Source: a virus (lineage: Duplodnaviria > Caudoviricetes). Taken from it: a stretch of DNA of 64,000 nucleotides. The notes under the pieces were generated by a model, which had not been told where the DNA came from, did not search any database, and saw only the letters and a list, made by a program, of their open reading frames with translations. The DNA lies in the IMG/VR virus record IMGVR_UViG_2890318599_000001, positions 655 to 64,654 of that record; one strand, given 5' to 3'. The position numbers and the translations under genes are program-made. Shown piece after piece: positions 1-64,000 of this stretch. Within the stretch, counting starts at the first letter, position 1. Each line of letters starts with the position of its first letter.

Positions 1-561
1 GTTACACTTACCCTATCACAACGCAAAGAAATAAACGAATTTCTTTATAAAGCCCATTATCCATTTTGGAGGTATATGCAAATTTTCTTCCATTCAGGAG
101 CCAGGAGTTCAGAATTATTCAACCTGAAAATACAAGATGTAGATTTAAAAAATCAGACTTATTTAGCTAATATAAAAAAGGGTGGACAAAATAAAATTGT
201 AGAAAAAGTCATAAAGGACATCGCTCTACCCTATTGGCATGAGTTAATATCTAAGTGTAAGGAAAATGATTACTTATTTTCTTTCGGGTTTACACCTGGA
301 ACACAACGTGCTAACACAGACAGAATAAATAAACTTTGGAAGATGTTAGTTAAAGATAATGATAAACTCGGAAGGCCGCAGGCAGATTTTTACAGTCTTA
401 AACATACGCACTCAACCGAAGTAGTTGATCTGATTAATAAACACCAGGCAGCTGAACACAATAGTCATACAACCACAAAAATGGTTGACACTGTATATGA
501 TGTAAGAGCTGAAGCACGAAAGGCGGAAACTGTAAAAGAGCTGAAGAATGCATTTGCCTGA
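1..561 (+). CDS. Tyrosine recombinase/integrase, C-terminal catalytic part (5' truncated by window)
   Basis: SGARSSEL (catalytic Arg box), YSLKHTH box, C-terminal Tyr (VYD); reading frame appears open upstream of the ATG at 76. Confidence 0.85.
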   Translation, partial: VTLTLSQRKEINEFLYKAHYPFWRYMQIFFHSGARSSELFNLKIQDVDLKNQTYLANIKKGGQNKIVEKVIKDIALPYWHELISKCKENDYLFSFGFTPGTQRANTDRINKLWKMLVKDNDKLGRPQADFYSLKHTHSTEVVDLINKHQAAEHNSHTTTKMVDTVYDVRAEARKAETVKELKNAFA

Positions 562-585
562 TTTTACAATCATAATATGATGTGT

Positions 586-621
586 TAAAATGAGCGACCT
601 GAGGTTAGGCCGCTCATTTTT
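586..621. terminator. Bidirectional intrinsic terminator between integrase and the convergent ORF
   Basis: aaaatgagcg...cgctcatttt inverted repeat with A/T tails on both sides. Confidence 0.7.
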
Positions 622-904
622 AAATTTCAAATTCAAATCCCATTTCTATCAATTGGTTTGCTAATGGAGAATCATTAGGCGTACCCATGATATCAATTCT
701 TGCCTGTGCCTGAGCTTGAACAGCAGGAATGGCAGCTATAACCTCATTATCGGACAAGTCAGATTTGCTTACAAAATCAGTCCCATCTATTTGAGCTGAC
801 AATGTACTTGTTAAAACATTTTCCTCGTTTACAATCTTCGTGCCGGTATTTAAGTCAACTTTCAATTTGATTTCATGCTCTGCGTATGTAATTGTCTTTT
901 GCAT
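620..904 (-). CDS. Hypothetical protein
   Basis: 94-aa ORF with a TAacTTTG promoter motif at 917-924 (minus) and a terminator downstream. Confidence 0.7.
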   Translation of the reverse strand: MQKTITYAEHEIKLKVDLNTGTKIVNEENVLTSTLSAQIDGTDFVSKSDLSDNEVIAAIPAVQAQAQARIDIMGTPNDSPLANQLIEMGFEFEI

Positions 905-997
905 TTTCTTTTTTCACAAAGTTAGCTAATTAGTTATTAAATATTCTTTTAGAATACTTCTTATTGAATTCATAAATGAACTTATTATTTTTGCTAC

Positions 998-1264
998 ATG
1001 CAAAAGCAAGTTCCACAAAATCCGGAAGTGATATCAGAAGTAGCCAGATTGAAAGAATTTTTTGAAACAACTCCGATACTTATTAAAGAATGGAGGGAGG
1101 GCTGCATGGTTGTAAAGGATATACCAAAGTTCATACAGCTGGAATTGAATGCTGCAGCAACATTTAATCCACAACATCCATTTAATCCACCTTTGAAGCG
1201 CTTACTACTGCTTGAACAGGCAGTTAGGAATCAAATTACGGCACCTAAGCAGTCAATTGCTTAG
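998..1264 (+). CDS. Hypothetical protein
   Basis: 88-aa ORF, divergent from 620..904. Confidence 0.6.
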   Translation: MQKQVPQNPEVISEVARLKEFFETTPILIKEWREGCMVVKDIPKFIQLELNAAATFNPQHPFNPPLKRLLLLEQAVRNQITAPKQSIA

Positions 1265-2033
1265 GTGAAAACGATTTTATATACTTAATCCTTTCAATAA
1301 TCAGGTCTATTTGGCCAAGTTCGCCGCTACCTGTTTGTTCCTCAACATTTACCAATACCACGTCTATACTACGCATGTTGGAAGATATAAACATCTGAAG
1401 TTCTTCCTTAAAAACTGATACAGAACTTATTAACGGATTCATCTTATCAATCCTTAATTCTGTTTCGTTTAAATACTTACAGTATTGAAAAACAAATCCA
1501 ATTAATATTCCCAAATCGTCTATGCTTGGTTTGCCTGGATGATAATAATAGCTGATTATTTTTTCATCAGTTTTGGGCACATTGTCTTCTTTGTTTTTCT
1601 TTAAATGGCCTAAAATATTTTCTCTGGTTCTTGCTAAATTTATTAAAAGAGTATCTATACTACCTTTAGTGTCTTTATTAAATAAAGGATATGTCTTCTG
1701 AGTAATAATGTTATTGTAGTGATTTATTTTATCGAAATAAAATTGTGAGTTTCTGCTTATTGATTCTTCATTTATTTGTTCCTGAACCAATTTATTTGCT
1801 TTTACTTGCTCCCTGAAGCTATAAAATACAAGAAGTGAGGATATTATGCCAATAATTGGGGCTGTCATACCTCCAATTGAATCGCCTATTTTACTTGAAT
1901 TATCATTATTATAAGATGGTAAAAATGCAATGTGCAAGGATGAAATAAGGGCCGGTATTGTATAAACAACAATGGCAAATAAAACGCCTATTCCGATAGC
2001 TTGAAATATAATATTGTTTTTTTTGGGTTTCAT
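1245..2033 (-). CDS. Membrane protein with two N-terminal TM helices, putative Abi/defence moron
   Basis: TM-GDSIGG-TM-Q pattern followed by a helical soluble domain; AT-rich. Confidence 0.6.
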   Translation of the reverse strand: MKPKKNNIIFQAIGIGVLFAIVVYTIPALISSLHIAFLPSYNNDNSSKIGDSIGGMTAPIIGIISSLLVFYSFREQVKANKLVQEQINEESISRNSQFYFDKINHYNNIITQKTYPLFNKDTKGSIDTLLINLARTRENILGHLKKNKEDNVPKTDEKIISYYYHPGKPSIDDLGILIGFVFQYCKYLNETELRIDKMNPLISSVSVFKEELQMFISSNMRSIDVVLVNVEEQTGSGELGQIDLIIERIKYIKSFSPKQLTA

Positions 2034-2134
2034 GGCCTTTTTTTACAAATCTAATAATATAAGCCATTATTTGACACTCTTCTATTTTATGTTTGTCAAG
2101 TAAACAAAACTTAATTTCTGTACGTTTTCAGGGT

Positions 2135-2365
2135 ATGGAATTTTTAGCTATACCAATAATGATAAATGGCAACGTCCAGTATTTTGATTTCCGCTATTCT
2201 GAAAAAGATAAATATGATCAAGCTTGGCATATAACTTCTTTAGATAAAGAAACGGTTCTGGAAGAGGACTTTACAGTTATTAAAACAAATATGCCTGATT
2301 TTTGGCTAAAGCCTATGATTGATAGGTTGAAAGATATGCTGGAGAACAACGATTTTAACCCCTAA
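2135..2365 (+). CDS. Hypothetical protein upstream of umuDC
   Basis: ORF ends 9 nt before umuD; ATG at 2135 preferred over TTG at 2093. Confidence 0.55.
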   Translation: MEFLAIPIMINGNVQYFDFRYSEKDKYDQAWHITSLDKETVLEEDFTVIKTNMPDFWLKPMIDRLKDMLENNDFNP

Positions 2366-2374
2366 TTTTGGCCC

Positions 2375-2839
2375 ATGGAGTTTACACCAAAGGACAAGAT
2401 AAAGGTCTATCCAATATCTGTAGAGCAGAAGGCTGAGATAATGAAAATAGGTTTGTTCCGGGCAAAAGCGGGCTTTGCTTCGCCCGCCCAGGACTATGTT
2501 GTAAAGCCGTTTGAAATAACGGAACTGCTCATTCAACATCCTTCCAGTACATTTTTAATCGAATGTGAAGGTGACAGCATGGAGCCGGTCATACCTTGTT
2601 CAGCTTACCTGATAATTGACAGGTCCCTGCAGGTGAGAAACAATGATATTGTTCTGGCAGATTTGAACGGTGAGTTTAACGTAAAGTATTACACCCGCCG
2701 AGGTGATAAAGTAAAGCTTGTGCCGGCAAACCAGGCATATAAAACCGTTGAAATTCTAGACGGAATGGAATTTCAGGTATTTGGTGTAGTTGATTGGATT
2801 TTAATAAACCCCCGTAAAGTAAATGTTCGCCCTCGTTGA
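2375..2839 (+). CDS. umuD: UmuD-like S24 autopeptidase (Pol V subunit)
   Basis: AGFASPAQDY cleavage motif, GDSM catalytic Ser, VK catalytic Lys; overlaps umuC. Confidence 0.92.
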   Translation: MEFTPKDKIKVYPISVEQKAEIMKIGLFRAKAGFASPAQDYVVKPFEITELLIQHPSSTFLIECEGDSMEPVIPCSAYLIIDRSLQVRNNDIVLADLNGEFNVKYYTRRGDKVKLVPANQAYKTVEILDGMEFQVFGVVDWILINPRKVNVRPR

Positions 2840-4082
2840 TTGCAATAACTTCTATGCCTCATGTGAGCGCCTTTTCCAGCCTAAACTGCGAAAGGTGCCT
2901 ATTGTTGTGTTATCCAATAACGATGGCTGTGTTATAGCCCGCAGCAATGAAAGCAAGGCCTTGGGCATAAAGATGGGGGCATTGGCTTACGAAAACGAAG
3001 TGCTCTTTAAAGAAAATGGTGTAAGGGTTTTCAGTTCCAACTATACACTATACGGCGATATTTCTTCGCGGGTAATGGCAACATTAAATGAGTTCACACC
3101 TTCGATGGAAGTTTATTCTATTGATGAAGCTTTCCTTGACTTATCAAACATGGCAGGCGTTGACCTGAATTTATATACTCAGGAAATAAAGGATACAGTA
3201 CTTCATAATATCGGTATCCCTACCTGCGTTGGTGCGGCGCCATCCAAAACCCTTTCCAAGTCGGCAAACCACTTTGCCAAGAAAATGACAGCGAACGGTT
3301 CTTTCTGTATCGACTCAGAAGAAAAGCGGGAAATGGTTTTGCGCTGGCAGCCGGTCGATGATGTATGGGGCATAGGCAGGCAATACGCAATTTGGCTTAT
3401 GGCAAACAATGTCAATACAGCCTGGGAATTGGCCAATGCCAACAAAGAATGGATTAGGCAGAAAATGGGTGTGGTTGGTGTAAGACTTGTAAATGAACTT
3501 AACGGCATTTCCTGCATACCTATTGAAGAGGTACCACCGTCTAAAAAGGAAATCTGTACTTCCCGTTCGTTTAGCCATAACCTGACAGATAAGGATGAAA
3601 TCCGCCAATCAGTGGCCACACATATAACCAGATGCGCCGAAAAACTCCGGAAGCAGGGAACAGCTGCCGGCGCAATCCATGTTTTCCTACACACAAACCG
3701 GTTCAGGGATTTGCCGCAGTATTACGGTGCCCTTACAATACCGTTGCTTACAGCAACAAACCTGACTGACGAGCTCCTGCATTATGGTATGATTGCTTTT
3801 GAACGGGCATATAAAGAAGGCTACAGCTATAAAAAGTCCGGGGCTATTGTCCAGGATATTGTTCCCGCGAACCAAATCCAGCAATCCCTGTTTAGCAATA
3901 ACCCCAACCGGGAAAAAGGTGCAGCCATCATGAAAGCATTGGACGGCATAAATGGGCGGATGGGAAAAGATACTATCAGGTATGGCGCTGCCGGCTATTC
4001 AAAGAAATGGAGGTTAAGAGCAGACATGATAAGCCCAAGGTACACTACCAACTTAAATGAAATCCTAAAGGTTAAAATATAA
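2823..4082 (+). CDS. umuC: Y-family DNA polymerase V catalytic subunit
   Basis: MFALVDCNNFYASCE, SNNDGCVIARS, YSIDEAFLD, C-terminal SPRYTT motif. Confidence 0.95.
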   Translation: MFALVDCNNFYASCERLFQPKLRKVPIVVLSNNDGCVIARSNESKALGIKMGALAYENEVLFKENGVRVFSSNYTLYGDISSRVMATLNEFTPSMEVYSIDEAFLDLSNMAGVDLNLYTQEIKDTVLHNIGIPTCVGAAPSKTLSKSANHFAKKMTANGSFCIDSEEKREMVLRWQPVDDVWGIGRQYAIWLMANNVNTAWELANANKEWIRQKMGVVGVRLVNELNGISCIPIEEVPPSKKEICTSRSFSHNLTDKDEIRQSVATHITRCAEKLRKQGTAAGAIHVFLHTNRFRDLPQYYGALTIPLLTATNLTDELLHYGMIAFERAYKEGYSYKKSGAIVQDIVPANQIQQSLFSNNPNREKGAAIMKALDGINGRMGKDTIRYGAAGYSKKWRLRADMISPRYTTNLNEILKVKI

Positions 4083-4813
4083 TGTGTTACCACGTATCAA
4101 CACCAAAGAAAGCTAAACTTGAAGCCAAAGCAAGAGAAGAGAACCTGGTTATCCAAGGTGAGTTTGAACAATACTACCATGTTTCCGGATTCGCCCGCCC
4201 ATACTTACCGGTGACTATCAATACTGAACCTACTGTAATTCAACCTGCCCAATGGAAACTTATACCGCATTGGGTGGCCAATGAAGAAGGGGCAAAGAAA
4301 TACTCCAATACGCTTAATGCTGAATCTACCGGCATTTTTGATAAAGCTTCATACAAGCCTTATATTCAAAAGTTCCGTGGTCTTTTATGGATTGACGGTT
4401 TTTACGAACCGCATAAAGTTGAAGGCAAAAAGGAAACTGAGAATTACTACCTATACCGGCCCAACAATGAAATATTCACATTAGGAATTGTGTATTCTCC
4501 CTGGATAAATAAAGACACCGGAGAATTGACACATACCATTGCTGTAATCACCACACACGCAAACGAATTGCTGGCCGAGATACACAATGAAAAGAAACGC
4601 ATGCCTCTCGTTATATCAGAATCGGATAGGGAGGGATGGTTGCACGCTAAAACAAGGCCTGAGATTGAATCCTTCATGCAGCCTGCAGGAAATGATTACC
4701 TGTTAGGCCATAAAATTACCGCCCGTGTAACGAGCGGCAAGCAAGATTTTAATATACCTGAAGTACAAGAAAAAGCGCCTGAAGAAAACAAGGATAGAGG
4801 ATTATTGTTTTAA
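4082..4813 (+). CDS. SOS response-associated peptidase (SRAP, YedK/HMCES family) abasic-site protecting protein
   Basis: N-terminal MC, NAESE-like, GFYE and IHNEKKRMP motifs; coupled to umuC. Confidence 0.88.
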   Translation: MCYHVSTPKKAKLEAKAREENLVIQGEFEQYYHVSGFARPYLPVTINTEPTVIQPAQWKLIPHWVANEEGAKKYSNTLNAESTGIFDKASYKPYIQKFRGLLWIDGFYEPHKVEGKKETENYYLYRPNNEIFTLGIVYSPWINKDTGELTHTIAVITTHANELLAEIHNEKKRMPLVISESDREGWLHAKTRPEIESFMQPAGNDYLLGHKITARVTSGKQDFNIPEVQEKAPEENKDRGLLF

Positions 4814-4907
4814 CGACATTTAAAGAATTGCCACACAACAAAATTGTGAATACGTCGTTATTGATTTAGTTATTTGTAATTTTGAAAGGCAAATTATTCC
4901 TAAATAA

Positions 4908-4980
4908 TTTGGATTATTGCTCAAACTGGATATATTTGTATCAGAAAATAAATTTTAAAATATTTTTTAAAATTTATTTT
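4908..4980 (+). promoter_or_regulatory. Bacteroidota housekeeping promoter plus 16-bp inverted repeat upstream of the HEPN operon
   Basis: TTTG (4908-4911), 19-nt spacer, TAtaTTTG (4931-4938); perfect IR aaaataaattttaaaa/ttttaaaatttatttt at 4945-4980. Confidence 0.65.
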
Positions 4981-5007
4981 GCCCTGACCACCATATGAAT
5001 TAAGTTA

Positions 5008-5415
5008 ATGAGTGAATTCATTCAAAAAGCAGAATATAACTATTTGGCTGCCAAAAACCTTATCAATGAAAATCTTTTTGCGCCAAGTATTAAATGTAGC
5101 TACTACAGATGTGTACAAATAATGCTACACTATTTATATGATAAAAAGGGATTCAATGATAAAACATTTTATGAATCACGAACTACCTCTCGACACGGCT
5201 CTCACGCACATGCAATTTATTTAACTGGTTTAGATTTAATTACGAAATGCGATCGTGGTGATTATAAGTATTTTCAGGATAAAATACAGGTTTTAAAAGC
5301 CTTAAGAGAAAAATCAGATTATAAAAATTTGCCAATATCTAAAGATGAATCAAATGATGCCCTATCTATTTCAGATTCTCTTAGAAATATATTAATTAAA
5401 ACATTGAAGCTATGA
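5008..5415 (+). CDS. HEPN domain protein (UPF0332-like), putative toxin
   Basis: SIKCSYY, GSH and LREKSDY motifs typical of HEPN proteins. Confidence 0.8.
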   Translation: MSEFIQKAEYNYLAAKNLINENLFAPSIKCSYYRCVQIMLHYLYDKKGFNDKTFYESRTTSRHGSHAHAIYLTGLDLITKCDRGDYKYFQDKIQVLKALREKSDYKNLPISKDESNDALSISDSLRNILIKTLKL

Positions 5416-5945
5416 AAAGCCAAATAAAATCTTTCCTCCTAGAAGAATTGACAAAATTACAAAAGCAATTTTGTAACATTAAAATAAAGTATGCCTTTAA
5501 TATAGCTATTGAAGTCCATATTGTTGAAATAACTCCAGATACGGAATATCATTCAAATGATCGACTTGATGAATCTTGGTTAAATATTGCTATGGATTTT
5601 ATGAAGCGTTTCCCTAATGAAGAAATTTCTTTTATAACAGACGATTCTATTTTAAAAATTAAATCACCTGAATTTGTTTTACAGCCTGAGTATAGCATGA
5701 TTTTTGACTCAGCCTCATTTGACTTAATATTTGATAACTTCTCTCCGATGATTGAAAGCTCCTATGACATTATTTCTGATACCATAGAATCAACTCAAAT
5801 AGTTTACGAGACAATCAATAGTTCAATTCAAAAAGAGACCAACTATTTGCCAGGAATAAAGTTACTCACAGGAATGAAAAATAAGAGTGAGAGTGGAGTG
5901 AATAATAAACTTATTGGCAGTACTCAATATGCAATGGCGGCTTAA
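5412..5945 (+). CDS. Putative antitoxin with low-complexity ChAD-like tail and ssrA-like C-terminus
   Basis: ATGA overlap with the HEPN gene; ~90-aa globular N-terminus, acidic/aromatic repetitive tail, ends GSTQYAMAA; lies between toxin and SecB. Confidence 0.6.
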   Translation: MKSQIKSFLLEELTKLQKQFCNIKIKYAFNIAIEVHIVEITPDTEYHSNDRLDESWLNIAMDFMKRFPNEEISFITDDSILKIKSPEFVLQPEYSMIFDSASFDLIFDNFSPMIESSYDIISDTIESTQIVYETINSSIQKETNYLPGIKLLTGMKNKSESGVNNKLIGSTQYAMAA

Positions 5946-5954
5946 AATTACACC

Positions 5955-6398
5955 ATGACCACAAAAATCCATACCGCATCTTATAGAATTGAAGATGTAA
6001 TTATCATTGAGAGCAACTTTAAAAGAGATTTATCCATTAACGATGACGATGGATCAATAAAAAATCACATAAGCCTAAAAAACTCTTCAGAAAAAGATCC
6101 AGACAATAATAATTTCTGGATAATAACAGAAGCAAACATTGAGGGTAAACAAGGAGAGAAGTCAGTATTTTCTGCTAAAGTTGTTATTGTTGGCATTTTC
6201 GAAAAGATAGGTGAAGGTGAATTGGAAATGGAAACATTTAAAAGAATAAATGGGCCCGCTATGCTATTCCCTTTTTTACGAGAGCACATTGCAACAAATT
6301 GTGTCAAGGCTGGAATGAAAAAAATATTGCTTCCACCAATAAATTTCACTAAACAAGATGATGACGAGAGCGGTGAGAGTGAAGGTCTTCAAGATTAA
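5955..6398 (+). CDS. secB: SecB-like chaperone
   Basis: NGPAMLFPFLREHIA and LLPPINF motifs. Confidence 0.88.
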   Translation: MTTKIHTASYRIEDVIIIESNFKRDLSINDDDGSIKNHISLKNSSEKDPDNNNFWIITEANIEGKQGEKSVFSAKVVIVGIFEKIGEGELEMETFKRINGPAMLFPFLREHIATNCVKAGMKKILLPPINFTKQDDDESGESEGLQD

Positions 6399-6408
6399 TT
6401 TAAAAACG

Positions 6409-6447
6409 AAATAAAATTGCAGCAAATAAATTGCTGCAATTTTATTT
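6409..6447. terminator. Terminator hairpin after the HEPN-X-SecB operon
   Basis: 17-bp perfect inverted repeat aaataaaattgcagcaa/ttgctgcaattttattt. Confidence 0.7.
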
Positions 6448-6450
6448 TAC

Positions 6451-6678
6451 ATGTCTCCTATGGAACCAATTTACAAAGAAGAGAACTCGTTGCCCGGTAT
6501 CAAATCAATAGAAATATATGAAGCTGTGATCGAAGATGATAATTCCCTTTATCCTATTAAGGTTAATCAAAAGGATTACACTCTAAGAATGAACGCTGAG
6601 GGATTCTGGAGGGTTGAAGGGCTATCTGAAGAAATGAGTGTTTACATAGGTGAGCTTGTCGAATTTCACGAATTATAA
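6451..6678 (+). CDS. Small acidic hypothetical protein (paralogue family)
   Basis: LPG...YPI.V...W...YIG..VE pattern shared with 6681..6914 and 9415..9678. Confidence 0.65.
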   Translation: MSPMEPIYKEENSLPGIKSIEIYEAVIEDDNSLYPIKVNQKDYTLRMNAEGFWRVEGLSEEMSVYIGELVEFHEL

Positions 6679-6680
6679 TC

Positions 6681-6914
6681 ATGGAATATCCTCGCCTCAC
6701 ACTTATCAATCAGCTGCCTGATGTAAAAATGATTGAAATATTTGCTCCTTTCGAGCAAAACAATAGAATGGTGTATCCAGTAACTGTTGACGGGCTTAAA
6801 ACTACTTTTGAAAATACAGGCATTCATGCATGGACGGCAAAAGGCTTCGGCCTGGCATTTTCGCAAGAATTAATTGATTATATTGGTGCTGAAATTGAAC
6901 AATTTGAAATATAA
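6681..6914 (+). CDS. Small acidic hypothetical protein (paralogue family)
   Basis: LPD...YPV.V...W...YIG..IE pattern. Confidence 0.65.
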   Translation: MEYPRLTLINQLPDVKMIEIFAPFEQNNRMVYPVTVDGLKTTFENTGIHAWTAKGFGLAFSQELIDYIGAEIEQFEI

Positions 6915-6920
6915 ATTTGA

Positions 6921-7697
6921 TCACTCTATTATAACCATATTAAAAGTTGTCCCCATTCCAGATTCTCCAGATTGAAACATCCATACTGTGAAATATTCAT
7001 TTGTTACCTCCATAAGCTTATACTCATCGTAATTCACAGTTTCTATGTATACAATCGGCGGATTTGGAAATGTTGGTAACCCTTCCCCATTACTTCTTTT
7101 AATGTCCTTAAAATAATATTTGACCATATCACCGCCTTGTTTTTTATTAAAAGGTACATTTCTAATTACATACACTCCACTTTTGACAATATCCTTGTCA
7201 CTAATGCTATTAATCACTTCCGCCAGTTGATTAACTTTTCTTGAAAGGTTATCTGCTGAGCTTCCAGTATTTTCAACTATAGTAGAAGTGTTTTTATCTT
7301 TATTAATTAAATCATTGTATTTCCCGTCTAACTGTTGATATTTCGTTTGTATATCAATAAATCTTGTAGCCATTAAATCTTGACTATCCCTTAATACATT
7401 TATAGAATCCTGAGCATTCTTTAATTCGGGATCCAGTTTACCATGAATAGTAGAGGAAATCGAATCAGATATTGAAGACAATTCCTTCCTACCAATTAAA
7501 GCAACGACAGCAATTATGAGGGGAAAAACTGCTGTTATGTATTGCATCCTGTACTTTACTTCATAATATTTAGCTTCATCAATTCTTGCATTTGCATGGG
7601 TCTGTTTTGCCCTTTTTCTGTCATCCCTTATACTGACGAACAGTAAAATGCCAATTGTCAAAAGTAATAATGTGATAATAAGTCCGAGGTATTCCAT
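6921..7697 (-). CDS. Membrane-anchored coiled-coil hypothetical protein (moron)
   Basis: Two hydrophobic segments, coiled coil, C-terminal beta domain; 258 aa. Confidence 0.7.
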   Translation of the reverse strand: MEYLGLIITLLLLTIGILLFVSIRDDRKRAKQTHANARIDEAKYYEVKYRMQYITAVFPLIIAVVALIGRKELSSISDSISSTIHGKLDPELKNAQDSINVLRDSQDLMATRFIDIQTKYQQLDGKYNDLINKDKNTSTIVENTGSSADNLSRKVNQLAEVINSISDKDIVKSGVYVIRNVPFNKKQGGDMVKYYFKDIKRSNGEGLPTFPNPPIVYIETVNYDEYKLMEVTNEYFTVWMFQSGESGMGTTFNMVIIE

Positions 7698-7859
7698 ATG
7701 GGTAATTTGAGTTTAATAAACGAAATTAAATATATTTTTGAATTTTAAGTATCTATAATTACCTACCATTAGGTATAGGAATGCCCTCATGTCGTCAGTT
7801 ACTTTGCATTATAAAATTTTATTATTATGCAAAAAATTCCAACATCCTTTCAGGTATAA

Positions 7860-8156
7860 ATGAAGTATCAGGATTTATGTAGTCAAGGCAAAGGTATACA
7901 AGACCTTTCGTCTATCGAACGTATCATTATTGGCGCTCCCATTTTCACCTTATTTCAGGAATGGCTATTCCGCAAAAGGTTACTGGCTGTTTTGAAAGAA
8001 AGCTTTAAAGAGCCTGAATCCTATGTAAAATTTGAGGCTTTTATTGAGAGATATCCGAAAACCGAAAATGGACGGCAGCAGCTGGCCATTCTATTGAGTG
8101 ATGCGAGGATTGACTTTCGGATAATTAATGGCTATACTAGACGGAAATATAATTAA
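7860..8156 (+). CDS. Hypothetical protein
   Basis: 98-aa ORF, no recognised motif. Confidence 0.45.
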   Translation: MKYQDLCSQGKGIQDLSSIERIIIGAPIFTLFQEWLFRKRLLAVLKESFKEPESYVKFEAFIERYPKTENGRQQLAILLSDARIDFRIINGYTRRKYN

Positions 8157-8281
8157 ACATCAAACAGGCCAGAATAATATTCCGAGCAGCTTATTGTAAT
8201 TCTATCACAATATTCAATTATTAATGATACTATCGCAACTTTACCTCCGCGTTTCTGTTGTTGGATTCTAATATAGAATCA

Positions 8282-8353
8282 ATGAAAAAAAGAGTTATCA
8301 TAACATTGTGTATTGGAGCTATCACAGTCTTATTAATCTTGAAACTGATGTAA
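8282..8353 (+). CDS. 23-aa hydrophobic micropeptide MKKRVIITLCIGAITVLLILKLM
   Basis: Read from sequence, below the ORF-track cutoff; basic N-terminus plus one TM helix. Confidence 0.35.
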   Translation: MKKRVIITLCIGAITVLLILKLM

Positions 8354-8437
8354 AATTACAGTGGTTGAAAATATGTATCCATAATCTAATCGTGTAAATT
8401 CTGTTGTCTTACAAATTCTTTTTTTTGTTTTATTTTT

Positions 8438-8514
8438 TACTTTTGCAACGGTATTTTCTATGGCTAGAAATACATTTGTTTAAGCATGCAGTTTTAAAGC
8501 TGCATGCTTTTTTT
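8438..8514 (+). ncRNA. Putative small RNA unit (promoter, hairpin, terminator)
   Basis: TActTTTG at 8438-8445, hairpin gtattttcta/tagaaatac, terminator aagcatgcag/ctgcatgctt plus T run; no ORF. Confidence 0.45.
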
Positions 8515-8583
8515 GAACTATTAAACCGATATTTCGTTATCAATGCGGTTAACGATTATCCTATATAATTGTTTAGTGAAATT

Positions 8584-8617
8584 GAAAAGTATGCCTCCCG
8601 GTATGCTTTTCTTTTTT
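8584..8617 (+). terminator. Terminator-like hairpin
   Basis: gaaaagtatgcc-tccc-ggtatgcttttc followed by T run. Confidence 0.5.
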
Positions 8618-8993
8618 AGCCGTGCTTAATCATTATAAATACATTTAATTAACGATTGAGTTGAAAAGCAAAGTGCAGGACAGGAATTTTTTAGATTAAT
8701 TTAAATGCCATTTTCTTGTGCATTTTTTTCAGTTAATTATAAGCTACAAGAGCTTAAGCCGGCCCAAGAATGTGGCGGCATTAACCGCGTCATAATAATT
8801 ATGACTGACATACTACATTACGAACTGCGTTTTGTTCATCTCAATTTACCGAATCACTAATTACTTTGTGGAAAGTAATAATTTATAAAAAATAATTATT
8901 CCAAACTTAACCTTATCTTCATCTTCTGTTATTTATTCAGGGTTGAGCTAATGCTTTGAATCTTCTAGCGGATTACCTAATCCATCAAAGAAA

Positions 8994-9371
8994 ATGAATA
9001 GTAAAAGCAAAATCACCGGAGAACCTATTTCGGAAGAAACAAACAATTCCTATCTATTTATAAAAACTGGAATTCGATATGAAAAATTGAATATCGCAGA
9101 CTTAATGTTTGTTAAGACAGAGGGGAAATACATTGGTCTCATTTTTAAGGACGGGAAACGATTACTCAGGATTTCATTGGTTAATTTCCTAAAAGAAACT
9201 ATTCAAATTAATTTGGTAAGAGTCCATAAATGTTTCGCAATAAATACCGAATTTATAACCTCACATGCAACAAAAGAAGTAATGATATTGGATTATAAAA
9301 TACCTATAGGCAGACAGTATAAAGAGTTTTGGCAAAAATATCTGATTGGAAAGGATAACGACAAAAAGTAA
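8994..9371 (+). CDS. Standalone LytTR DNA-binding domain protein
   Basis: LFIKTG, RVHKCFAIN and IPIGRQYK motifs; no receiver domain. Confidence 0.85.
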   Translation: MNSKSKITGEPISEETNNSYLFIKTGIRYEKLNIADLMFVKTEGKYIGLIFKDGKRLLRISLVNFLKETIQINLVRVHKCFAINTEFITSHATKEVMILDYKIPIGRQYKEFWQKYLIGKDNDKK

Positions 9372-9414
9372 AGGTGTATATTATCAAATGTGATTCTGAG
9401 TCTTATCTAATATT

Positions 9415-9651
9415 CTAAATTGAATTATCATCAATGTAACATCCTATGCAATTCAACATATCATCTCCATGCTTTGTGACACTATCTCCGGATACCCACA
9501 TGTGATTGCCATTCTTTCGAACCGAGAACGTGTTTTCCCCAATATTAACTGAGTAGTTTTTGTAAATACTATCATCTCCTGGCATCCTTTTTACACTAAA
9601 CGCATTGATTGAACTTTCGGGAATCATACCAGGTAAATTATTATCTTCCAT
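9415..9651 (-). CDS. Small hypothetical protein (paralogue family of 6451/6681)
   Basis: NNLPG...Y.V.I...W...IGCYID pattern; ATG start preferred over the upstream TTG at 9678. Confidence 0.55.
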   Translation of the reverse strand: MEDNNLPGMIPESSINAFSVKRMPGDDSIYKNYSVNIGENTFSVRKNGNHMWVSGDSVTKHGDDMLNCIGCYIDDNSI

Positions 9652-9749
9652 TTTAATGTATTTTACAATGTAAGACAAGGTAGTTATAATTAAAACATAA
9701 CTACTATTATTTAACTGTTATTAACATGCCAATGGGAAGAGAGAATAAC

Positions 9750-9824
9750 AAAAGCACACCGAATGGGAGTAAAGTGTGCTTTTAATCTGGGTAGAATCGA
9801 CTTAACCAGAGTAACACAAAAGTA
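9750..9824 (-). ncRNA. Putative small RNA unit A
   Basis: Minus-strand TActTTTG (9817-9824), then ~35 nt and an AAAGCACAC/GTGTGCTTT terminator hairpin; similar to unit B. Confidence 0.45.
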
Positions 9825-9950
9825 TTCTAATTCTATAACTGTTTATCACAACAGTTTATTAAACTTGCTACTGAACTATTACTGCCTTTCCATGTTGTGT
9901 TAGATAATTAAATGTTTCTCCTAATTCATTTGATTTGTGTTATTGTTCAG

Positions 9951-9982
9951 AAAGGTAGCGATTGCATGTCGCTACCTTTTTT
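9951..9982 (+). terminator. Terminator hairpin
   Basis: aaaggtagcga/tcgctaccttt plus T run. Confidence 0.6.
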
Positions 9983-10020
9983 ATATTTAAACCTGTATTC
10001 CTACAAATAAATTTCGGTAT

Positions 10021-10209
10021 ATGCTAGAATCTTATGTCTTATTCCTTAAAGGTAATCAGCTATTAAGCTACAATTTGCTAAATGGCAATTCCTTTACAAT
10101 CCTAACCAACGATGAAATATCATACCTTTCAGATGTCATTTCAAAAAGAGATTTATTGATTACAAACAATAGACAGTTAAAGAGATTGTTGCAATGTGGT
10201 CATATTTAG
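10021..10209 (+). CDS. Hypothetical protein
   Basis: 62-aa ORF only. Confidence 0.3.
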   Translation: MLESYVLFLKGNQLLSYNLLNGNSFTILTNDEISYLSDVISKRDLLITNNRQLKRLLQCGHI

Positions 10210-10219
10210 TTCATTAAAT

Positions 10220-10288
10220 GAGAAAACACACCCGGATGGAGAGTGTGCTTTCTTTTTCATTAGATTGGTTAATCGAAAAACAAAAGTA
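10220..10288 (-). ncRNA. Putative small RNA unit B
   Basis: Minus-strand TActTTTG (10281-10288), then an AAAGCACAC/GTGTGTTTT hairpin with CTCCAT loop; similar to unit A. Confidence 0.45.
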
Positions 10289-10378
10289 GACTAAGCAATT
10301 GAATACTTTTCATAAGCTTTCCTTAAACTTATGTCATAGGGCTCTCTCTTCCATTTTATACTTATATGCCGCAGCTTA

Positions 10379-10451
10379 TTTCGGACCTTTGTTACCTCTC
10401 AATGAATTAATTAACTATATTGGTAATGAAATTGAACAGTTTGAATAGTAA
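10379..10451 (+). pseudogene. Degenerate 3' remnant of a paralogue of 6681..6914
   Basis: gaattaattaactatattggtaatgaaattgaacagtttgaa versus gaattaattgattatattggtgctgaaattgaacaatttgaa (ELI.YIG.EIEQFE). Confidence 0.7.
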
Positions 10452-10498
10452 TATTCAGTTTTACATTTGACTGAAGTGTTTTATGATTTTAAAAGTAA

Positions 10499-11032
10499 AT
10501 GTATTTAATGATGACAATAGCAAAACTCAATGAAGCTATTAGGCTTTCGTTACAACAAGAAAACTACTATAGCGCTTTGGCACTCGCTCTAACCATGCCC
10601 GACATTTGCGGTAAGATGGAGTTTCCAAAATTAGGAAGCGAAGCAAGATCAAAAAATTGGTTTGACAAATACATGCGCAAAAATTATGAATGTGAAATAA
10701 TGGAAAAACATGTGGTGTTTATGACAGCTGGTGATTGCTATGCTTTGCGGTGCAGCTTCTTACATGAAGCCAAAGATGACATTGAACACCAAAGAGCAAG
10801 TGATACTTTGAAAAGGTTTCAGTTTACAACGCTAGGCATTCATAGGATTAAAACTGATGAGATCCTTAATCTCAATGTGTCAAATTTTTGCCTTGAAATA
10901 TGTGCAGCTGTAGACGAATGGATTGATGGGGTATCTTCTGATAATGAAATAATGGAGAGGACAAATCTTTTGCTAACAATTAAAGACTCAACTTATTCCC
11001 CTATCCCATTTGTAACGATAGGGAATAAGTAA
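10499..11032 (+). CDS. Standalone HEPN-like protein (Rx4H), putative anti-phage RNase
   Basis: ALALTMPDICG and YALRCSFLH motifs; own promoter TTTG (10440) ... TAcaTTTG (10462-10469). Confidence 0.7.
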   Translation: MYLMMTIAKLNEAIRLSLQQENYYSALALALTMPDICGKMEFPKLGSEARSKNWFDKYMRKNYECEIMEKHVVFMTAGDCYALRCSFLHEAKDDIEHQRASDTLKRFQFTTLGIHRIKTDEILNLNVSNFCLEICAAVDEWIDGVSSDNEIMERTNLLLTIKDSTYSPIPFVTIGNK

Positions 11033-11086
11033 TTCCACAAAATATTACTTTAATTCATTTGATTTGATATAACCATACAGTTCTGG

Positions 11087-11653
11087 TTAAACAATCGCCT
11101 TCATCGCCCTTTCCCAGAACTCCTGGCGGTCCCTCAACCCATTTAGACCACCATTGATTTTCTTGGTGATATCAATAAACCATCCATCTTTATTTCTTTC
11201 GGCTATTTCATTAAGCTTTCTTTTTTGCCAGAACCAACATGCTGATTGAACGGCATATTTAGGTGTCGTCAATAATAATGGAGTATTGATTAGATCAATA
11301 CCTAAAGCCTTTCCACATTCAAGGTGGTTTGATCTGCCAGTTATTTGTATCAAACCATGTCCTTTGAATTTTACGCCATCGCCAGGGTGAATATTCCCTA
11401 AATCTTTCCTGCCTTCATAATCCTTCCCTGATGCCAGCTCTGATGTGTATCGAAAAGACCCTGATTCGTGTGCTACTTGTGCTATAAAGGCTCTAACCTT
11501 GTCAATAGTATCAATGCCATACATTGGCATGAACTTGTTTAAATAAGGAACGTATGCATCAAAACCTCTCGGAGCGAAAGGGCAAATCTTTTTTAGCTGG
11601 TCTAATGTAATTTGAATTAGCCCTAAAGCCAACTCGCCTTTAATGTTTTCCAT
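11087..11653 (-). CDS. Endolysin, glycoside hydrolase family 19
   Basis: FIAQVAHESG, FKGHGLIQITGRSN, SACWFW and ITKKINGGLNGL motifs. Confidence 0.92.
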   Translation of the reverse strand: MENIKGELALGLIQITLDQLKKICPFAPRGFDAYVPYLNKFMPMYGIDTIDKVRAFIAQVAHESGSFRYTSELASGKDYEGRKDLGNIHPGDGVKFKGHGLIQITGRSNHLECGKALGIDLINTPLLLTTPKYAVQSACWFWQKRKLNEIAERNKDGWFIDITKKINGGLNGLRDRQEFWERAMKAIV

Positions 11654-11690
11654 AATACTTATTTTGACGGCGGTATTTTACGCCATGAGA

Positions 11691-12140
11691 TTATTTGATT
11701 GTAGCCTTATGGTCGTAATACCACTGTAGCAGATACGTTGCGTCCTTCCAGTCGAGTTTACCATCAGCCGCAACCTGAGCTATTAGAATTGACAAATCAT
11801 GCAGAAATGCAGACTTAAAGTCCCCATCCAATTCCTCTAAAGTTTTCAAAGCACATTGCAAAATCCTATTCGGATCGGTTTCATCACTACACGCTTCAAC
11901 AAGCTTTAACTTTTTAAGGATATTTGGCAGCTCAGCACGAAGCCATTCTTTAACTTTATCATCAATATCAGTTGGAATGATAGCAGTTAATATATCGACG
12001 ACAGGGTTGTCAATAACGTTTTTTATGTTTTCTACAACTGTAACGCCAATATGTATTGCTTGCTTCAATTCCGGCAAAAGGCCATCGAATAAATCCTTGA
12101 TGCCTTCCCAAATCTTTTTTAAAAATGTTCCTAAACTCAT
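11691..12140 (-). CDS. Hypothetical protein in lysis cassette
   Basis: Likely start MSLGTFLKKIW at 12140; amphipathic helical protein. Confidence 0.65.
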   Translation of the reverse strand: MSLGTFLKKIWEGIKDLFDGLLPELKQAIHIGVTVVENIKNVIDNPVVDILTAIIPTDIDDKVKEWLRAELPNILKKLKLVEACSDETDPNRILQCALKTLEELDGDFKSAFLHDLSILIAQVAADGKLDWKDATYLLQWYYDHKATIK

Positions 12141-12184
12141 GATATTTATTTTTATATTAATTGTTATAAAGTAATTTTTGACAG

Positions 12185-12673
12185 TTACCGCTTCCAAAAT
12201 TTCCACCAATGCCTTTTAGGTTTAGGAACATAGAAAGCAGTATCAATAAACTCATTCGGGACAGGTGTTTCTACAGATGTGTTCATGTCTTCAAGGAAAT
12301 TATCAATATCCACAATCACATACCCTTTGTAATATTCAGCAGGCGGTTCAAATATTTCACCATTGTATCGGATGGCTACGGTTGGCTTTAGCACTTTGAT
12401 TGAATTGCTCACTATCCGAGGCGCTTTATTACTGAGCTGTTTAGTCATAATTATGAGCTCATGTGCTTCGGTTAAATTTCTATCCTCTTTGCGGTCGTTA
12501 AGTTGACGTAAATACTCCAACGAATCTATTGTGCTTTGCGCTGGCGCAATTGTCTTCATATCAGTTTGAGAAGATGAACGGGGCTGAGGCCATAGAATAA
12601 AGAACCCTACAATTAAGCCTACAATGCCAAACATCGGCTTACCTTTTATATCGGGGGAGTTTGTGTTTTTCAT
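12185..12673 (-). CDS. Membrane-anchored protein in lysis cassette (possible spanin component)
   Basis: One N-terminal TM helix; overlaps the upstream gene. Confidence 0.5.
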   Translation of the reverse strand: MKNTNSPDIKGKPMFGIVGLIVGFFILWPQPRSSSQTDMKTIAPAQSTIDSLEYLRQLNDRKEDRNLTEAHELIIMTKQLSNKAPRIVSNSIKVLKPTVAIRYNGEIFEPPAEYYKGYVIVDIDNFLEDMNTSVETPVPNEFIDTAFYVPKPKRHWWKFWKR

Positions 12674-12993
12674 TTTTTACTTGCTTTTTTTACGGCAACT
12701 TTAGCTGCCGTTATTGCGTAATACATAGAATCTGATTTCCTGCTCCGTTCTTTCTCATCTTTCAGCTGGCTTTCCAATATTTCCTTTGCTTGCTGACCGT
12801 TTCTCTGTTCGCACTCAATATTTGCTTTTGTAAGATTTCCAATGGTAATATCCTGTTCTGATATCTTACCATCTTTTCTTTTCCCTTCCCGTACCAAAAA
12901 AGCCGATGAAGAAAATGCGACAAAAGCAATGACTATTATTAATTGATTGGTCCGACTTTGCTTTAGCCACCATTGCCACATTTTCAAGTTCAT
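12670..12993 (-). CDS. TM plus coiled-coil protein (i-spanin-like)
   Basis: N-terminal TM then coiled coil, next to the holin. Confidence 0.5.
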   Translation of the reverse strand: MNLKMWQWWLKQSRTNQLIIVIAFVAFSSSAFLVREGKRKDGKISEQDITIGNLTKANIECEQRNGQQAKEILESQLKDEKERSRKSDSMYYAITAAKVAVKKASKK

Positions 12994-13023
12994 TGGATTT
13001 CATTTTAGATTTAATTTGGTCAC

Positions 13024-13236
13024 TTACTTGGATGCAGTCGTGTCAATTGCTTTATTCGTTACAACACGTAACAGAATGTTTACTGCTGTCGTTACAGTTC
13101 CAACAATTGCCAGGTATTTTGTTTTATCCTCGATACCTATTGCAGTCAAAAGATTACTGTCAACTAAGGCAAGCATTGCCAATACCGCTGCGAGCAGGTT
13201 TGCCCAGATTGTTTTTGATTGAAACCACTTTTTCAT
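13024..13236 (-). CDS. Holin-like protein (two TM helices)
   Basis: MKKWFQSKTIWAN start, two TM segments, NILLRVVT; upstream of the endolysin. Confidence 0.7.
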   Translation of the reverse strand: MKKWFQSKTIWANLLAAVLAMLALVDSNLLTAIGIEDKTKYLAIVGTVTTAVNILLRVVTNKAIDTTASK

Positions 13237-13271
13237 TGATTTATATTTATATTGTTTTTGATTAATGTGGA

Positions 13272-16124
13272 CTATGGAGCTGTATAATTGTAAATATTTG
13301 TTGTGTTGATATTTCGATACAGTGCCGGATTTGTTGGGTATGAGATAACACCACCATTGGGGCAACCTGTACATCCTGGATTATCTGTCCTTATTACGTT
13401 ATTTATAATAGCTTCAGAGAGCGTACCTATAATGTCTATAGTTCCTCCGGTAGTTGTTGTATCTCCAGCCCGAGAAATCACATTATCAATTATGAAATTG
13501 TATGTGCTCCCAAGTGTATTTGATACTGATGTACTACCAACAACAACTGCGGCAGCAGCTCTTTTTGCTGCACCTTTCGGGCTATTGTCGAGTATATTTC
13601 TCACCTGATGATCATGTGAGTTTACGCCGGTTCCGTTAAGAAAACGTACCATGTTTTCTGCGGATGTTCCTTTTATGTCATGAACATTTCCATAGGCTAT
13701 GTCATCCAATCCGGAACCTCTTGCCACGCCGCCCATAACCAAAGTATAGCCATAGGCTCCACCAGTAAAAGCACCGTCAATTATACCAGTTTGTGCCACT
13801 ATATCATCATCTGTGGTAGCATTGATGTTATACACTTCGTAGTTTTGGCACCCAGCCCTTAAATCAATTCCATCTTTGTTTCTTGTTCTTTTTGAAACAC
13901 CGCCAACAGATATCGTACCAGAAGTTTTAATAGTAATATCATGTACTTTTATACCTGTACAGTATTCAAATGACATGCCCCAACAATGCGGCTCAACTAT
14001 AGTTAAGCCTGCGATTTCTACATTATTGACATTCCCCATCAAAATGCCAATATTCCGCCAGTCTCCGGTTTGTGTCTGGCCTGATACGCCAGCATCACTT
14101 CCGTAAGTTTGGTTTCCTGTAGGACTTAACGATATGGTTTTAGCGTAGTCGCCTGTTGACCTCGGATTATCTGCGCCTTCCAAAACGGCCATACCCTCAC
14201 CAAGTATCTTTACATTCGCCTGTGGTGTAACCGGATTAAATTTTCCCAATCCTACGTTAGCGCTTCTAAACCAATTATCCCGGCTTATGTCAGAATTCTT
14301 AATTTTTGTATCTCTTACAATGATGGTAACATTTGCAGGTACTAAAATTGCTGAATCAATTAACCACAAGGGACGATTTAAGGAATCATTATACCCTATT
14401 ACAACCCTTCTCTGTGAGTTTGATGAAATGGAAGCAAGGGCAACAGCCTGTCTTATTTTTTGGATGTCGGTACCTGAGAACTGGTTCGGACTGATGTCAA
14501 TGGAAACGGTACCTGATGGATTTGGCGGTATTGGTGGTAAACGATCAGCCAAATTATCATATCTGTAATCAAAATAATTACTTAATCGTTTATCTCTTTT
14601 TCCATTTCCAATTGTGCCGAATGAAGAATAAGACGATGTCGGGTAATGTCCGTCTGTCGTTCCCCATTGCTCAATCATTAAAACATTCTTATCCTGCCAT
14701 GTGGCAGCGTCACGGCTCAACGTAAATGCAAAGTATGCCGCTTTGGACGGAATTATCATTTTCGGCACATCGCCTGAAATGAAAGTCTGCGAACCTATCG
14801 GTACTTTTTTATAGTTGTAATACCAAATCTTGATATTGTTTACAACAGAGAATGAAAGTCCGGAAAAATAATATGGAACTGTAGTATCTGGAATTAACTG
14901 AAATCCTGACCATGAACCTGTCGCGTTTGCAATCGCGCCACCTGTTACGGCATCAATATAAAAACCGGTCACCTCCTTACTTTTGTCAAAAATATTGAGC
15001 TGGCGTGTCGTAAAAACAGGAGCTGTAGTATCATAAACATAAGCAACCCCTCCCACGTCTTTAGATGCAACATATTGAACTGGCGGTGTTTGGTCCTTTT
15101 TCAGCACTTCATCACCGGCATACAACACTTTACCTGTACCAGTTGTATTAAAGGCAGAATACGAAGATGGATATGTTCCGGTTGGACTACCATATTCTTC
15201 GATTAATAAAGAATCCTTATTCTGCCAAACAACGCTGCTTGCCTTGGTTGTTATGGCCCAGAACATTGCCTGATCAGGAATAACTAATACCTTACTTCCT
15301 GACGATGTAAAGTCCTGAAATGATATTGCAGTTTTCCTTGCATCATAATACCATATCCTCGGTGTGGCCGTGCCTGTATAACTTAAGTTTGCAATATAGG
15401 TTTTCGTTGCATCCAATGTCTGGAAAGAGCTCCATTGACCACCAGTATTAGGAACGTTGGCCCCTGTACCTGCCTGAAGCACTCTTCCATCAACTGCAAT
15501 TGATTTATCAAAAATATTCAGCTGCCGGATTGAAGATTTATATCCATACACGGCTTTTAAGCTATCATCAACCTGCTTAAGTGTTTTTGTAGAACCACCA
15601 TTAAGCGCGTAACCGGAAAGGTTAATAGGAATAACCGTCTTAGTATAAATGCTTCCATTCTTTGTAATGTAAACATAACCACTATCCAATGTTATGACAT
15701 ATCCACCCATCTTTGTATAAGTACCATTAACAGATGGTGTATAAATACCGTTTAATGTTGGAGAATCTACAGGAGTAACAGAACCTTTGAATCCGGATGC
15801 TATTCCTACAGTTACAAAGTCAGTATATCGCTTTGCGCTGTCTCTGGTTTGAGCGACTTTAGCAGAATCTGGTAAGGTAGATGTCAACCCGGTTTTAGGG
15901 TCAGTAAATTTTAAGGTTGTATCTCCTTTTTTAATCCATAAAGTGTTGGAGTATCCCGGATACCAGTTGGCGGAATCCCTTACAGGCAGGCCAAAATAAT
16001 TTGGGAACTGCCACCCATCATCCCGGATTATTAATTGTTGAGCATTGCCTGGTCGTGATGCGTAAGGCTGTGCAAAGGAGGTTGCTGAAATTAATAGAAG
16101 AAAAAAGTAGATTAGCTTTTTCAT
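13272..16124 (-). CDS. Tail spike/depolymerase-like protein with pectin-lyase-type beta-helix (GH28-like) and an N-terminal signal peptide
   Basis: NKDGIDL...TDDDIVA GH28-like motifs; two internal RQLNIFDKS repeat domains; MKKLIYFFLLLISATSFA|Q signal sequence. Confidence 0.7.
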   Translation of the reverse strand: MKKLIYFFLLLISATSFAQPYASRPGNAQQLIIRDDGWQFPNYFGLPVRDSANWYPGYSNTLWIKKGDTTLKFTDPKTGLTSTLPDSAKVAQTRDSAKRYTDFVTVGIASGFKGSVTPVDSPTLNGIYTPSVNGTYTKMGGYVITLDSGYVYITKNGSIYTKTVIPINLSGYALNGGSTKTLKQVDDSLKAVYGYKSSIRQLNIFDKSIAVDGRVLQAGTGANVPNTGGQWSSFQTLDATKTYIANLSYTGTATPRIWYYDARKTAISFQDFTSSGSKVLVIPDQAMFWAITTKASSVVWQNKDSLLIEEYGSPTGTYPSSYSAFNTTGTGKVLYAGDEVLKKDQTPPVQYVASKDVGGVAYVYDTTAPVFTTRQLNIFDKSKEVTGFYIDAVTGGAIANATGSWSGFQLIPDTTVPYYFSGLSFSVVNNIKIWYYNYKKVPIGSQTFISGDVPKMIIPSKAAYFAFTLSRDAATWQDKNVLMIEQWGTTDGHYPTSSYSSFGTIGNGKRDKRLSNYFDYRYDNLADRLPPIPPNPSGTVSIDISPNQFSGTDIQKIRQAVALASISSNSQRRVVIGYNDSLNRPLWLIDSAILVPANVTIIVRDTKIKNSDISRDNWFRSANVGLGKFNPVTPQANVKILGEGMAVLEGADNPRSTGDYAKTISLSPTGNQTYGSDAGVSGQTQTGDWRNIGILMGNVNNVEIAGLTIVEPHCWGMSFEYCTGIKVHDITIKTSGTISVGGVSKRTRNKDGIDLRAGCQNYEVYNINATTDDDIVAQTGIIDGAFTGGAYGYTLVMGGVARGSGLDDIAYGNVHDIKGTSAENMVRFLNGTGVNSHDHQVRNILDNSPKGAAKRAAAAVVVGSTSVSNTLGSTYNFIIDNVISRAGDTTTTGGTIDIIGTLSEAIINNVIRTDNPGCTGCPNGGVISYPTNPALYRNINTTNIYNYTAP

Positions 16125-16126
16125 AA

Positions 16127-16489
16127 TTATAACAGTGTAATTAGATATTCTGTGTTTGGGATTATCGAATTTAAATTTGGAGTGATTGTCGTAATACCGT
16201 CAACATCACTTTGAGTAAAGCCGAGAGTCCTGATAAGCGGTTCGCCAGGGCCTTCTATTTTTGCTACTATCTGACCATTCAGATTATCAAAAACGAATTT
16301 TGATGGATTAGTATCGGTTGAGGTTGCAAAGAAATGCTTGCCTTGAATCAGGTTCTTAACTGCCAAAACCTCCTGGTCTATATAATCAGCCATTTTATTA
16401 TTGTGGCTACTATGGCGGACTTTAGTAACCTTTCCGGCCCCAAGAATCTTCGTGTTATTAGATTGATTTAAATCGTCTCTTGTAATCAT
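16127..16489 (-). CDS. Hypothetical protein (structural module)
   Basis: 120-aa ORF tightly packed in the operon. Confidence 0.65.
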   Translation of the reverse strand: MITRDDLNQSNNTKILGAGKVTKVRHSSHNNKMADYIDQEVLAVKNLIQGKHFFATSTDTNPSKFVFDNLNGQIVAKIEGPGEPLIRTLGFTQSDVDGITTITPNLNSIIPNTEYLITLL

Positions 16490-16503
16490 GGTATAGCATT
16501 TTA

Positions 16504-16905
16504 TTAATCATAGCCACCGGCATAGTATTCATCTAAATCATATTCAGAATCTGCATCTTCAAAAGAGCTTAAAACAAATGAGCCTGAAGAGAAACCTTCT
16601 ATGTTAGAATAAATAAATTCCTGATATTGACTTGTAAAAAAGTAACCTTGTAAATCGTTAGCCGGTACAAATGTTTCTTCCATATATTGAAACAATTCAC
16701 CAATAGTTTCAAAGCCATCATTAACTTCAAATGTTGTTTCTCCGAGTGTAATGCTCACCAAGTAAATATTATTCTTAGGCAGCCTGGTGTATGGGTTTGA
16801 GCCTTTTGATAAGTTCAGCCCCCAGCCACTTAAAGGAAATCCACATTGAGAATATTTCTTTGAATACATATTCTTACCATTTACAGAGTGGGCATTGCTT
16901 ATCAA
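16504..16905 (-). CDS. Hypothetical protein, acidic C-terminus
   Basis: ORF in the operon; true start may be the MYSKK ATG near 16872. Confidence 0.6.
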   Translation of the reverse strand: MISNAHSVNGKNMYSKKYSQCGFPLSGWGLNLSKGSNPYTRLPKNNIYLVSITLGETTFEVNDGFETIGELFQYMEETFVPANDLQGYFFTSQYQEFIYSNIEGFSSGSFVLSSFEDADSEYDLDEYYAGGYD

Positions 16906-17140
16906 CTACTAGTGTGACCTGGACACATGGGCATTTACAAATACCGCATTTCAACACTTCTTCATGCCTTCCGTCTCCGTTGAGAATAACCAACATTTTC
17001 GAGACCTTAGCTTCATTACAGGTTTTGCATTGTTGCATCCTCAATTCACTAAGCTTTTGTTCTGCGGCTGTAGTATCAATTATTTTATATTTTTTACTCC
17101 AGCCAATAATTATTTGAACCATTTTTTTTAACATCCGCAA
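16874..17140 (-). CDS. Small Cys-rich protein
   Basis: CKTC...CGICKCPC...CPLCKW. Confidence 0.65.
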   Translation of the reverse strand: MRMLKKMVQIIIGWSKKYKIIDTTAAEQKLSELRMQQCKTCNEAKVSKMLVILNGDGRHEEVLKCGICKCPCVQVTLVVDKQCPLCKW

Positions 17141-17835
17141 CCTCCATAATTGTCATCATCATAAATACTGGTTACCCAGCTTGTCTTTCCTTCTGTAGCA
17201 ATACCATCTTCCTCACATTCGCATTTCTTAGTATATTTAGGATAATCTGCCTTATTTTTACAAAGCCATATATGCATTGAAGCAATCAATGGGTTTATCC
17301 TGTCTTCCAGCCATTTATCCATCAGCCATTTTGCATCCTTCAAATCAATGCCTACTGACATACTTGCCTTATCGCCAATCAGCGCTGTTTCGGGATTGTT
17401 CTTCATAATGCCCTGAGAAGCAAACTGGGCATAGTTTTCGGGTAATGCTACAAACCGAACACACTCAGCTGTCAGCTTCCAGAGATATGTGTCCCATAAC
17501 TTTTTATCAGTTGCTGAAAGGTTCTCAGAAGCATTAATTACATCACCGATATTAATTTGCGAATCAGGATTTGTACTGTCTGCAGCTAGACGATATGAAA
17601 CATTAATCTTAGCCTGTAGATCTGCCTTATTGATGCTGTCAACTAGCACATTTTTGGAATCAATCAGGTGGTCATAATAGTCAGAACCTATTGCCCATCT
17701 GATAAATCTTTCTTCAGCAATTTCAATAGCCGATAAGTATTTTCCTGCATCGATTGTATTGGATGAAGAAGTTTTGCTGATAACTTCCTGTGGGGTTATC
17801 AGAACTTTACGGCTTATTAGATTTCTTTGGTACAT
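17128..17835 (-). CDS. Putative head-tail adaptor/connector
   Basis: Directly follows the portal; LIT..EV N-terminus and helical composition resemble Bacteroidota phage connectors. Confidence 0.5.
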   Translation of the reverse strand: MYQRNLISRKVLITPQEVISKTSSSNTIDAGKYLSAIEIAEERFIRWAIGSDYYDHLIDSKNVLVDSINKADLQAKINVSYRLAADSTNPDSQINIGDVINASENLSATDKKLWDTYLWKLTAECVRFVALPENYAQFASQGIMKNNPETALIGDKASMSVGIDLKDAKWLMDKWLEDRINPLIASMHIWLCKNKADYPKYTKKCECEEDGIATEGKTSWVTSIYDDDNYGGCGC

Positions 17836-19252
17836 ACGGTATTTTTGAAACGGTTCCTATTTCTGCAATTGCTTGTTCTCTGGTGCACCCAAGGCGGTTG
17901 ATTAATAGTTCAACTGCAGCCTCTACTGAATACCAGCCTTCGGCTATTGCTTTAATAATTTCCAGTGTTATCCGGATGCCATCGGCAGAATTCATCAAAT
18001 CACGATTACCCTTACTTTTAAGTGCTTTAGGCGTTATCGTAAATACAGGGTCAGACCACTTTTCCCCCAACCAGTCCTGAGCTATCTCTGCTATTGGCTT
18101 GATTAAATTTTCAATAAAGAAGTTTACAATAGGATTGATAACCGTATTCAGCTTCTGTTCATAGATTTCCTGCAGATAACCGGCACCTTTTCCCAATGCA
18201 CTTTCACTTTGTAAACCCGCAAGGACCGCATCCCATTGATTTGAAAGGATAATCACATCTCTTGCTTCAGCATTCTGTTCTTTGAAACTTCCTTCTTTAC
18301 GAGTATCAAAAGGCATGAACTTGCTTTGTTCAATACCTGCTTCTGAAGCAAACACTGCTACCCTACCCCTTTTGCCGCTGCCGGTATGTTGATTTAAAAT
18401 CTTTCTTCCAAGCTTATCAGCTTCTGCCTGTGATACATTGCCGGCAAGTACAATTGCACCGCCTACTACCATATTGTTTTCCAGGTTATCAAGATTGTAT
18501 CTTGCACCCTGGTATTCCAAACATTGATGTAAAATGCTCGGAACTGATGAAGGCATACCGTAATCATCATAACCGGCAAATGCGTTCTGCAGCCAGATAG
18601 CTGTTCTTTCAACACCCGTTTTTGTATCTTTTGACCAGCTTTTATTTTTATTAAAACCCCGGTCATAAAGTGGAATTGATTTGAATTTTTCAGCGTCTGT
18701 AACAACTCCTTTCTTCCTGAATTGCCGGGAGTATATCATGTTTACAATATCTCCGGAAGCATCAGGCACCCCAAGCCTGCAGTCAAGGAAATTGTGTGAA
18801 TACACATATACAAACTTTTTTCCTGCTACAGTGCCTCTAAGTATCTCAATTGGTGCATTACCGGTTGTATAAAAATTCTCAATTGCCTTTTTCAGAACGG
18901 TATTTAATGTTTCCTTTTTCCTGTTTGCCTTTTGGAAAATTTCCAGAAAACCTGCAGGCCATTTTTCAGGATCTACATCTTTAATAGAAAGGCCATCACC
19001 TATTGTATAATCTGTTTTGGTGGTTATACAGGCATTCTGTGTCGGGCTTTGAATTCTTGCCTCTAAAAGAGTGCCAAAGAAATTATCGTTAGGAAAAAGG
19101 AATGGTATGTAAGCGTTGCCACTATCAACATTATAGGACGCACCAGTAAACTCAAAGGGTATAGGATTCTTAGCATCCAGTACCACCTCGTTAGAAACGT
19201 GGATGGATGTTTTTTTCCCGGATACTATTCGCTTTTTGGCACCTGGTGGCAT
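17807..19252 (-). CDS. Portal protein
   Basis: 481 aa; SPTQNACI, GNA.IEI, YGMPS, TGSGKRGRV and VINP motifs. Confidence 0.8.
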   Translation of the reverse strand: MPPGAKKRIVSGKKTSIHVSNEVVLDAKNPIPFEFTGASYNVDSGNAYIPFLFPNDNFFGTLLEARIQSPTQNACITTKTDYTIGDGLSIKDVDPEKWPAGFLEIFQKANRKKETLNTVLKKAIENFYTTGNAPIEILRGTVAGKKFVYVYSHNFLDCRLGVPDASGDIVNMIYSRQFRKKGVVTDAEKFKSIPLYDRGFNKNKSWSKDTKTGVERTAIWLQNAFAGYDDYGMPSSVPSILHQCLEYQGARYNLDNLENNMVVGGAIVLAGNVSQAEADKLGRKILNQHTGSGKRGRVAVFASEAGIEQSKFMPFDTRKEGSFKEQNAEARDVIILSNQWDAVLAGLQSESALGKGAGYLQEIYEQKLNTVINPIVNFFIENLIKPIAEIAQDWLGEKWSDPVFTITPKALKSKGNRDLMNSADGIRITLEIIKAIAEGWYSVEAAVELLINRLGCTREQAIAEIGTVSKIPYVPKKSNKP

Positions 19253-19274
19253 TTACAATAATTGAATTAACGGT

Positions 19275-19562
19275 TTACTTCTTTTCTGAACCCGGAACCT
19301 GATTTGAATCAGCAGGTTTTTCAGTCTTGACAGCGTCTGTATTGCTTTTAATATCTGCAATAACCTGACTAGTCTTACCGGACTGTAGTTCCTGAAGTGT
19401 CGGCAATTGTTCGAAGTAGTTTGAAAGCGATTTACTGTTGCTTTGCCTTGCATACAAGGCCAGCTCCTGAAGTTCCTGAAGCGTTCTTTGTCCTAACGGT
19501 TTTGCATTACTGCCGAAGCCCACTTTAGTTTCCAGATATTTTTTCTTGATTGAGATTTGCAT
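19275..19562 (-). CDS. Hypothetical protein
   Basis: 95-aa ORF between major tail and portal genes. Confidence 0.6.
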   Translation of the reverse strand: MQISIKKKYLETKVGFGSNAKPLGQRTLQELQELALYARQSNSKSLSNYFEQLPTLQELQSGKTSQVIADIKSNTDAVKTEKPADSNQVPGSEKK

Positions 19563-19576
19563 AATTGTGTTTTTAA

Positions 19577-19610
19577 TAAAAAGGTGGCAATTTTAAACTG
19601 CCACCTTTTA
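19577..19610 (-). terminator. Terminator after the capsid/major tail genes
   Basis: aaaaggtggca/tgccacctttt inverted repeat. Confidence 0.7.
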
Positions 19611-19624
19611 TCAGTTATGAAATA

Positions 19625-20221
19625 CTAAGCAGTTTCCAGGTCAATTATTGACTGTACCGTGCCGGTATACTCAAACAATGGCCTGTTGTAATCACCAACC
19701 ATAATTGCGGTCTGTGAATTCGGATCATCCATCAACTTGCCTGAAGTACCGGTAGAACCATCCTGTTGCATTTCAAGAGGAATGCTAATGGCAGCGCCAT
19801 TAACATATTTCTCTCCGGCAATCAGAATTTTTCCGCTATTCATCTGGATGACAAGCCCAACCCCACAGCAGCAACCAGCTTTGTCAACAGCAATGTTCCA
19901 GTTTGCAATCAATTGTGACAATTCTGCAAGTTGGAATTCAAGTTTATGTGCATACTTTACAGAGCAACCATTGCGTGACTGTGTATAAGTATATTCAGCG
20001 GTCTTTTTATCGAAGCGGATTGGATACATCAATGCGCCGTCGGCTGCAACAGCATCCTCACTAAGAGCTATAACAGTATAAGGTGCAACTGTTCCATCTA
20101 CTGCCGGAGCTGCCTGAGTGAAATCGAAATCTTCACCATCAAAGATCCAAACACGGGCAATCCCGCCTGTTGTTGCTGAACATGTCCTGTTATATGGTTT
20201 TAATTTGACACAAAGTGACAT
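19625..20221 (-). CDS. Putative major tail (tube) protein
   Basis: C...GGI..V N-terminal motif and TGTSGK...D.N C-terminal motif; follows the capsid gene. Confidence 0.6.
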   Translation of the reverse strand: MSLCVKLKPYNRTCSATTGGIARVWIFDGEDFDFTQAAPAVDGTVAPYTVIALSEDAVAADGALMYPIRFDKKTAEYTYTQSRNGCSVKYAHKLEFQLAELSQLIANWNIAVDKAGCCCGVGLVIQMNSGKILIAGEKYVNGAAISIPLEMQQDGSTGTSGKLMDDPNSQTAIMVGDYNRPLFEYTGTVQSIIDLETA

Positions 20222-20271
20222 ACAAAGATATTTTAAAAGTTACGTAAATAAATATTATTGAACTTATTTAA

Positions 20272-21312
20272 TTACTGTTCAGGCACAGCAAAAGAAACAT
20301 ATTCCGGAAGCGCAATCTGTGTACCGGCTTTCAGGAACATTTGGAAATACCAGGAAAGGTCTTTCTTTTCATACCAAACCATCAGTGAGGTTGAATCAGG
20401 GCCATTGCCTGTTTCCCCATCCATCTCACCATATGTTTTATCAGTACCGTAAACAAAGTTCCCTCTAACTGTAAGGATTGCCGCATTACGGTTAGGGCCG
20501 CCATATACTTCAGCCATAATTGGCTCCCATAATGGTTCTACAAGAATTGGAATACCTTCAAATGTTGAAATGCTTACTCCATTTGCATAATTGGCAATGA
20601 TGGTATCTGCCTGACCGGTATTCTTTAACCATTTACGGTAACCGTCCAAAACGGATTGCGTAACCGTAAAGTATTTCTCTGCAGGTGGCAATGAACGCAT
20701 TAATGGATGCTGGTTGTCATAAAGGTTCTGTAGTACATTTACCGCTGTTTGAGGGCTTGTCCTTAAATCCCTTACTGGGATTGAGAAACCCTGGTTTTCT
20801 GGAATTGCTCCTGCAGCATAATACGCGGCAATCCATTTAAAGATACCATCGTACTTATTTGTTGACCACTCAGACGGGCTATCAATCCTTTCAATGTCAC
20901 CGAAGTAGGCATTTGATGCAACATCAGTCATGACTGCTTGTCTGAACCAAGGAAGGATTTTATTACCGAATAATGGATCCTGATTTCTCCAGTCTTTTAA
21001 ACAGCCGGTGTAAAACTCGTTTTTACAATGCTTTGCTGCAGCATATAGTTCATCAACCGTAATGCGACGATTGGTGGTACCTGCAACCTTCTTATAATTC
21101 AGATCACAGGAAGCGTCGCGGCGTTGAAGAATGTTTTTCATTCTTCTGATTTCAATGATATCTCTTTTTGAGATTACATTGTCCATCAGAGTGAATTCTC
21201 CAAGTGTGCCGGTAAATGGCATGGTTTCCGGAACCAAATCCTGGAATGCAGGAATGATAATTGATTCATGAAACTGAAGACTTGATATAGAAAATGGTTG
21301 TAGAATTGTCAT
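20272..21312 (-). CDS. Major capsid protein (HK97 fold, inferred)
   Basis: 346 aa; downstream of head protease; FGD, DGIFK and FEGIPI motifs. Confidence 0.75.
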   Translation of the reverse strand: MTILQPFSISSLQFHESIIIPAFQDLVPETMPFTGTLGEFTLMDNVISKRDIIEIRRMKNILQRRDASCDLNYKKVAGTTNRRITVDELYAAAKHCKNEFYTGCLKDWRNQDPLFGNKILPWFRQAVMTDVASNAYFGDIERIDSPSEWSTNKYDGIFKWIAAYYAAGAIPENQGFSIPVRDLRTSPQTAVNVLQNLYDNQHPLMRSLPPAEKYFTVTQSVLDGYRKWLKNTGQADTIIANYANGVSISTFEGIPILVEPLWEPIMAEVYGGPNRNAAILTVRGNFVYGTDKTYGEMDGETGNGPDSTSLMVWYEKKDLSWYFQMFLKAGTQIALPEYVSFAVPEQ

Positions 21313-21365
21313 TTTATTAAAAATTGATTGCGTTAATAATTTTATCCTTCAGAAATGTTGTTTGG

Positions 21366-21995
21366 CTATGCAGCTACTAAGGCAGTTTGTTTTGCAATCA
21401 AATCAGCCAATGCATCATCAACATCTTCTTGCGTAGCATCTTCGTCATTAATAACAGCGAGGGCAGCAGTTTTAGAAGTAACAAATGCAGTCCAGGTAGG
21501 AGCAGTGTAGGCATCTTCATCCAATAAGGCAACGGCATTTAATTTGGCTTGTAACGCTGTTTTGTCAACATCAATAGGATTTGGTTCAGGTGCCGGGTCT
21601 AGAGGTGTCTGTGCCGAAGCCTCTGAAAATTTCTTATCCCAGCCGCCGAGGCTACCGGCAGCACCGATTTGACTTGCAGAACCATCAGCAGTACAGCCAC
21701 CGTTTGTTATAATTGTAGCAGTTACAGAATAAGGTTTAGAGGCGTTTAAGGATGCAGTACTTACCACTACATTTCCATTAACAGTGTCTATGTGGCCAAA
21801 TGCTGTACCGCCGAATTGGTCATGGACGGCAATGCGACCAATCTTCCAGCCATCTGGTGAGGAAACAGTGCTTGCGCTGGTAACAGTTACTGTCTTTGCA
21901 CCCGCATTATAGGCATAAGTCAGGACAGGAGTAAAACCACTGCAATTGCAATTTCTACAGTAGTTAATGAGGTTTGAATTATCTATAGCTATCAT
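21366..21995 (-). CDS. Putative head decoration protein with C-terminal FIVAR-like domain
   Basis: Between protease and capsid; C-terminal VDKTAL...YTAPTW...ATQEDVDDAL motif after a Pro-rich linker. Confidence 0.6.
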   Translation of the reverse strand: MIAIDNSNLINYCRNCNCSGFTPVLTYAYNAGAKTVTVTSASTVSSPDGWKIGRIAVHDQFGGTAFGHIDTVNGNVVVSTASLNASKPYSVTATIITNGGCTADGSASQIGAAGSLGGWDKKFSEASAQTPLDPAPEPNPIDVDKTALQAKLNAVALLDEDAYTAPTWTAFVTSKTAALAVINDEDATQEDVDDALADLIAKQTALVAA

Positions 21996-22045
21996 CGCTA
22001 AAATGAGTTAAGAATTGATTAGTAAATATTGTTTCTTGGTACCGG

Positions 22046-23191
22046 TTACTCAGCTTCAGCCGTTGCCTTGCCGAATGAACCTATTACTTTTGCTTTGGGG
22101 GCTTTCTCAGGGCCATCATGGGATTCTTTGCCAAGCTTATCCTGGATTTCAGTTTTCAAATCACCATTTTCCTTTTCAAGTTTTGCATTGGCAGCTTCCA
22201 AATCCTTGATACGCTGTTCGTATTTTTCAAAAACTGCATTGGTAACAGAATTAACGATACCGGTTTGGAACGCACCATCAGCTTTTTCAAAATCTGCAAT
22301 CTTATCCTGGATAGGTTTGATTTCCTCTGATACATCTGTCTGCAAACCCTCTATCATGGTTTTCATGGGCTCTCCGATTAAGTTGGCCACATCAACAGAT
22401 AATGTTTCAGGAGTCGTTTTTTCAATTTTCTTACCTGTAATAGCGTCAATAAAGGCGTTTACTTTGTCTTTGAACTTCATAAAATTTGTTTTGAATGATT
22501 GAAAATCTTCTGGCTCTGCTTCTTCTTCAGAGTCTTCGTCAGTAATTAAGTTTTGGGGGATATTGCGATAGTCCGGTGCAAGCGTTTTTACTCTTGCCGC
22601 AATCTGGAACTGTTCGTTATCGTTGTAGGTTTCATCTGCGAAGCCTTGGGCCACCGCTTCAGAACCTGTCATCCAATAATCACCTTTCTCGATGAGCGCA
22701 TTAATTTCGTTGACAGACTTACCGGTACGTTGAGCATAGATGTCAACTATCTGGCGGGTGTACATATCCACAACATCGGCAGCGTTCCTTAAATCATCGC
22801 TGTTGCCGATGGCGCCTCCCCAGGCTTTGTGGATAACCATAAAACCGTTTCGTGCGATTTTTAATTTACCCTTGTTTGCTGCCATTGCCATAACGGAAGC
22901 AATGGAGCCGGCCATACCGATTATATCGGTTTCGACTTTTACACCGTAATGCTTCAGGAAATTGTAAATAGCAAGACCAATTGAGGCATCACCACCCTGG
23001 CTATCAATCGTGAGGATTACAGTTTTGGGATTGTAATTTTTCACTTGCTTTACAACGTCATTAACCATGTTGGTTGTGTCGCCGGTCCACCAGTCGTATT
23101 CATTGAAAATGTCATCGAGGAAAAACAGCTCCAGTGTGGAATTATCACCAACTGAATTACGAATTGCTACTTTGAAGTTTTGCTTTGCCAT
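22046..23191 (-). CDS. ClpP-like head maturation protease with C-terminal scaffold region
   Basis: IDSQGGD, GMAGSIASV, MVIHKAW, WMTGSEAVAQGFAD; coiled-coil C-terminus. Confidence 0.9.
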   Translation of the reverse strand: MAKQNFKVAIRNSVGDNSTLELFFLDDIFNEYDWWTGDTTNMVNDVVKQVKNYNPKTVILTIDSQGGDASIGLAIYNFLKHYGVKVETDIIGMAGSIASVMAMAANKGKLKIARNGFMVIHKAWGGAIGNSDDLRNAADVVDMYTRQIVDIYAQRTGKSVNEINALIEKGDYWMTGSEAVAQGFADETYNDNEQFQIAARVKTLAPDYRNIPQNLITDEDSEEEAEPEDFQSFKTNFMKFKDKVNAFIDAITGKKIEKTTPETLSVDVANLIGEPMKTMIEGLQTDVSEEIKPIQDKIADFEKADGAFQTGIVNSVTNAVFEKYEQRIKDLEAANAKLEKENGDLKTEIQDKLGKESHDGPEKAPKAKVIGSFGKATAEAE

Positions 23192-23295
23192 CTTGATAGC
23201 AAAGGTCAGATAGGATGTAGCTACTAAAAGTGAATTTTGGTTGTAAGTGTTCGGTTTATACGTACGAAAAATGTAACTTTCTCAAAATTATTAAA

Positions 23296-23406
23296 ATGAA
23301 ACCTACAACTGAGGAAATTTTAAATGGATTAAATGATGATGATTTACAATTATCATTTGAAGAAATGCTTTCTAATAATGCAACGCTAGAATATGGCGAT
23401 ACATAG
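23296..23406 (+). CDS. 36-aa acidic micro-ORF (MKPTTEEILNGLNDDDLQ...)
   Basis: Read from sequence; A-rich leader; lies in the gap between protease and moron. Confidence 0.3.
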   Translation: MKPTTEEILNGLNDDDLQLSFEEMLSNNATLEYGDT

Positions 23407-23467
23407 ATTTTTAAAAAATAATTAATATTTCGGTTCGATTTGTCAAATACTTATTTAAGAAATCACT

Positions 23468-24457
23468 TTACAATTCAATATTACCAGATTCAGAATCATT
23501 TATTTCTTTCCCTAATGCGATAAGTATTTCCGAAGGTTTAGAAAGTAAATCAGGACGCTTATTTAGCAAATGCAATTCTTTAATAGAAAGTGTTCTTACT
23601 TGAACATTAACTTCTCCATCTGTATTTGTCACCTTTACAACAATTAGGGATCCAATTCTAATTGCTGCGTTAGGTATATTCTCGACTGATTTTAATATAT
23701 TTAGCAAAGCTTCAGAGTTATTCTTATCAATCTCTGACTGTGGTTTTAAAATTGTATTAACTTCGACGCCATATTCAACTTCTTTAATCCTGTCTGTTAC
23801 TTCGCTACTAGTTAGTGCCTTTTTTGAGTTGGCAATTAATCTTTTAATCCATGATCCATGTATAGCCTGAAATTCTATTGATTTTTGAAATCCGATGAAA
23901 TCAAGAAAATCTAAAATAGAAGTATACGTATTGAATATATCCGTTGAATTATCTGTATCCAAGTAAATATTAACTGGAATTCTTTGAATGCCAAATTCAA
24001 GATTGTTATCAGGATTTGAAACAATATTAAATACAATTTCCTTCAATTCACCATTTTCAACTTGTAACTCTTCAACAGATTCCTTCAACAAATCTACTTT
24101 TTTAAGCACTTCCTTAATTGCTTCATTTTGAATATCCTTTTCTAAGATACTATCCGTATTTATATTATTTACTCGAGTAAAATCATTGAGTCTTTCATAA
24201 AATTCTTTTACATATTTTTCATCTGTAGTTTTAATTGTTGTTTCTGAAGATTTAGAATTAATTTGAAATATATCTTCATTGAATAATCCTCCAAATTGTA
24301 TTTTATAAGGACCATTTCTACCTTTTATGTATTCTGGAAGGGTATTAAAATGCCACTTATAATTATGCTTAGACAACTCTTCGACTAACTTACTTACTCT
24401 TGCTTCAAATTCATCAAGTTCAGCTTGGGTAATTTGGTTACTGTTATCTGTAGACAT
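23468..24457 (-). CDS. AT-rich hypothetical moron protein
   Basis: 329 aa, lower GC than flanking genes, inserted between tail and head modules. Confidence 0.7.
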   Translation of the reverse strand: MSTDNSNQITQAELDEFEARVSKLVEELSKHNYKWHFNTLPEYIKGRNGPYKIQFGGLFNEDIFQINSKSSETTIKTTDEKYVKEFYERLNDFTRVNNINTDSILEKDIQNEAIKEVLKKVDLLKESVEELQVENGELKEIVFNIVSNPDNNLEFGIQRIPVNIYLDTDNSTDIFNTYTSILDFLDFIGFQKSIEFQAIHGSWIKRLIANSKKALTSSEVTDRIKEVEYGVEVNTILKPQSEIDKNNSEALLNILKSVENIPNAAIRIGSLIVVKVTNTDGEVNVQVRTLSIKELHLLNKRPDLLSKPSEILIALGKEINDSESGNIEL

Positions 24458-24538
24458 TGTTTTAGATTAAAATGGAGAATTTAGATTTATTACAAAAATA
24501 TGTATTTTCTATATTGTTAAACCTACTAATGTTTTTTG

Positions 24539-24781
24539 TCATTTTTTTAATTGTTCTCCACATTTCCTACACCGGCTCTGTACTGTGCTCTTCGATAGCT
24601 TTACTTTATTTGCAATCTGTTGTAATGATTTTTTCTTTGCTCGCTCAGAACACACTACAACCTGAACCATATCCACGCCGGTGAGCTTTAAGAACTTGTC
24701 CATATCAAGCAATGCGAGTTCCCGGAGCTGTTCTTTCAAGTCAGGGAATGTTATTGTAGTAACTGTTACTTTCCTTCTCAT
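24539..24781 (-). CDS. Small HTH protein
   Basis: KSLQQIANKVKLSKSTVQ HTH motif; overlaps the tape measure stop. Confidence 0.6.
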   Translation of the reverse strand: MRRKVTVTTITFPDLKEQLRELALLDMDKFLKLTGVDMVQVVVCSERAKKKSLQQIANKVKLSKSTVQSRCRKCGEQLKK

Positions 24782-27700
24782 AGTGTTGCGAGTTTAACGG
24801 CCTTAGATTTTTTATCCTGGTAATTTGTTACTGCGTTAGGGTTTAATTGAACCTGTAGGGTTAATATTTGACTGCTCATTGCGGTTATAGCATCTGCCTG
24901 GGCTTTTAAGGTAGCCAGCACTTCGGAGTTATCCTGTGCGGCAGCGGTATTAAGATATTGCCTTGGCATAATCACCGGCGCTTTAAGGTTCATTCCCAAA
25001 CTGCCGCCATAATCATACATGAATCTTGTTGCACCAGGTGCAAAATCAACACCGCCCCCTGCAACATTCGCAGCTGAAGATATTTGTGCCGGCGTACCGG
25101 TTACTGTCATTCTTTTACCACTGGACATGCTATTTTTATTGATAACATAACCTTCCTTGCCTTCTACTTCTTTATTCGATATCGGTATGCCGCCATTCAC
25201 GTGAGAGGGACCATCGAATATTCCACCGTAACTGAGTGTAGATTTTAGCTTACCACCCTTTTCAAATTTAGTAGATTCAATTTTAGCACGCTGTAAAGCA
25301 TAAGAAGCAGCGACCAACCCTAGATTAATAGCCACTTGTGCATAATTCGGTAGAGATAGCAATGATCTTACGGCAGCTAATGCTGAATCGACTGCCAATT
25401 CTTTTAATGCAATCTTTTTCTTTTCTTCACTATACTTCTTATCAGATGCCGCTCGTTTAGCATCGTACTTTTTCTCGATTTCTTCCTTTTGCTGTTCAGA
25501 AGTAGCCAGGTTTAATTCCTGTTCTTTTTGGGCATCTTGCTCTTTGTTGGTTTGTTCCTGAGCGTTTTCAATCTTTTGTTTTTGCAAATCGAAAAGTGGC
25601 TTTAAAATTGATTGATTGGCAGCTTCTATTGCGGAGGTTATTTTACCAAGAGCATTCCTGAAATCATCCCAGCCATCGAGAATGGTGTCTAAGTTATTTT
25701 GAGAAATAGCTGCTGAATTTTCAGCTAATTCTTTATTTAATCCTTCTACTTGACTGTTGTAATCTTTTTCGTTGATTACTCCTGCAGTATGCAGCTTTTC
25801 TGTCTCGATTAATTTCGAATAAATAGAAGCGCGTTGAATTTGAAGTATTTTTGCTTGATGTTTTCTTTCAAGATCTTCAAATGCTTCCTTTCTTGCCTCT
25901 TCGGTTGCAAATTGCTGATTGAATAGTTCTGTTTTAGCATTAGCAAAGCTGGTATCTTCTTGATTTGCAGATGAGGTAGTACCTTTATCAATGGCCTCAA
26001 ATGTTGTGTCATAAATTTTTTTGTTATTTTCCAGCCTATCATTTAAGATTTTCGTTTCTAGCTTTTTCAGTTCATCCCATCTTTTCTGAGCATTTTCTAA
26101 AGATTTTACACCATATTTTGCCTCTAATGTGTTCAAGGAAACATTGAAATCTATTTGTGCTTTTAAGGCATCATTATCATATTGTAATTGTGCTTCTGAT
26201 TTTTGCAGCTCTGTACTATTTACACTTTCGGTTACTAACTTTAATTTGTTATCGGCATTTCGATTAGCAGATTGAAGAGTTTGCTGAGCTGATTTTTCAC
26301 CAAGATCATATAGCTTCTGGTTTTTATCTTTTTCAGCGAGAACAGCCTGAAGCATTAATTCAGCTCTTTGTTTCTTTTCTTCAGCATTTCCTTCTTTAAT
26401 AATCGCAAGTTTCTTGGTAATACCATCTTGAGTGATTTTATTTAATTCAGTATAGTAATCAAATTCAGAAATAGTTCCCAGAGTTTTTCGTTTTTCGAGT
26501 TCAGCTTTAAGTAGGTCAGTTTCCGTTTCAATTTCTTTTAAGCTATCTTTAGTTTCCCCAGTAAGCTTTGCACCATTATAGGTTTTTTCTTTCTCGGGCT
26601 TACCGTTTTTCTTCGCGTTGAGGTCATCTAATTCCTTCTGATAAATTTGTCGCTGCTTTATATTACTATCTTGTGCATTTTTATCGGTCAAAGCTATAAG
26701 GGCATAGGAATCTTCGAGACTTTTAATTAAATCCTTAAGTTCATTTTCTAGTTCACCAACAGTTTGTTTAGCACCGTTTTTAGAATCATCTGAAATTTTC
26801 TTGGCACTATCTACAATCTGACCTCCTATTGCTTTTGTGAAAAAATCAATATCTTTCTGGGCTTCCTTCTGTAGTTGTTGATAATAGTATTTTATATATG
26901 CCTGCTCTGAATTTAATGTTCCAAATTTAACTGCATCAATTACAGAGGAAAAAAATGGATTACTTGCTTGCTTCCTATACTCTTCTTTTGCAAAATCAGG
27001 ATCAGTGGCTGCACGAGCTTCATTCTTTTGGGCATCCAATAATTTTTCGCGAGACTTAGTCAATCCATTATCTATAGCCTGAGCTTTTGCTTTGTTTTCC
27101 AAGGCTTTTACATAATCATTTATAACCTTTATTCCTTCGGCTGTTTTTATATTTTCCAGTTTAAGGTTTCCCAAGTATTCTGGAGCTATTGCAATTAATT
27201 GTTGAAGAGCAATTTTTCTTGCTGCAAGAGAAATATTGTTGTCCTTAATAACAGAAGTTAAGGCATTTATTTTTGCAGTAGTGCCGGCAGTAGCCTGAGC
27301 AACCTCAGTCTGGATTTCTCCATTTAACTGCGACGCTCTATAATTATCTTTTAATTTATTGGTAGATGCAAATACAGCAGTTCCCAGTGCCACAAACCCG
27401 GCTGTAACAGCACCTATAATTGCCAATATCCATCCAAACGGAAGAGAGACCAAGGCTGCCCTGAACAAATTTGTTGCTGTTGTTGCTATGTTTGTAGCTC
27501 CGGAGAAAAAACCCATTACTGCAGTATATGCAGTTTGTGCGATAGTCAAAGCACCGAGTGCAATTCGTGAAATTAAAAGTTGGGCATTTAAGAGAGCCAG
27601 CCGGCTATATTGTAAAACTAACTCCTTGTTTGCTACAGCCCATCCAGCGGCCCACAAAGTAACCAGCGAAATCACAGTTGGCAGATTATTTATAAATAAC

Positions 27701-29520
27701 AGGACCAGGCTAGAAATAGCAAGCAATGTTAGTTGAAATGCTTTACTGTTGGCTGCATCTGCAAAGGCTTTAGACAATTTGTCTAAAGAAGCAGACAGAT
27801 TATTGTTTTTGGCTGCAAATGCATCTTCAATATTACTTGTATTCTGAAATGACACATTAGCAGTGTCTATGCTTTTCCTGAATGCATCAGCATTTTTACT
27901 TAGCACTCCAAGAACCGATGTCACTCTTCCTTTCCCAAGCTCACTATCTGCAAATGCTTGTGATATTTCCTCAATACCAGTTTTACCCTTCGTTAAACCT
28001 TCTGCAACTTTTAATAATGCTTCCTCCGGACGGCTGTTTAACAATGTTGAAAACTGCTTTTGTGTTAAACCGGCTATCTCACCATATTTTTTAGTGTCAG
28101 TTGCAAGTTTAGGTATGATCTTTACCAAAGCCGTGGAAGAAACTTCTGCGCTCTGGCCAAATTGCTCAAATCCGGACGCAAGTCCCAGTACTGACGGCAG
28201 GGTTATGTCACTTATGCCCCGAAGACCAGCCATTCTTGTAGCGAAATCATTTAAGAAAGGAACGGATGCAATACTTTCATTTGCAAGTGTCCTTACTGCA
28301 TTACCGGTACGAAGCAAATTATCACCATTCACAGCCTCGGTACCAAGAAATACATTTATAAGCTTTACAAGGTCTTCCGTACCCTTTTCAACATCACCGA
28401 AATCCTTACCAAAAGCTATCTTTATTTTATCGATGGATTCCGCTACCCCTGCAAGATTCTCTTCTGATACCCCTGCCTTGGCTGCAATATTTGCTATCTC
28501 TTCTAACCCTGTGAGCTTTGTTCTGGTATCAATATCTGCCAGACTTTTTACCAGTTCATCTGCCCCACCCTTGACTTTGCCTAACTCTATTTCAAGATTT
28601 GTTGTTTGATCTGATAACTCTTTAGCAATCCCCGTTTCTTTCCTGATACCGCTTAATGCTGCCTGTATTCCTATATATCCTATAGCAACCTGCGCCACTT
28701 GTTTCCCAAGGTCCCTAAAGCTTGCCTTGAGCCCATCGACAATTTGTGTTCCAACACCGGTGCCCCTGATACCTTGTTCCAGCGAAACTATCTGAGTATT
28801 AAGTTGGCCTGCAGCAGCTCTGTTTTCCAGCAGTTGCCTTTCAAGCGTATCTAATGAACCTTGCCCGGTCGATTGAACAGCCCTTAATTCTGTCCTTAAT
28901 TTTTCAAACTCAGTATTAAGATCCCTTGCCTTGGTTTTTGCCTGGGTTAACTGGTTTTGGATTAGGTCAGTAAGCCCGGCATCACGGAAAGCATTTAAAA
29001 TGCCGGTCTTGTATTCCCCAACAAGCGTACCGTCCGGAGAAAGTGACCTGTTGAAATTGTCAAGCTGGGTTTTCAATACCCTTAATTCATTTTGCGCCTG
29101 CGTAACCTGAAGCTTATCATTTAACGGAATGACACTTTTGGCGATCTGCGAAAGCTCACGATACCGCTGCGATATTTCATAATAACTACCAGAAACAGCT
29201 GCATTGCCATTTGTAATTTGCTTTTGCTGAGACAGTTCCTGCTGGCGGATTAGCTGAGCCTGCTTTCCCTGGTTAATAAGTTCCTGACGTTGTACTTTTA
29301 GCTGCAGTTCTTGAACCCGTAATTCCTCGAATTGACCCTTCAGCTTATTAACAGCCTCTGTGTCTCCATCAAAAGAGGCCTTAATCGTCTCTTTGTTTAA
29401 TGCCTGCTTTGACCGCTTTATTTGAGCGAATTCAAGGTTTATTTGCTCCAAAGTTGCGATAACATGTTCGCCACCCAACTCCTGCAAGTCGTATATTTTG
29501 GTAATTTTTTCTCCGGCCAT
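24778..29520 (-). CDS. Tail tape measure protein
   Basis: 1580 aa helical; TP901-like core, hydrophobic segment, GPSHVNGGI/EVEGKE C-terminal motif. Confidence 0.92.
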   Translation of the reverse strand: MAGEKITKIYDLQELGGEHVIATLEQINLEFAQIKRSKQALNKETIKASFDGDTEAVNKLKGQFEELRVQELQLKVQRQELINQGKQAQLIRQQELSQQKQITNGNAAVSGSYYEISQRYRELSQIAKSVIPLNDKLQVTQAQNELRVLKTQLDNFNRSLSPDGTLVGEYKTGILNAFRDAGLTDLIQNQLTQAKTKARDLNTEFEKLRTELRAVQSTGQGSLDTLERQLLENRAAAGQLNTQIVSLEQGIRGTGVGTQIVDGLKASFRDLGKQVAQVAIGYIGIQAALSGIRKETGIAKELSDQTTNLEIELGKVKGGADELVKSLADIDTRTKLTGLEEIANIAAKAGVSEENLAGVAESIDKIKIAFGKDFGDVEKGTEDLVKLINVFLGTEAVNGDNLLRTGNAVRTLANESIASVPFLNDFATRMAGLRGISDITLPSVLGLASGFEQFGQSAEVSSTALVKIIPKLATDTKKYGEIAGLTQKQFSTLLNSRPEEALLKVAEGLTKGKTGIEEISQAFADSELGKGRVTSVLGVLSKNADAFRKSIDTANVSFQNTSNIEDAFAAKNNNLSASLDKLSKAFADAANSKAFQLTLLAISSLVLLFINNLPTVISLVTLWAAGWAVANKELVLQYSRLALLNAQLLISRIALGALTIAQTAYTAVMGFFSGATNIATTATNLFRAALVSLPFGWILAIIGAVTAGFVALGTAVFASTNKLKDNYRASQLNGEIQTEVAQATAGTTAKINALTSVIKDNNISLAARKIALQQLIAIAPEYLGNLKLENIKTAEGIKVINDYVKALENKAKAQAIDNGLTKSREKLLDAQKNEARAATDPDFAKEEYRKQASNPFFSSVIDAVKFGTLNSEQAYIKYYYQQLQKEAQKDIDFFTKAIGGQIVDSAKKISDDSKNGAKQTVGELENELKDLIKSLEDSYALIALTDKNAQDSNIKQRQIYQKELDDLNAKKNGKPEKEKTYNGAKLTGETKDSLKEIETETDLLKAELEKRKTLGTISEFDYYTELNKITQDGITKKLAIIKEGNAEEKKQRAELMLQAVLAEKDKNQKLYDLGEKSAQQTLQSANRNADNKLKLVTESVNSTELQKSEAQLQYDNDALKAQIDFNVSLNTLEAKYGVKSLENAQKRWDELKKLETKILNDRLENNKKIYDTTFEAIDKGTTSSANQEDTSFANAKTELFNQQFATEEARKEAFEDLERKHQAKILQIQRASIYSKLIETEKLHTAGVINEKDYNSQVEGLNKELAENSAAISQNNLDTILDGWDDFRNALGKITSAIEAANQSILKPLFDLQKQKIENAQEQTNKEQDAQKEQELNLATSEQQKEEIEKKYDAKRAASDKKYSEEKKKIALKELAVDSALAAVRSLLSLPNYAQVAINLGLVAASYALQRAKIESTKFEKGGKLKSTLSYGGIFDGPSHVNGGIPISNKEVEGKEGYVINKNSMSSGKRMTVTGTPAQISSAANVAGGGVDFAPGATRFMYDYGGSLGMNLKAPVIMPRQYLNTAAAQDNSEVLATLKAQADAITAMSSQILTLQVQLNPNAVTNYQDKKSKAVKLATL

Positions 29521-29571
29521 GATTATTATAGTTATTTATTATCTTATTTAAGTACCTAAAGTTTAAATGAA

Positions 29572-31983
29572 TTATCCGATAAGGTCTGAAGGAAGCGCAA
29601 GCAACCTCTGATAAACAGTATCCTTTCCCCCGGATATTAAAACACCGTTCGTTACACTGCTCAATGATGGGAAGCAGCTGTCACTATCGGCCTGAGACAT
29701 CGGAAACCATTTCCACAGATAGCATTGCGTTGATTCACTTGCCAATGGTTTATATCCATAAATATTGAACAGGTGATAAATGGCATTATCCTGGATTATT
29801 GCCTCACGATGATAAAAATTAGTGATATCTGATGTTGAAAGGTTGTACCATGCTTTGTGTCTTTTCCCGTAACGCATTATAGATAACCGCTGCAGGAAAA
29901 ACCTTCTCATTAGCCCATGAACAACCGCACCCTTTGGGTTGGTTGCGCTATCGACATTCTGGTCGCTATATGTCAAAACAGGGTCATTCTCCCCTCCTTT
30001 ATTATAATTCACAGCAAACATTTCAGGGCAACCGTAAGAAGCATTCTCAAACTTTATCCTGCCATTTTTAAATACAGGGTCTGAAAGGTTAACCCTGCGG
30101 GCAAAAGCAATCTTAGGGCCAAATTTATACTGTGAAGTGCTTGCCGATGTGTTGGAAATATTCTCCGGAATCATCGCTATAAGTTGCGGGGACACCTGAT
30201 CATCAGACAAAGTTTTCCACTCATCCATCCTGATATGCATTACAGGCGTAAAAAAACGATTCTCATTGTCTTTCTTTCCGGTTTTGAAACGATTTGGGAA
30301 TATGTACTTTGATGAACCTGGTAAAGTGCTGTTCCGGTCTACAAATCGTTTGGCCGCACCATCGGAAGAATCGTCCTTAAAAAGCATATTGAATTCCTGC
30401 TCGATGTCTGAGTATAATTCTAATTCGGACTCCTTTGCTAAGTCCATTTTCTGGCTCCAGTCGATTTTCCCCAATCCGAAATATCCTGTGATTTTGCTTA
30501 GTGGGTTACTGCCGGTATAATACGGATAGGTAGGTTCGATAACTACAATTTTGTTTATCGGGTCTGATTGAAACTGAAGGTCAAACAAATCTATAAGGCC
30601 TCTCAATAAATCAAGAAAATTGTAGTTCTTTAACTCGTCATAAATTTTCAAATCAACAATTGAACCGACAACTTTTTTAAAACCTGTCACCTCTAATGTG
30701 GTTGCAAGAATTTGAATAGTCGGACCACCTCCTCCTGCAAAAAAATATCTCCCATAAACTCTCACAGCCGCAGAACTTACAGCTCCAACATTTATTCTTG
30801 CAAATAATATCATTTGTATTGTCGCACCAGGTGAAACGTTCTTCACGGTAAAAACAAATGGCGTATCCTGAATTATTCCATCATCAATAGATGAATTATC
30901 ATAAATCATTGCCTGATCTGAAATACCACCTCCGATAACAGTCCAGTCTATCCAAAGGGAACATTCTCCACCATCAAAAGAGGCAGGCACAGAAATAGTA
31001 AATTCAATATCTGTTACACCTAATAACGATGCTTGAGTGCCATTAAAGACATACTGCATTACTCCGGAAGATGTATTGTAGGAATAATTTCCACCATTAT
31101 CATATCCTAAAGGGCTGCTTGTATATGATAGTTCAAAAGTATCATTGGTTACGTTTCCTGACGCAGCGCCGTCCCCGATTAGATAATCCGCATCAGTATT
31201 ATCTCCAAAGAATGACCAATAGCTATCTCCATTGTAATTTGACATATTAGTTGGCGTACCGGTAGCTTTAAACTTCAAAGGATCCAATTTTGAGCTATCC
31301 ATCAGAAGGAAATCTCCCCATGTCCAGGGAAGTACCAGCCCCCTGAAATAAGCACTATCCAGAAAGCTACTTTGAATTTTATAACCCAAAGACTTGAACG
31401 CACGCCATATAATCCAGTAAACGGAGATAGATGGACGCAAATCAAGCGTTGTCATCCCACCATCTGTAAGGCCTTTCGAGTACCTGACCGGGCAATAGAA
31501 ATAATCAAGCGTTTCACTTAATCCATTAAAGTTATACCAGGTGTTGAATACCACCGATTGATTGAAGATATGGGTATGACTGCTTAAAAAATCGTGCAAA
31601 GTGCTATCCTGTAACGGCAGCATCCAGTCACCATTATTACCGTAAAAGTTGAGCTTATAGGCTTTTGGATTACCGTTCTGGCTGACAGTTGATTTTACCA
31701 ATGCCTTTCCTTTAAATAGTTGAATACCATTTGCTTCAATCAGGCAATCCATAGCATTCTTTACGGCATCATTTTCAATATTTGCATCATGGTAGGTGCC
31801 AAATGTCGTATCATTCTCCAGTGTGGCCGGCACAGATATATCCAATGAAACAGAACTCTTCTTTTCAGAAAAGTTATCTTCATTTTCCAGTTCGTAATCA
31901 ATGGATATCGGTACGGCTTCGACACTTTCAACATCCACCGGCCGGTCGTTAATCCTGAAGTTCAAATATTTTGTTTCTGACAT
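29572..31983 (-). CDS. Tail tip/baseplate hub-like protein
   Basis: 803 aa, beta-rich, adjacent to tape measure; LRPSI and DWSQK motifs. Confidence 0.6.
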   Translation of the reverse strand: MSETKYLNFRINDRPVDVESVEAVPISIDYELENEDNFSEKKSSVSLDISVPATLENDTTFGTYHDANIENDAVKNAMDCLIEANGIQLFKGKALVKSTVSQNGNPKAYKLNFYGNNGDWMLPLQDSTLHDFLSSHTHIFNQSVVFNTWYNFNGLSETLDYFYCPVRYSKGLTDGGMTTLDLRPSISVYWIIWRAFKSLGYKIQSSFLDSAYFRGLVLPWTWGDFLLMDSSKLDPLKFKATGTPTNMSNYNGDSYWSFFGDNTDADYLIGDGAASGNVTNDTFELSYTSSPLGYDNGGNYSYNTSSGVMQYVFNGTQASLLGVTDIEFTISVPASFDGGECSLWIDWTVIGGGISDQAMIYDNSSIDDGIIQDTPFVFTVKNVSPGATIQMILFARINVGAVSSAAVRVYGRYFFAGGGGPTIQILATTLEVTGFKKVVGSIVDLKIYDELKNYNFLDLLRGLIDLFDLQFQSDPINKIVVIEPTYPYYTGSNPLSKITGYFGLGKIDWSQKMDLAKESELELYSDIEQEFNMLFKDDSSDGAAKRFVDRNSTLPGSSKYIFPNRFKTGKKDNENRFFTPVMHIRMDEWKTLSDDQVSPQLIAMIPENISNTSASTSQYKFGPKIAFARRVNLSDPVFKNGRIKFENASYGCPEMFAVNYNKGGENDPVLTYSDQNVDSATNPKGAVVHGLMRRFFLQRLSIMRYGKRHKAWYNLSTSDITNFYHREAIIQDNAIYHLFNIYGYKPLASESTQCYLWKWFPMSQADSDSCFPSLSSVTNGVLISGGKDTVYQRLLALPSDLIG

Positions 31984-31985
31984 TA

Positions 31986-33332
31986 TTAATTTCTTTGACG
32001 TATGTTTTCATTGGACATGGTGAATTGAATCTGGGTAACATATTCATACCTGTCCTGGCTCTTCCTTAAAACAAATTCTCCATCTTTTACTAAAATCGGA
32101 ATATTGGCAGCATCCTGCCCCTGACCACCCGGCCACTCAATATATACTTCAGGTGAATCAAATAACTCTTTCAGCCACTGCTGCATATCTTCACCATATT
32201 CACAGGTACTTACGGTAAATTGCTCATTGCTTATGACAGTTAGCTTCTTAGCGCCTCCATCCGATTTCACTAAAGGAAATTTCAACGCCTTTTGCCATTC
32301 GTCAGAAGTAGTAATAATGCTGCCATTGATTTCGGAGAAGTTCACCGCATCATAAAAGCCCAGATAATTCAGGAACCGTACATGTAAACGTTGCTTATTG
32401 CAATTGCATCCATAAGTTTTAAAAAGTGGCGTCTTAAAACTTGCATTCAATACACTGGGTGGCACAATTGATAAATCATAAACAAGCGATAAAGTATATT
32501 CAGTTATATCATCAAAGGGAACTGTTGTAGGAGTTATTGGCAACAAATTTGAATACCAGGTTAGGGGCTTTAATTGAATGATACCTGTCGGGATGCTAAT
32601 TGCTATATTATTTTGTCCGGAATACACATACTGTGTATATGCATTAGTAAATGACATATCGCCATCTCTCTTATAACTGATGGCTAATGAATAATTTGAT
32701 TCACCTGAAGGCAACTTGATTGAAAACAGCGGGAAAGAATCATAATCGTATTTTGATATGATGTAGCCATTGGGCCGGTGGCTTAATGGCATAAATTCAT
32801 ATCCTGCTGCAGGAGGGAAACCAAGCGGCACTTTATAGAAATTAAGATGAGTCTTTAAATCCTGGTTGTCTTCATGCTGAAGCACGGAGTTCAAAACATA
32901 AAAAGTCGGGGACGCATATCCTCCGCTACCAGGTGAACCTTCCGGAACTATAAACCCATTTGAATCCGTTGAACTTACCCTGAACTTGCAATAACAGGCA
33001 GACGATGAGCCATTAACTCCTATAAAATCCGTTGTTGTCGGTGCTATAGAAAGCAAATTCAACAAAGGCAAATTTGATTTCAGGTATTCCTGAACGACTG
33101 TTTGAATATCAAATATCCAATATGGTGCATTGAAGGCATTAATCTGGTAATAGGTGGTTGATGTCTGTGTCTTATAGTAAGTACCATTAAAGTAAATATC
33201 ACAATAAACAACAGGCGGGAATGTGCCTATAAGTGTTGAATCAAATTTAGGCTGAAAAATAATAGGCCGGTATGCCGCATTCAGGCTTGAAGCAGTTGGC
33301 CGTACATTACTTTGAAAACTTGTTATGGGCAT
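31986..33332 (-). CDS. Distal tail-like structural protein
   Basis: FLNYLGFYD...WLKELFDSPEVY C-terminal pattern seen in Bacteroidota phage tail proteins. Confidence 0.55.
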   Translation of the reverse strand: MPITSFQSNVRPTASSLNAAYRPIIFQPKFDSTLIGTFPPVVYCDIYFNGTYYKTQTSTTYYQINAFNAPYWIFDIQTVVQEYLKSNLPLLNLLSIAPTTTDFIGVNGSSSACYCKFRVSSTDSNGFIVPEGSPGSGGYASPTFYVLNSVLQHEDNQDLKTHLNFYKVPLGFPPAAGYEFMPLSHRPNGYIISKYDYDSFPLFSIKLPSGESNYSLAISYKRDGDMSFTNAYTQYVYSGQNNIAISIPTGIIQLKPLTWYSNLLPITPTTVPFDDITEYTLSLVYDLSIVPPSVLNASFKTPLFKTYGCNCNKQRLHVRFLNYLGFYDAVNFSEINGSIITTSDEWQKALKFPLVKSDGGAKKLTVISNEQFTVSTCEYGEDMQQWLKELFDSPEVYIEWPGGQGQDAANIPILVKDGEFVLRKSQDRYEYVTQIQFTMSNENIRQRN

Positions 33333-33335
33333 GGC

Positions 33336-33821
33336 TTAAATAGTTTCAGACTTGGTCTTATTAAATGTTTTTGAAATTTCAGCATCAATGCCGGCAAGTA
33401 TTTGCTTGTCAATATCCCGGTTTATGGCATCATTTACTACCTTAAGGAACTTCAACCGGTTATTGGTTTTGCTGAACCTTCTTGAATTATCAGTTGGCAT
33501 CCCTTCTTTCATCCATGTCATTATAGTTGCACCTGCAGCTTTCTTTGCCTCTTTTGTCGAAAGGCCCCGTTTTATGAAGTATTTAATGACATAAGGCAGT
33601 TGAGCCCAGCTTGCAGAACCTGCCTGAAAACCATCATTCACATATCTTGCATATCCCAATGCAGTACCCGTGATTCTCGTACCATCAGGTCCTGATGTTA
33701 CATTATCGGATAATGACCTTTCAAGATTGCCGGTTAAGTAGTGCCCTTGATTCTTTAATTCCTTTTTTATGGCAGGCTTTATTTTGTTAGCTGCAGCTTG
33801 CATAACTGATCTGATACTCAT
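33336..33821 (-). CDS. Putative neck/tail completion protein (HK97 gp10-like)
   Basis: TGNLERS and YARYVNDG motifs; basic protein. Confidence 0.6.
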   Translation of the reverse strand: MSIRSVMQAAANKIKPAIKKELKNQGHYLTGNLERSLSDNVTSGPDGTRITGTALGYARYVNDGFQAGSASWAQLPYVIKYFIKRGLSTKEAKKAAGATIMTWMKEGMPTDNSRRFSKTNNRLKFLKVVNDAINRDIDKQILAGIDAEISKTFNKTKSETI

Positions 33822-33832
33822 ACGGATTCTGT

Positions 33833-34489
33833 TTATTCGGTTTTAGTATTTAGAGTGTCTGTATAAACTTTAAGTGTAACTTCTAAATATTTGGCTATTG
33901 AGAATGCTATATTCAGCGGAAGCTGCTGCATTAAGCTATGCCTTTCCTCCAGATAGTTATTAATATCAGCCGCGGTCTCGCCCTTTTTTCTCAAATACAT
34001 TGCGCATAGAGCCGGCAGCTTATTCCAGTCTCCTTCTGAAAATGCTTTCAATTGAATTACCATCTTCTTAAGCTCCAGAAATGAATCATACATCAATCCA
34101 TCTTCCGGTACAAAATCTATTGGAGGAATGATGTTCCAAATTGAATTATTAACTATATATTCCGGCTCAATATCTAGTTCAAACTGTTCATCAGTCATAA
34201 TTGAGGTTGAGGATGTGTAAACATTTATCAATTGGTTTACATCAAAATTTGTCCTCATCTCTTCAAGTTCAATGCCGGTATAAAAGGAAAAGAATTTACA
34301 GGCTGCATCAGATAAAAGTAAAAATGCCTCTACATCTTTATCGGATGAATCAGGCATTAAGTCAATTTCTTTTTTCTTGGCATCTAAAGCATTGCCATAG
34401 TTCTCTTTCCACTTTATCCACTGTTCAAGTGTGATTGAATGCAGGGAGTTTGGTATGGAATATTGACGGTCCATGTAGTTTATGTTCAT
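33833..34489 (-). CDS. Hypothetical protein (possible tail assembly chaperone), paralogue of 35895..36740
   Basis: IP....ITL.QW N-terminus, AMYLRKKGE, LPLNIA. Confidence 0.6.
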   Translation of the reverse strand: MNINYMDRQYSIPNSLHSITLEQWIKWKENYGNALDAKKKEIDLMPDSSDKDVEAFLLLSDAACKFFSFYTGIELEEMRTNFDVNQLINVYTSSTSIMTDEQFELDIEPEYIVNNSIWNIIPPIDFVPEDGLMYDSFLELKKMVIQLKAFSEGDWNKLPALCAMYLRKKGETAADINNYLEERHSLMQQLPLNIAFSIAKYLEVTLKVYTDTLNTKTE

Positions 34490-34752
34490 AATTCCTCCAG
34501 TATTTTTTCTTGTTTACGGATTTCTATTAATGCAGGCTCCAGTTGCTTGAAGTTGTTGAATATATTTGTAACACACATTGGACAATCCAGGTCATTTTCA
34601 CCATGAGGGTCAACATATTGCGTCCAGAGAGTAAACAGGATACGCATGTGCCGGTCGCTTGCAGATGCAATAGATTTGTAAATCATATTTTCCTCCAGTA
34701 TCTGATTACGGTATTCCTTCGGAATAGCCATTGCCATTTCGTTCAGTGTCAT
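34486..34752 (-). CDS. Hypothetical CxxC protein
   Basis: DCPMCV motif; overlaps the downstream gene. Confidence 0.6.
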   Translation of the reverse strand: MTLNEMAMAIPKEYRNQILEENMIYKSIASASDRHMRILFTLWTQYVDPHGENDLDCPMCVTNIFNNFKQLEPALIEIRKQEKILEEL

Positions 34753-34753
34753 A

Positions 34754-35062
34754 TTAGGTAAGTTGGACGTTGAATTTTTTGGATACGATTCTTTTTAATT
34801 TTTCCGGGGTAACATTCGGATGCTTTGCGCGATATCTGATTGCATAGTTCTTCATTTTGTTCATCAAAAGATTTCGCTGCTTTTCTTCACCAGGTGACAA
34901 TTCAGTTACCACTTCAAACACTTCACCGGTTTTTGCATTGACCACGGCCATTTTAGGTTTATCGTCCGATTGAACACAAGGTTGTACAGGTAAATTCAAC
35001 AATGAAGGACAAGCAAGTCCAAATCTTTTAAGCGTTTCTGCTATTTGTGCATCTGTTTGCAT
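34754..35062 (-). CDS. Hypothetical protein
   Basis: 102-aa ORF tightly packed in the operon. Confidence 0.6.
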   Translation of the reverse strand: MQTDAQIAETLKRFGLACPSLLNLPVQPCVQSDDKPKMAVVNAKTGEVFEVVTELSPGEEKQRNLLMNKMKNYAIRYRAKHPNVTPEKLKRIVSKKFNVQLT

Positions 35063-35064
35063 AT

Positions 35065-35667
35065 TTATAAATGTTCCGGATGTGAATCGACTGATTCGGG
35101 TAATTGGAATGTTGTTTCAAAATCTGATGGATAATCGTCTTCAGTACAGGACTCGTTGAGTACAAGAGTAAAATATAAAATCACTCCACTCACACCATCA
35201 TTGCCTATCATTGTTACTGGTTCGATAAGAGGGTTGCTGTTTTGCTTTATATGAAAAGTACTATTGAATACTTTCTGCAAGGTCTTTATAAACATTACTG
35301 CGCATCGCTTCATATCATGCCAATCGAAAAGCAAACGGTGCTGGCTTGTATTTGTATTCGGGTTCAATGAGGCAATTTGGTTGCCAGGCAGTTGGAATGA
35401 AGCATTTAAAAACATCATTGTGACCTCATATTCATCCTTAAAATAATCCTCCATGTAATCGCCTGAAGATTGTGGTGGCATCATTAAGGCAAGCGGATAC
35501 TGCTTTTCTTTATATTGGTCGCCAAAACTGAATTTCAGGACTTCTTCCAGGTTATCCGTGTTTAGTTCATGGCCAAATTGCGGGCAAATATGAAAATGGC
35601 CTTTAATAGCCTTAGATTGATTAAGGACAGATTGAAATAAAGATTCGATGTAGGGATATGAAAGCAT
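35065..35667 (-). CDS. Putative tail terminator/completion protein
   Basis: YPLA motif and DGVSGV beta segment; position in the tail module. Confidence 0.5.
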   Translation of the reverse strand: MLSYPYIESLFQSVLNQSKAIKGHFHICPQFGHELNTDNLEEVLKFSFGDQYKEKQYPLALMMPPQSSGDYMEDYFKDEYEVTMMFLNASFQLPGNQIASLNPNTNTSQHRLLFDWHDMKRCAVMFIKTLQKVFNSTFHIKQNSNPLIEPVTMIGNDGVSGVILYFTLVLNESCTEDDYPSDFETTFQLPESVDSHPEHL

Positions 35668-35669
35668 AG

Positions 35670-35891
35670 TTATTTTGACTTTAAGTGAAACTTAATAAAC
35701 CGGTTTCGTTTTGGTGATTTCAACAGGGAAACAGAAGGTTGAACATCGGAAGCAAACGTTATAATACCCTTTGGCCATTTCATTGCTTCTAATATTAAAT
35801 TGGCTTCACTCTTATCAATATTTTTTGGTTTGATGCTAATGATTGGCGGAATGTTATAATTGCGTAAATTCCTCCTCTTGGATTTGTTCAT
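35670..35891 (-). CDS. Small basic hypothetical protein
   Basis: 73-aa ORF filling the operon gap exactly. Confidence 0.5.
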   Translation of the reverse strand: MNKSKRRNLRNYNIPPIISIKPKNIDKSEANLILEAMKWPKGIITFASDVQPSVSLLKSPKRNRFIKFHLKSK

Positions 35892-35894
35892 ATT

Positions 35895-36740
35895 CTATTT
35901 TTTATAAGCTGCTTCTGTATCTAACGCAACAGCTTCGTTATATTGCTTTTCTTCACTTGCAGAAACAAGGACATCATAAGCCTTAGCGGCCCGGGCACAA
36001 TCAATTGAATTCATTCCACTATTTGCAATATCAAACACTTTTGTAGCTGCTACGGATTTCAAGAAATTAACCCATCCCCATTGATTAAGATGGCTTTTGA
36101 TATGATTTCCGGATTTGATTTGTGATTCACTGAATACAGGAAAATACTCCTGCAGATATTCAGTGAATGATTCATACCATTGTGCAACTAAAACTGCAAT
36201 TTCAAGCGGTAAGGATCTAAACAATTCAAGTCTTATACTATTTTCATAAAGAAATCCAGGTGAATAGAACTCTTCCTCTTGACGAAGGAATATAGCTGCT
36301 ATGTAATAAATTATTTCCCACTTGCTACCTTTTTCTTCTATGACATTTTGAGCCATTACCTTTGAGTCTATAAATTCTCCGAAAGTCATCATGCTATCTG
36401 GCCTCAAACCTTGTGCTGGCAGATACCATATATTTTCATTCCAGGCTACGGTTTTAGAATATTCTCTTTCCGGATTAAATAATGGTGATATCTTATGCCG
36501 GTATAGATCCAGTGCCTCGTTAATTGTGATTTCAGATTGGAGCTCATCAACAACTTTTCCTGTTAAGTAAGAAATTAACCAAAACGCATTGCTAATTTCA
36601 AAATCGATCAATTCGAAATCCTTAGCAATATCATTGTCCATTTCTTCTATTTCCTTTAATCGCAGTTCAATTAGTTCTCCATATTGATTATGGAAATCAA
36701 TTGCCTGGCCAAGAGTAATGAATTCAGGAAGATTGATCAT
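35895..36740 (-). CDS. Hypothetical protein (possible tail assembly chaperone)
   Basis: ITLGQ, MTFGEFID, AAIFLR, LPLEIA and WGW motifs. Confidence 0.6.
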   Translation of the reverse strand: MINLPEFITLGQAIDFHNQYGELIELRLKEIEEMDNDIAKDFELIDFEISNAFWLISYLTGKVVDELQSEITINEALDLYRHKISPLFNPEREYSKTVAWNENIWYLPAQGLRPDSMMTFGEFIDSKVMAQNVIEEKGSKWEIIYYIAAIFLRQEEEFYSPGFLYENSIRLELFRSLPLEIAVLVAQWYESFTEYLQEYFPVFSESQIKSGNHIKSHLNQWGWVNFLKSVAATKVFDIANSGMNSIDCARAAKAYDVLVSASEEKQYNEAVALDTEAAYKK

Positions 36741-37678
36741 TTGTCATTTAGGTAATTACTGATGGTGCCGGTGCTTTTACCTAATTTTTCAGCAATCTCT
36801 TTAACTGTTAAACCTTCTTCTTTCAAACGTTTAGCTTCAATTACTGCCTGAGCTTTAGTCAATTCAGTATCTGCGCCTTCATTGCTGGTATTTGTTTCAT
36901 CTGATTGGCCTGAACCATCACTCGTTCCAGCTTCTTTCTTGATTGAATCATCATTAGAGCCTTTCGATTCCTCATTCTTCTGATAATCAGACTTAACGAT
37001 GTCTTTCAGTTCGTTCAATTTTGGAGATTGTTCAGATTGTTGAAGGGAATTAATTTCCGAGCTGGCATGAACTGTAGTTTGAGACTCAGGAAGATCTTTT
37101 TGCCATGGGCTTTTAACCTCGTCAGAAGTTTGTTGTCCTGAATCTGATTGGGAATGTGCAGCATCTATTGCTGTATTTAATGTTTCTGATCCTTTAATCC
37201 CAGCTTTTATATCTTCTATAAATAGGATATCCAATTCAGCATCACGCCAGTTTTCTACATTTGCAAGTTTGGCTGCACCTCGTAATATTGAAACGCCTTT
37301 CGGCTCTCTGGTTACTTCCAAAATTTTTTCATTTGACATCTTCGGGATTCTTTCATAGAATTCTTTTATCCTGTCAATAAGTTTTTCTTTCTCTGTTTGT
37401 GTGGGCGTAGTAGTTTCTTCAGTAATGGGTTTGCGCTGATCAACCTGAATCCCCATTATCTTGGTAATAGGTTTGAATTCGTTTCCTGTATTTTCTAACT
37501 CTTTTTCAGGAAGTCCAGACAAAGAGTAAAACCGCTTCTCGATGATTCCAATCTGATTAAAGATTGTTTCAGAAAGGTTCTTTAGGTCCGGTTCTGTCTC
37601 TAATGTCTCTTTGATGGAATGTTTTGCAGCATTTAAAATAGCTGCTGATTCTTGGATTACTTTGTTATGTGGATTCAT
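36737..37678 (-). CDS. Hypothetical protein with low-complexity linker and C-terminal HTH
   Basis: EGLTVKEIAEKLGKSTGTISNYL; preceded by TAacTTTG at 37695-37702 (minus). Confidence 0.7.
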   Translation of the reverse strand: MNPHNKVIQESAAILNAAKHSIKETLETEPDLKNLSETIFNQIGIIEKRFYSLSGLPEKELENTGNEFKPITKIMGIQVDQRKPITEETTTPTQTEKEKLIDRIKEFYERIPKMSNEKILEVTREPKGVSILRGAAKLANVENWRDAELDILFIEDIKAGIKGSETLNTAIDAAHSQSDSGQQTSDEVKSPWQKDLPESQTTVHASSEINSLQQSEQSPKLNELKDIVKSDYQKNEESKGSNDDSIKKEAGTSDGSGQSDETNTSNEGADTELTKAQAVIEAKRLKEEGLTVKEIAEKLGKSTGTISNYLNDK

Positions 37679-37772
37679 CGTATTAATGTTTTGCCAAAGT
37701 TACTAAAAAAGGTATTATTTAACTTTATTAGTATTTAATGACTCACATTATTTGCACATACATAGAGAATGA

Positions 37773-39344
37773 CTACAGATCTGATTCAATCCATTCCAAA
37801 TCTTCATTATCTAAAGTTGAGGTGTCATCGTTGCTGACAACAATTTTTCCATTTCCATGGAGGCGTTGAATAGCTTGAGCTAATACATCGGCCACATCTT
37901 TCCAAGGACTTTTAGGGAAGAGGAGAATGCCTTGTTTGCTGTCATTATACAATTTATCGGCAATACTCTTTCTTATAAATACCATACCGGCTTCAGCTGG
38001 AGGTGTTGCCATGTTTGCCCTGGCTACTTTATCACCACCCGCAACTTCCACTTCAATTGCCACAATTCCCATTTTAGTAAGTGATTGCTTGGCGCTCTTA
38101 CCGGAAGCCTTTGCTTCAATATAGTGAGGACCTCCAATCTTTTTCATCCATCCTATGAGCTTTGGAAACTCATACCATTCCCATTGAACATCATCAATAT
38201 AAATATTGTGTCCAATCTTTCCTGCAGCAATAAATGCACTGGCCGCATTTTCATCCTTATCAGTATAAGCCAAATCCCAATCCTTACCATATTTGCTCAT
38301 TAGGTGTTTAGCCGGGAAAAGATGATCAGGAATTTCTTTAAACCACTTTTTCCATATCAACCCACCAGCTGGTGCCGGCATTTGATCCATTTGGCCTGCG
38401 AAGCCTGCTGAACCCAAATCTAATCTTGCCTCACTCACTGCTTTGGGGCCTAATCTAACAAGATCTAAATAGCCTTTGGTATAATATTGACGATATTGTA
38501 AAGGCGAAACATTTATAGAATCTGTTGCAGGTAATCGCACATGATGTATTGAATTCTTTTTCTTTTCAAGCAAATGGCCAGTTGGATCGTTTGTTGCCAA
38601 ACGTTGCATTATAAGGATCGTTACAGTAACTGCCTTATCTACCTTACGCATTGGTATTGTCGAATCAAACCAGGCATTAGCATTATTTACCTGATCAATA
38701 GAAGCGGCCTGTTTCGGGTTTAGCGGGTCATCAATGGTAATTATATGAGCATGCACACCGGTGACAGTACCACCGATAGAAGTTACATATCGCTGGCCGT
38801 TTTTGGTTGTACGATAGTTTGTTTTATTATCCTGATCTGATCTAATCTCAACTTCTGGAAAGTACGTTCGGTATTTGTCACTCCTGATGATGTTCCTTGA
38901 TGCCATTGCATGCTCTGTAGACAATGACATTGAATAGCTTGCTGTAATATGCCTTAGAGAAGGATCACGCGTCCAACTCCATGCCGGCGCCATGATGGTA
39001 GCAATAGTAGATTTTGATGTACCTGGAGGAATGTTTATAATTACATCTTTGTCTTTTGGGAGGCGCTTCCTGATTTTACGCTTTGGATTATTAGGATCAG
39101 GCACCATTATTCCTATAACACGTTCATAAGCCTGTTGAATTTCATCACACAACACATCAAGGTGCCAATTCCATACCAATTCATCCTCGACAATAATAGA
39201 CCACATCTCTTTAACGAAAAAAGACAACCGCCTACGGCTGAGTTCCGCGGCGGCAAGATCTGGGCTAAGTAATAATTGTCTTTCTTCCTTTTGAATTTCT
39301 CTGGCTTGTTCCCTTAAGGCTGTGCGAGGTCTTGCAGCTTTCAT
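37773..39344 (-). CDS. Terminase large subunit
   Basis: INIPPGTSKS Walker A, ITIDDPLNP Walker B, IMQRL, DWDLAY, IEAKASG and DVAD nuclease motifs. Confidence 0.95.
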   Translation of the reverse strand: MKAARPRTALREQAREIQKEERQLLLSPDLAAAELSRRRLSFFVKEMWSIIVEDELVWNWHLDVLCDEIQQAYERVIGIMVPDPNNPKRKIRKRLPKDKDVIINIPPGTSKSTIATIMAPAWSWTRDPSLRHITASYSMSLSTEHAMASRNIIRSDKYRTYFPEVEIRSDQDNKTNYRTTKNGQRYVTSIGGTVTGVHAHIITIDDPLNPKQAASIDQVNNANAWFDSTIPMRKVDKAVTVTILIMQRLATNDPTGHLLEKKKNSIHHVRLPATDSINVSPLQYRQYYTKGYLDLVRLGPKAVSEARLDLGSAGFAGQMDQMPAPAGGLIWKKWFKEIPDHLFPAKHLMSKYGKDWDLAYTDKDENAASAFIAAGKIGHNIYIDDVQWEWYEFPKLIGWMKKIGGPHYIEAKASGKSAKQSLTKMGIVAIEVEVAGGDKVARANMATPPAEAGMVFIRKSIADKLYNDSKQGILLFPKSPWKDVADVLAQAIQRLHGNGKIVVSNDDTSTLDNEDLEWIESDL

Positions 39345-39345
39345 G

Positions 39346-39828
39346 TTATTCGTCCTCCCTTGGTTTGCGGGCTAAAACTATTTTCTCGAGAACTTCATTT
39401 GATAATTTTGTATAATCTACATCTGAAGGAATATGTTTTACCTGCAGCGGTTTCTCTTCATCGCCTGAAATCTCTATTTTCTTTATTGAAAGTCCCTCAA
39501 GTTTTATAATTTCCTTTTCAATAGAAAGCAATGCCTTAATACCTTCAGGTGTTGTCCTGTATTCCTGCGCAAGTGAACGCTTCATGTGCTTTAATTCCTG
39601 AATCTTGAATTTCCTTTTTTTATCCAGCGATTCATCTTCAAAATCAATCCATCTTTCCCTTGCCAACTGGATCATTTTTTCAGCATGGCGTTTTGAATTA
39701 CTCCATTTTTGGTCAATAATATTTTTCAAAACCATAGCATGGGTATTACCCTCTATCAGCCATGCCTGGACAGCCAAGAGCCTTCTTTCAAATTCAACCT
39801 TAGTAGACCTTGGTGGCGCTTTCATCAA
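39346..39828 (-). CDS. Terminase small subunit
   Basis: Directly upstream of TerL; helical, with KIEISGDEEKPLQV C-terminal motif. Confidence 0.75.
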   Translation of the reverse strand: MMKAPPRSTKVEFERRLLAVQAWLIEGNTHAMVLKNIIDQKWSNSKRHAEKMIQLARERWIDFEDESLDKKRKFKIQELKHMKRSLAQEYRTTPEGIKALLSIEKEIIKLEGLSIKKIEISGDEEKPLQVKHIPSDVDYTKLSNEVLEKIVLARKPREDE

Positions 39829-40064
39829 GACGAAGGGTATAACATGTTTATGATTTCAATAAGGTCTTTTTGCTCCTGTATTATTGCGCGGATTTTAGAA
39901 GCCTCATCTTCCCTCTTTTGCTGAACCGATTCGGGTATATTTTCTAAAGAAGAAGATGATATTGCCGTTAATGCATCGATACGGTTATTCATCCTTTTCT
40001 GCAGGAGTTCGATTATTGGCTTTATTGTGGCTGCCATAAGTAATATTTTTTCTGTTTCACTCAT
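39825..40064 (-). CDS. Hypothetical coiled-coil protein
   Basis: 79 aa, ATGA overlap with terS. Confidence 0.6.
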   Translation of the reverse strand: MSETEKILLMAATIKPIIELLQKRMNNRIDALTAISSSSLENIPESVQQKREDEASKIRAIIQEQKDLIEIINMLYPSS

Positions 40065-40126
40065 TGGTTTCGATTTTCGGGTTGCAAAATTGCAATATCA
40101 CTACGCCAATGGGTGTCGCTTATTAG

Positions 40127-40198
40127 AGCGGCAAGGTCGATTCGAACGCCATCTCCTGATTGGTTAATCAGGCGCTATACCAGTTAAGCTATTGCCGC
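40127..40198 (-). tRNA. Non-canonical tRNA-Gly-like RNA (8-nt anticodon loop UUAACCAA, bulged T-stem)
   Basis: GCGGCAA/TTGCCGC acceptor, U73, D-arm GCT/AGC with GG, CCTGA/TCAGG anticodon stem, TTCGAAT T-loop; CCA not encoded (CTA). Confidence 0.75.
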
Positions 40199-40804
40199 AT
40201 GTTTCTTTGGGTATGGTTTTGCCGATTTCCGGCATTTATCTTTTAGTTGTTTCACCAAAGGGAATATATACCTGTGCTTGCCTTTCGTATAAACCAGTTC
40301 TGCATCCGGATCAATATACGTCCTAATTCATTCAATACTTTGTTTCCACCCTTTTTTAGCAATTGACCTGCCATGTATTACTTTTCCTCGAATCTTAAAC
40401 TTCGGTGTACCGCCGTTTAGTTCAGTAAGGCCTTCATATATCCAGTTCGTCGCTTGATAAATTGTTCCTGCATGTTCCTGGTCACAATCAGCGTATGAAA
40501 CAACAAGCCTCAATAACGGATTCATTTTCTGCAGCAACTTTAGTGAGATTGAAAGAGCCTTAGATGTATTCTCCTGTTTTCCATTTAGAGCTACCCTCAC
40601 TAGTTCACAGACTTGACCTTGTACCAATCCATATTTTTTGCCTTGGTGCTGGTTAGCACCGGAGGAATAAACAATACAACCGCACCACTCACCCTTATCA
40701 TTAAAAACAGAAAAGGAACATAGTGTCATAGGCATAGCTTTAGCGTAATGAAAGTTAAAGCATGAATATTTAACAGCTTGATATGATGCTATTTCAAGTT
40801 TCAT
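40184..40804 (-). CDS. mom: Mom-family (GNAT-like) DNA adenine modification protein, interrupted by in-frame TGA at 40328-40330
   Basis: HY, ELVRVAL, VVSYAD..QEHAGTIYQATNWIY.G; frame continues past TGA with KHRYIFPL...KPYPK. Confidence 0.75.
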
Positions 40805-41427
40805 ATTTCTCCGCAAGAAACAGAATAAAAAGATTCTGGGAATTCTTCTAACAAACTGGATATCATAGGCATCGCTGCTTCTAATTGCCTGGGGTTGCTG
40901 AAAGTTATTTTAATTGTTGCTGGCTTCTCCTTTCCTACAGCTGTAAGTTCTTCCGGAATAGGTAGCGTCTGAAGCATTTCAAATTGTTCAATCTCGGAAA
41001 GATTAATTGAATTAAAAATTTCGCTGTTTATCTGCAGGTCATAAATATTCATGAACGCCTGCATGCCTTCCAATGTGATTTTGGCATATCGTGACGAGAA
41101 AACAAGAACAAGTGCAGCTGCTTCAGCTTTGTCATTACAGTCAATGAATAAAGCGGGCAACTTTTCAGGAACACTTATTCCTTCACACTCTAATTCTTCC
41201 AGGTCATGCTTACGATGATATCCATCCAAGCACCAAATGTCATTATTTTCATCCTGCCACACATTGAATGCATCGGCGAATCCATTCGCAACCAACGATT
41301 CTTTCAATTTGGATTTATTGACTGCTGTATGCTCCTTGAAACCATCCTGTTGTATAAATTTCAATTGTTTCCAGTTAATGTTTTCCGTTCTAATTATCCT
41401 TGACTTTATTGTATTCTTATTCTTCAT
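40801..41427 (-). CDS. ParB/Srx-like N-terminal domain protein
   Basis: KLKESL...GF...VW...LDGYHR motif; ATGA overlap with the mom-like gene. Confidence 0.75.
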   Translation of the reverse strand: MKNKNTIKSRIIRTENINWKQLKFIQQDGFKEHTAVNKSKLKESLVANGFADAFNVWQDENNDIWCLDGYHRKHDLEELECEGISVPEKLPALFIDCNDKAEAAALVLVFSSRYAKITLEGMQAFMNIYDLQINSEIFNSINLSEIEQFEMLQTLPIPEELTAVGKEKPATIKITFSNPRQLEAAMPMISSLLEEFPESFYSVSCGEI

Positions 41428-41455
41428 TTTACTTCTACGCCGATTTATAATGAAG

Positions 41456-41463
41456 CAAAGTTA
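41456..41463 (-). promoter_or_regulatory. Bacteroidota -7 promoter element of the parB-mom-tRNA-terS-terL operon
   Basis: TAacTTTG on the minus strand 28 nt upstream of the ParB-like start. Confidence 0.5.
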
Positions 41464-41559
41464 CTTAAATAGATAATATATACCTTTTAAAGTAACTTCA
41501 TAATTATAAGATGTCAATCTTTTCAATCTTTACCTTTTTACAAGTAGTTAGCTTGAGTT

Positions 41560-42159
41560 TTATTTAAGCTTTATGGTGTCAAATTTCCCTTTTAGGTTTT
41601 TGGCAATAAAAGAACCAATTGATTCGGCATTACAGAGCTGTTCCCAGATTTCATTCGGTACATTGGTATATTGGTAAAATCCTATTTTAAACGCAACCTC
41701 AAGAATTCTCTTTAGCGGGAAATAAAACAACTTTTTTACGTTACTACTATTCAAAGAAGACTTTTCCAGTACTCCACTTGGAACGATGGTCTTAATTTCC
41801 AGTTTGCAGCTGTTCCTTTCCGAAAGGCGAACTGTTTCCGCTTCCAAATCAGTAACACATTGATTGATGCTTTCCAGGCTATCATAATTGTAAGGATTGA
41901 AAACGCGGTCATTTGGAGCCCGTGTTTCAGCCACAAAATCAATTAAGTAATAGACAGTGTTGTTTTTATTTGCCTCGAAAGCTTCTTCGAAAGTGTCATA
42001 ATCACCATTATTTACTTCTCGCCTGATAAGTCCTTCATCTTCCTTTTTGTCAATTTTTCGTGTTACAATGGCGTATCTTTTAGAGATTGCCATTACTTGA
42101 TAAGGGAGCGTTTCATTTGCAAAAATTACTTCGTCTCTGTATTTTAAATTGTTTTCCAT
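41560..42159 (-). CDS. Hypothetical protein with C-terminal KTSC domain
   Basis: SSNV...Y...LEVAF...YQY.NVP...L.NAESIGSF...KGKF. Confidence 0.75.
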   Translation of the reverse strand: MENNLKYRDEVIFANETLPYQVMAISKRYAIVTRKIDKKEDEGLIRREVNNGDYDTFEEAFEANKNNTVYYLIDFVAETRAPNDRVFNPYNYDSLESINQCVTDLEAETVRLSERNSCKLEIKTIVPSGVLEKSSLNSSNVKKLFYFPLKRILEVAFKIGFYQYTNVPNEIWEQLCNAESIGSFIAKNLKGKFDTIKLK

Positions 42160-42195
42160 TTTATACCGGTTGACCGTTCTCCGGAAGGGTTTTAA

Positions 42196-42456
42196 TTAAA
42201 GATTTTGTTCAATAAAAAGCTTACTGTTCTCATAAAAAGGGTCCTTTTGTGAGTTAAACCTTGAAGCATCTGTTTTGTTGTTTTCAAGAATACATTTTTT
42301 ACAATAATTATTTCCTTCTATTTCGTGCCAACCGTGATCAATCAGCCTGTCTTCCAAGTCATTCATTTCAGGAAATGTTCCATAACCTTCACGACTTTCG
42401 AATACTTCCTTGCAGTTGTCACAGACAGCAACATATACCTGAGTTGTTTTTATCAT
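42196..42456 (-). CDS. Small Zn-finger-like protein
   Basis: CDNC...GW...YCKKC. Confidence 0.65.
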   Translation of the reverse strand: MIKTTQVYVAVCDNCKEVFESREGYGTFPEMNDLEDRLIDHGWHEIEGNNYCKKCILENNKTDASRFNSQKDPFYENSKLFIEQNL

Positions 42457-42461
42457 GCTGT

Positions 42462-42701
42462 TTAATTTAACTCTGGGTCTTCATAGTCTACCATTTTTTT
42501 CCAATCCGCTTCGTGGGTGCCAGGCCTGCAGGGTATCTCCGCAATTAGTTTTCCGTCAACCTTGCAATAACCAAGTTCATTTTTCTCACAATAATTTTGT
42601 GCATCAGAAATGGATATCCCAGGAACATTAGGCCCTAAAAATGTTTTTAATTCACCATCAATCGGGCTTATTGCCCGAATGACTGTTGTATATAAGCTCA
42701 T
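42462..42701 (-). CDS. Hypothetical protein
   Basis: 79-aa ORF in the nin-like region. Confidence 0.6.
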   Translation of the reverse strand: MSLYTTVIRAISPIDGELKTFLGPNVPGISISDAQNYCEKNELGYCKVDGKLIAEIPCRPGTHEADWKKMVDYEDPELN

Positions 42702-42759
42702 TTATATTGATGTTTTGTTCAGAATGCAAATAGGCTGGACCCTGATTAGTTAGGGGATA

Positions 42760-43098
42760 TTATTTTTCATTTCCAAATTCTATACTTAGTTTGTCCCAGA
42801 ATGGGCTTCCTTCAAATCCAAGGAAAACACCAGATTCGTAAATGTATTTTCGTAAATTCTTCCCTCGTTCTGTTTTGTCATAAATACAATAAGAGGACAA
42901 GTTCAACGCAAGTGTATTTAAGAGTTTATCTTTAGTCTCGTTTTCTTTTGATAACACAGAAACATACGATTGAACTATTGTAGTAAAATCTATGACTTTG
43001 GCTTCAAGCAACTGAATGATCAATAGATTTACTTCAAGTGGGTCTAAATCTTTGATTTCATTAATGATTGCATAGTTTTTTTGGAAGTATGCCTTCAT
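42760..43098 (-). CDS. Hypothetical protein
   Basis: 112-aa ORF. Confidence 0.6.
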   Translation of the reverse strand: MKAYFQKNYAIINEIKDLDPLEVNLLIIQLLEAKVIDFTTIVQSYVSVLSKENETKDKLLNTLALNLSSYCIYDKTERGKNLRKYIYESGVFLGFEGSPFWDKLSIEFGNEK

Positions 43099-43120
43099 AG
43101 ATAATGTAATTTATCGTGCT

Positions 43121-43996
43121 TTAATTTAAGAATTCCGGCTTACCGGTAGTTGACAATACTTCAAACTCTACTACGAAAAGCCAAGGATTCGCGTAACGGG
43201 AATCAGAACCATTTATTTTATCCCAAAGAGTGCAGAACGATGTTACAGCTAACCCTACGGTTGGATAGTCATCATTCGGATGGCCATATCCTTTCGTATC
43301 AGCCAGATAGTCCTTGTACCTCATTCGACCATCAATATCACTTAGATATCTTTGAATTCCTTCCGCAACAGCATCATCTTCCGAAATGTCCATTAGCCTC
43401 TCTACTCTGATATTTTTAACCTTAAGCCAAATCCTCGCTGCTTCTTTAGGCATGTGGATAGATGGTTTGAATGGCTGAGCCTTTCCGGTTCGCTTGTAAA
43501 ATATTTCATCATCTTCCGAGGTTTCATTATCATTTTTATCCACTATTTTAAAAATTCCTTTCTCCGCCATGGCATCTAATTGGAACTGCAGCCATTCTGC
43601 CGTAAAAGCACTATTATCAAATGCGTCTTTCAAATTCCATTCCAATACTTCGCCAGTAGCGTACTTGATATCGCATGTGCCATCTTCGAAATCCCATGAG
43701 TTAATTTGCCAGCTTTCCCTCACCCAAAGGAAATCACCAGGCTTCCCGTAGGGACATTGACCTAAGATATCCTCAACATCTCCATCTTCATTTAGCAATA
43801 ACCATTCAGCCGGTTCCATTTTGCCATCATCTTCATTAAACCATTCTTTGTAAGCGTGATGGATACCATCCATTTCTACTTTGTCCCAATTTTGAGCAGC
43901 GTGATTCTTAATTATACGCCTTGTCTGTGTTTTCCTACCTTCTATTAAGGCTTGCACCATTATTGTGCTGAATAGGATTGGTATTTCCTTAATCAT
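43121..43996 (-). CDS. Conserved phage protein (ASCH/PUA-like)
   Basis: PILFS..MV.A...GRKTQTRR, CPYGKPGD.LWVRE, PSIHMPKEAARI and NPW.FV.EF motifs. Confidence 0.75.
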   Translation of the reverse strand: MIKEIPILFSTIMVQALIEGRKTQTRRIIKNHAAQNWDKVEMDGIHHAYKEWFNEDDGKMEPAEWLLLNEDGDVEDILGQCPYGKPGDFLWVRESWQINSWDFEDGTCDIKYATGEVLEWNLKDAFDNSAFTAEWLQFQLDAMAEKGIFKIVDKNDNETSEDDEIFYKRTGKAQPFKPSIHMPKEAARIWLKVKNIRVERLMDISEDDAVAEGIQRYLSDIDGRMRYKDYLADTKGYGHPNDDYPTVGLAVTSFCTLWDKINGSDSRYANPWLFVVEFEVLSTTGKPEFLN

Positions 43997-44195
43997 TGGA
44001 AACCTCCTTTTCGTTTACTTCAAATTTCCCTTCCTGATGAAGCTTTCGGAAATAATGTACTCTTTGTTGATCAATGGAGTGCCTTTCTGCAATTTCGCTA
44101 TCAGAATCGCCTTTTACTATCAATCTCTTGATCGATAGTACTTCAGCACCATTTAAGTTTCGCATTTCATGCGCTTTGATAGATTTTTGTTTCAT
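43989..44195 (-). CDS. Small HTH-like protein
   Basis: SDSEIAERHSIDQQRVHYFRK. Confidence 0.55.
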   Translation of the reverse strand: MKQKSIKAHEMRNLNGAEVLSIKRLIVKGDSDSEIAERHSIDQQRVHYFRKLHQEGKFEVNEKEVSND

Positions 44196-44204
44196 TTTTA
44201 TAAT

Positions 44205-44867
44205 TGCCCATTCGGACCGGTTTTAGTTTAATGTCGATTTTTTCGCCCTTTCCTTTATTTCTGACAATATATCCTCATCTTCTGATTCTTCACATTCAAG
44301 AAAACAGAAGTCATTTATATCTTCTTCTTTTTTCTTTTTAATCATTTCTTTAATAACCTCTGGGGTATAGGTTACTTTAGACATATTGGTACATTCTTCC
44401 ATGAAAATGGACACTCGCTCCATCATTGAAAAAAGATCAAGTACTTCTCCACACATTGCTTCCAGTAAATCTTCTTTGGAAAGGTTCTCCCATCCCCTTA
44501 CCATCTCGGGATGTTTTTCACGCATTTGATGTGTATTCGGCATGTTCTTCGGAATAAATCCTTCTGGATGCTCTTCGTATTGCTCTCTATCCAAGTCGGC
44601 AGCAATTAAAGCTCCGGCAACAATTTTCCGTGATCTCTCGCTTTTTTGCATAAGACGTGTACAGTAATTAAAATTCCAGTTGGCAGGCAAGGTTCCACTT
44701 CCGGTTAAAAGTGTAATAGCTGCCCTTATTAATTGGCCTTTTGAGTTTTCTTCAAAATCAGACTTTACTGTTCTGCCATGTTTTTCGATTTGTTCTTGCC
44801 TTTCTTGGGCAATAAGTTCAATCCCTGTTTTCATAATGCAATGCCCATCCGGAGCCGGTGTTTAGTT
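44205..44867 (-). repeat. Two copies of a ~25-bp intergenic leader motif (44205-44228, 44842-44867)
   Basis: tgcccattcggaccggttttagtt versus tgcccatccggagccggtgtttagtt, each just upstream of a start codon. Confidence 0.55.
44223..44834 (-). CDS. Phage hypothetical protein
   Basis: GIELIAQERQEQIEKHG...AGALIAADLDR, a common phage motif. Confidence 0.7.
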   Translation of the reverse strand: MKTGIELIAQERQEQIEKHGRTVKSDFEENSKGQLIRAAITLLTGSGTLPANWNFNYCTRLMQKSERSRKIVAGALIAADLDREQYEEHPEGFIPKNMPNTHQMREKHPEMVRGWENLSKEDLLEAMCGEVLDLFSMMERVSIFMEECTNMSKVTYTPEVIKEMIKKKKEEDINDFCFLECEESEDEDILSEIKERAKKSTLN

Positions 44868-44886
44868 GAGTAAAAGAATATTGTTG

Positions 44887-45084
44887 TTATTTACAATTAC
44901 AAATGGTCCATTTTTTGTCATTGAATTCCTGCAAGGGCATTTCCTGAACACTTAAGTTGTATTTGAATACCTCATTTTTAAATTCGTTTCTTGCCTTCAC
45001 ATTTTTGTTGAGCAAGTCTGAGTGAGCGGCCCGAACCCAATTGTTACACTTTGGGCAAACTGATACTTTAACCGGTTGTTCCAT
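44887..45084 (-). CDS. Small Cys-containing hypothetical protein
   Basis: CPKC...CNC. Confidence 0.55.
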   Translation of the reverse strand: MEQPVKVSVCPKCNNWVRAAHSDLLNKNVKARNEFKNEVFKYNLSVQEMPLQEFNDKKWTICNCK

Positions 45085-45136
45085 TTATTATATAATTTGA
45101 AGTGATTGTTGTAATAAATTTTGAAGAAAATTGTAT

Positions 45137-45265
45137 TTAGAATTTTCCACGTAATATTTCATAGCAGGTCCTGATCACCCAACAGATGAAAAACAGCAAG
45201 AGTGCGCATGCCCCCAAAAACTTAATAGGGCCTACATTTTCTATGATCCTCAAAAGTGATTCCAT
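45137..45265 (-). CDS. 42-aa single-TM protein
   Basis: MESLLRIIENVGPIKFLGACALLLFFICWVIRTCYEILRGKF, read from sequence; overlaps the upstream stop. Confidence 0.45.
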   Translation of the reverse strand: MESLLRIIENVGPIKFLGACALLLFFICWVIRTCYEILRGKF

Positions 45266-45687
45266 TATAAAAGAATTTGATTATTAGTTTGTAACTCCTG
45301 GTACAGGGTATTTCCATTCTTAGTAACAGCGTAGGGCAGGAATACCTGTGCCATATCGGCCAATTCAGCTTCTATGATTGCCATCTGAGCCTCAACCCAA
45401 TCTTTAATAATTCGCCAGCCAACACGTAGCGCCTGTTCCTTATTACATTTATTGCGTGGTACCTTTTTGTTTTTCTGCATGGCCTTCATCACACCTTCGA
45501 AATTGCAGGGCATTGAAAAAGCCATATCACGATTGTTCCAGTTAACAGAAAATGTAAGTGCAATCGGATTGCCATCCTTATCATTATCCATCACAACTTT
45601 CCTTGCGCCTCTCTTTGCAAGGATTTGCTGAATTTCTGTGATGGTTTTGTAAGCATCAATGGAGGTTGTGTAGTTTAGTATTGGCAT
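45265..45687 (-). CDS. Conserved phage hypothetical protein
   Basis: NYTTSIDA.KT..EIQ..L...GA and QA.RVGWRIIKDWVEAQMA...VFLPY. Confidence 0.75.
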   Translation of the reverse strand: MPILNYTTSIDAYKTITEIQQILAKRGARKVVMDNDKDGNPIALTFSVNWNNRDMAFSMPCNFEGVMKAMQKNKKVPRNKCNKEQALRVGWRIIKDWVEAQMAIIEAELADMAQVFLPYAVTKNGNTLYQELQTNNQILL

Positions 45688-45705
45688 AATTATTAATAAT
45701 TATTG

Positions 45706-46497
45706 TTAGAAATTGTATTTTGGAAAATCCCTTATCCTTAAATCTTCCGGCCATTCATCCATATCACCACCATGCCGGTCTTTTAATTTTAATTGCTTTG
45801 ATAGATGCGTTCCAAGTTGCTTCACGAATACGGAAATGTGTTCTCGTTTGCAGTCATTAATAATCTTTCTAATCCATTCCAATTCGCATGGCCGGTACCG
45901 GTATTTACCGTTTTCATTTCCTGATTCACCTCCGACAATAACCCAATCAATTCCAGGCAATACATGAAACGATTCTTTTAATTGCTCATAATACTTCATC
46001 GCTTTTGATAAGTCGATTTCACCATGCAGGGGTTCTAGGCTTAAAAACTTCACTTTAGCATCTATCTCGGTAACCAGCGATACCATTCTTTCTATTGCCC
46101 CCTGACTTCCTATGCTGGTTCCCAGCCACACATTATCCCAACCTTCACCCCAATCAGCTGGCAGACATTCTGGTATGCGTTCCGGCCTTTTGGTAAGTAT
46201 CTGGAAAGTATGCTGCGGGCATCTGCGGATAATATCCCAGGCTTCATGTCGGTAACTATCAATGTCAGGGTGAAAGAAGTCTGTAAGGGAACATGTAAAT
46301 ATTCTGCTTGGTTCCTTTATTGTCAATGGCAGATTAAATACTGTCTTTGTCCTGATAACCTGGGCTGGGTCATATCTGGTATTATTAAGGCTCTGCCGGT
46401 ACATGTAACAGAACTTACAATCAGCATCAACCTTGCTGCAGCCACGGGCTATATTCCAAGTGTGATCTGTCCAGGCTATACTACTTTCTTTTCCCAT
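45706..46497 (-). CDS. Gp37/Gp68 (DUF5131) radical-SAM-like protein
   Basis: IAWTDHTWN, GCSKVDADCKFCY, QILTKRPER, SLEPL, WVIVGGESG, FVKQLG. Confidence 0.88.
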   Translation of the reverse strand: MGKESSIAWTDHTWNIARGCSKVDADCKFCYMYRQSLNNTRYDPAQVIRTKTVFNLPLTIKEPSRIFTCSLTDFFHPDIDSYRHEAWDIIRRCPQHTFQILTKRPERIPECLPADWGEGWDNVWLGTSIGSQGAIERMVSLVTEIDAKVKFLSLEPLHGEIDLSKAMKYYEQLKESFHVLPGIDWVIVGGESGNENGKYRYRPCELEWIRKIINDCKREHISVFVKQLGTHLSKQLKLKDRHGGDMDEWPEDLRIRDFPKYNF

Positions 46498-47122
46498 TTC
46501 TTATTTTTTTATTGATATTAACTCCCCAAGTGGGTGTATTTTTATGACATTTACGGCATAGGCATCTACCGTTTTCAACTTCAAAAATTCTTTCATTTAA
46601 CAATGCTTCTTCTATTGTTTTGATATTATCTTCAAACACAATCTTTGCTAATGGAATAATATGATCTGCATCAATCGTTATATTATTTCCAGCTTTTTTC
46701 ACATTGCAATGTGTACATGTAAACTGATCCTTTCTATAAACATCTCTTCTCCATTTTTTATATCTTTCGGTATTCCTTATTTGTAGAATGAGTGAACTAA
46801 TGCCGCCTTTCCAGTTTGGATTTCCAGGTCCTTTATTTATAATTCTCATTTTTTGTTTAGAATCTTCAGTATGTAGTTTGCCTTTAAAAGTTGATACACG
46901 TCCTTTTGTAACGACCTTCACTTTTACTCTTTGACAGAATCTGCACTTAGATACTAATCTATCCCACCTTGAATTGTCAATATTGAATAGTGCTTTTGAT
47001 ATCCATTTTCTACATTTAAAGCACCACTTTAACCCATTGCTTACTTGCTGGTTATAAAAGTCTAAGTTCATACCTTCCTTTTTACAGAATTGCTTAATCC
47101 GGCCTTCTCTTGTTGTCCCCAT
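46481..47122 (-). CDS. HNH homing endonuclease with NUMOD3-like motif
   Basis: KGKLHTEDSKQKM, NPNWKGG, CTHC...ADHIIP...NGRCLCRKCH. Confidence 0.85.
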   Translation of the reverse strand: MGTTREGRIKQFCKKEGMNLDFYNQQVSNGLKWCFKCRKWISKALFNIDNSRWDRLVSKCRFCQRVKVKVVTKGRVSTFKGKLHTEDSKQKMRIINKGPGNPNWKGGISSLILQIRNTERYKKWRRDVYRKDQFTCTHCNVKKAGNNITIDADHIIPLAKIVFEDNIKTIEEALLNERIFEVENGRCLCRKCHKNTPTWGVNINKKIRNGKRK

Positions 47123-47194
47123 CCTATATAATAGTTTATATAATTTAATTTTGTACCTTTGAGTTACTCTACTCTCCGAAGTGACCAAGGTTCC

Positions 47195-47279
47195 TTCGGT
47201 GTGTCAGAGTGGTTTATCGTGCTCGCCTTAGAAACGAGTGGCTGTAAAAGGTCCGCAGGTTCGAATCCTGTCGCCTCCG
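47195..47279 (+). tRNA. Degenerate class II tRNA (Ser-like body, UAG anticodon), probable pseudo-tRNA
   Basis: AGTGGTTTA D-loop, CTCGC-CTTAGAA-ACGAG arm, long variable arm, GCAGG-TTCGAAT-CCTGT, G73; first three acceptor pairs mismatched. Confidence 0.55.
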
Positions 47280-47287
47280 CAATAATT

Positions 47288-47309
47288 TGGCTCCTTCGGG
47301 AGCCACTTT
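47288..47309 (+). terminator. Hairpin downstream of the tRNA-like element
   Basis: tggctcc-ttcg-ggagcca. Confidence 0.6.
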
Positions 47310-47331
47310 GGATTTTAGGGCAGTAATAATT

Positions 47332-47793
47332 CTATTTCATTTTACGATAAGCTAAAGCAATCAATCCTGCATCTCTCATTTCCTGATTCGTCCGACCTTT
47401 CAATCCTGTTTGCTTTTCAAATTCTTGAGCTGTTATTTTCCTGTCTGGTCCCTTCCAGACCTTCAACAACGGTTTTATTTCCTTGAACGGAACTTTCAGA
47501 TGATCACACATTTCAGATATTTTTTTAGCCACTTCAAAGTTTGCTCCTGTCCTCTCCCCTATTTTGGCATTGATATTTGCAGTTCCCCGAATCTTATGCC
47601 AGTTGCCTTTATTAAGCCATCCGGCCTCTATTACGACGAGTTTTATGTTATCCTTGTGTTCTGTTAAGTATTTATACAATTCAAAGAATTTAAGGCAGGT
47701 TAATTCAAGTTCGTTGGTGACCTGATTTATTGTTGCTACACCTGAAGCATCAACATCAGGATCAATTCCTATTATCAAGGTTTTCATATCCAT
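47332..47793 (-). CDS. RuvC-like (RNase H fold) putative Holliday junction resolvase
   Basis: IIGIDPD...SG, VVIEA and RDAGLIA motifs. Confidence 0.7.
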   Translation of the reverse strand: MDMKTLIIGIDPDVDASGVATINQVTNELELTCLKFFELYKYLTEHKDNIKLVVIEAGWLNKGNWHKIRGTANINAKIGERTGANFEVAKKISEMCDHLKVPFKEIKPLLKVWKGPDRKITAQEFEKQTGLKGRTNQEMRDAGLIALAYRKMK

Positions 47794-48104
47794 TAGCTGA
47801 CCTTTGCCATATCATGAATGGTTTTCAATTGCCGTACAACATGTGCGATAGGTTTACTATGGTAATCCTTAATAACCTCCGATATCGCCTTAATGATGGG
47901 ACCTGATTCACTTTTGTTTGCAGATTCAATTACTGCCCTTTCAAATTGTTTCTTAGAATTTGCCGTTTCACTTTCAGCCACCTGCTCCAGATATCTCATA
48001 ACCCTCCCCGAACGTGACTTTGTATGCTCCGGAAGCGTGAAACCAAACTGTGCGGTAAGCAAGTCACGTAAACGATTATAGTTTTCTATTGATTTAGTAT
48101 TCAT
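47793..48104 (-). CDS. Hypothetical protein
   Basis: 103-aa ORF tightly packed in the operon. Confidence 0.6.
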   Translation of the reverse strand: MNTKSIENYNRLRDLLTAQFGFTLPEHTKSRSGRVMRYLEQVAESETANSKKQFERAVIESANKSESGPIIKAISEVIKDYHSKPIAHVVRQLKTIHDMAKVS

Positions 48105-48291
48105 TGTCTGATTTTGATTTAATTATTAAATAAACTTTCGTCCCTTCCATCAAATGTGGGCCAATACCGTCCATTATTTTCAATAACACCAACTCATCCT
48201 CTTCCAAACGTTCTATCACATTTGGATTGTCGGAAAGGGAAATAGGGACATTGGTAACATGGCCGTTGGGATGGTGTATTTCGATTCTCAT
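48094..48291 (-). CDS. Hypothetical protein
   Basis: 65-aa ORF directly after dnaB. Confidence 0.55.
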   Translation of the reverse strand: MRIEIHHPNGHVTNVPISLSDNPNVIERLEEDELVLLKIMDGIGPHLMEGTKVYLIIKSKSDNEY

Positions 48292-49785
48292 TTAAAATGG
48301 TGCATCGTCAAACGCCTGCATCTTCTTACCCTCTATCCTTTCATCTGGTGAGGAGGTTGGCATACCGGCAAATGGCTTAAAAGTTGTATTGCGCCCCATG
48401 TAGGCATTTGCTTCCGAGGGGTTCATCCACTTCTGTATATTTCCAAAAAACTTGCATTCCTCCATATCCCCTAAACTGCCATTCCTATGTTTTGCTATTT
48501 TTATGACATTTTTTATCTGGCCGCTTTCGGCATCTTTGGGATGGTGGATAAACATTACTATATCAGCATCCTGTTCTATGGCACCGGATTCTCTTAAATC
48601 GGAAAGCATAGGCTCCTTATCACTTCTTTTTTCAACATCACGGCTCATCTGTGAAAGCGCTATTACCGGTATATCCAATTCTTTGGCAATACCTTTCAGC
48701 CCACGCGATATCTTGCTTATTTCCTGTTCACGGTTGCCTCCCTTTGTTTCGCCGGCCATCAGCTGCAGATAGTCGATAATCAGCAATCCGATATTGTGTT
48801 TCCTTTTTAACCTCTTGGCGCGGGCGCGGAGTTGGGTAATCGAAACCCCAAATGTTTCATCTATGTGAATATTCTTGCTTGCTATGATGTTTAAAGTCTG
48901 GTCAATATGTGATGTTTCGATATCAGAGAGCTGCCCTTTTGTTATTTTTTCCAGCTCTATCAGAGACAAAGCGGAAACAACTCTTTTCATAAGTTGATCA
49001 GCTCCCATCTCAAGGCTGAATATTGCTACCGGTACAGGGTCTTCACCGACGGTAGCATTCAAGGCAAGGTTTAAAGCAAAAGCAGTCTTTCCAACGGAAG
49101 GCCTTGCAGCAAGAATAATTAAATCCGTATTTTGCCAGCCACCGGTTTTATCATTGAGCCATGAATAACCTGTATTTACTCCGGTAATGTCTTTCTTGTT
49201 TTCTTTTGCAGCCTGAAGATTTTCCATGAAGGGAATAATCAAATCCCTGATGGGTTTAGCTTCCGATATATCACCTTCCGAAATAATCCTGATTAGTTCT
49301 TGATCTGCGGCATGCACTATATCGTTTAATGATTCACCATTTTCATAAGACAATGCCATTAATTCGCCGGCAACCTTTATCGATTCACGTCTCTTATAAC
49401 ATTCCAGAATATCTTCAGCATGGGAGAGGATTGTGTGATCAAATACTGTCTTGTCTGATAATTTTGTAAGGAAATAACCACCGCCAATCAATTCAAGGTT
49501 ACCTGAATTTGAAAGCTCCGTAGTTACACCAACAAGATCAACTTTCTGGCCCTTACCGTTCATGGTGAGGATTGCATCATAAATCCTCTGATGAGCATCG
49601 AGATAAAAGCATTCACCGGATTTAAGGATTTCCATTACCTCTATCAATCTTCCGGAACCGTTAATCAGCTGACTCAGTACTGCAGATTCCGCCTCTTTGT
49701 TTTGAGGGGGAATTTTGCCGTACATTGGCTGAATAACAGGTTTCTTTTGGCTATTGATCAATTTATTTAATTTAATTGTTTCCAC
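48292..49785 (-). CDS. dnaB: Replicative DNA helicase
   Basis: AARPSVGKT, FSLEMG, IDYLQLM, LSQMSR, DLRESGAIEQDAD, AKHRNG. Confidence 0.95.
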   Translation of the reverse strand: METIKLNKLINSQKKPVIQPMYGKIPPQNKEAESAVLSQLINGSGRLIEVMEILKSGECFYLDAHQRIYDAILTMNGKGQKVDLVGVTTELSNSGNLELIGGGYFLTKLSDKTVFDHTILSHAEDILECYKRRESIKVAGELMALSYENGESLNDIVHAADQELIRIISEGDISEAKPIRDLIIPFMENLQAAKENKKDITGVNTGYSWLNDKTGGWQNTDLIILAARPSVGKTAFALNLALNATVGEDPVPVAIFSLEMGADQLMKRVVSALSLIELEKITKGQLSDIETSHIDQTLNIIASKNIHIDETFGVSITQLRARAKRLKRKHNIGLLIIDYLQLMAGETKGGNREQEISKISRGLKGIAKELDIPVIALSQMSRDVEKRSDKEPMLSDLRESGAIEQDADIVMFIHHPKDAESGQIKNVIKIAKHRNGSLGDMEECKFFGNIQKWMNPSEANAYMGRNTTFKPFAGMPTSSPDERIEGKKMQAFDDAPF

Positions 49786-50494
49786 GGTTATACCAGTTTG
49801 TAAAAGTGTAATAGGCCGAATTATTCTTTTGATTCAGTAATTTCCAATTGTGCATTTTTAAACAAAGCGACATTATTTCCTCCGATGTACATTTTTCTTT
49901 CAGTTTTAGAAATTGCTCCTGCGTAAATGGCTCTTTCATTTTGGTAACAGCCGGCGCCTTATCCAATAGCCATGCCTGAAATTTTATAAAAGAATCATCG
50001 GAAAGAATTGGCTGTGTCTGAGTTTCGTCAGAAACAATCTCTTCTTTTTCTTTACTTTCCTTTACTTTACTTTTCTTTCCATTTATTGCATTGCTTTTGG
50101 TTTGCTTTTGTAATGCATTTGCATTGGAATTGCTTTCTTCTTTTGATTTATTCCATCTCTCGTGGGCTGCCTGGCTTCTTTTTTGAGATATTTCTTCTTT
50201 AATATCCATCCTTCTTTTAAGACTTTCGGAGTAGAAACACTTACCACATTCGGTAAAGGAGAATAACCCGAAATCATTAATAATGGATTTTATTTTGGCG
50301 GAATCGGAACGAAGGTCATAGGCTATAACATTATAATCACAGACACTCGTATAGTTCTCGCACTCTCTTAATTTTTCAATAATTGCCCAAAAAAGCCCAT
50401 AGCCCTCCCACCCTAACTTCATCCTTAAAGCCACCGTCTTATCATCTCCCCGCGCATTACTATCGTGAGAAAAGTAAAATTTGTCCTTTGCCAT
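49772..50494 (-). CDS. Phage replication initiator (DUF4373/Lin1244-like N-terminal domain)
   Basis: YFSHDSNAR.D...GWEGYGLFW.IIE; upstream of and overlapping dnaB. Confidence 0.8.
   Translation of the reverse strand: MAKDKFYFSHDSNARGDDKTVALRMKLGWEGYGLFWAIIEKLRECENYTSVCDYNVIAYDLRSDSAKIKSIINDFGLFSFTECGKCFYSESLKRRMDIKEEISQKRSQAAHERWNKSKEESNSNANALQKQTKSNAINGKKSKVKESKEKEEIVSDETQTQPILSDDSFIKFQAWLLDKAPAVTKMKEPFTQEQFLKLKEKCTSEEIMSLCLKMHNWKLLNQKNNSAYYTFTNWYNRGNN
50040..50150. repeat. Iteron-like short repeats inside the initiator gene (putative origin)
   Basis: Clustered tgcatt / ttgcttt repeats and a ttttc/tttac tract; analogous position to the lambda ori inside gene O. Confidence 0.4.
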
Positions 50495-50503
50495 TTCATA
50501 TTT

Positions 50504-50686
50504 TTAACTTGCTTCAAATAATTCTTGTTGCGGGTTCCTTGGTTTCATTTCCTGTTTTATTACGTTGTCCAGGATTGCTTCATATTTTTTCATCCGCTTT
50601 CTAACATTACCATCACGGGTCAATTCATACTTCTTCTGAAGCTGCCTGACTTCGAAAACAAGTAATATGAATTGTGCCGGTGTCAT
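50504..50686 (-). CDS. Small phage protein
   Basis: F...V...RQLQKKY motif, ends QQELF. Confidence 0.6.
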   Translation of the reverse strand: MTPAQFILLVFEVRQLQKKYELTRDGNVRKRMKKYEAILDNVIKQEMKPRNPQQELFEAS

Positions 50687-52707
50687 CAGGCAACTTTTTT
50701 AATATTACTTCTTTGTAATGACAATTCATTAATGGCCAGTGTCATCCTGTTTGTCCATGCCATTACAACATGCGGCACGACACTATTACCAATAAATTTC
50801 TTCTGGTCTGTTTGGTTGCCATGCAATTTATAGTCGGCAGGGAAACCCTGAATTTTAAGAAGCTCAACAACTTTGAGCATGCGCATTTTAATATCAACAA
50901 TGCCGTACAAAGCCATGAATTCTTTAATTTTTACCACAATCGGCAAATCATCATCATAAACCTGAATTGCTATCTGGCCGGTTTCAGCATTTATAAGATA
51001 AAGTGGCGCCTTATCCTGTCTTGCGACAATAACTGGACAGGGCTTATCAATGCTGCCATTAGCACCGCCCCATGAAGGGTTCACTAAATATGCCCACTTT
51101 CTGTTAGCCGTAATTGTTGGTGCAGGCTGTTCAATAGAAGTAGGAGTATTAGCGTAATTGGTGTTCATTACAAATGCGGTTACAATGTTCATCTTCGGGA
51201 CAGTCATTAATGCCCCTGCAGGTTGTTCTACGCTTTGATGCTGCCCGCCTCCTGAAAAGTTACGGTCAATAAAATGCTGTGTGCTGACAAGACAATGCTT
51301 ATCGTTTGCAAGAATACTGCCTGCAGGCTGCTCCAGGGACTGATGATTGTCTGCCCCTCCATATTGCTTATCCAGAAACTGAGGATGAATGATACTCAGT
51401 TTGTCCTTACAGGTAAGCGTTGGACAAGGGTCGTTTATATCATTGGTACTGGAGCTGTGATGATAATTCACCAGATAATTTGGGTGGACCAATGCACATC
51501 TGTCTTTTGTAGGTATGGTCGGCGCCGGTTCATTGACGCTTGAATTGTTATCTCCATTTCCATAATAAGCGTGTAAGAAAGCAGCCTGAATTAAATCCTG
51601 ATTTCCACCGGTAGATGTTAGCGTTCTTGCGGGTCCTTCAATATCCACAATCTTGCTTTCAGGATCACCGCTATTTCTTTGGGATATAAAGGAGGCCTGT
51701 ACCAATGCCTGGCTGTCAATACATTTAATTGTTCCGGCAGGGCCCTCAACTGAAATGTTTTTACCATCAGGATCACCAGAAAAATACTTGGAAATGAATG
51801 CTACACCTAATCTGTTTTGACAGGCTATTGTCGGACAAGGAGCGTCTGTTGATGGTGGATGGTGTACTCCGGCAGAGGTAGTCGAATTGTATTTTAAAAT
51901 AAAGTTTTCTTTACCCCCTGCAATATGTTTAATCAGTCCGGCATAAATGCGATCGAATGTTTTTGGAGAAAGTTCCTTTTTTCTTCTGAAAATGCTTTTA
52001 CCCTCATCTGAAAAATCCAGAACGTCTTTCACCGGCATCCACTTTTTTAAAGGAGTGTCAAACAACTCAGTTGATTCTGAAACTTTCTTTGAATGGGTTG
52101 GTTCAGGCCAAACAATCGGTAATCCTTCTTTAGCAAAGCATCCAAATAGCCTGTTTCGGCTGGTGTAAGCCCCAAAATCAGCACTATTCATTTGTTTCCA
52201 CTCGTCACGATATCCATAAGAACATAATCGGTTACGCCACCTGTTCCAATCGGTACCGTTCTTTCTGCTGACTGGTTTCCCTTTGGCATCTAATGGCCCC
52301 CAACTCATAAACTCGACCACATTCTCAATCTGAACGTAATCAGGCTTTATAGCAAGGATGTAACGGTCCAGGAAATCAGCGAGCGTCCTACTATCTGCAT
52401 CACGCGGTTGACCACCTTTAGCCTTGCTGAAATTGGTACACTCAAGGGATGCCCAAAGGATAAGTTTTGCTTTTGGGTATTTCCGCCGGTAATGCCTGAC
52501 AATATGTTTTAATCCGGCAAGATGTAATGTCCTTATATCTTCCTCAAAGTGTGCAACTTCCGGGTGGTTTGCCCAATGGCTTTTTATTGCAATAGGATCA
52601 TGGTTAACACATGCGATTACCTTCGCCTTTCCATCAGTCATAGAAAAACCTTGAGTCGTCCCGCCTGCGCCACAAAACAAATCGACTACTAAAAATGTTG
52701 GTGTCAT
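50686..52707 (-). CDS. C5 DNA cytosine methyltransferase with tandem repeat insert
   Basis: DLFCGAGG, ASLECTNFS, IENV.EF, RNRLF, IQGFP, IGNSV; repeated S...PA.TI units. Confidence 0.9.
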   Translation of the reverse strand: MTPTFLVVDLFCGAGGTTQGFSMTDGKAKVIACVNHDPIAIKSHWANHPEVAHFEEDIRTLHLAGLKHIVRHYRRKYPKAKLILWASLECTNFSKAKGGQPRDADSRTLADFLDRYILAIKPDYVQIENVVEFMSWGPLDAKGKPVSRKNGTDWNRWRNRLCSYGYRDEWKQMNSADFGAYTSRNRLFGCFAKEGLPIVWPEPTHSKKVSESTELFDTPLKKWMPVKDVLDFSDEGKSIFRRKKELSPKTFDRIYAGLIKHIAGGKENFILKYNSTTSAGVHHPPSTDAPCPTIACQNRLGVAFISKYFSGDPDGKNISVEGPAGTIKCIDSQALVQASFISQRNSGDPESKIVDIEGPARTLTSTGGNQDLIQAAFLHAYYGNGDNNSSVNEPAPTIPTKDRCALVHPNYLVNYHHSSSTNDINDPCPTLTCKDKLSIIHPQFLDKQYGGADNHQSLEQPAGSILANDKHCLVSTQHFIDRNFSGGGQHQSVEQPAGALMTVPKMNIVTAFVMNTNYANTPTSIEQPAPTITANRKWAYLVNPSWGGANGSIDKPCPVIVARQDKAPLYLINAETGQIAIQVYDDDLPIVVKIKEFMALYGIVDIKMRMLKVVELLKIQGFPADYKLHGNQTDQKKFIGNSVVPHVVMAWTNRMTLAINELSLQRSNIKKVA

Positions 52708-55361
52708 GCTCTATTTTCTAATAAATCAAATAATGAGGGAATACCCACTTGTTGCGTTGCTGCCTGACAATGAGAGGCACCATCTAAAAAGTAAGAAGGG
52801 TTAAGTTCGCAGGCCATTCCAAATCGTTTCAAAAGAATGGACCAGTATGGAACAGTCATCAGCCCACCGAAAGGGTCATACACGATATCACCTTCATTGC
52901 TCATCTGGGTAATTACCCTTTTTACAATATCAAATTGCATCGGGCACAAGTGCATTTCCTTTCCTTTGCTCCATTGCTTACCGTTAAGGGTAAGCATCCG
53001 CGTTATATCTGTCCATACTTCGTCGCTCCAGCTCTGGGGTTGGAGGAGCATAAAAGAAGGGGGTAATTTCCCTTTTTGCTCCAACAGTTCACCAACCCTT
53101 ACATGATGTTCAAAATTGTAAACTTCTTCAAGGCTGTGTTTTTTATAAAGCTTGAAAACCTCATCCGCTTTTAGGGACCATAAATCTTCAGGATCAATGA
53201 GCCTGTCGCCTGAACTTCGCGTGAAGCCATGGGCATCCACCTGCCATTTCGCAATACTGTAACCACTTTCAAGTTTGATTGGAAATTTAAGATCCCTGTC
53301 ATAAGGTATCAGGTTTCCTTCAGGAGTAACCATTACGGGCTTCCTTTTCAGTACCGGTTCATCGGCGTATGCATTACTAGTATCTGTCGGCGGCTTACGG
53401 AAAAGCAGAAGGTATTCGGGCATACCGACTCCCATCTTGCTGCCATCCTTACATTGCTCTGACCATCCTAAACGGTATGTTTGATTATTTTCCCTTACTA
53501 CGTCGGTAACAATAGTTTTCATGCCCATATAGGCGAAGCCATGTTTAACCATATGCTGAATGCAATCAATGTGAAAAGGATAAGTTGTCTGGAACCCTAA
53601 GCCTGTAATGCCAGCCGGTATTATCCTGTCTTTGACATGCAGGGCATATATACGACCTGGTTTCAGCACCCTAAATGTATCAGGAGTCAGATAGTCCATT
53701 TGCCTAAAGAATTCTGCATTGCTTTCCGAATGGCCAAAATCCGCGTAGTTAGGGGAATACTCATATTGATTGGAAAATGGCCATGAGGTAAGTATTAAAC
53801 CGACGCTGTTAGTTTCTATATTCTTCGTTTCCGGAACATTATCATTTTGGAATATGGCAAATTTGTCGGTACGTATTTCTTTGCGCTCTATGCCCATTTT
53901 ACGCGTGAGCTGCTGGGCCATTGCCGCTTGTGAAAGCCCAAATTTCTTTACGATATCTATCATCTTTTGAACCAGTTTATTGTGTTGTTTCCATTTGCGC
54001 TCAAGAGTCCTGCGGACCTCTCTTTCTGCCTCTGTATAAATAAGATCTACCCTTACCTGATTTTTTTGCAGGAAACGTAGTAACCTGTGTATGCTTTGAA
54101 TGAATTCATTGAACTTAAAACCAATACCCATGTAGATTGCCCATGAACAATATTTTTGAAGGTTGGTACCGGAACCAAGCATGGAAGGTTTCCCCCCGAT
54201 TTCAGGAATTAAACCGTTTGAGAAATCAGAAACAATTTGTTCTCTCAATTCAAGTGGTTGGTTACCAAAAACTGTTTTGATGGAAGGGATTGATTTTTCC
54301 AATGACTCCCGCTCAGATTCAAGGTCATGCCAGATAACACGATGTGCGGATAAATCCTCCAGGCGTAATTCAAGTACTTTTTTGATTCTTGCAGGCAGGC
54401 TTTCCCTTTTTTCTTTTGATGCTCCCTGTAGACCAAGTGCCAGACTACGGAATAAAAGGCCTTGGCCACTCTTTTCGGTACCGGTATCTTCATGGTTACT
54501 TGTAAGCTCATGCCACCTTAAATCAAGTTCAGGTAATATATATCCTTCATCATCTGCGGGATTACCGGTAAGGTCTGATGGCTTCGTGACAAATAAAGCC
54601 CATGATGCAACCCACAGCCAGAATTCCTCCTCTTTGCTCTCCAATAATGTCAGGTTATCTGCTTTTGTGCTATCCCTTTTGAAGAACCTTGTTTTTGCCT
54701 GGCTAACATCCATTACCCCAAGGAAATCTGCGTATGCCAATAGCTCTATATAATCGTTTGGTGACGGTGTAGCGGTAGCAACAAATCTATACATCACGCA
54801 TTGTACACCACGCCTATTACCATTAGGCCCTGCATCACCTGTAAACAATCTCATGAATTCACGGAAAGTTTTCGATCCTCCAAATCCCCGAAGAATGGAC
54901 GCTTCATCAAGAGATACCACATCAAAATATCTTGGGTCTATCTTGCCATCACGTATCGTCTCATAGTTAGTCAGGTAGATATCGTTATCATCTTCAATTT
55001 CTGATAAGCACCTGATGAATTTTGGAAGTTTGTTCCATCCAAGGATGTCTCTGGCGTCATTTATAAATTCAGCCCTGACACCCAATGGGCAAACAATCAA
55101 TCCCTTCCCACTTGTAAGCCTGCCGGCCTTTCCTAATTCGCGAAGCGTACAAAGAACTGTTTCAAGCTGTGTAACCGTCTTATGCAATCCGAAATTTGCA
55201 AAACACGCAGCCCTCCCATTCTCTACCAGCCATTTTACCATTAGCTTGTTATGTGGCTTTAACCTTGGGTTTATTTCGTCTACTCCAATTGAAAAGCCAT
55301 TGGAAGCGGCAAGTCTTACCTTGTTTTTCAGGAATTGGTCATATGGTATTGTCGGTGTCAT
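52704..55361 (-). CDS. SNF2-like helicase fused to an N4-C/N6-A DNA methyltransferase
   Basis: GLHKT, LDEAS and TATPSPND helicase motifs; TSWPF, HLCPMQ and DPFGG methyltransferase motifs. Confidence 0.85.
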   Translation of the reverse strand: MTPTIPYDQFLKNKVRLAASNGFSIGVDEINPRLKPHNKLMVKWLVENGRAACFANFGLHKTVTQLETVLCTLRELGKAGRLTSGKGLIVCPLGVRAEFINDARDILGWNKLPKFIRCLSEIEDDNDIYLTNYETIRDGKIDPRYFDVVSLDEASILRGFGGSKTFREFMRLFTGDAGPNGNRRGVQCVMYRFVATATPSPNDYIELLAYADFLGVMDVSQAKTRFFKRDSTKADNLTLLESKEEEFWLWVASWALFVTKPSDLTGNPADDEGYILPELDLRWHELTSNHEDTGTEKSGQGLLFRSLALGLQGASKEKRESLPARIKKVLELRLEDLSAHRVIWHDLESERESLEKSIPSIKTVFGNQPLELREQIVSDFSNGLIPEIGGKPSMLGSGTNLQKYCSWAIYMGIGFKFNEFIQSIHRLLRFLQKNQVRVDLIYTEAEREVRRTLERKWKQHNKLVQKMIDIVKKFGLSQAAMAQQLTRKMGIERKEIRTDKFAIFQNDNVPETKNIETNSVGLILTSWPFSNQYEYSPNYADFGHSESNAEFFRQMDYLTPDTFRVLKPGRIYALHVKDRIIPAGITGLGFQTTYPFHIDCIQHMVKHGFAYMGMKTIVTDVVRENNQTYRLGWSEQCKDGSKMGVGMPEYLLLFRKPPTDTSNAYADEPVLKRKPVMVTPEGNLIPYDRDLKFPIKLESGYSIAKWQVDAHGFTRSSGDRLIDPEDLWSLKADEVFKLYKKHSLEEVYNFEHHVRVGELLEQKGKLPPSFMLLQPQSWSDEVWTDITRMLTLNGKQWSKGKEMHLCPMQFDIVKRVITQMSNEGDIVYDPFGGLMTVPYWSILLKRFGMACELNPSYFLDGASHCQAATQQVGIPSLFDLLENRA

Positions 55362-56522
55362 CTATGCTGCTTTTTTAAACGGTACGTCTGTTAGTTGTTT
55401 GCCCTGATTGGCAATGTATAATTGTCCTTTTCTATCCTCCTTAATCAACATTGTTTCAATTTTTCCAAATAGTTCTATGTTGCCTCCCAAATCCACGAAC
55501 CAGCCTGAATTCTTATCTTTATGTGGCCTCATTATCCTGCCGATAATCTGATAGTATAATGCCAGTGACATTGTAGACCTTGCCATAAGCACCGCTTCCA
55601 ATTCCGGATAATCAAATCCTGTAGTAAGCACTCCGACGTTTATAACACACCTTATCTTACCTGACTTGAAGTCTTTTAATATGCGGGACCTCTCTCCTCC
55701 TTCTGTTTCACCGGTAATAACTACAGAACCGGGTATGCCTTTTGCCACTTTGTTTGCCTCACTTATAAGCGTACAGAATACAAGCAGGTTCTTTCTTTTA
55801 CTCAACAGCCAATTGGCATATTTAACAGTCAGGCCGGACATGTTGACTTTCTTTTGCATTTCACGAATGGATGCTTCCGTAAAATCAGTTCCCGAACTAT
55901 TCAGGGTAAGCAAATTCCTGTCATAGGCCTTTATAGAGAAATATTCAAGCTTGGCCAGGTGCCCTTCATTGAACAGCGTTTCTGTCTGTACATAATAGCT
56001 GACATTGGTAAACACCCTTGGATAAGTCCTTGTAAGGAATTTCAATTCTGCGCCTTCCGCTCCTGTTGATAATCTATAAGGCGTGGCTGTCATCCCGAGT
56101 ATCTTAGCCTGTGGCATCCGGTCAAAGAACTGTTTGTACATACCATCATCTGAATTAACTAAATGGCATTCGTCGATTATGATATTTTTGACATCTTTAA
56201 AAAGGTGTGCCTTTTTTGCAATGCTGCCAATCGTTGCAAACGTTACAACATCCAGATACTTCTGGCCGGCTGATGCAGAGTATATACCTGCCCGAAAACC
56301 GTAACTCCTGTATTTGGCAACGTTCTGTTCAAGAATTTCTTTTGACGGCTGCAGTACTAATGTCTTACCATGGGCACCTTTCGCGATGTTTGCGATGATT
56401 ACAGATTTTCCGGAACCGGTAGGATAGATTTGTAACGTATTACGATATGTTGTGTAATTATTGAAAAATGACACAGCTATATCAATCCCTTCCTGCTGGT
56501 ACCACCTTGGACTGAATATCAC
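55362..56522 (-). CDS. SF2 DEAD/DEAH-like helicase (RadD/YejH-like)
   Basis: PTGSGKS, IIDECH, GMTATPYR, LTTGFD, QIIGRIMR. Confidence 0.9.
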   Translation of the reverse strand: MIFSPRWYQQEGIDIAVSFFNNYTTYRNTLQIYPTGSGKSVIIANIAKGAHGKTLVLQPSKEILEQNVAKYRSYGFRAGIYSASAGQKYLDVVTFATIGSIAKKAHLFKDVKNIIIDECHLVNSDDGMYKQFFDRMPQAKILGMTATPYRLSTGAEGAELKFLTRTYPRVFTNVSYYVQTETLFNEGHLAKLEYFSIKAYDRNLLTLNSSGTDFTEASIREMQKKVNMSGLTVKYANWLLSKRKNLLVFCTLISEANKVAKGIPGSVVITGETEGGERSRILKDFKSGKIRCVINVGVLTTGFDYPELEAVLMARSTMSLALYYQIIGRIMRPHKDKNSGWFVDLGGNIELFGKIETMLIKEDRKGQLYIANQGKQLTDVPFKKAA

Positions 56523-57262
56523 ACCCTGTTGCTTTCAAGGTCAATATCTGCAGGATCTAAACCTTCGGTTTCGTCGCTTTCGTCATCGGTACCTGTGTCA
56601 CTATTCTCTCCTTCCGTTTCCTTAATCTGGTCTAAAATGGTACGTTGCTTAATATGCTTACCTTTTTCTTTGTGAGATAATTCTTCATCTTCTGAATCAG
56701 GAAGCGTATATTTCCCTTCTTTGTATAGAGAAACTTCTTCACGGATAAGGTTTATTAATGCTCTTAACTCGTTGTGCCACTGATAAGATGATAACTCATC
56801 AAAAGGAATACGAGGGGTTGAGAAACCTGTTCTACCGCCGGTACAGCTAATATGTTTACTTCCAGTTATAACGACCGTTTCATTTTCTTCAGCTCCTACA
56901 ATCTTTATACTGGTAACGTGGTAAAGCGAGGTTAATTCGTGGATGTGAAACTTATCGATGTCATCAATTTCGGTGTTGCTATGCTTGAATACATCATCAA
57001 TACATGCGAAGTGGACATGTAGCTTTCCAAAGGCCTCCCCCAAATCGTTTTTATAAAGGCCGGCTCCTTTTACGTTGGGGTGCTGGTCACCTAAGCCAAC
57101 ACCTTCGGTCACTTCGAATCCATAATTACAGAATCCATCATTGATGCTGGCCGATACAATTTTGTAAGGACGTTTTGTTTCTTTCAATCCTAAAGCTTCC
57201 GCTACCGATGCAACTACTTTTGAATTATTGCCTAAAGTGACGGTTAGTTTTTTTCTACTCAT
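56519..57262 (-). CDS. Hypothetical protein with acidic C-terminal tail
   Basis: 247 aa, overlaps the helicase start. Confidence 0.7.
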   Translation of the reverse strand: MSRKKLTVTLGNNSKVVASVAEALGLKETKRPYKIVSASINDGFCNYGFEVTEGVGLGDQHPNVKGAGLYKNDLGEAFGKLHVHFACIDDVFKHSNTEIDDIDKFHIHELTSLYHVTSIKIVGAEENETVVITGSKHISCTGGRTGFSTPRIPFDELSSYQWHNELRALINLIREEVSLYKEGKYTLPDSEDEELSHKEKGKHIKQRTILDQIKETEGENSDTGTDDESDETEGLDPADIDLESNRV

Positions 57263-57295
57263 TTTGTTTTAATTTATTGTTTGAAAAATAGCTTG

Positions 57296-57402
57296 CGGGC
57301 GATATCGGGTTCGAACCAACATTGACTAATAAAGGACCTGTCATATTACCGTTGATTTACTTCGCGTGTCTCGGCCAACATAACCACCTATCCAAGGCAC
57401 CC
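57296..57402 (-). ncRNA. tRNA-like intergenic element (T-arm plus short acceptor helix)
   Basis: TGTTGG-TTCGAAC-CCGATA T-arm; 5' GGGTG pairs with 3' CGCCC; no clear D or anticodon arm. Confidence 0.3.
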
Positions 57403-57651
57403 ATATAAGCCCGCCCATGCATAGCGGGCTCATTTCAGTTTGTGTGATGAAATCCTGTTTTATCCTTGCAGGTAAAGACTTAAACTATTTCATTCTGCAA
57501 TGTTTTGTTGAGATTCCCTTCTTCAGTTTCGCCCAACCTTATCGTTTGCGACATCAGGAACCTTTAATGGTTGGTTCATTCAAAAATTAAATTCCTTAAA
57601 CCCTTACACCATAGAAATAGTCAGGGTAAACACTCACTCATATACAGCTTC

Positions 57652-58086
57652 TTAATAATCAAATGTTGTCTGTTCATTGGGATTTGGAATGTTTATTCCC
57701 AACATGTTGGCTGCAAAAAATTGAATCCTTTCTACGTAAACCATAAAATTAACCGTTGTCATTTCTGTTGTAGAACCAGGTACTTTTATAGTGTGCCCGT
57801 TGTCCAATTCCACTTCCTTCAGATTAAATTCCTTCTTTAAAAATTCATGTACTTCTTCTTTTAGCAGGTTATGGCCTAAGTCATTAATGCCCTGTTGTAT
57901 TAATGGGACACATACACCCCAGTAATAAGCATTTTGTACAGTACTACGGTTTCTTCTCTTTATTTCGACAGTGAGCTTTACGTCCTTGCCCTTATTCTTG
58001 AATAACCAATCAGTTAATTGAATCCTTAGCGGAATATTCAACCTGCCGTCATTTAATACATGTCCGTTCAATTCTAACTTTTCCAT
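57652..58086 (-). CDS. NinB/Orf-like recombination mediator
   Basis: RSTVQNAYYW, VHEFLK, STTEMT...F..YVERI, GINIP. Confidence 0.7.
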   Translation of the reverse strand: MEKLELNGHVLNDGRLNIPLRIQLTDWLFKNKGKDVKLTVEIKRRNRSTVQNAYYWGVCVPLIQQGINDLGHNLLKEEVHEFLKKEFNLKEVELDNGHTIKVPGSTTEMTTVNFMVYVERIQFFAANMLGINIPNPNEQTTFDY

Positions 58087-58838
58087 TAATAACCTTGAAG
58101 CAGCATTTCACATATATTGTTCGTATCCGGATTGAAATCAGCCTTGAAATACATCCAATGAATAAAATCCAGATGCTCACTTGCTGGTTGCCCCCTGTAT
58201 TTTCCAAAGTTTATCAGTATATCTCCGGCATCATTGCTAGTAAACTTCCCGGATATGTCTAGTATTGGGCTATCATAATTGCTTATCAGCGCCAATTCGG
58301 AAACATCACTGGGCAAATCTTCATACCGATCCAATTGAGATGCCAGCACTTCAGCGGTAGCAACGGTGTCCGCCTCCGCACCGTGCGCACCTTCCAAGTC
58401 TTTATTACAATAGAATTTATAAGCAGCGGTAAGTGTACGCTGTTCCTTTATCTTGAAAATATTTCCTACATCAACGAGGTATGATGCTTTGTAATTCCAT
58501 TCTATTCCCGCCCGTCTGAACTCATTGTAAAGAAGTGGGAAATCATATCTTAGGCTATTGAATCCTGCAAAGTCGCATTCAGATATAAAGTCAATTAGAC
58601 TCTTGGCAAGTAGTTTGAATGTCGGCTCGTTTGCAATATCATCATTAGTAATTCCATGAATTGCTGTTGCAGATTCAGGTATTGGTATAATTGGATTTAT
58701 CCTTCTGGTTTTTATTTCTCGTTCGCCATTGGGGTGTAATTTGACAAGCGATAATTCAACTATACGATCGACATCACAATCGATACCAGTACCTTCAATG
58801 TCTATGAAAACAATTGGTCTTTTAAGTTGTAGTTTCAT
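58086..58838 (-). CDS. DnaQ-like DEDDh 3'-5' exonuclease
   Basis: FIDIEGTG, IHGI, GFNSLRYD, AHGAEAD; C-terminal NFGKYRG. Confidence 0.88.
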   Translation of the reverse strand: MKLQLKRPIVFIDIEGTGIDCDVDRIVELSLVKLHPNGEREIKTRRINPIIPIPESATAIHGITNDDIANEPTFKLLAKSLIDFISECDFAGFNSLRYDFPLLYNEFRRAGIEWNYKASYLVDVGNIFKIKEQRTLTAAYKFYCNKDLEGAHGAEADTVATAEVLASQLDRYEDLPSDVSELALISNYDSPILDISGKFTSNDAGDILINFGKYRGQPASEHLDFIHWMYFKADFNPDTNNICEMLLQGY

Positions 58839-58839
58839 T

Positions 58840-59574
58840 TTAAATAGCTGATTTATTAAAATTTTCAATTACTATCCCGGCGTCTGCAATTGTCACCTTC
58901 TTTCCCGTGGCCGCAACTATCTTCTTCTCAAATTCCATTGCATTGCTATTGCTATCCGAAAGGTGTATCAATACTATATTGTTTACGGCACTTAAATCAT
59001 TGGCTAAAAGAAAATCCCTGCAGGTGTTGATGCTCATGTGAGAGTTGATAACCCTATCCCTTAAAAACTTCTTATCTGCTAACAATTTTTCATAAATGAT
59101 ATCCTCGCAATAATTAGCCTCAACTATTATATTGTTTAAGCCGGGGAACTTATAGTTACAATAAGTAGTGTCTGTCAAAAAACACACCAAACCACATTCC
59201 TCATGCCTGATTAAAAATCCAAGTGGTTCCGGAACATCATGGTGTATATCAAAGGCCAGTATTTCAAAATTTCCAACCTTTATTTTCTGGCCCTTTCTGA
59301 TATGAGTTATACCATGATGCTGCACATTCTTGGCCTCGGTGGTTCCTTTGCTGACAATCACTTTGATACCGGCATTTAAAGCGTCTGACAATGATTTCGA
59401 ATGGTCATTGTGGTTGTGGGTACAAAGAGCCGCAGTAACCTTTGATAAATCAAAACCTAAACCCTGCTTAATTTTGCTGAATGGAATACCCAGTTCAATT
59501 ACCAATGATTCTATGTCATTTTCAAGGATGTAACAATTCCCATTACTGCCGGTACCTAAAACTTTTAACCTCAT
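58840..59574 (-). CDS. Metallo-beta-lactamase fold hydrolase (YycJ-like nuclease)
   Basis: LGTGSNGN, THNHNDH, HD, TDT, EANY, HLS. Confidence 0.88.
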   Translation of the reverse strand: MRLKVLGTGSNGNCYILENDIESLVIELGIPFSKIKQGLGFDLSKVTAALCTHNHNDHSKSLSDALNAGIKVIVSKGTTEAKNVQHHGITHIRKGQKIKVGNFEILAFDIHHDVPEPLGFLIRHEECGLVCFLTDTTYCNYKFPGLNNIIVEANYCEDIIYEKLLADKKFLRDRVINSHMSINTCRDFLLANDLSAVNNIVLIHLSDSNSNAMEFEKKIVAATGKKVTIADAGIVIENFNKSAI

Positions 59575-60410
59575 ATTGGACAGGGATCTGAACCTTCACC
59601 ATCTTTAATTTCTTCTGCATCATCAAATGACATCGTTCCGGAATTGGCATTGTCATTTATATCGTTTTTTACGCTTTCAACCGCCGCATCATTATCAATG
59701 TCCTGATTCATTGCTCCAGCCATTTCTACCGATAAGAAACCATAATGGGATAAAAGATTACGCAAGACTGTCTTTGTAGCCATTTCATCAAAGTTTGATT
59801 TCCAAGGGCTGCTGGTTGAATTATAGGATTTGCTGTATCGCTTTGCATGTGCATCTACTTTATCCTTAGTCATGTATAAAGTCTTTGAAAACCCATTCAG
59901 CATCTCAATATGTGCGAAGTAGCCTATAACAGTTTCACTTTTCTTCTCACCTGTCAAATCAAATTCACCGGTGAGCTTATTCTTTGTTTTGAACTCACCT
60001 TCATATACCAAATCAGCATTAATGATTTTATACTGCCCGGTTCTCATTGCTAATTGGATATATCCTTTATAGCCCAATTGAAATGTAGGCTCCATGACTT
60101 TAATCCACTTCCCTTCAGCATCCTTTCCCTTTGTATTATTGAAACCAATCACATAAGCAAAGCCCAGGGATTTGTTGATCGGTAGTTTAAGTACAGCAGC
60201 TTTTAAGCATTCTTTTACTACGGCTCCGGCATCACATTGTTGAAGGCTTGAATCGCTACCATATAAATCGATTACGGATGCAATGAACATATCTGAATGT
60301 TCTTTCAATGCATTTTTGAATTGAACTGTTACGCTTTCGGCAGAAAGGACACTTTTTAATTTGTCTATGGATGACTTTTGTAATTGTTGGTTATTGTTAT
60401 CAGCTGACAT
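59571..60410 (-). CDS. recT: RecT-family single-strand annealing protein
   Basis: LGFAY, FQLGYKGYIQLAMRTGQY, W...FDEMATKTVLR. Confidence 0.9.
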   Translation of the reverse strand: MSADNNNQQLQKSSIDKLKSVLSAESVTVQFKNALKEHSDMFIASVIDLYGSDSSLQQCDAGAVVKECLKAAVLKLPINKSLGFAYVIGFNNTKGKDAEGKWIKVMEPTFQLGYKGYIQLAMRTGQYKIINADLVYEGEFKTKNKLTGEFDLTGEKKSETVIGYFAHIEMLNGFSKTLYMTKDKVDAHAKRYSKSYNSTSSPWKSNFDEMATKTVLRNLLSHYGFLSVEMAGAMNQDIDNDAAVESVKNDINDNANSGTMSFDDAEEIKDGEGSDPCPI

Positions 60411-60498
60411 AGCTATAAGATTTTAAATTTTTAAAGAGTTGTTTTTAATAACCGGCTGTATAAACAGCCAGTCTAAACCAATTCACCATGAAAAAAGG

Positions 60499-62586
60499 TT
60501 ATACTGCTTCCAGCATGCCAACCGATTCGGTTATGGTTAGCTTTTCATGAGCAGGTGAAACAATAAGATTGATTATTTGGGTAACAGTGTCGATAAGCTC
60601 CGTAACCGATTCTCGGCCATCTATGAACATCGGCGCATAGATGTTATAGTGCTTACTGAGCGTATTGATGATGTCCACACCGGCATTTATAATTGAAGCA
60701 GTATTTACCGCGCCGCCATGGATAGGCTTGCCATTTACGAGGCATTCACAATCCTCATCAATTTCACCGTTAATCTGTGTCCTAAACATTTTGAATGAAA
60801 CGTAGCTGAACATTTTGTTTACAATGTTTTCTACCTCATCCATCTGCTTTAAGCTGAACTGTAACATGTAAAATTCCTTTTTCTCCAGGTCAGCCACTTG
60901 CTGGGATAATATTTTTTCCTGAGCTTTCAGCTCTTCAATTCTGAGAAGGTTATTTTTGATAAGCACTTCGTTTTGTAGGTCCTTGCTTATTACCTCTAAG
61001 GATGCCCTGATTTCATTTTTACGGATAATCAATACGCTATTATCTACCGGCTTGAATTCAGCAAGTTCAGCGTCGATTTCATGTACCTTAGCCGTAAGGA
61101 TTTTGTACTCCTCGTTTTTATCAAGGGCTTCGTTCAACACTTCATCAGGAGATTGCCTGTCTTCTTTAGGCTTATTAAGATGGGCTTGTAATGTATTTTG
61201 ATTATTGGAAATTCGCAATTTGATATCGCTTACTTCTTTTTCCTTTTCAACAATATCTTTTTTGATAAGGGTTATTGCCTCATTGTATTCGGAAAGCTTA
61301 TCAGTTTCTGCTTTCAATTTATCCTTTTCTGCATCCGATTTTTCAACGAAAGAATCCAATGACTGTTTTTTTGTGATATTGAAAGTTTCAATAAGTTCCT
61401 GCTTCTTTATAGCGATATCACTTTCTTCATAGCCACGCTTACACGTCGGGCAACAGAATTCTTTCTCGTCGAAAGTGATGGTCTTACCATTTAACTCAAT
61501 CCACCTTGAACGATAATCAGCAATAGACTCATTTAATGATTTGATATCCTTGTTACAGGTGTCAATTTTGGCATTACCCGATTCAATCCGTTGGTTAAGA
61601 TATATAAGGTCTTTGTTTGCGTCATCTACGAGTTGGACATCTGTTTTAATTTCCTGTTCAAACTTCATCTTAGTTTCATCAGGGCTATTATATTTTGCTG
61701 AAATGCTTGTTTTTAAAGCATCGGATATTAATTGCGCCTGGCTGCTAAGGTTGTAACGTTCTTTCCTAAGTTCATCAATTTTTCTATCCTGCAAGCTGTT
61801 GGCTTCATTCTTGTTGTTTATGGCATTTTCAATACTGGATAATTCTTCATCCAGCTTTGCCTTTTCTGCTTTAAGCCTTTCAAAAGGATGTTGAAGGCTG
61901 TTATTGGCTCGTTGGACTTCATCAATGCGTGATGGAATCAATTCCAGTTCATCTTTGGCCTTTCTTCTTTCAGCCGCTATCTGTGTTTTAAACTCTTTGA
62001 ATGATTTCTTTTGCCCTAAGAATTCACCAATGAAAGAGTAATTCGGGTTTGAGGCAATCAATGCATTTGTATCAACACCACCGGCCATGTCAATTAATAC
62101 CGCTCGTCTTTCATTCCACTTTAGCGAATTGAAATAACCTGTATTGCTGAACAGCTTCAATTTATCTTCGGGTATGAATTGGGAAATCTTTAGCTGGTAT
62201 TCCTTCATGTTAACCGGTACGCCATTATAGAAATAAGTAGTTTCATTGCCTTTGAATTCATCCTCCAGTTGGCCTTTTGGTTTTTTCCATTTTTCGGAAT
62301 GAACCTTTTTAAGCGTTATTTCTTCACCATCCATTTCAAACACACCTTCAACGATATTGTCAAGCTTTTGGGAACGGTTACCGCTTTGGTCAATAGGTTT
62401 TATTTCAAAGTCTTTTTCGTCATTACTATTCTTGCCTGTCATTAACCAATGATAAGCGTCGGATATAGTAGTCTTGCCTGAACCGTTGGCACCAAACACG
62501 AAATTTTCTTTCTCATTGAATTGGATTGAAAAATCAGATATGCCTTTGAAATTTGTTATCCGGAGTGATTTAAGTATAAGTTTCAT
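60499..62586 (-). CDS. Rad50/SbcC-like AAA ATPase with coiled coil and CxxC hook
   Basis: NFKG, GANGSGKTT, CPTC in the coiled coil, PMFIDGRES. Confidence 0.88.
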   Translation of the reverse strand: MKLILKSLRITNFKGISDFSIQFNEKENFVFGANGSGKTTISDAYHWLMTGKNSNDEKDFEIKPIDQSGNRSQKLDNIVEGVFEMDGEEITLKKVHSEKWKKPKGQLEDEFKGNETTYFYNGVPVNMKEYQLKISQFIPEDKLKLFSNTGYFNSLKWNERRAVLIDMAGGVDTNALIASNPNYSFIGEFLGQKKSFKEFKTQIAAERRKAKDELELIPSRIDEVQRANNSLQHPFERLKAEKAKLDEELSSIENAINNKNEANSLQDRKIDELRKERYNLSSQAQLISDALKTSISAKYNSPDETKMKFEQEIKTDVQLVDDANKDLIYLNQRIESGNAKIDTCNKDIKSLNESIADYRSRWIELNGKTITFDEKEFCCPTCKRGYEESDIAIKKQELIETFNITKKQSLDSFVEKSDAEKDKLKAETDKLSEYNEAITLIKKDIVEKEKEVSDIKLRISNNQNTLQAHLNKPKEDRQSPDEVLNEALDKNEEYKILTAKVHEIDAELAEFKPVDNSVLIIRKNEIRASLEVISKDLQNEVLIKNNLLRIEELKAQEKILSQQVADLEKKEFYMLQFSLKQMDEVENIVNKMFSYVSFKMFRTQINGEIDEDCECLVNGKPIHGGAVNTASIINAGVDIINTLSKHYNIYAPMFIDGRESVTELIDTVTQIINLIVSPAHEKLTITESVGMLEAV

Positions 62587-62615
62587 GTGTATTGATTTTA
62601 TGCTGTGATTGGATT

Positions 62616-62828
62616 TTATACTACCTTTTGAAGAGTTGTTAGGGTTAGTGGCACACCGGTGATGTGTTTATATTGAATTCTTGCCAATGCAAGCAACTCA
62701 CTTGTACCAACAGGTGCCGTATCAGATTCTAATAATGTATTGAGCTCAGTTGCGTACTCCAAAAGCTGAGGAGCGTCCATTTCTCTTATTTGTTTTTCTT
62801 CGCTTACTGAATGAGGTATGAAATTCAT
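62616..62828 (-). CDS. Hypothetical protein
   Basis: 70-aa ORF. Confidence 0.55.
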   Translation of the reverse strand: MNFIPHSVSEEKQIREMDAPQLLEYATELNTLLESDTAPVGTSELLALARIQYKHITGVPLTLTTLQKVV

Positions 62829-62912
62829 TTGTGAAATAATTTATGGTTTTGAAAAGTTGGTTTTGAATAAGAAGGCCAGAGAATATCGCGATAGATGGTA
62901 TCAGGTAGGTTA

Positions 62913-63224
62913 TCATGTTAGCTTACTTTGCCTGAGTATATAATCACCGTATTCAACTCTTAGTTCCTGCAACCTTATTTCATCCTTACTTATGAAGGCA
63001 TCCATCATATCGATTTCGTGAACCAAATCTTTGAACCTTACACAGCTGTAATCTTTCGGCTGCAATACTTTCTCAGCGCAAAAGCGGAATGCCTCCAGAT
63101 GCTCCGATGTCTTGCATGCATAAAGCTGCTTGAACAGATAAGCAAATCTTCTATCCTGCATTAACCTTTTTGCGTTCCGGTTATAGAATATCCAATTGAT
63201 AAAGCGTTTGTAAAGACGTTTCAT
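62913..63224 (-). CDS. Hypothetical protein
   Basis: 103-aa ORF. Confidence 0.55.
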   Translation of the reverse strand: MKRLYKRFINWIFYNRNAKRLMQDRRFAYLFKQLYACKTSEHLEAFRFCAEKVLQPKDYSCVRFKDLVHEIDMMDAFISKDEIRLQELRVEYGDYILRQSKLT

Positions 63225-63296
63225 GACAAGAAATTTGAATGGTGAGTAATCGGAGTATCAGGAATAACCCCATGAGGAACTCTTCTGAACTGGCGC

Positions 63297-63476
63297 TAGC
63301 CGAGCGTTTCATGAATTACCTTCATAGAGGTAATCTCTGTATGGCATTTGTCCAGAAGCTTATCGGCATTATCAAGATCTAAAATCATTGATTCAGACCA
63401 TAGAAGCTGCAGCTGCTTTTGCGCTTTTTCAAGAAAAGCTTTTTGTTGTAGGAATTTTTCTTCGTTACTTTGCATG
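63297..63476 (-). CDS. 59-aa hypothetical protein (MQSNEEKFLQQK...)
   Basis: Read from sequence, just under the ORF-track cutoff. Confidence 0.45.
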
Positions 63477-63532
63477 ATTATAACTTTAGAGAGTGAATAA
63501 TTGCCTCCATTGCCGTGGGGGCTTTTTTTATT

Positions 63533-63787
63533 TTAAGAAATTGCTTTTTGATATAGTTTATCCCGTTGCTCATCGGATAGATACTGTTTCTTTATCCGTT
63601 TCCCCTTTCGGGGGGAAGAGGTAGAAACCTCTTCCTTTCTCTTTAATAAAAGTGTAGCACGGTTGGAATAGATACTTACCTGTTTCAGGCAAAATGATAT
63701 CTCTTCATCAGTATTTTTAAATGATGCTGCCATCTTGTTTATAAGTTTAAAAGCCCTACTTGTTGCCTTTCGGGCTTTATCATACAT
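63533..63787 (-). CDS. Basic hypothetical protein
   Basis: 84-aa ORF. Confidence 0.5.
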   Translation of the reverse strand: MYDKARKATSRAFKLINKMAASFKNTDEEISFCLKQVSIYSNRATLLLKRKEEVSTSSPRKGKRIKKQYLSDEQRDKLYQKAIS

Positions 63788-63811
63788 TTACAGTAACCAA
63801 ACCTTATTTGT

Positions 63812-64000
63812 ATGAGTAATTCTATTGTTTCTAAATTATCTGCATTCACATGTCCTGTTTGCAATGAGAAGCCTAATATATCTTTTGGCTCAGATGGGTC
63901 ATTAAAAATCGAAACATGCTGTGAGGCTTTTCAAAAGTTTATGGAGTCAAAAATTGATGACCTTCCTTTTCTTGATCAACCTGAATCAGAGACTATTTGA
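63812..64000 (+). CDS. Small Cys-containing hypothetical protein
   Basis: CPVC...TCC; divergent orientation. Confidence 0.55.
   Translation: MSNSIVSKLSAFTCPVCNEKPNISFGSDGSLKIETCCEAFQKFMESKIDDLPFLDQPESETI

Follow-up and report, generated by a model that had tools for sequence, protein, structure and literature searches.

A tRNA-Gly-like RNA gene joined to mom in a prophage and other mobile elements: a candidate glycyl donor for DNA modification

Introduction

The Mom protein of phage Mu uses Gly-tRNAGly as its co-substrate; the three E. coli isoacceptors all work, while Gly-tRNAAla is rejected (Silva et al. 2026, Nat Commun, PMC13219725). This bears out what a preliminary description of the DNA studied here, made from its letters alone, had said about the co-substrate of Mom. 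The main text of that paper mentions no phage tRNA and no gene neighbours, although its supplements may hold neighbourhood data.

In Staphylococcus, NP1-NP3 are tRNAGly paralogues that are chargeable by GlyRS, bind EF-Tu and the ribosome poorly, and feed FmhB, FemA and FemB (Rietmeyer et al. 2020, PMC7826273), in agreement with the preliminary description, which had cited such donors for the Fem ligases. According to the same source, it is the D and T arms that confer this discrimination. EF-Tu affinity is set by three T-stem pairs, 49-65, 50-64 and 51-63 (PMC3239215).

The third related system is found in the ssrA islands of Dehalococcoides, where a conserved tRNA-Gly-like "pseudo-tRNA" of about 76 nt with a "DCC" anticodon is embedded in a mom homologue (McMurdie et al. 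2011, PMC3146451). That account of the islands gave the RNA no function and regarded Mom as a methylation-type modifier. The association between the RNA and mom has thus been known since 2011, while the link to tRNA-dependent glycyl transfer could be drawn only after 2023. In the literature searched, no prior functional link of a Mom-adjacent tRNA-Gly-like RNA to Mom was found, though supplements may hold neighbourhood data.

The mom locus and its in-frame TGA

The locus lies in a window of 64,000 nucleotides (the whole stretch of viral DNA analysed). It contains the following features, all on the minus strand:

40801..41427, minus strand: ParB_N-like ORF of 208 aa, whose TGA stop overlaps the mom ATG (ATGA)
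40184..40804, minus strand: mom (Mom family, GNAT fold), with ATG at 40804-40802 and TAA at 40186-40184; matches to PF25680, phrog_1384 and PDB 8bv8
40328..40330, minus strand: in-frame TGA in mom, codon 163 of the translated frame and 159 from the ATG
40127..40198, minus strand: tRNA-Gly-like RNA gene of 72 nt, CCA not encoded; from ARAGORN, Rfam, covariance model R1 (see below), fold and sequence

The preliminary description had treated 40127-41427 as mom plus a tRNA, which stands for 40127-40804 but not for 40801-41427, a separate ParB_N-like ORF. The ATGA overlap of stop and start makes translational coupling of this ORF and mom likely. No Pfam or PHROG family was found for the 208-aa product (the sole Pfam row, LRR_EndoS, with E 0.1 and 13.2 bits, is far under the cut-off), and Atlas clusters bearing ParB_N are only a lead to its identity. 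In 67 of the 159 loci surveyed below (viral loci being the best 80 of 505), its last 50 or so residues are conserved immediately upstream of mom, and in phages phiEf11, Appa and BarretLemon the annotation places ParB-like genes upstream of mom. The Dehalococcoides islands likewise carry a ParB-domain gene of about 210 aa just upstream of mom (PMC3146451).

The assignment to the Mom family made in the preliminary description is upheld: with the TGA treated as a sense codon, the frame matches PF25680 over its full length (positions 8-202 of the 202 in the profile, 136.2 bits, E 1.5e-39), and it also matches phrog_1384 (E 2.2e-45) and the structure of Mu Mom, PDB 8bv8 (E 6.3e-5). In a 25.9-bit pairwise alignment, R74, S85, D110 and Y120 align with Mu R111, S124, D149 and Y159, whereas Mu R151 aligns with an Asp (D112); R111, S124, D149 and R151 are residues that Mu Mom cannot do without. 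Mu numbering is the chain number plus 9, an offset taken from the position of S124A in the 8bv8 alignment. R74, S85 and D110 are invariant in our alignment of Mom relatives (A1).

The premature TGA of the window copy is a further difference from Mu. Trp is encoded at this place in five of six aligned relatives, and the codon aligns to Mu residue 199, inside an HTH-like insertion (175-209) whose deletion from Mu Mom abolished activity (PMC13219725). The frame of the local mom is therefore interrupted within this insertion, and because of the premature TGA the local copy of the system, that is mom with its RNA, is probably inactive unless the codon is read through. The preliminary description had hinted at this by speaking of a repaired mom; the gene is indeed broken, at 40330-40328, although the TGA itself had not been stated. 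A comparison of the TGA between strains yielded nothing, as the locus DNA was present in 0 of 40 related genomes.

Two routes for decoding the TGA were considered. Recoding of TGA as Trp was rejected, as table 11 leaves frames as long as 1586 codons uninterrupted over the prophage, and in the host tRNA set tRNA-Trp has only a CCA anticodon and no suppressor tRNA occurs. The RNA of the window was rejected as a suppressor as well: there is no UCA within its anticodon loop UUAACCAA, so it is unable to read TGA.

A tRNA-Gly-like RNA at the mom 3′ end

ARAGORN finds a single tRNA in the whole 64 kb window, at 40126-40198 (minus strand), reported as "tRNA-???" with a 4-base anticodon (aacc). With the Rfam tRNA model RF00005, 40127-40198 on the same strand scores 44.4 bits (E 1.6e-7) against a gathering score of 29, the sole Rfam match within 39000-42000. 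These two results verify the 72-nt cloverleaf proposed at 40198-40127, and its membership of the tRNA family follows from a cloverleaf score above threshold and from covariation among its relatives. As had also been described, the mom frame ends in ...KPYPKKHAAIA* and overlaps the 5′ end of the tRNA by 15 nt, nucleotides 1-15 of the RNA being the last four codons of mom and its TAA. The RNA is thus placed at the mom 3′ end, compared with the first 150 bp of mom in the Dehalococcoides islands (PMC3146451), and the arrangement also departs from that of Mu, which has no tRNA of its own and uses any host isoacceptor, whereas here a deformed tRNA-Gly gene is physically attached to mom. A scan for promoters and terminators gave nothing useful on the minus strand, with counts at the level of shuffled sequences.

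Read from the sequence, the acceptor arm is GCGGCAA/UUGCCGC with discriminator U, and the D arm carries GG. The anticodon stem CCUGA/UCAGG encloses a loop of 8 nt (UUAACCAA, 40167-40160), and the T arm, GGCG-UUCGAAU-CGACC, has a stem of 4 bp with a bulged A at 40137. The RNA therefore has neither the 7-nt anticodon loop nor the 5-bp T-stem of a regular tRNA, and both deviations are as first described, the bulge being present in the computed fold as well. Bacterial GlyRS recognizes an identity set made up of G1-C72, C2-G71, G3-C70, U73, C35 and C36. All of these are found in the window RNA, in line with the glycine identity claimed for it; with the bulged A, this identity set and its position against mom, it has the features of the Mom-linked RNAs treated below. 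The minimum-free-energy fold is a cloverleaf including the T-stem bulge, with a modest z of -1.94. The same fold closes the anticodon arm to 7 bp with a 4-nt loop, and such an arm, if formed as modelled, might hinder the reading of C35 and C36.

Among the tRNAs of the host, the RNA stands apart. A regular 5-bp T-stem was found at the canonical place in 48 of 50 host tRNAs, the two exceptions being the window RNA and a tRNA-Leu (cag) that is a boundary artefact of the script. The host GlyRS is of the dimeric type (TIGR00389, 473.8 bits), and no GlyQ was found.

Occurrence of the RNA at mom loci

A covariance model, R1, was built from 24 training rows, the window included, and run against 80 viral mom loci (the best 80 of 505 viral relatives) and 79 genome loci, a biased sample of 159. 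The window RNA, which was among those 24 rows, reaches 80 bits with this model, while the canonical tRNA-Gly genes of the host genome reach 53 and 44.5 bits. Over 150 other genomes of the phylum it reached E <= 1e-10 in two, both times at an ordinary tRNA-Gly(CCC) with no Mom nearby.

A match abutting mom was found in 50 of the 80 viral loci (the best 80 of 505) and in 22 of the 79 genome loci. A Gly-identity cloverleaf with an altered T-stem, as the proposed covariance-model check had predicted, thus lies against mom in 72 of 159 loci, again with viral loci from the best 80 of 505; 41 of these 72 were missed by ARAGORN and are outside the training set. With the same viral selection (best 80 of 505), the RNA is at the 3′ end of mom and co-oriented with it in 54 of the 72, at that end but on the other strand in 12, and upstream in 6. 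With copies lying antisense, the RNA cannot be just a cis element of the mom mRNA. ARAGORN alone, applied to loci L001-L165 (viral ones from the best 80 of 505), detects 36 tRNAs that are Gly or Gly-like, along with one Met and one Val, at most 100 nt from the end of the mom match. The Met and Val cases are L067, where mom abuts an ordinary tRNA-Met, and L101, a Methanobacterium genome where it abuts a canonical tRNA-Val; left out as not Gly-like were the latter, a tRNA-Thr about 630 nt from mom (L103) and a 22.9-bit match far from mom (L066).

The remaining 87 of the 159 loci (viral, best 80 of 505) have no R1 RNA within 1.5 kb of mom, and in Mom clades lacking the tRNA, R1 run over whole records matched none of five phages, four of these records being at least 90% complete. 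Since many Mom phages are without it, the RNA is an accessory of Mom rather than a requirement. The bulge is not obligatory either, as Microbacterium phage Appa has a tRNA-Gly(CCC) adjoining mom with a regular 5-bp T-stem. A cultured carrier of the RNA is Salinibacter phage B2_17 (R1 67.3 bits). For the tree of Mom proteins, 23 rows among L007-L165 with fewer than 170 aligned residues were left out together with L001-L006, four of which duplicate L007-L009. When Mom residues were compared with RNA presence, seven residue-by-column candidates in six columns differed in frequency by at least 0.5, a comparison that has no power with only six independent supported pairs.

Conservation within the RNA family

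The RNA family comprises 58 distinct sequences out of 73 rows, many of them near-copies, with the viral part from the best 80 of 505. In its alignment (A3), which was fitted to the model so that pair counts lean towards structure, pairing holds in 98% of pair cells, 18 of the 20 pairs vary on both sides, and none of 500 shuffles attained the observed pairing values. Helix 4, which bears the bulge, is 100% paired. The stems thus covary, and the random decay that would have spoken against the initial proposal is not seen. The bulged A is kept in all 58 sequences, G1-C2-G3 in 57, and U73 and the CC at 35-36 in 55 each. The family is widespread and derives from tRNA-Gly, and its members accompany mom genes in phages and in mobile elements of other kinds.

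Other features of the RNA are relaxed. The anticodon loop has 8 nt in 29 of the 58 members, 7 nt in 27 and 6 nt in two, so that about half depart from 7 nt, in line with the altered loop expected from the preliminary description; close relatives alternate among the three lengths, and the extra base lies 5′ of the anticodon and is variable. At position 34, 40 members have U, 11 have A and 7 have C, while G does not occur. GG is present in the D-loop of 34/58 members and TTC in the T-loop of 34/58, while 17/58 have TGC or TGT. CCA is encoded in 22 of the 58.

The T-loop TGC or TGT in place of TTC is shared between these 17 RNAs and NP1-NP3 (PMC7826273), while the window copy keeps both UUC and GG. 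The window RNA is not a member of the staphylococcal group, having the T loop UUCGAAU and belonging to another lineage. NP1-NP3 are chromosomal and confined to staphylococci, and their deformation consists of weak T-stem pairs, as opposed to the bulged A and off-size anticodon loops of the Mom-linked RNAs (PMC7826273).

Possible functions of the RNA

The RNA is probably the dedicated glycyl donor of Mom, chargeable but unfit for translation. The RNA would be transcribed together with mom and excised by RNase P and 3′ nucleases, and since no CCA is encoded at the window RNA, this would be supplied by the host CCA-adding enzyme. The dimeric GlyRS of the host would then glycylate it via G1-C72, C2-G71, G3-C70, U73 and C35/C36, and the bulged A, in the T-stem region read by EF-Tu, together with the off-size anticodon loop would exclude the charged RNA from translation. 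Mom would transfer the glycine to the N6 of adenine in double-stranded DNA, where the glycyl group would become carbamoylmethyl-adenine by rearrangement and restriction enzymes would be blocked. For Mu, the chemistry of the last steps has been shown by others (PMC13219725). For the RNA described here, its charging, the addition of CCA, weak binding to EF-Tu and its use by Mom are all predictions from sequence. The logic would be that of NP1-NP3, a tRNAGly paralogue feeding a GNAT-fold aminoacyl transferase, with DNA in place of peptidoglycan as the glycine acceptor (PMC7826273). The dedicated-donor interpretation of the preliminary description is in this way supported, all of its computable checks having come out as predicted.

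Mu Mom is active with ordinary host tRNAGly, which makes a private tRNA unnecessary and was counted against the donor reading.

A more elaborate version, which we put forward only tentatively and think somewhat unlikely, is that of an orthogonal donor, in which the bulged A would serve both as the recognition handle of Mom and as a shield against EF-Tu and the ribosome, allowing DNA modification in any host without draining or needing its translational tRNAGly. The nesting of the genes would here act as a governor: excising the tRNA strips mom of its last codons and stop, so that each transcript would give either the enzyme or the donor.

Turning from donors to other roles, the RNA could be a regulator or partner of Mom, either as an uncharged decoy that restrains the enzyme or as an RNase P site whose cleavage removes the mom stop and limits Mom. 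In favour of this, 54 of the 72 loci (viral ones from the best 80 of 505) have the RNA at or over the mom 3′ end and in the same orientation as mom, nucleotides 1-15 of the window RNA contain the last four mom codons and the stop, and the bulged A is invariant (58/58), as expected of a protein-binding handle. Expression of Mom is also harmful to the host. Cis-processing leaves the 12 antisense and 6 upstream loci unexplained, however, and what is conserved goes beyond mere shape to the GlyRS identity set (G1-C2-G3, U73 and CC), with CCA encoded in 22/58 members, so we judge this role unlikely.

We find it quite improbable that the RNA serves translation as an ordinary phage tRNA-Gly, supplementing codon supply or replacing host tRNA cleaved by defence nucleases, and is adjacent to mom by chance or shared timing of expression. 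Phages often carry tRNAs, L001 and L002 do have a 7-nt loop with UCC, and the tRNA-Gly(CCC) beside mom in Appa is regular, but loops of 8 or 6 nt in 31/58 members, A34 in 11 and G34 in none do not fit such use, nor do the missing T-loop TTC in 24/58, the T-stem bulge in 58/58 or the loop UUAACCAA of the window copy. Moreover, its link to mom spans phyla and takes three different forms.

In classical frameshift suppressors that stem from tRNA-Gly, the anticodon loop has one additional base, and the 8-nt loops of 29/58 members recall a tRNA of the +1 type that would read a four-base glycine codon in a phage gene. This is very improbable given the switching between 6, 7 and 8 nt among close relatives, the variable extra base 5′ of the anticodon and the T-stem bulge, which speaks against ribosomal use; no shifted frame was seen here, where the long ORFs are open. 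Hardly credible is the remaining explanation, an att-site tRNA remnant or a decaying, functionless pseudo-tRNA: the window copy does adjoin a broken mom, and the mom loci next to ordinary tRNAs (Met in L067, Val in L101) show potential attachment sites, but the RNA has an internal place in the prophage, with the ParB-like/mom pair on one side and the terminase gene on the other, and it is a complete cloverleaf from a family with 98% of pair cells paired and compensatory changes across phyla.

Significance

If the RNA is indeed the dedicated glycyl donor of Mom, a tRNA paralogue of viruses and genomic islands would have departed from translation for the sake of a DNA-modifying enzyme, which would explain how Mom-type enzymes can be supplied with activated glycine in late infection while leaving protein synthesis its own supply. 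The enzyme and its tRNA would form a natural pair that is kept apart from the ribosome and would interest both tRNA biologists and engineers, and what Mom recognizes on the tRNA would become directly testable with cultured carriers such as Salinibacter phage B2_17. The bulged-A tRNAGly would then also serve as a simple sequence marker for adenine-hypermodifying phages in metagenomes.

The mom locus and its prophage setting

The region belongs to a tailed prophage, which also encodes a tape-measure gene and a DnaB helicase, within a 4.27-Mb bacterial genome of 39% GC. On the minus strand, a 208-aa ORF is followed by mom, a tRNA-like gene, two small ORFs and the large terminase. The 208-aa ORF and mom share an ATGA, in which the stop of the former overlaps the start of the latter, and nucleotides 1–15 of the tRNA-like gene are the final four mom codons and the stop. 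Domains for both C5 and N6/N4 methylation are found in the same prophage, which therefore carries several DNA-modification layers besides mom. Outside the window, some 750 bp before its first position, is a host tRNA-His gene (host contig G000:C4, 632370-632444).

Features of the mom locus and neighboring prophage genes
41427-40801, minus: 208-aa ORF with a DGYHR motif, putatively ParB_N-like from Atlas leads
40804 (ATG) to 40186-40184 (TAA), minus: mom gene
40198-40127, minus: tRNA-like gene, 72 nt
Between tRNA-like gene and large terminase, minus: two small ORFs
39344-37773, minus: large terminase (phrog_38, E 1.8e-73)
41560-42159, minus: KTSC-domain protein (PF13619, E 1.6e-14), just upstream of the ParB-like/mom pair
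45706-46500, minus: DUF5131 protein (PF07505, E 2.2e-57), within the prophage
50686-52710, minus: C5 cytosine DNA methylase domain in a large ORF (PF00145, E 8.5e-29)
52704-55361, minus: N6/N4 methylase domain in a large ORF (PF01555, E 2.9e-9)

The tRNA-like gene (mom RNA) was identified by ARAGORN as a tRNA with a four-base anticodon, and its Rfam tRNA score (44.4 bits) is the lowest among the 50 tRNAs of the genome. Its acceptor end (G1-C72, C2-G71, G3-C70, U73), the GG in the D arm and the T loop UUCGAAU are accompanied by an 8-nt anticodon loop, UUAACCAA, and a T-stem of 4 bp (GGCG/CGACC) with a bulged A at 40137; CCA is not encoded. All three tRNA-Gly genes of the host are regular, as is the T-stem in 48 of the 50 host tRNAs, the exceptions being one script artefact and the mom RNA itself. 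The preliminary description of mom ending inside a deformed tRNA-Gly is thus confirmed, with a 15-nt overlap, a four-base anticodon and a bulged A.

The Mom homolog and its premature stop

When its internal TGA is read through, the mom frame matches the whole Pfam Mom profile (positions 8-202 of 202, E 1.5e-39), as well as phrog_1384 and the sequence of the Mu Mom crystal structure 8bv8 (E 6.3e-5). Alignment to 8bv8 and relatives places R111, S124, D149 and Y159 of Mu Mom at R74, S85, D110 and Y120, while the equivalent of R151 is an Asp. The single TGA (40330-40328) stands where relatives have a Trp codon; it is read as a stop in this prophage, since its long genes are open under table 11. 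It aligns to Mu residue 199, within the HTH-like insertion 175-209, whose deletion is reported to abolish Mu Mom activity (PMC13219725). Taken together, these points indicate that this copy is most likely a recent nonsense mutant, and the local mom is probably dead. Among 72 RNA-carrying loci of the survey described below, mom is uninterrupted in 69 and broken in three. In L093 (1501-1949) it is reduced to its first 119 residues, with a bulged-A RNA 21 nt downstream (74.8 bits), and in L115 and L132 (around 1501-2185) it is frameshifted beside an intact RNA. Assembly errors may account for these cases; alternatively, the RNA may have outlived the enzyme.

Conservation of the RNA at mom loci

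Six viral loci with closely related Mom proteins were compared: a tRNA sits at the 3′ end of mom in five of them, in one case on the opposite strand. The wider survey, with 1.5-kb flanks, covered 80 viral loci, the best of 505 viral relatives, together with 79 loci drawn from contigs representing one genome per species. ARAGORN placed 36 Gly or Gly-like tRNAs no more than 100 nt from the end of mom, where the only other tRNAs were one Met and one Val. A covariance model (R1), trained on 24 of the ARAGORN-found sequences, had a match next to mom in 50 of these 80 best viral loci and 22 of the 79 genome loci; 41 of the 72 were new to the model. The RNA is found at the mom 3′ end in sense orientation in 54 loci and antisense in 12, and upstream in six (five at most 62 nt from mom, one 489 nt away). 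The proposal that a Gly-identity cloverleaf with an altered T-stem is kept at mom homologues hence held in the covariance-model test (72/159 loci), and the deformations first noted here recur across the family.

Features of the RNA family (counts among 58 distinct sequences)
Bulged A: 58
G1-C2-G3: 57
U73: 55
CC at positions 35-36: 55
Anticodon loop of 8 / 7 / 6 nt: 29 / 27 / 2
Position 34 U / A / C / G: 40 / 11 / 7 / 0
GG in D loop: 34
TTC in T loop: 34
TGC or TGT in T loop: 17
CCA encoded: 22

The four helices are 98% paired, with both sides changed in 18 of 20 pairs, in an alignment that was fitted to the model and leans towards structure. None of 500 shuffles reached the observed pairing values, and slid controls were 34-47% paired. 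The T-stem variants (GGCG/CGACC, GGAG/CUACC, GGGG/CCACC and AACG/CGAUU) covary in a way that favors a bulge over two mismatches.

A Methanobacterium chromosome has a canonical tRNA-Val immediately 3′ of its mom homologue (L101:2100-2176), and one viral contig has a tRNA-Met 6 nt past mom (L067:2109-2183); both look like integration-site tRNAs, not members of the bulged-A family. In 67 of the 159 loci (44 with a tRNA, 23 without), the C-terminal ~50 aa of the 208-aa ORF are conserved immediately before mom. Annotation also places ParB-like genes upstream of mom in phages phiEf11, Appa and BarretLemon, and a ParB-domain gene was reported upstream of a mom homologue in Dehalococcoides islands (PMC3146451). 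This ORF may encode a partner of Mom that targets DNA.

Specificity and distribution

Within the host genome, the mom RNA, itself a training sequence, scores 80 bits with R1, versus 53 and 44.5 bits for normal tRNA-Gly genes. Across a further 150 genomes from the same phylum, two matches reached E ≤ 1e-10, both ordinary tRNA-Gly(CCC) without Mom. In a midpoint-rooted FastTree tree of 142 Mom rows (71 carriers and 71 non-carriers of the RNA), each group forms blocks on both sides of the root, and at least 13 changes between the two states are required. R1 had no match anywhere in five whole phage records from tRNA-less Mom clades. Mom systems thus commonly, but not universally, carry the RNA as an accessory.

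Among cultured phages, a bulged-A member lies 33 nt past mom in Salinibacter phage B2_17 (67.3 bits), and no such RNA was found near mom in phiEf11, BarretLemon or LP-114. Microbacterium phage Appa has an annotated tRNA-Gly(ccc), antisense and also 33 nt past mom (L172, 2157-2228, minus), with a regular 5-bp T-stem and only 40 bits with R1. Such a mom-linked tRNA-Gly without bulge may represent a stage that preceded the bulged-A arrangement.

A probable glycyl donor for Mom

The proposed role of Gly-tRNAGly as Mom co-substrate is borne out for Mu Mom, which moves glycine to the N6 position of adenines in double-stranded DNA. Each of the three E. coli tRNAGly isoacceptors works, Gly-tRNAAla fails, and the glycyl group later rearranges to carbamoylmethyl (Silva et al., PMC13219725). 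In the RNA family, the positions read by GlyRS are kept, while decoding needs (loop size, position 34, elements within the D and T loops) are relaxed. The fixed bulge sits in the T-stem segment governing EF-Tu affinity, which is set by three pairs (PMC3239215). The closest functional parallel is provided by the staphylococcal non-proteogenic tRNAGly, which supply the Fem transferases and are poor EF-Tu binders (PMC7826273). On these combined grounds, we consider it reasonably probable that the mom RNA is a chargeable, translation-shielded glycyl donor for the neighboring Mom. It would be transcribed, processed and given its CCA, then charged by the host dimeric GlyRS; the charged RNA would avoid EF-Tu, and Mom would prefer it as glycine source. 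The dedicated-donor reading was supported by every computable test, while charging, EF-Tu avoidance and use by Mom are steps that we infer.

A conserved tRNA-Gly-like 'pseudo-tRNA' inside a mom homologue has been described in Dehalococcoides genomic islands (McMurdie et al. 2011, PMC3146451), where no function was suggested for it. None of the publications searched tied, in its main text, such an RNA to Mom glycyl-tRNA chemistry. Mom with its bulged-A RNA would extend the 'non-proteogenic tRNAGly plus GNAT transferase' theme to mobile elements, with DNA as the target.
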